Below are positions 1 through 64,000 of a stretch of 64,000 bases of DNA, one piece after another. Within the stretch, counting starts at the first letter, position 1. Each line of letters begins with the position of its first letter. Origin of the DNA: a virus (taxonomy: Duplodnaviria; Caudoviricetes); IMG/VR virus record IMGVR_UViG_3300031857_023573, positions 161,080 to 225,079 of that record; one strand, written 5' to 3'. Both the position numbers and the translations under genes were made by a program. The notes under the pieces were generated by a model that ran no database searches, was not told where the DNA came from, and saw nothing but the letters and a program-made list of their open reading frames with translations.

Positions 1-31096: not shown

Positions 31097-33730
31097 TTAT
31101 CTGACAAGAGAAATTCTTCCTCTATAAACATGAATTTTATTGAAGATATCGGTCACAAAAAATTGATATACATATACATCTATTTGACAATCTACACCAT
31201 TTAGTGTTCCATCCCAAACGGGATTCTGTGAAGTTTCTTCAAATATCTTCACGCCCCATCTATTAAATATTTGCATAGTAACACTTTTATAGTTTGTTCC
31301 TTTTCCAAAAAATACTTCATTTTCGTTATCATCTGAGGGTGTAAATGCATTTGGTATATAGAATGTAAAAACTGGCTTGATCTCTATTGATCTAAAAGAT
31401 GTGTCTAGACATCCAAATTGATTTCTACATACAAGATTAATTGTATATTGGCCAAAATCTTGATAAGTGTGTTCTGGATCGAACAAGTTACTAGTCTGTC
31501 CGTCTCCAAAACTCCAAAGATAGAAGTTCGAACCTTGTGATAAATTGATACAATTAATTGTGTTATTATATTCATCTAATTGTGTATTTTCAATTGAAAA
31601 AAATGATATCGGACTTGGATATACTGTCACAAGAATCGAGTCTCTATTTTCTGAACTACATCCATTATTAGTTGCGACATTTAATGTCACAGTGTACTGA
31701 CCTGGATTTGTATAAATATGAATTGGATTTTCAGAATTCGATGTATAACCATCTCCGAAGTTCCAATTCCAAAAAGAAATATTACCAACTGAGTTGTCAG
31801 TGAAATAAGCTGTAAAGTCTTCACATCCACTCAAGTTAGGATTTTCAATATTTGAAATTGGATTTTGAAAAACTTGAATAATAGAAGATGACTCACTTTG
31901 GCAACCATTATTACTGATTGCGAGTAAATTAACTTGGTATGTACCCGGTCCGGCATATGTATGTGTAGGGTTTACTTGATTACTAAATGTATTATCTCCG
32001 AAGTTCCAGATATAGTTTATAATTAGTCCACTTGTTATGTAACTATCGTTAAAAAATTGTACTAGTTCTGAGTCACAAAAAGTATCATTATTGTCAAAAG
32101 AAACTTGAGGAACTGGAAAAACATTCACAACTTCAAATTGTTCTGACGAGCAAGTAAGTATGCCATCAGTAGAAGTTACACTCAGTGAGACATTATATTG
32201 ACCGGGACTTGTGTAAATAAAAGTAGAGTTTTGACTGGTGGACTGCCATCCTTGTGATCCAAAGTTCCATAGGTAAGAATTTGTCTGTGACCAACTTGGA
32301 ACTTGAGAAAAATTGTAAAAGTTAGAAATTTCTCCAAGACAAATATCATCTGCTAAAAAATTAACAATTGGTCTAGGTTGAACGGTAATTGTCTTTTCTA
32401 TAGTATCTCTACAATTAGAACCGTTAATCTCAGTTATTAATAGAACATTGTACACACCTGTATTTTGATAAAGGTGAGTAGGTGAAAAATTGTTAGAAGT
32501 CTGGCCATCGCCAAAAAACCAAGTGTAGTTATTAGTATATCCAGAAAATTGAGAACTTGTATTAACAAAATAAGAAGTATCATCTTGACACACATTAAAA
32601 GAATTAAAATTAGAAACCGGAGTCGGCCAAATAGTAATTTGCTTACTAAATTGTCCAGTACATCCATCTGAAGAAACAACAGAAAGTGTAACTACATAGT
32701 TTCCTGGATTTGTATAAATATGGCTTGGGCTAAAAAGATTAGATGTTGACCCATCTCCAAAAGTCCAGAAAAAACTCTGAATAGTATCACCACCTGATAT
32801 GTTAGAGGTATTCGTAAATTGAATTGAATTTGAACAATCATCATTATAGGTAAAAATCGGAGTAGGAATTGAAGGTTGAAGATTTGTAGAGAGATTTACT
32901 TGACACCCAGTAGGAGTGGTAATTAGACAAGAAATTGTAGTATATAAATTAGGATTTACAGTTATTGATTCAGTTGTTTCGCCAGTTGACCAAAGATAAT
33001 TAGAAAATCCAGAAGGTGCATTTAAAGTGGCACTAGTATCATTAATACAATAATCTATATCAATTTGGGTTGTTTGACAGTCAAGAAAATCTATATAAGC
33101 ATACCCGAAGTGTCCTCCTAAATCACAATCTCCTGTCTCAAACTCAATCGTGACTGTTTGTCCAATATACGCGGTTAGATCGACTGTTACAAGTGCCCAA
33201 TCTCTCCAAGCAATATTCAGTGGAGTTCCATCGGATCCTACACTTGGACAGTACTGGAAATTTGGTAAATTTGAAGCAGCGGTTACTGTATAATCTGTGC
33301 ACTGTATAACTTGGCCATTTGATAGTCTGACTCTTGATGAGAATCTAGGTTGCTCTTCGTCTAAATGACCGGGATCTTCAAAAACAACAGCGTAAGCATA
33401 TCTTATTAGTGTATTTTGTGGAGTTACATTTAAATTGTAGTATAATCCTTCTGCTTCAGCTCCGACATTATCATTGCCAAGTCTAGCAGAGAAGTTTCCA
33501 TCATAGACAGTTGAAAGTCCTCCACAGGTGTTGGGATCAACTCCTGATGTCATAATAGTTTGTCTACCATTAGTTATTCCGTTATTCGGAAGTGTGATAG
33601 GACAACAAAAGCCTCTTCTTCCAGACCATCCAGTGAAATTACCAAGCTCAAAGTCGGTATTGAAACATTGAGATTGTATTATATTACTAAAAAATAATAA
33701 AACTAGTAAAGTGATAAGTCTTCTTCTCAT
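31097..33730 (-). CDS. secreted PKD-repeat protein with T9SS type-B (gliding-motility) C-terminal domain; start moved to ATG at 33730
   Basis: signal peptide MRRRLITLLVLLFFSNIIQS|Q, six W.FG...P.H.Y..PG.Y-type PKD repeats, C-terminal YIPNAFTP...IFNRWG...WDG...GRISLVR. Confidence 0.9.
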   Translation of the reverse strand: MRRRLITLLVLLFFSNIIQSQCFNTDFELGNFTGWSGRRGFCCPITLPNNGITNGRQTIMTSGVDPNTCGGLSTVYDGNFSARLGNDNVGAEAEGLYYNLNVTPQNTLIRYAYAVVFEDPGHLDEEQPRFSSRVRLSNGQVIQCTDYTVTAASNLPNFQYCPSVGSDGTPLNIAWRDWALVTVDLTAYIGQTVTIEFETGDCDLGGHFGYAYIDFLDCQTTQIDIDYCINDTSATLNAPSGFSNYLWSTGETTESITVNPNLYTTISCLITTPTGCQVNLSTNLQPSIPTPIFTYNDDCSNSIQFTNTSNISGGDTIQSFFWTFGDGSTSNLFSPSHIYTNPGNYVVTLSVVSSDGCTGQFSKQITIWPTPVSNFNSFNVCQDDTSYFVNTSSQFSGYTNNYTWFFGDGQTSNNFSPTHLYQNTGVYNVLLITEINGSNCRDTIEKTITVQPRPIVNFLADDICLGEISNFYNFSQVPSWSQTNSYLWNFGSQGWQSTSQNSTFIYTSPGQYNVSLSVTSTDGILTCSSEQFEVVNVFPVPQVSFDNNDTFCDSELVQFFNDSYITSGLIINYIWNFGDNTFSNQVNPTHTYAGPGTYQVNLLAISNNGCQSESSSIIQVFQNPISNIENPNLSGCEDFTAYFTDNSVGNISFWNWNFGDGYTSNSENPIHIYTNPGQYTVTLNVATNNGCSSENRDSILVTVYPSPISFFSIENTQLDEYNNTINCINLSQGSNFYLWSFGDGQTSNLFDPEHTYQDFGQYTINLVCRNQFGCLDTSFRSIEIKPVFTFYIPNAFTPSDDNENEVFFGKGTNYKSVTMQIFNRWGVKIFEETSQNPVWDGTLNGVDCQIDVYVYQFFVTDIFNKIHVYRGRISLVR

Positions 33731-33871
33731 CTCAAATGTTTTTTTATTATATATTCTTATCAATTTTAGAATAAAATCTATTAATAAAAAATAAAAATTC
33801 AAAAAATCGTTTTTTATTTTAAATAAATAAATATTGTTTTGGATTCGTTTTTTTCACTTAATATATAATTT

Positions 33872-34120
33872 ATGACCGACTTTAAGAAAGAAATAATCCC
33901 CATAATCAAGTGGCTTGCAATTGACCTATTCGAGGTGGTTGTTGATATTCCTTTATCCAATGGTCTTATGTTTCATACAATCGAGTGGAGAAAAAAATCT
34001 AATAAAGTTTACTTACACAAAATTGTTGATAATTTAGATTATCAATTTGATTTTGATGATTTTGATGAAGAAACTAAAAGTGAGATTTATAATTATTTTA
34101 TGAGGACTTTTCTGAATTAG
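33872..34120 (+). CDS. hypothetical protein
   Basis: 82-aa ORF; AATATATA at 33860. Confidence 0.55.
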   Translation: MTDFKKEIIPIIKWLAIDLFEVVVDIPLSNGLMFHTIEWRKKSNKVYLHKIVDNLDYQFDFDDFDEETKSEIYNYFMRTFLN

Positions 34121-34610
34121 TATACCTGTTCTTGCTCTTTTGTTCTAGATACGCTTTTAAGTCGTCGTAGGTGACATTTCCAGGATTGACAACCAGTTTT
34201 TCTGCATTGCCTTCTTTCTTAATTTCAATCTTCTTTTCTTCAGCTGATTTAATTCTATCCTCATACTCAGTTTCTACCTTTTTTAATAGACTTCCTAAGT
34301 AAAAATCTACTCCCTTTTCTTTTACTACTTTAACATCCCAATTAAATATAAATTCTTCAGTGTTATAATATAGTGCGATAACATCTTCGTTAACATAGTA
34401 ATCTAAATAGATTAGTATATTTCCAATATTACCTTTCATGGCAATATTTGTTTTGTAGGTTGTGTTATAGAAGTATGCAAACTTGTCTTTTTCATTATAC
34501 TTCCTCTCACCGTTGTGATCTAAAGTAGATACAAGACCTAAGTTTTGCGTGTAGTACTTAGATTTTTTTATCTCATTAATAAGTGAGTCTCTTGTTACAA
34601 TATTATACAT
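34098..34610 (-). CDS. hypothetical protein
   Basis: 170-aa ORF in a co-oriented run. Confidence 0.6.
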   Translation of the reverse strand: MYNIVTRDSLINEIKKSKYYTQNLGLVSTLDHNGERKYNEKDKFAYFYNTTYKTNIAMKGNIGNILIYLDYYVNEDVIALYYNTEEFIFNWDVKVVKEKGVDFYLGSLLKKVETEYEDRIKSAEEKKIEIKKEGNAEKLVVNPGNVTYDDLKAYLEQKSKNRYTNSEKSS

Positions 34611-34639
34611 AAAATATTTATTACAAGACCGAGTTTCCC

Positions 34640-35197
34640 TTAAACTTCAATTTCAAGTTTTTCTCCTTCTTCTCCAAATTTATCTTCTAATTCGATTTTA
34701 AGATCTACAATTAGATTATCGTCGACTAGTGCCACTTCAACATTTTTATTAATTTGACCAACTAACTCATCACCTCTAGTGAGATCATATTTTTTGAATT
34801 TTAAGAAACAACTTTTGATATCACCATCTGAGAAGTCTTTTGTTTTGTCTTTTGGAACTGCTTCTTCAAGTGGTATAGTAATAAAAAGATCATATCTGCT
34901 AGTCTCATCTTTAAAGATAAATTTGATACTATCAAACACTGATGAGTATTTACTAAACTCAGAAGACTCTAGACTAAGTCCAAGTTCAGCAAATGATATT
35001 TTAGATTTTTCAGACTCTTTTTCTTTTCCCTTTTTTAAAGCGTCACTCATTGTAATGACATCTTTTTCTGTTTTCTCAGGTATTTCAAAGTAATTCTCAA
35101 TTTTTCTTTTTAACTTAGTAAGAGCTGTTTTAACGTACTCTTCAGGAGTATCATGTACATTTTCGTTTAAAAAATCTGAGAACTTTTTTACTTGCAT
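34640..35197 (-). CDS. hypothetical protein with capsid-targeting-like N-terminus
   Basis: MQVKKFSDFLNE. Confidence 0.65.
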   Translation of the reverse strand: MQVKKFSDFLNENVHDTPEEYVKTALTKLKRKIENYFEIPEKTEKDVITMSDALKKGKEKESEKSKISFAELGLSLESSEFSKYSSVFDSIKFIFKDETSRYDLFITIPLEEAVPKDKTKDFSDGDIKSCFLKFKKYDLTRGDELVGQINKNVEVALVDDNLIVDLKIELEDKFGEEGEKLEIEV

Positions 35198-35457
35198 GGT
35201 GATTGATTTTTTTTATTTAGTTTTTGATAGAGTGATTTTACAGAATATTTGATTGATATTATAGGATTAATACCAGAAAATAAGAAATATAGACCAAAAC
35301 AAAATGCCGCAAGTAAGTACAAAATTAAATTCGCTCTCAATAAATTGCCACTTACTTGAATAAGTATCAATTGAATTGCGTCGAAACCTAGCGGATTTAG
35401 GAACATCCCGCAAATAAGAAACATGGTCGCCAGTCTTGGCCTTACTATCCTCTTCAT
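35188..35457 (-). CDS. small membrane protein (2 predicted TM segments)
   Basis: hydrophobic LATMFLICGMFLNPLGF and LILYLLAAFCFGLYFLF segments. Confidence 0.55.
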   Translation of the reverse strand: MKRIVRPRLATMFLICGMFLNPLGFDAIQLILIQVSGNLLRANLILYLLAAFCFGLYFLFSGINPIISIKYSVKSLYQKLNKKNQSPCK

Positions 35458-35568
35458 TTTTTTCCTCTTTAATCGTTAAACTATCAAAGTCCATTAAATT
35501 TTTTATATTTTGAGTCTTAATTCCAAATCACACAAATCAACTTCTATATCGATTAAGACTTATTAAGT

Positions 35569-36048
35569 CTATATATTAATTAAAGATTCGAGTTTATTAT
35601 CTCTTAAAGTTGTGATATCCGTAATGTCGTTGTATCTAAGATACCACCGTGTTTTAAGTGTTGTAACATCAAGATATTTACAAATTCCAAAAATTGAAAG
35701 AGATTTGAATTCACATTCTTCTTTGAAAAATTTTATTATTTCCTCATCTGAATTAAATTCTTTAGTTTCCGCACTAAATACTCTTCTGAAAATTTCACCA
35801 TTCTCAATTGTGTGTAAGAAATACTGAGGTCTCTTTGGAACAACAGCTAAACAGTTGTTAAAATGAGAATAAAGGCTTTCAAACCAAAGACTTGGGTGGA
35901 GACTAGCAACAGTCACATTACTCATGTCATTATTACCGAGTCTAATTGAGTTATCAAATAACATTTTTAGGGCGGTTATATCTTTATCAGAGAAAATAAG
36001 AACTTCCACTTCTGATTCTAATTTACTCAGAGACTCTATAAATGACAT
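35569..36048 (-). CDS. hypothetical protein ending in the shared C-terminal motif
   Basis: ends LRDNKLESLINI. Confidence 0.6.
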   Translation of the reverse strand: MSFIESLSKLESEVEVLIFSDKDITALKMLFDNSIRLGNNDMSNVTVASLHPSLWFESLYSHFNNCLAVVPKRPQYFLHTIENGEIFRRVFSAETKEFNSDEEIIKFFKEECEFKSLSIFGICKYLDVTTLKTRWYLRYNDITDITTLRDNKLESLINI

Positions 36049-36055
36049 ATTTATT

Positions 36056-36502
36056 TTAGATTTTATCTACTTTTATTCCCGAAGACTTTAAAAATTGTAC
36101 TCCTAAATCATCACGATAATCTTCCTCATATACTACCCTTGAGATACCAGATTGTAAAATTAATTTAGAACAATTTTTACAAGGTGAATGAGTTAAATAT
36201 AAAGTGGAACCTTCACAAGAGTGACCCCACCTTGCACACTTCAGTATGGCATTTGCCTCACCATGTAGTGTATACCAATGTGTTTGGTAGTTTTCATCTT
36301 CGCAACAATTATCATATCCATTTGGAGTGCCATTGAAACCATCTGAGATAATCATTCCATTTTTAACTATTAGTGCACCGACTTTTAGTCTTGAACACTG
36401 GGACAGTTTGGACCAAGTTTTGGCCATTTCAAGGTATGTTAGATCGTATCTTGCTTGTTTGTCCAAAATATTATGAAACTCTTTCAACTTGAATAAAGTC
36501 AA
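36056..36502 (-). CDS. dCMP deaminase
   Basis: KVGALIV, GFNGTP, HGEANAI and SPCKNC zinc motifs. Confidence 0.92.
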   Translation of the reverse strand: MTLFKLKEFHNILDKQARYDLTYLEMAKTWSKLSQCSRLKVGALIVKNGMIISDGFNGTPNGYDNCCEDENYQTHWYTLHGEANAILKCARWGHSCEGSTLYLTHSPCKNCSKLILQSGISRVVYEEDYRDDLGVQFLKSSGIKVDKI

Positions 36503-37013
36503 GCTCTACCATAGTCGCTCTTGAGAAGATCAAAACTTCGACCTTCAATTTATTTTTTTGATCATCAACGTGTGAAATAGTACCTCTAAATGTACTAAAT
36601 GGCCCGTCAATCACTTTAACTTCCTCTCCAACAGAGAACATAGATGTATTTACCTCTACGTTATCGTTAGTATCTTGGTCTGAAATCATTTTCTTTACTT
36701 CCCAGTCGTGAAGTGGATTAATATCACCGTTTTTAGAACGTACAAACCCAGCAGCTCCTTTTATAACTTTCAAGAAATTGTTTATTTCTCCTACGTGTGA
36801 CGTTTCGATAAATAGATATCCTGGATAAAGAATTCTTTCTTTTGCGACTCTTTTACCATTTTTAACTGAGAAAACCTTTTCAGTAGGTATGATGTTTCTA
36901 CCAATTATATCACTAAGCTTTTCTCGTGATATTTCAAGTTTCAATTTTTCTAAAACACTTCTTTCTCTGTTGTTTTGAGTACGAATTGCGTACCAGTTCA
37001 TTGTTTCTGCCAT
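36471..37013 (-). CDS. nusG: transcription termination/antitermination factor NusG
   Basis: WYAIRT, IIPTEKV, LYPGYLFI (NGN) and VGEEVKVIDGPF...F.G...LKVEVLIFSRATMVELDFIQV (KOW). Confidence 0.93.
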   Translation of the reverse strand: MAETMNWYAIRTQNNRERSVLEKLKLEISREKLSDIIGRNIIPTEKVFSVKNGKRVAKERILYPGYLFIETSHVGEINNFLKVIKGAAGFVRSKNGDINPLHDWEVKKMISDQDTNDNVEVNTSMFSVGEEVKVIDGPFSTFRGTISHVDDQKNKLKVEVLIFSRATMVELDFIQVERVS

Positions 37014-37015
37014 TT

Positions 37016-37405
37016 TTATTTTTTGTTTTTATAAAATTTTAATTCTTCTTTAATTAAATCTGGGTAGTTCTCTATTAGGTATACTAAATCTTCTGATTTA
37101 TTTAAGTTTAATTTGTCCATTAATAGTAAGAAATCTTTTTGGTCGATTTCTCCTGTTTCCGATTTAGGACTTTTTGACCAAAACCACTGAGGGTAAGATT
37201 TGTCTTTAAAGAAATAGAACCACAAATCTAAAGCTGTGGACTTTTCCACAGACTTCATATTCAAAAGTTGAGATTTTGTTGTATACTTTTTGCTGAAGTA
37301 TCGATTGAATATAAAGAAATATTTGTTTTTATCTTCTTCAGAAATGTTAACCCAGTTCTTCTTGTCTTTAAAAAGAGCATTTGCAACATCTATAAGTTCG
37401 GCCAT
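37016..37405 (-). CDS. possible T4 gp62-like clamp loader small subunit
   Basis: YFFIFNRYFS resembles gp62 Y.PYI.NR.FS; size and replication-gene context. Confidence 0.4.
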   Translation of the reverse strand: MAELIDVANALFKDKKNWVNISEEDKNKYFFIFNRYFSKKYTTKSQLLNMKSVEKSTALDLWFYFFKDKSYPQWFWSKSPKSETGEIDQKDFLLLMDKLNLNKSEDLVYLIENYPDLIKEELKFYKNKK

Positions 37406-37408
37406 ATC

Positions 37409-38383
37409 TTATCGATTATTAAATAATGTAGACATGTTATTTCTTATTTCATCAGGAAAGTTGTCTATTCTTAGGTCAATCAATTTCATATTATCTTTTA
37501 TCTTATCAACTATATTTTGAATATTCGACCTAGAGATCTTCTTTTTTTCACATATAACATCTGCTATATTTTCGAAAAGATCAGGATCTTCCAGAGAAGG
37601 TTCTCCAAACTCAATTATATAGGTCTCATAAATCGAACTAGCGCCTTTGACGCCAATTCCTCTGATTTTCCCAGATTTAGTTGTTTGATATACTGACTGA
37701 ATATTATCACTAATATCTCCTGATATTATCTTAACAAAAAGTGATTGTAAATTATTAATCTCAACTAATTGATACTTGGTTATGAACCTATTCATTAGTC
37801 TCAAGAATTCGCCATTATCGTTTAAATTAAAAATATCGTCATTTTGCTTTGATGATATCCTATTAATAAACACTTGATAATTTTTAGGTAAAAATATCTT
37901 TTCTTGATTATACATCTCATTACTCATAAAATTAATCCACTCTCTTTCAAGATCAAATCCTAAAAGTTGTTTAATATCATGATCATTTGAGACAATAAAG
38001 TTGGATTGACCGTCATCATTCGTGTTGTGAATAACAAATGAAATCCAATCATCACCTTCTATTGTTGGTGATTCAAGTATTTTAACTCCGGTGCTTTTAA
38101 TTTTTTGTTTAAATTCCTCATAAGTAGTATAGACAAAATTCCAGTCAATATCTGAATCTTTCTTTCTATTAGCCTTGTAATTAGAGTTTAATTTTTTTCT
38201 CCAAGATTTTTCTTTTGAATCCGATACCAAGTAGAAGTTGGCAAAAGGATACATTTTTTTATAATTTGAGATAGTGTTTTCTAGTGATTGAAGAAGAGCA
38301 CCATAAAGGAGATTGTTTTTATGAAGCGTGAAAGTCAATCGTGAAAGAATATAATTACCATCTATTATACAGTTTAATAACAT
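37409..38383 (-). CDS. T4 RNase H-like 5'-3' exonuclease
   Basis: IIDGN, WRKK..YKANRK, EGDDWI, SNDHDIKQL and GDISDNI motifs. Confidence 0.9.
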   Translation of the reverse strand: MLLNCIIDGNYILSRLTFTLHKNNLLYGALLQSLENTISNYKKMYPFANFYLVSDSKEKSWRKKLNSNYKANRKKDSDIDWNFVYTTYEEFKQKIKSTGVKILESPTIEGDDWISFVIHNTNDDGQSNFIVSNDHDIKQLLGFDLEREWINFMSNEMYNQEKIFLPKNYQVFINRISSKQNDDIFNLNDNGEFLRLMNRFITKYQLVEINNLQSLFVKIISGDISDNIQSVYQTTKSGKIRGIGVKGASSIYETYIIEFGEPSLEDPDLFENIADVICEKKKISRSNIQNIVDKIKDNMKLIDLRIDNFPDEIRNNMSTLFNNR

Positions 38384-38466
38384 TTAAATATGTAATATTT
38401 TATAGTTATAGTTCACCATTTAGACTTAGTTTTTAAATGTTAAAAGTAGTAGTTAATATATACCAC

Positions 38467-40017
38467 ATGTTTGATATCAAATATTTTAAAACATTCAATG
38501 AGGCTCTTCTTAATCTTAATCAATTGGCCGCAATAAGAGACGGTCGTGTTAGAGGTAATGTCTTAATTGACAAATTAAAAAACTCAGATTTTTTTGACGT
38601 AGAGGATAAAAATATTGTTGTTTTTCAAATGTTAGACTCCGAAGATAATTGGGTTGATGTTGAAACCGCAATATCTATTTTCACTGATTTAGATGGTAAT
38701 TACGATATTGACAAGGCATTGACTTATTTCAAATCAAAAAATAGATTTAGAAAGGTATTTAAAACTGAGGATGGTCAAACATTTGGTCTTAATCAAATAA
38801 AAAAGACCGGTGATTTTGGTAGTAAGGGTGCCGGTGTTAAAATAAGGGAATTTGAAACAGTTCAATGTATTTTTCTTGGTATAAAACAGGCATATCCAAA
38901 CATCAACTTAAATGATAGAAACATGGTTTCTTTTTATAAGAAATACATGAGATTGGTTAGACAGACTGGTCAGTCTCTAATTAAGACTAGTGATAAAATT
39001 GATCTTAATTTAGAACTACTGGATGAGTTTTATTCTGATTTAAGTTGGTTATATACTTTTTATAAAATTCCAAACAGAATATGGAGAAAAGATTATGTCG
39101 ATAAAAATCAACTCTATTATATTTATCACGTTGGTAATAAAGAGTTAGATTCACCATATGTGAACTTAAATAAGCAGTTTAATTTATTTTCAAAACAGGA
39201 AGGATTCAAAGATATAAACTTTACAAAATGGTGCCCGGCGGATGTTTACCTAGTTGCTATTAATAATATTCATGAGGTGAATGAAAAGATAAGGAGTTGC
39301 AAAACTATCTCAGAGATGACTAAATTGGTGGATGAGTTATTTGATCAAAAAATTCTAATACCGATATCACTTAAAAAGCTATCAGAAGGAACTGATTTTA
39401 AAGTCATTATTAACAGGGAAGTCGATAAAGACCTACCAGACTTTAAAATATCAACATTTAGAATTGGAGATGAGTTGAAAGGAATTGGTTCTAAAATAGA
39501 CACTTTTTCAGAGTGGAAGTATAGAAATAATAAAAATGTTGATACCAAAAAAAGAACTCTTAATCTAGATTCATCAGATACAAGTAAAAAAGTAGATATT
39601 GATGGTGAAGTTGAGGGGTCCTCTTCAAGGCATGGTAAGATATCTTTTAAAGCCCTAAAGAGAATAATTGAGACAGTACAGTTTGAGAATATTCAGAAGA
39701 TACAATCTTCAGAAGAGTTGAGATCTTTGAATATTGAAGAATTAAAAAATTTAGTAAATCAATTAATTCAAAAAGGAAAATCGACAATAAAATCTGAATT
39801 GATATCGGTTACCTCAATAAGTAGAGGATCGGATATTTCTACAAGTGAAAACAAACTAATATCAAGAATACAATCTTTGCAAATAGTAATCGCAATAGCT
39901 CAAATTTATAATAAAGAACCTAAAGTAGCGAATGACATTATCACAAAAATAATGAGATATGCTCTTTCTATTCAAACTGATAAGTTTGAAACCCCTAGAT
40001 ATTTAAGGGTTATTTAG
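38467..40017 (+). CDS. putative PD-(D/E)xK-like nuclease with capsid-targeting-like N-terminus (start moved to 38467)
   Basis: MFDIKYFKTFNE directly after AATATATA; EFETVQ helix, WCPADVY and PISLKK motifs. Confidence 0.55.
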   Translation: MFDIKYFKTFNEALLNLNQLAAIRDGRVRGNVLIDKLKNSDFFDVEDKNIVVFQMLDSEDNWVDVETAISIFTDLDGNYDIDKALTYFKSKNRFRKVFKTEDGQTFGLNQIKKTGDFGSKGAGVKIREFETVQCIFLGIKQAYPNINLNDRNMVSFYKKYMRLVRQTGQSLIKTSDKIDLNLELLDEFYSDLSWLYTFYKIPNRIWRKDYVDKNQLYYIYHVGNKELDSPYVNLNKQFNLFSKQEGFKDINFTKWCPADVYLVAINNIHEVNEKIRSCKTISEMTKLVDELFDQKILIPISLKKLSEGTDFKVIINREVDKDLPDFKISTFRIGDELKGIGSKIDTFSEWKYRNNKNVDTKKRTLNLDSSDTSKKVDIDGEVEGSSSRHGKISFKALKRIIETVQFENIQKIQSSEELRSLNIEELKNLVNQLIQKGKSTIKSELISVTSISRGSDISTSENKLISRIQSLQIVIAIAQIYNKEPKVANDIITKIMRYALSIQTDKFETPRYLRVI

Positions 40018-40300
40018 GCCAGTAGTGACACATCTTGTTTGATGTGTCTGTTGCTTGTGAATTTAATAAACTTTCAATTCTTCTTAATCTTTTGATCGAA
40101 ACTGGTATCTCAATCGTCCAGTCCACTAGTCCGTTTTCATCTATTGAATAGTCGACTTTTGAAAATTCAGAGTGAAAATGGTCATCATCTTGATAGTAAT
40201 AATCATCCCAATAGTCATAATAGAAAAAGTCTTCTTCTTCTAACATTTTTATCTCACTGCTTTTCATTTCAATAGATTTTGTATTTGAATATCTCTCCAA
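40010..40300 (-). CDS. small acidic/aromatic hypothetical protein
   Basis: EEEDFFYYDYWDDYYYQDDD; internal KRLRRIESLL motif. Confidence 0.5.
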   Translation of the reverse strand: MERYSNTKSIEMKSSEIKMLEEEDFFYYDYWDDYYYQDDDHFHSEFSKVDYSIDENGLVDWTIEIPVSIKRLRRIESLLNSQATDTSNKMCHYWPK

Positions 40301-40803
40301 AGATTATTAAACCTTTCTCTGATATCTTCACGTTTTGTGTTATAAATATCTTTTTTTGAGTAGTAGTCAAAATATTTTGACTGTACTTCATTGTTTACTG
40401 ACTGTAGAACTTCTTTTATAAGTTCAAATGAATTTGTGGATTTACAATATAATATTAGATTTTCAATGATATCAAATCCTATTTTATCGAATCCATCAAA
40501 GAAAACAGGTATTGCGTAGTTTTTTAAATAGTTTTCGATATTTAATCTAGGTATATTATCTGTATTTCTTTGAATATGTGGATCATCAAGCATAGGTGAA
40601 ATGAAAAAGAATTTACATTTTGTTTTCATTAGTTCTTTGGTTACCTTTAAAATTAACTTTGAACTTTTCGGCTCAAGATAAAGGCATACCATTTTCGATG
40701 AATTGATATAGGCGAATGGAATCCAAGCCATTTTTCTGTAGTAAATTCTATTGTGTTGAATCTTCCATTCAATATTCTTTGGAAGAAATTTAAACCAATC
40801 CAT
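40264..40803 (-). CDS. hypothetical protein ending in the shared C-terminal motif
   Basis: ends WRDIQIQNLLK. Confidence 0.6.
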   Translation of the reverse strand: MDWFKFLPKNIEWKIQHNRIYYRKMAWIPFAYINSSKMVCLYLEPKSSKLILKVTKELMKTKCKFFFISPMLDDPHIQRNTDNIPRLNIENYLKNYAIPVFFDGFDKIGFDIIENLILYCKSTNSFELIKEVLQSVNNEVQSKYFDYYSKKDIYNTKREDIRERFNNLWRDIQIQNLLK

Positions 40804-41128
40804 TTTCTTTTAAAATTAATTGAAAACTATATTTATCTTTCTCTCTACAACCAGATTTTTTGCCTCTTATATCTCTATAGTATCCTTTATTCTTATTAGG
40901 TGAGTATTTACATTTTATTTTCGAAGTCCAAACCTTTGTCTTATCTCTTTTATAGAAATTAGTAAATTTAGAGCCTATGTGATCAACCCAAATAGGTTGT
41001 GTGATTTGATCTTCATTTGAGTTAAAAAATCCCCAGTAATAATAAGTAGTCTTGGCAGAATGTATTTTGATTCTCTTTTTAAGAATCAACTCTTGTTTAT
41101 TTCTTCTCCAAGCTCTATCTCTTTTCAC
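40790..41128 (-). CDS. basic hypothetical protein
   Basis: 112-aa K/R-rich ORF coupled to the topoisomerase gene. Confidence 0.55.
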   Translation of the reverse strand: MKRDRAWRRNKQELILKKRIKIHSAKTTYYYWGFFNSNEDQITQPIWVDHIGSKFTNFYKRDKTKVWTSKIKCKYSPNKNKGYYRDIRGKKSGCREKDKYSFQLILKENGLV

Positions 41129-42966
41129 TTTAAAATTTGATTTTTCCTTAACTCTGAATTTTTACCAAACCATATTTCCAAGTACTCATCAGATAACTCA
41201 TCTTTTTTGATTTTTGTTAATTTTGGATTATTTATAATTTCAAAATATTCATCATCAACAAGTGCTGCTAATCCTTTTTTATATTTTATATCCCAAAGTT
41301 TTAAATCTTTATCTTTTGACCAATCATTATATTCACTCTGAGAATAAAAAAGTATTTTATTTTTTGTTTTTTTATTTATAGATACAACGATAGGTGTTTC
41401 TACTTTATAAACCATTTCTCTTTCGAAAAGACTTGGCCAATATTTGTTAAAAAAGTTGATTAGAAGAGCTGAAATACTATTTCCATCAACATCAGCGTCA
41501 GATAAGATAAGTATTCTACCATATCTCAGATTTTTTAAATCTGGTTCTTGTCCTAATTTCAAACCAATAGCCGCCATAAGATTCACCGCCTCGTCGTTTT
41601 GCGTCAACTTTTGTGTAGTTATTTCTGAGACATTTATAAATTTACCTTTTAACGAGAAACTACCCATAGTTTGTGCATCTCTATATTTTCTGAAAGCTGC
41701 TGCTGCAGAATCTCCCTCAAATATGTTGATTGAGCATTTCCATCTATCTTTAGCCTTTGCATCAATCAATTTCTCGACTTTCAGTTTTGAAAGATTCTTA
41801 TTTAATTCTCTTGCAAGCTTACTATCCTCTGCTGACTTTTTTTGTTTAACCCAATCTAATATTGAGTTAACAATATCAGATTTCAGTATAGACTTAATTG
41901 TTTTATCTGATACTTCATAAGTATATCCAAAATCTTTAACTTCTGTAATTAGTTTTTCCTTTGTTTGTGATGAAAAACTAGGATTTACTATCGTTGAGTT
42001 TATGAAAATTGAAATGTGGTTTTTTAACTCTGATGGTTTTACATCAACTTTATATTTCTTCTGAAAGAAATCTCTCATTTCAGAAATAACTTGATTTGAG
42101 ATATATTCTAAGTGTGTTCCCCCGTCATAAGTTTCAGTTGAGTTTACGAAACTAACTTGTGAGAAACCTTCTTCTGAAGGAGCAATTGCAATCGACCAAG
42201 ACTTGTCTTTATTTGTTTCAAAGAAATAGTCTGACTTGTAATATTTCACATAGTCCTCAAATGTCTTGATTTTTATTTCTACTCCGTTAAAATATATTTT
42301 AATGTTTGGATTGCAACCAGCTATATCCACCACTCTTTTTTGAATTAGTTTAAAGTGCTCGTCATCAAGACAGACAAGTCCAAACTTTTCATAGTCCGGT
42401 AAAAATGATATTTGTGTGAAGTTTTTAGTTGATTTTTTTACTTGTGGCTCTTCACGATTTCTCATGTTGTCTGTAAAAGTCTGAGTAAAAACATTAGTGC
42501 CATCGCAAGTAGTGACTGTAAAGACTTTTGAAAATACATTTGTAAGTTTAGAACCATATCCATTAGTTCCTGCTCCTATTCTGTCTTCAGTATCATCATA
42601 ATTAGAACCAGACATCAAATTACCAAAAATTACTTCTGGTACGTATTTTCCGTGATCTTTGTGCACAACTACTGGAATTCCACCAGAATCTTTTACCGAA
42701 ATCATACCAGACTCTTTGTCAATAGTAACTTCAATTTTATTTAACTGAGGATTTCTTTTACTCTCATCTACTGAGTTTATTATTATCTCATCGAATATTT
42801 TTAAAAAAGAAGGTACATAAGTGATTTCTTCCTTTATCATTTTATCTCCACTAAAAATCCACTTATTGGCAGTATGTGGTTTATTTGATCCCAAATAAGT
42901 TTGTGGCCTCAATAAAATGTGGTCAATGTGATTGAGTACTTTGTATTTATCTTCAATTTTCTTCAT
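41125..42966 (-). CDS. type II DNA topoisomerase ATPase/TOPRIM subunit (T4 gp39+60-like)
   Basis: HILLRPQTYLGS, EIIINSVDE, SNYDD, GTNGYGSKL, EGDSA, LKGK, DADVDG and YKKGL motifs. Confidence 0.95.
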   Translation of the reverse strand: MKKIEDKYKVLNHIDHILLRPQTYLGSNKPHTANKWIFSGDKMIKEEITYVPSFLKIFDEIIINSVDESKRNPQLNKIEVTIDKESGMISVKDSGGIPVVVHKDHGKYVPEVIFGNLMSGSNYDDTEDRIGAGTNGYGSKLTNVFSKVFTVTTCDGTNVFTQTFTDNMRNREEPQVKKSTKNFTQISFLPDYEKFGLVCLDDEHFKLIQKRVVDIAGCNPNIKIYFNGVEIKIKTFEDYVKYYKSDYFFETNKDKSWSIAIAPSEEGFSQVSFVNSTETYDGGTHLEYISNQVISEMRDFFQKKYKVDVKPSELKNHISIFINSTIVNPSFSSQTKEKLITEVKDFGYTYEVSDKTIKSILKSDIVNSILDWVKQKKSAEDSKLARELNKNLSKLKVEKLIDAKAKDRWKCSINIFEGDSAAAAFRKYRDAQTMGSFSLKGKFINVSEITTQKLTQNDEAVNLMAAIGLKLGQEPDLKNLRYGRILILSDADVDGNSISALLINFFNKYWPSLFEREMVYKVETPIVVSINKKTKNKILFYSQSEYNDWSKDKDLKLWDIKYKKGLAALVDDEYFEIINNPKLTKIKKDELSDEYLEIWFGKNSELRKNQILK

Positions 42967-43065
42967 AACTGTTGATTATATATACGATTCTTTATTATTA
43001 TTTATCTCCTATTTTGTTTTACAGGTTTTCAAACAAACAAAATTTCTTCAATATATAAGGTCTAT

Positions 43066-43596
43066 ATGCAACTAAAAACGATTACTGACTTTCTATCAAA
43101 CGAGTACAAGGAATTTGCCTTTTATACTATTGAGAATAGGGCTCTTCCTTCGCTTATAGATGGATTTAAAATAAGTCAACGTAAAATTATAAATGCGTCG
43201 TGTAATGTGTGGAAAACAGGTACTGAGAAACACTTAAAGGTGTTTCAACTTTCCGGTATAGTTGCTTCTACCCAATTTTATCATCACGGTGACTGTCTGG
43301 ATCCCGAGACAGAAATAATAATGAGCGACGGTAGCGTCATCAGATTAATCGATTGGTTTAATAACTTTCCTGACAAGGAACTAAGTCTCGTTTCATATGA
43401 TGAGACTTCTGGTAAATTTTGTGAATCGATAGGTCATTCTCCTAGAATAGGTAACATCACAAAAGAAGAAATACAAATTGAGTTAGAAAATGGAGAGATT
43501 ATTAAGTGTACACCGAATCATCCGTTTCTAACGCAAAGAGGTTGGGTTCAAGCAGAGTTTCTTACCGATCAAGACGAGATAAAGAGTTTCATTTGA
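43066..43596 (+). CDS. topoisomerase II cleavage subunit (gp52/GyrA-like) N-extein (76 aa) fused to intein N-half (100 aa)
   Basis: RALPSLIDGFK and YHHGD, then CLDPETEI (block A) and KCTPNHPF (block B), then a stop. Confidence 0.93.
   Translation: MQLKTITDFLSNEYKEFAFYTIENRALPSLIDGFKISQRKIINASCNVWKTGTEKHLKVFQLSGIVASTQFYHHGDCLDPETEIIMSDGSVIRLIDWFNNFPDKELSLVSYDETSGKFCESIGHSPRIGNITKEEIQIELENGEIIKCTPNHPFLTQRGWVQAEFLTDQDEIKSFI
43294..43593 (+). mobile_element. split intein, N-terminal half (IntN)
   Basis: Cys1 at TGT 43294; TxxH block B; acidic end. Confidence 0.92.
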
Positions 43597-43644
43597 TCTC
43601 CATGGTGGTAAAAATTACAATATTAGAATTTTTATATATAGATT

Positions 43645-44568
43645 ATGATATGTAATAGATGTAATAGTGAGTTCCACAATAAATCAATTTCGCCGAAATG
43701 GATGGAAAAGAATCCAGATAAATTTAAATTGTGTCCAGATTGTAGGAAATTCAGAATTTGTCCAATTTGTGAAGTTGAGTTTCATCATAAACAGAATCAA
43801 ACCTGCTCCTTAAAATGTTCACGAGATCTGAAGGAGAGAAGTTTTCTAAAGTCTTGTGGTACACCACATAATTTTTATAAAAACTCGAAATCTAGACTAA
43901 AATGGCAAGAAGACATGATGAATAATGAAGGAATATCAAATATTTTTCAGAGAAAATCAGTCAAAGAAAAAATGAAAATGACTTTGTTGGAAAAATACGG
44001 TGTGAATAATGTATCTGAACATGAATCGATTAAGAAAAGAAAAAAAGATACTCTTAAAAAGACAATTGAACAGAATCCGAATTTATTTAAAGAAAACTGG
44101 CTAAGATCACACGATAGATTTATCTTAGAGTTAGGATTCGATCCTAGACAACACACTTTCGGAAAGGCCTCTAAAGAATCAATGTTAGTGTTTGGAGAAT
44201 TATACAATTGGTGCATAGAAATTGGTTTAAGTGAGGATGACATTTATATCGGTAATGAAAATAAAAGTGAATTTTTCATTCAAACTGGTAAGAGAGTTTA
44301 TTTCTATGATTTCACAATTAGAAGTGAAAAGTTGATTATAGAATTCCATGGCACTACTTTTCACGTAAGAGAAGATGATCCAGATAGAAAAAAATGGAGA
44401 AATCCATTTACAAATGAAAATTGGAAAACTAACGTAAAAAAAACTCGTATTAAAAACAAAGTTGCGACAAAAAGAGGGTTCAAAATATTGGAAATTTGGT
44501 CAGATGTACCTATAGAAACAAATATCAAAAATTGTAAAGAGTTTATAAATGAAAATAAAATCAGTTAA
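43645..44568 (+). mobile_element. free-standing Vsr/DUF559-like homing endonuclease between the split-intein halves
   Basis: CxxC clusters, KYGV repeat, YFYDF..RSEKLIIEFHGTTFH and GFKILEIW motifs. Confidence 0.8.
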
Positions 44569-44668
44569 AAAAATCGTACTAGATGAGGAGAAAAAATTCT
44601 ATGATATAACAGTAAATAAATATCATAATTTTTTGATAAACAAGAATGCAATGTTAGTAACTCACAAC
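44549..44668 (+). mobile_element. split intein, C-terminal half (IntC)
   Basis: block F YDITV/HNF and block G His-Asn followed by Ser+1. Confidence 0.92.
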
Positions 44669-45781
44669 TCATCTTTAAATTCTGCTGTCATTAATTTAGC
44701 TCAAAAGTTTAAAAACAATGTACCACTTTTAGAAGAAGATGGTCAATTCGGTTCTCTAAGGTCCCCTCAAGCAGGAGCACCGAGATATATTGGTACTAAA
44801 TTAAGTCCTAATTTTAGATTAATCTATAAAGATTTTGAACTTCTAGAATACAAAGAAGAAGAAGGTGAAAAAATTGAACCGACTTATTTCTTACCTATAG
44901 TTCCAACTGTTCTTGTGAATGGTGGTTCTGGAATTGCTGTAGGTTTTGCATCTAACATCTTAAATCGAGACTTGAAAGAACTAATTAGTGTTTGTGTGAA
45001 ATATTTAAAAGACGGTAAAATAGCAAAAATTTCACCATTCTTACAAGGATTTACAGGTGAGTATATTCAAGACGTAGATAACCCAAAAAAATGGCATATT
45101 AGAGGAAAATTTGAAAAAGTAAATACTACAACCGTAAAGATTACTGAGCTTCCGCCATCAATGACTTATGAGAAGTATGAAGAGGTACTTGATAAGTTAA
45201 TTGATAATAAAGATATTGTTTCTTATGATGATAATTGTAAAGACAATATAGATTACACAATAAAGTTCACCAGAGTTGATTTAGAGTCACATGACACTGA
45301 AAAATTATATAAACTGCTTAAACTTGAAGAGAATGAAACGGAAAACTTCAATACTCTCGATGAAAATGGCAAGTTAAAAATATTTGAAAGTGTTGAAGAA
45401 ATTATAAAATACTTTGTTGATTTCAGACTAACTTATTATCAAAAAAGAAAAGACTATCAATTATCAAAACTTCAAAGTGAGTTAAAATTACTTGGAAACA
45501 GAGGTAAGTTTATAAAATGTGTACTAGATGGTAAAATTGAAATTAACAATAAGCCAAAAGACGATATTATCGTTCAAATAGAAGAAAACTCAATTGAAAA
45601 AATAGATGATTCCTATGATTATCTACTAAGAATGCCAATCTACTCTCTAACCAAAGAAATGTTTGAAAAACTTAAATCAGAATTCACGTCTAAAAAAGAG
45701 GAAATTGAGAAGTTAAAATCTATTGAACCTAAAGACTTATACCTTACGGACCTTAATGAATTAAAACAGAAAATTAAATGA
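44549..45781 (+). CDS. intein C-half (40 aa) fused to topoisomerase II cleavage subunit C-extein (370 aa)
   Basis: MKIKSVKK...FYDITV..YHNF...VTHN then SSLNSAVINLAQ, GQFGS, APRYI (catalytic Tyr), VNGGSGIAVGF. Confidence 0.93.
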   Translation: MKIKSVKKIVLDEEKKFYDITVNKYHNFLINKNAMLVTHNSSLNSAVINLAQKFKNNVPLLEEDGQFGSLRSPQAGAPRYIGTKLSPNFRLIYKDFELLEYKEEEGEKIEPTYFLPIVPTVLVNGGSGIAVGFASNILNRDLKELISVCVKYLKDGKIAKISPFLQGFTGEYIQDVDNPKKWHIRGKFEKVNTTTVKITELPPSMTYEKYEEVLDKLIDNKDIVSYDDNCKDNIDYTIKFTRVDLESHDTEKLYKLLKLEENETENFNTLDENGKLKIFESVEEIIKYFVDFRLTYYQKRKDYQLSKLQSELKLLGNRGKFIKCVLDGKIEINNKPKDDIIVQIEENSIEKIDDSYDYLLRMPIYSLTKEMFEKLKSEFTSKKEEIEKLKSIEPKDLYLTDLNELKQKIK

Positions 45782-46131
45782 TAGAGGGAGCTTTATTAAC
45801 CATAGTTAAGTATCATTTAGATAGTTTAACTAGAATGTCTCATATAATTTATAAATCTGATGATGTCTACTGGATTTTAGTAGATAGTGAAGAAAAATTG
45901 GATGATGTTAGTAAAATGCCACACTATATTAAAAATGATTTTATTAAGTATAATTCTAAACCTTTAAAATTTGAACAAATTAATAAATTTATTAAAGATA
46001 TCGAGAGAACTTTAAACTTTGACACTCGAAGTCAATCTATGAGCATCGAAATAGAAGATCTTCACAGAGACAATTTAGTAAAATTAAAAGAACTTAAAAG
46101 AGAGTTTATTTTAAAAAATTTGTTAGATTGA
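45778..46131 (+). CDS. hypothetical protein ending in the shared C-terminal motif
   Basis: ends KREFILKNLLD. Confidence 0.55.
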   Translation: MIEGALLTIVKYHLDSLTRMSHIIYKSDDVYWILVDSEEKLDDVSKMPHYIKNDFIKYNSKPLKFEQINKFIKDIERTLNFDTRSQSMSIEIEDLHRDNLVKLKELKREFILKNLLD

Positions 46132-46150
46132 TATTTATAATTTATATTTG
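46119..46150 (+). promoter_or_regulatory. Bacteroidota sigma70-type promoter upstream of the rhomboid gene
   Basis: TTTG-N20-TATATTTG. Confidence 0.6.
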
Positions 46151-46155
46151 TTATT

Positions 46156-46743
46156 ATGATATTTTACCAAAAACTTAGAGAAACCGTCACTGGGAAAATA
46201 GTAATTGCGAATATTATTATGTTTGTAATTTCATTTTTCTGTGGTATCCTTTCTCAAGAAAGTGAATTAATTCGTCTTTTTGCTCTTCAACCATCAAACT
46301 TTCATTACTATCAATTAATCACACATCAATTTTTACATGGTGGTTTTTTTCATTTATTATTTAATATGATAGGTCTTTATACCATTGGAAAAGATGTTGA
46401 GAAGTGGTTAGGATCTAACTTTTTAGTCTATTATTTATTTTGTGGTGTATATGCTGCATTTTTTCATCTTAGTATATCAGATTCTACAAACCCAATGGTT
46501 GGTGCATCTGGTGCTATATTCGGATTACTTTCAATTTGGACACTTTTAAATCCAAATCAATATCTTGGAATTATATTCTTACCTATTGCAATACGAGCTA
46601 AATATTTAACTTCACTTTTAATTATTTCAGAAGTTTTACTTCAAATCTATTCTAAAGATAATATCTCACACCTTGCTCACATTGGTGGATTTATTTGTGG
46701 TTTGTGTATTTTTTTCATTCAGAAGTTTTTTAATAATCGATAG
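46156..46743 (+). CDS. rhomboid family intramembrane serine protease
   Basis: HQFLHGGFFHLLFNM, GASGAIFG (catalytic Ser), SHLAHIGG (catalytic His); multiple TM segments. Confidence 0.92.
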   Translation: MIFYQKLRETVTGKIVIANIIMFVISFFCGILSQESELIRLFALQPSNFHYYQLITHQFLHGGFFHLLFNMIGLYTIGKDVEKWLGSNFLVYYLFCGVYAAFFHLSISDSTNPMVGASGAIFGLLSIWTLLNPNQYLGIIFLPIAIRAKYLTSLLIISEVLLQIYSKDNISHLAHIGGFICGLCIFFIQKFFNNR

Positions 46744-46745
46744 TT

Positions 46746-47123
46746 ATGAGACCAGAGAGAATTAAGCAGATGATCGATAACAACATTCAAAAGATGTTAG
46801 TTAATCAAGATTTTGATACAATACGTACAAATTTATACGTGACTGCTAGAAAATTCAGATCAAGTATTGATTATGATAAGTATTCAATTTTTGATTTAGA
46901 AAATATTAAAGATATCAGAACAAAGTATAAGATGTATTATATCTACTTTGCTCAGAAAAGAATTGCTGATTTAGTTAAAATACAATTTTCAGATAAAAAT
47001 AAAGAACTTTCTCAAAAGAAAAAGTTTAATTTATTAATATTTAAAGAAAAATTAACTTTTGGTTCAAATGAATCAAAATACTTTTCTGAAAAATACTTGG
47101 AAGTTTTAAAAAAACATATATAG
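46746..47123 (+). CDS. hypothetical protein
   Basis: 125-aa ORF coupled to the rhomboid gene. Confidence 0.55.
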   Translation: MRPERIKQMIDNNIQKMLVNQDFDTIRTNLYVTARKFRSSIDYDKYSIFDLENIKDIRTKYKMYYIYFAQKRIADLVKIQFSDKNKELSQKKKFNLLIFKEKLTFGSNESKYFSEKYLEVLKKHI

Positions 47124-47219
47124 TTTTTTCTATTTTTCGTAATTAATTAATTTTTCGTTTCCACTTTTTAATAAATAGTATAAGAAGTGCTCTTCGTATA
47201 TGAAAAATAATTAAAAAGT

Positions 47220-50200
47220 ATGAATAGAAAATGGTGGTCCAGGGAAAATCAAGATTCTCAAAATAATCAACAGTCAGGTCCTAATGGAGAGGTGTCGTTT
47301 AATCCTCTACATGTTGGGGATTTTAATCTTAATCCTTTTGTTAACCAACAGTCTGCCTTTGATTCAAATGTTTTACTGTTCAGATACTTCTTTGATGATG
47401 GTAGTAATCCGTTTTCTTCTCAACTAATGAATAACTTAGATTCTGGTACTGTTTCACCTGGAATGATTGCGATAGATAATGGTATAAAAGAAGGTAATGA
47501 ACACTTATGGCTATCAAATACATCTCTTTATGGATTCAGCGCATCTATAATTTGGGAAAGTCCTTATTTTCAAAACTTCCCCGAAGTAGTTGGATATGTG
47601 TCCGATCTGGGAAATGCTTATTACTTTGTTAATAATATAGAACCTGGTGACTTTATTCATGTTCATGTTTATGAACCAATTGATATATTCCCACCCGAGG
47701 GAGATGTAACTTGGAATCAGGAAGGTATTAGTACAACTGTTACTGTAACTTACAAAGTAAATAGTGTAGGTGACTGGACGAGTAATCCGACTCCGGGAAA
47801 TAGATCGACTAGGTATTTTAACGTCACAAACTTGACTCCTGGTTTTGAGACCTTCATATCGGTTAATTCTGGTAGCGGTCCAATTATGGGAGTCTCGGTA
47901 ACAAAGGCCAGTGCAATATCTTCTGGGATAGGGGCGACCGGTGCACCTGGACTACCTGGCTCTAACTCACTGTATTTTTCTTATGCGGCTGGTGATGTAA
48001 TTGCATCTCCACCCTCTGACTTTCTAGGTTCTGGTTACTTCTATACTGACTATCACTTTAATCCAAACAACCAGTACTTATGGATTTCTAATACCTCCTT
48101 ACAAGGATACGATCCGGTGACTCTTATTCCGGGAAATGCAACAACTTGGGTCGATCAAATAGAAGTTGGTGATATTATATCTTGTTATGTACAAAGAGAC
48201 GGTCTATTTCTTACTGATCTATCATATGGTGGTATCGAATTTGGAGTACCTATGGTTTATAACATATTCAGAGTCACTGAAATTTATGGATGGGATGTTG
48301 ACCCATCACCACCAGAAGTAGCAACCAAGAAATTTGGTGTAGAAACCCTTATGACTAATTTTGAGGCTACTTTTGTTGGTGACGGTCCTTACATATTCTC
48401 TGTCTCTTTCACAAAAATGGGCGTTGATGGTACTCCTGGTCCTCAAGGACCTACTGGACCTGCTGGTGGTCCTCAAGGATTTACTGGACCACAAGGTCCT
48501 ACTGGATTTTTAATATTAAATAATTATGCAACTGGTGCTCAGGGTTCTACTGGTCCATTAGGATTAACGGGTGATCCAGGTCCACAAGGTCCTGCAGGTG
48601 ATATTGGACCTGAGGGATCTCCCGGTCCACAAGGTGATTTGGGTCCACAAGGTGTTCCAGGTCCAACTGGTCCTATGGGCGAACCAGGTCCACCAAACGG
48701 ACCTCAGGGAGCAAAAGGTTCTCCTGGAACAAAAGGTACTGAAGGAAATCCGGGATCTAATTCATTAATTTATATTAGTAGTGGAACAAATGCCGCAACA
48801 GCTGGTCGATTCCGTCTAAGTACTCTTAATTTCAATGGTGTAACAGTTATTCAAATATTCGATACATCTTCTAATTATTCGGCAACTGTTCTACCGGCAG
48901 GCAATGCGGCTAACTGGTTATCTAATGTGGTAGAGGGAACTGTATTGCAAATTTATGCACATGGTAGTTCTTCTAATTATGGCATTTATAGAGTATCAAG
49001 TGTAGTATCGGTTTCAGGTGGTGTTCGAACGCTTTCTGTTCAACTCATATCAGGAAACGGATCAGTAATACTTGGAAGAATCTATACGATTTCTTATTTA
49101 CTAACCGGAAACACCGGTGTTCAGGGTTATCAAGGAATCGAGGGTCCAACTGGTAGTCAAGGAAACTTTGGTCCAACCGGTATACAAGGTCCTACAGGTC
49201 TCCGAGGTAATACAGGTATTCAAGGAAATCCTGGTGCAAACTCTCTAATTTATAAAAGTAGAGGAGTTTTAACCTTAGCTTACGGTGCTTTTAGAACCAA
49301 CACTCAAAATTTTGCTTCTGTTAATACTATAAGTATATCTTATAATCCTGGGACCTATAATGGTGGTATTTTAAGTACACCTACTGCTTTTAACTGGGTC
49401 TCTAGTATCGGTGTTGGTAGTATACTTCAAATTTATGAAGTTGGATCGTCATCCATCTATGCTATTTATACTGTAACAAGTGTTTCACTTACAGGTACTG
49501 GTAATACCACTTCTGGTGGTACATTTGGTTTGACTTTAATGTCTTCAAACGGTTCTCATTCTACTGGTAGAATGTATACAATCTCGTGGTTACCAGTGGG
49601 AATTGGTGGAGTTGGTGGACCAGGTGGAACAGGATTTCAAGGTTCCACAGGACCTACTGGACCAGCAGGGGTACCGGGAACTCAAGGTGCTACAGGACCA
49701 GCTGGTGGTCCACAAGGTTTTACTGGACCAACTGGACCAACAGGATTCATAATTAACAACAACTATGCTACTGGACCAACTGGAAGACAAGGTTCAACTG
49801 GACCTCAAGGATTCACTGGACCAACTGGAAGACAAGGTTCAACTGGACCTCAAGGATTCACTGGAACAACAGGAAGACAGGGTGTTACTGGTCCTCAAGG
49901 ATCTAGTGGATTTCAAGGTCCTACAGGCCCTACACTAGAACCATTAACTCAGAGAAGGAGATGGAAAGAAGACCAAACAGCTTCTTATACTCTTACTTCT
50001 GGAACTACACCATCTGTAATTAGATTTTATAACGCTGGTGACGCATTTGAGTCACCAGGACTAACTAATCCTGATGTCGTGGTTAACTTGAATCCAGCAA
50101 CATCGAGTTTAGGGATTGACAGGAACTGGACATTTATAATCTCTCCATTACAACGCATTGATGTTGGAAAAACCTGGTCTGTTGCCTATAATGGTACTAG

Positions 50201-50882
50201 ACTCGTTGAATATGCTGCTGGTAGAGTTGAACCACAGATATTAAATTTCAGATGGTCTTCTACTAATAACAATCAGACTGGTGAATATACAGTTACAAGA
50301 ACTTTCGTTGAAAATTTATTGGACACAAGTACTTCTACCTCAAACTCTTTAGCAAGAGATTTCACAAATACAAAAAGACAAATGGTTCACGGTTTCGGTG
50401 GTATTCCCGGGGCTGGTGGAATCACATTAAATAGTGGACAGACCCGAGGTGGTTCTACTGAGTTCCCGAAAAATTCAATTATATTTTTGGAGGAAGTTGT
50501 AATCATGTGTCAGTCTTTTTCTCAATCTGTGGGTTGTTCAGTATCATTCGGATTAAAAAGATCGTCGACAACAACTGGATCTACTGTAGTACCTCTACCT
50601 TTTAGTCCACCCCTTTCTGAATTTGGATATACAGATAGTACAGAACTACTTTCTTTACCACAGAGTATTTTCACATGGGGAACAGGCAGTGTCGCATACG
50701 CAAGGGCCGGAGGAGGTATAGTCAGACTCGCAGAACCTGCTGAATTGATTATAAAGATAACTAACGGAACTTTCCAATCTGGAACCGGTTTAATAGCCAT
50801 AGTGCCATACATTGTTTATGATGTTACACAACCATCTACATTTACACAATCTACAATAACACCCAAAAGGCTACAAAATTAA
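47220..50882 (+). CDS. collagen-like fibre protein with repeated globular modules
   Basis: several Gly-X-Y runs separated by modules starting GSNSLY/GSNSLIY/GANSLIY. Confidence 0.8.
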
Positions 50883-50896
50883 ATTAACTTAATCAC

Positions 50897-64000: not shown

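Follow-up and report, generated by a model that had tools for sequence, protein, structure and literature searches.

Genes fractured within a split intein were described from ocean metagenomes by Dassa, London, Stoddard, Schueler-Furman and Pietrokovski in 2009; the cases are gp41-1 to gp41-8, NrdJ-1, IMPDH-1, NrdA-2, DnaE, ligase and terminase, and it is in these fractured genes that the Vsr-like endonuclease family was first described (PMC2677866). I-Bth0305I is a Vsr-like (EDxHD) homing endonuclease from the recA group I intron of Bacillus phage 0305phi8-36 (PMC3239194; PDB 3r3p). Here we report on a 64-kb stretch of DNA from a very large freshwater phage, hereafter called the window, in which the gene for the cleavage subunit of topoisomerase II lies in two pieces, each with one half of an intein, and a predicted endonuclease gene is located between them. 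In our estimate the probability is roughly 85% that this is a fractured gene with a split intein, whose product is assembled by protein trans-splicing. The features of the locus are as follows.

41125..42966, minus strand: gp39/gp60-like large topoisomerase II subunit, 613 aa, intact (Pfam HATPase_c, DNA_gyraseB, Toprim and TOPRIM_C matches)
43066..43596, plus strand: ORF1, 176 aa, N-extein and N-intein (open reading frame, profile matches)
43066..43293, plus strand: N-extein, 76 aa from the N terminus of the gp52/GyrA-like cleavage subunit, with Y-H-H-G-D at its end (DNA_topoisoIV profile positions 1-50; PHROG 551, DNA topoisomerase II, E 4e-23; intein-less orthologues have HHGD and then x-S-L)
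43294..43596, plus strand: N-intein, 100 aa, with Cys1 at 43294-43296 and the TGA stop at 43594-43596 (TIGR01445, E 9.5e-12)
43597..43644, plus strand: AT-rich spacer of 48 nt (GC 0.21), from the N-intein stop to the endonuclease start
43645..44568, plus strand: ORF2, predicted free-standing homing endonuclease gene, 307 aa (DUF7487; Vsr-like/I-Bth0305I-type nuclease domain)
44549..45781, plus strand: ORF3, 410 aa, C-intein and C-extein (open reading frame, profile matches)
44549..44668, plus strand: C-intein, 40 aa, M-K-I-K-S-V-K-K ... L-V-T-H-N, with the terminal Asn codon at 44666-44668 (TIGR01443, 26.1 bits)
44669..45781, plus strand: C-extein, 370 aa that begin with Ser+1 (44669-44671) and contain the catalytic A-P-R-Y, and the stop (DNA_topoisoIV positions 50-423; PHROG 551, E 2.8e-124)

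The gp39-like gene is transcribed divergently from ORF1 and encodes the putative partner of the spliced product. Block B of the N-intein contains Thr73 and His76 (His codon 43519-43521), and the C-intein shares its first 20 nt with the end of the endonuclease ORF. The gap between the intein halves is 952 nt. ORF1 is separated from ORF2 by four in-frame stops, which are of three kinds (TGA, TAA, TAG and TAG), while ORF3 uses a different frame from ORF1 and has a TAA just 5' of its ATG; given the three kinds of stop and the change of frame, no single stop-codon reassignment or read-through joins the pieces. HMMs from N- and C-intein sets detected no intein other than the topoisomerase one within the 64-kb window. 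A first-pass annotation had read ORF1 as 76 aa of the subunit ending YHHGD, followed by a 100-aa IntN with Cys1 and TPNH and a stop, and ORF3 as a 40-aa IntC ending in His-Asn, followed by Ser and the rest of the subunit with the catalytic RY. The coordinates and the TIGR01445 match bear out the former, and the TIGR01443 and DNA_topoisoIV matches, together with A-P-R-Y, the latter.

The window is a metagenome-type record, and an artefact of assembly or sequencing, either a chimeric contig or false stops, might be suspected. We consider this extremely improbable, because both junctions recur on identical contigs of independent runs and studies. The stretch linking the N-intein stop with the start of the endonuclease is spanned by window-identical contigs in four runs from four studies (lake metagenomes), an identical contig in run X7 spans the endonuclease end and the C-intein start, and an X13 contig with 6 differences from the window likewise crosses the latter junction. 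The same three-ORF layout, moreover, recurs in more than 10 other, independent contigs from different collections, far beyond chance. The first-pass annotation had named a continuous frame across 43596-44549 as one observation that would speak against it; identical contigs bridge both junctions, and in the four runs no contig joins across the endonuclease gene alone. The sole joint seen there bypasses the entire intein and belongs to an intein-less relative.

ORF2 is built of an N-terminal Cys-rich (zinc-finger-like) region, a DUF7487 middle (Pfam, 32.6 bits, cut-off 27) and a C-terminal nuclease domain at residues about 176-306. The model of residues 176-306 aligns with I-Bth0305I (3r3p_A) at Z 10.9 (rmsd 2.4, 95/97 residues, 20% identity), with 3hrl at Z 10.3 and with Vsr (1cw0) at Z 9.1. 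This fold appeared only on re-alignment; in a Foldseek search with ORF2 no match reached E 0.001, and a sequence search of the PDB gave no hit. D222, E233, H240, K270 and E283 do not vary among 7 homologues, and ORF2 homologues occupy the same position in L001, L008, L047, L066, L067, L069, L070, L073, L074 and L075. By the predicted nuclease fold, ORF2 is probably an I-Bth0305I/Vsr-like homing endonuclease and would be expected to be active and mobile. The family of the Vsr DNA mismatch repair endonuclease (TIGR00632) scored 15.5 bits against a cut-off of 97.85; ORF2 shares the fold but is not the repair enzyme.

The spacer, 48 nt in the window, measures 37-67 nt in seven relatives, and its start is conserved in L059, an allele with a decayed endonuclease. 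The 3' end of the endonuclease gene overlaps the C-intein start in 8/8 loci, by 20 nt in the window and by 4-26 nt overall. A weak promoter-like match in the spacer (TTGATC-17-TACAAT, 43593-43621) does not rise above the AT-rich background (24 matches vs 15.9 expected in AT-rich DNA).

In T4, topoisomerase gene 60 is subject to translational bypass. With this precedent, and with contiguous alleles in existence, the interruption might be removed at the level of RNA (by a group I or group II intron with an endonuclease ORF) or of translation (by bypass as in T4 gene 60), restoring a cis-splicing mini-intein; Vsr-like endonucleases do occur in group I introns, as exemplified by I-Bth0305I (PMC3239194). 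This explanation appears very unlikely, because no Rfam intron family matched window 43300-44800 or the 224-nt L059 remnant at E up to 10 and the spacer is without a stable fold: no hairpin is detectable 5' of the endonuclease, and 43585-43665 folds no better than shuffles (z +1.36). In addition, the C-intein always has its own ATG overlapping the endonuclease end, and in L060, a split allele free of the endonuclease, the gap of 54 nt is too short for a self-splicing intron.

The interrupted protein is well defined. Residues 25-76 of ORF1 match positions 1-50 of the Pfam DNA_topoisoIV profile (E 2.7e-10) and residues 40-399 of ORF3 match positions 50-423 (E 2.4e-74), so that the profile picks up exactly where ORF1 stopped. 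Joined at HHGD-SSLNS, the exteins give a protein of 446 aa, as had been proposed in the first-pass annotation, and this equals the length of intein-less orthologues (446-450 aa), in which HHGD is directly followed by x-S-L. Judged by profile continuity and orthologue length, taking out the intein leaves a conserved host protein without interruption. Over its full length, the intein-less orthologue P0002 matches T4 gp52 (PDB 8ylu) with E 1.5e-71; T4 gp52 itself has no intein. The full DNA_topoisoIV domain, the catalytic Tyr in A-P-R-Y of ORF3 and the gp39-like neighbour identify the gene as encoding a T4 gp52-type subunit. Its N-terminal 200 aa are 31% identical to E. coli GyrA, and the GyrA alignment places the insertion site between the residues equivalent to Asp82 and Ser83, which we take to be the start of the DNA-gate helix and a quinolone-resistance position. 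Known mycobacterial GyrA inteins, by contrast, adjoin the catalytic Tyr.

The two intein halves were recognized by their family models: residues 77-156 of ORF1 match TIGR01445 (intein_Nterm, E 9.5e-12, 45.7 bits vs cut-off 24.5) and residues 17-41 of ORF3 match TIGR01443 (intein_Cterm, 26.1 bits vs cut-off 15.6). The residues of a class 1 intein are present, namely Cys1 (ORF1 residue 77), T-P-N-H (intein residues 73-76) and T-H-N followed by S-S-L-N. The end of IntN had been called acidic and the start of IntC basic, and the net charges (-11 for IntN and +4 for IntC, with +4 in the first 11 residues of IntC) agree with that description. By sequence, the nearest solved intein is NrdJ-1 (8ubs, E 3e-5). 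Evidence for the HINT fold comes from a single-chain model of the contiguous relative P0001, the window halves having been modelled as a complex; when the two halves of the window intein are aligned with the P0001 intein, 86% of 135 positions are identical. The P0001 intein model has a pLDDT of 96.5 and matches solved inteins of the HINT fold at Z 17-21 (Ssp DnaB, Z 21.2; NrdJ-1, Z 19.8 with 139 residues aligned and 26% identity; Npu DnaE, Z 18.3; gp41-1, Z 17.2). The split point corresponds to the loop at residues 99-104 of this model, which is the canonical endonuclease-insertion loop. Complex prediction with the N-intein and the C-intein gave 0.88, compared with 0.02 for the best control, passing a mark that is attained by 51/78 solved complexes and 2/108 mismatched pairs; the partners have a pLDDT of 81-82, and at least 90% of contacts agree between runs. 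Split inteins have already been solved, so this pass may stem from likeness to known structures.

Relatives of the locus occur in several allele states: intein-less, contiguous mini-intein, and split, the last with the endonuclease intact, decayed or absent. The contiguous mini-intein alleles (590-591 aa) occupy the same site, and one of them, P0001, is 96% identical to ORF3 and lies on a syntenic contig. Among the best 120 clusters at 90% identity, 69 are intein-less, 48 are C-intein-led fragments and 2 are contiguous; Ser+1 is found in 48/48 of the C-intein-led fragment clusters. Across 21 related loci there is no change in Cys1, C-T-x-N-H-P-F, H-N or the +1 nucleophile, which is Ser, or Thr in L071, and the C-intein ends in T-H-N throughout, except for V-H-N in L001. 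These splicing residues hold also where the endonuclease is decayed (L059, L071, L007, L065 and L072) or gone (L060), and Cys1 and the block B Thr/His are likewise invariant in 24 contiguous inteins at the same site. Substitution patterns indicate that both intein halves are under purifying selection, with dN/dS of 0.04-0.34 where dS is unsaturated (0.04-0.22 in all pairs but one), similar to the flanking extein parts, for which the estimable values are 0.07-0.18. A gene can be inactivated when a homing endonuclease inserts, and this one could conceivably be dead, the phage relying on host gyrase or topoisomerase IV. We judge this to have very little chance of being correct: the frames and catalytic motifs of both pieces are intact in many diverged phages, the dN/dS values of intein halves and exteins are low, the gp39-like partner is intact next door, and split alleles make up 48/120 of the closest clusters.

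In the intein tree, contiguous forms are placed among split ones and P0001, the window and L059 form one clade; the tree gives no direction of change. On the extein tree (54 rows) the distribution of the intein is patchy, at least six changes being forced by well-supported branches. Near-identical exteins are found with and without the intein (L054 vs L070/L007), and intein-plus and intein-minus alleles are present together in the same lake samples. The patchy distribution, with at least six gains or losses, and the co-occurrence of both alleles would point to an active homing cycle in huge freshwater phages. The residue equivalent to GyrA Ser83 is Ser (once Thr) in intein alleles, whereas the closest clusters lacking an intein have Met, Ala or Gln there; in other intein-less alleles the position can also be Ser, Asn or Thr. 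Host alleles may escape the element through a changed Ser83-equivalent residue.

We propose the following mechanism. A class 1 mini-intein would have occupied the gp52-like subunit at the site equivalent to GyrA Asp82/Ser83, and a free-standing Vsr-like (I-Bth0305I-type) endonuclease gene would have inserted into the usual endonuclease loop of the intein, cutting it in two, in such a way that the upstream piece ends at a stop codon provided by the insertion, which also overlaps the downstream start codon. The two products would be an N-extein with an acidic N-intein (176 aa) and a basic C-intein with the C-extein (410 aa). The intein halves would come together as one HINT domain and splice the protein in trans: an acyl shift at Cys1 would be followed by transesterification to Ser+1 and then by cyclisation of Asn40. 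The intein would thereby be released, and the 446-aa subunit would pair with the adjacent 613-aa gp39-like subunit.

Association of the halves need not be followed by splicing. In the endonuclease-split NrdA of Aeromonas phage Aeh1, the fragments reportedly assemble without ligation, and phage enzymes working in unligated fragments do exist (PMC3045599). The intein halves might similarly do no more than hold the topoisomerase fragments together non-covalently, and the complex prediction speaks for association, not for chemistry. Were this the case, Cys1, the block B Thr/His, His-Asn and Ser+1 could drift, yet they are invariant in 21 diverged loci, and the C-side residues are invariant in 48/48 C-fragment clusters as well. 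Furthermore, a 140-residue HINT domain left beside the DNA-gate helix, at the GyrA Ser83 position, would probably block DNA binding. Non-covalent assembly is therefore unlikely in our view, and trans-splicing of the topoisomerase subunit is, from sequence and models, the most likely outcome. The split-intein, fractured-gene layout put forward in the first-pass annotation is upheld by family models, orthologues, invariant residues, selection, the HINT model, the complex prediction, the lack of an intron and independent contigs.

A naturally split intein at this insertion site had been thought possibly new. We found no report in the literature of a split intein at the topoisomerase II gp52/GyrA D82|S83 site, and papers on Jug phages and Campylobacter phages mention inteins in other genes only. 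The novelty of the site as such had been overstated: metagenomic GyrA/ParC/gp52-like proteins often carry an intein right behind H(P)HGD, in dozens of protein clusters, both as contiguous mini-inteins and as split N-fragments (about 20 clusters). Ser+1, which had been part of that suggestion, is not distinctive. GyrA D82|S83 is thus a heavily used intein site.

If the main reading is right, topoisomerase II would be added to the phage replication enzymes assembled by protein trans-splicing. There is a slightly less than even chance, in our opinion, that this one gene family keeps in natural sequences every gene-breaking step of Dassa et al., from intein-less through contiguous mini-intein, endonuclease invasion and decay to the endonuclease-free split. 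P0001 and the window, one contiguous and the other split, have inteins about 86% identical. Should both forms splice equally well, the mini-intein lineage would appear to be pre-adapted to trans action, and the two would make a natural matched pair for learning which features, if any, turn a cis-intein into a fast split intein. For intein engineering, the locus offers a candidate gp41-1/NrdJ-1-like Cys1/Ser+1 split intein of 100 + 40 aa with many natural variants, and its contiguous, endonuclease-decayed and endonuclease-free relatives are material for testing orthogonality and trans function.

The two halves of cyanobacterial DnaE come from distant genes that no endonuclease accompanies, and their +1 residue is Cys. 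The DnaE split inteins (Ssp and Npu) resemble the window intein in the canonical split point, the acidic N-half, the basic C-half and the HINT fold, whereas the window halves are 952 nt apart with an endonuclease between them and have Ser+1. NrdJ-1 is both the closest solved intein by sequence and the one with the highest identity in structural alignment (26%). I-Bth0305I has the same predicted C-terminal nuclease fold as ORF2, and both have a separate, putatively DNA-binding N-terminal region; it resides in an intron, whereas ORF2 is free-standing inside an intein-coding region and differs in its Cys-rich region and DUF7487. The layout is that of the fractured genes of Dassa et al., which share with the window three same-strand ORFs, a split at the canonical endonuclease loop and phage origin (PMC2677866). 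Their spacers measure 27-51 nt, compared with 48 nt here, and in both cases a free-standing endonuclease (GIY-YIG or Vsr-like there, Vsr-like here) overlaps the downstream start with its 3' end (PMC2677866). A hairpin upstream of the endonuclease, which the window lacks, is present in several of their loci but not in all and is not a defining feature; the topoisomerase II gp52-like subunit and its insertion site are not among their eight enzyme types (PMC2677866). The topoisomerase II locus is a well-documented new example of this known gene layout rather than a new kind of system, and its intein, in contrast to the 2009 cases, also has contiguous, endonuclease-decayed and endonuclease-free alleles.

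The topoisomerase locus (43066–45781) comprises three ORFs on one strand:

43066–43596, ORF1, 176 aa: start of a topoisomerase IIA cleavage subunit followed by the N-terminal region of an intein (N-intein)
Middle gene, same strand, ORF2, 307 aa: free-standing endonuclease gene
44549–45781, same strand, ORF3, 410 aa: C-terminal region of an intein (C-intein), then Ser and the rest of the topoisomerase

Residues 25–76 of ORF1 align with positions 1–50 of the Pfam DNA_topoisoIV profile, and the same piece matches PHROG 551 ('DNA topoisomerase II'). This extein part closes with Y-H-H-G-D and is directly followed by an intein region that matches TIGR01445 (E 9.5e-12, exceeding the curated cut-off), carries Cys1 and the block B motif T-P-N-H, and is ended by a stop codon after intein residue 100. 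The first 40 residues of ORF3, the last three being T-H-N, match the intein C-terminal model TIGR01443, again exceeding the cut-off; the Ser that follows leads into profile positions 50–423 (E 2.4e-74), and the catalytic A-P-R-Y is present in this ORF. Since ORF1 reaches profile position 50 and ORF3 resumes there, the host profile is cut once, with neither loss nor duplication. The first-pass annotation had described 76 extein residues followed by a 100-aa N-intein, a 40-aa C-intein ending in His-Asn with Ser at +1 and the catalytic RY in the third gene, and a joined product of 446 aa, all of which the profile matches and the sum of the exteins bear out. The acidic N-intein end and basic C-intein start that it noted are reflected in net charges of −11 and +4, the +4 being reached within the first 11 residues of the C-intein.

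Four in-frame stops of three kinds lie between ORF1 and ORF2, and ORF3 is in a different frame, with a TAA immediately 5′ of its ATG. As read from the sequence, the three ORFs cannot be merged by any single stop-codon reassignment or read-through. An assembly artefact was ruled out by independent runs and junction-bridging contigs: the stretch was found in 20 runs from 16 studies, mainly lake and freshwater metagenomes, and zero-difference contigs cross the junction between the N-intein stop and the start of the endonuclease in four runs (X7, X11, X13 and X15). The second junction, where the endonuclease ends and the C-intein starts, is spanned at zero differences in X7 and by a contig with 6 differences in X13.

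Natural genes that lack the intein define its junction. The closest database relatives are huge phages (462–642 kb; LR756500–LR756504 and LR745206), among which LR756502 and LR756504 encode unbroken proteins of 447 and 450 aa with YHHGD followed by S-S-L. When ORF3 was used as query against 5.8 billion proteins and the best 120 clusters were classified, 69 were intein-less (mostly 446 aa), 48 were C-intein-led fragments (410–411 aa) and two were contiguous proteins of 590–591 aa with a mini-intein at the identical site. One of the two contiguous proteins, P0001, shares 96% identity with ORF3, lies upstream of the same genes as in the window (a 117-aa ORF, the rhomboid gene, a 125-aa ORF and the collagen-like giant), and has a short linker joining the intein halves where the window carries the stop, the endonuclease gene and the start. 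P0002, an orthologue without the intein, matches T4 gp52 (PDB 8ylu; E 1.5e-71), and by alignment the insertion point lies between Asp82 and Ser83 of E. coli GyrA, so that the +1 Ser is the equivalent of the quinolone-resistance residue Ser83, where the DNA-gate helix starts. This residue (44669–44671 in the window) is Ser in 48 of 48 split clusters and Thr in the related locus L071; the 69 closest intein-less clusters have Met (57), Ala (6) or Gln (6) there, while Ser, Asn and Thr are found as well among other alleles without the intein. An invaded allele with Met, Ala or Gln at this position could not support splicing.

The P0001 intein is 86% identical to that of the window over 135 aligned positions of both halves, and its model, built with 23 other inteins of the same site, has a pLDDT of 96.5. 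Compared with solved inteins the model gave Z-scores of 17–21 (Ssp DnaB, 21.2; Mtu RecA, 20.6; Npu DnaE, 18.3; gp41-1, 17.2), with NrdJ-1 (Z 19.8, 139 residues aligned) showing the top identity among those listed, 26%. The window's split maps to the loop at residues 99–104, which on the model is the canonical endonuclease-insertion and split site. In a complex prediction, ORF1 residues 70–176 and ORF3 residues 1–48 scored 0.88 against 0.02 for the best control, a mark that 51 of the 78 solved complexes attained, as did 2 of the 108 mismatched pairs; partner pLDDT was 81–82, and at least 90% of contacts agreed across runs. Since structures of split-intein complexes have already been solved, the high score may stem from similarity to these, and it speaks for the halves looking like a split intein rather than for their binding.

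A tblastn search with five locus parts against 140 loci, followed by ORF reading, distinguished four allele states among the loci carrying the intein.

Allele states of the intein at related loci (L) and in related proteins (P)
Split, intact homologous endonuclease (945–992 nt from N-intein stop to C-intein start): window, L001 (LR756500.1), L008, L047/L068, L066, L067, L069/L070, L073, L074, L075
Split, decaying endonuclease: L059 (the window's closest split relative; 224-nt gap, only a 55-codon endonuclease remnant), L071 (272-nt gap), L007 (467 nt), L065 (727 nt), L072 (endonuclease gene at 4328–5257 with an internal stop codon, both intein halves intact)
Split, endonuclease-free: L060 (54-nt gap)
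Contiguous mini-inteins: P0001, P0054 (L057/L058), L063

Cys1, the C-T-x-N-H-P-F motif and His-Asn do not vary in any state, nor does the +1 nucleophile (Ser, or Thr in L071), and dN/dS of the intein halves is 0.04–0.34 (0.04–0.22 without one pair) at unsaturated synonymous divergence, like that of the flanking extein. That the catalytic residues are conserved, even in alleles that have lost the endonuclease and to which mobility thus brings no benefit, argues that selection maintains covalent splicing itself. A dead gene is unlikely, since dN/dS is purifying and the gp39-like gene for the presumed partner subunit is intact at 41125–42966. Non-covalent assembly of the fragments without splicing would leave the invariant splicing residues unexplained, and we regard it as improbable. 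We found no support for removal at the RNA level, in which the endonuclease would lie in a group I or II intron whose excision makes the intein contiguous again: none of the Rfam intron families matched the window or the L059 remnant at E up to 10, and the gap in L060 is below the size for a self-splicing intron. The chief added value of this case lies in the completeness of its natural allelic series.

Well-supported branches of the C-extein tree (54 rows) force at least six changes of intein presence or absence. The exteins of the intein-less L054 and the split L070 and L007 are nearly identical (branch lengths 0.003–0.014); the DNA of L054 and that of L070 differ at four of the first six post-junction bases (A-C-T T-C-A versus T-C-T A-G-T) and show zero differences over the next 35, a pattern consistent with, though no proof of, a replacement at the homing site instead of point mutation. 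The intein tree unites the window and L059 with the contiguous P0001 in a clade with 100/100 support and has contiguous forms dispersed among split forms; change may have gone either way, by endonuclease invasion of empty inteins or by endonuclease deletion. For window positions 43292–44688, runs X7, X11 and X15 also contain a related phage's intein-less allele, with H-G-D followed by A-S-L-N-A-S, so that empty (recipient) and occupied (donor) homing alleles co-occur in the same lake metagenomes.

Two related loci carry further inteins or intein-like stretches. At L063 (3356–5539) a 727-aa gp52-like protein, with four Intein_splicing stretches by Pfam, contains two contiguous mini-inteins separated by six extein residues, one after A-S-D with Cys+1 and the other at HHGD/S, which makes this protein region an intein hot spot. 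In L001 (311–2156) the gp39-like large subunit, directly 5′ of the fractured gp52-like gene, looks fractured too: the ORF at 1422–2156 begins with about 42 residues ending in I-S-H-N, then S-A-L-S, and matches Pfam Toprim from residue 43; the ORF before it, of 373 aa, has an HNH-like C-terminus and is without Pfam matches. If that subunit is fractured, two neighbouring topoisomerase II genes of one huge phage would each carry a split intein.

The window has a GC content of 32%, and also encodes a 5′-3′ exonuclease and the following:

Within 29055–33802: full-length Hsp70 (E 2e-246)
Within 29055–33802: 900-aa protein, six PKD domains plus a CHU_C type IX secretion signal
46156–46743: rhomboid protease
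47220–50882 (1220 aa) and 50897–52612 (571 aa): collagen-triple-helix-repeat proteins, just downstream of the topoisomerase locus, the larger with long Gly-X-Y runs and repeated non-collagen modules between them

This gene content fits a huge freshwater phage with a Bacteroidota host, at which the CHU_C signal hints.

The first-pass annotation had also suggested that this might be a new split intein. Full-text literature searches brought up no article on split inteins in gp52/topoisomerase II or on inteins after HPHGD; the fractured-gene layout and its endonuclease family have already been described for eight enzyme types, topoisomerase being absent from those named (gp41, IMPDH, DnaE, NrdA, NrdJ, ligase, terminase; PMC2677866), and a split-intein library paper (PMC7090010) leaves topoisomerase unmentioned. 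With ORF1 as query, an exhaustive HMMER search gave 214 representatives at an E-value of 1e-10 or lower, and the best 150 of these include dozens of GyrA/ParC-like proteins of 600–1400 aa, with HPHGD followed by C-L and mini-inteins of 140–186 aa closing with H-N before S, as well as at least about 20 clusters of 160–183-aa split N-fragments. In the sequence databases the HHGD/S insertion site is thus far from empty.

ORF2 matches Pfam DUF7487, exceeding the cut-off, and weakly DUF559 and Vsr, the score lying far under the Vsr family cut-off. It is 48–55% identical to seven homologues at the same position in other loci, with which it shares invariant N-terminal Cys pairs and, in the C-terminal domain, D222, E233, H240, K270 and E283. 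Its AlphaFold model has a pLDDT of 71 overall, higher in the C-domain, and by Foldseek alone gave weak E-values; its residues 176–306 superimpose on the catalytic domain of I-Bth0305I (3r3p_A) with Z 10.9 and an rmsd of 2.4 Å for 95 of 97 residues, and on Vsr (1cw0) with Z 9.1. The I-Bth0305I family was found in fractured genes in 2009 (PMC2677866) and characterised later (PMC3239194). Dassa et al. described a hairpin upstream of the endonuclease (PMC2677866), which was not found in the window, and a promoter-like hexamer pair in the spacer was no better than the background of AT-rich DNA. The spacer before the endonuclease is 48 nt in the window and 37–67 nt in seven relatives, compared with 27–51 nt in Dassa et al. 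(PMC2677866), and in eight of eight loci the C-intein begins inside the endonuclease ORF, with an overlap of 4–26 nt, as in their description; in both respects the locus matches the fractured-gene layout of the gp41, NrdJ and IMPDH type that the first-pass annotation had recognised.
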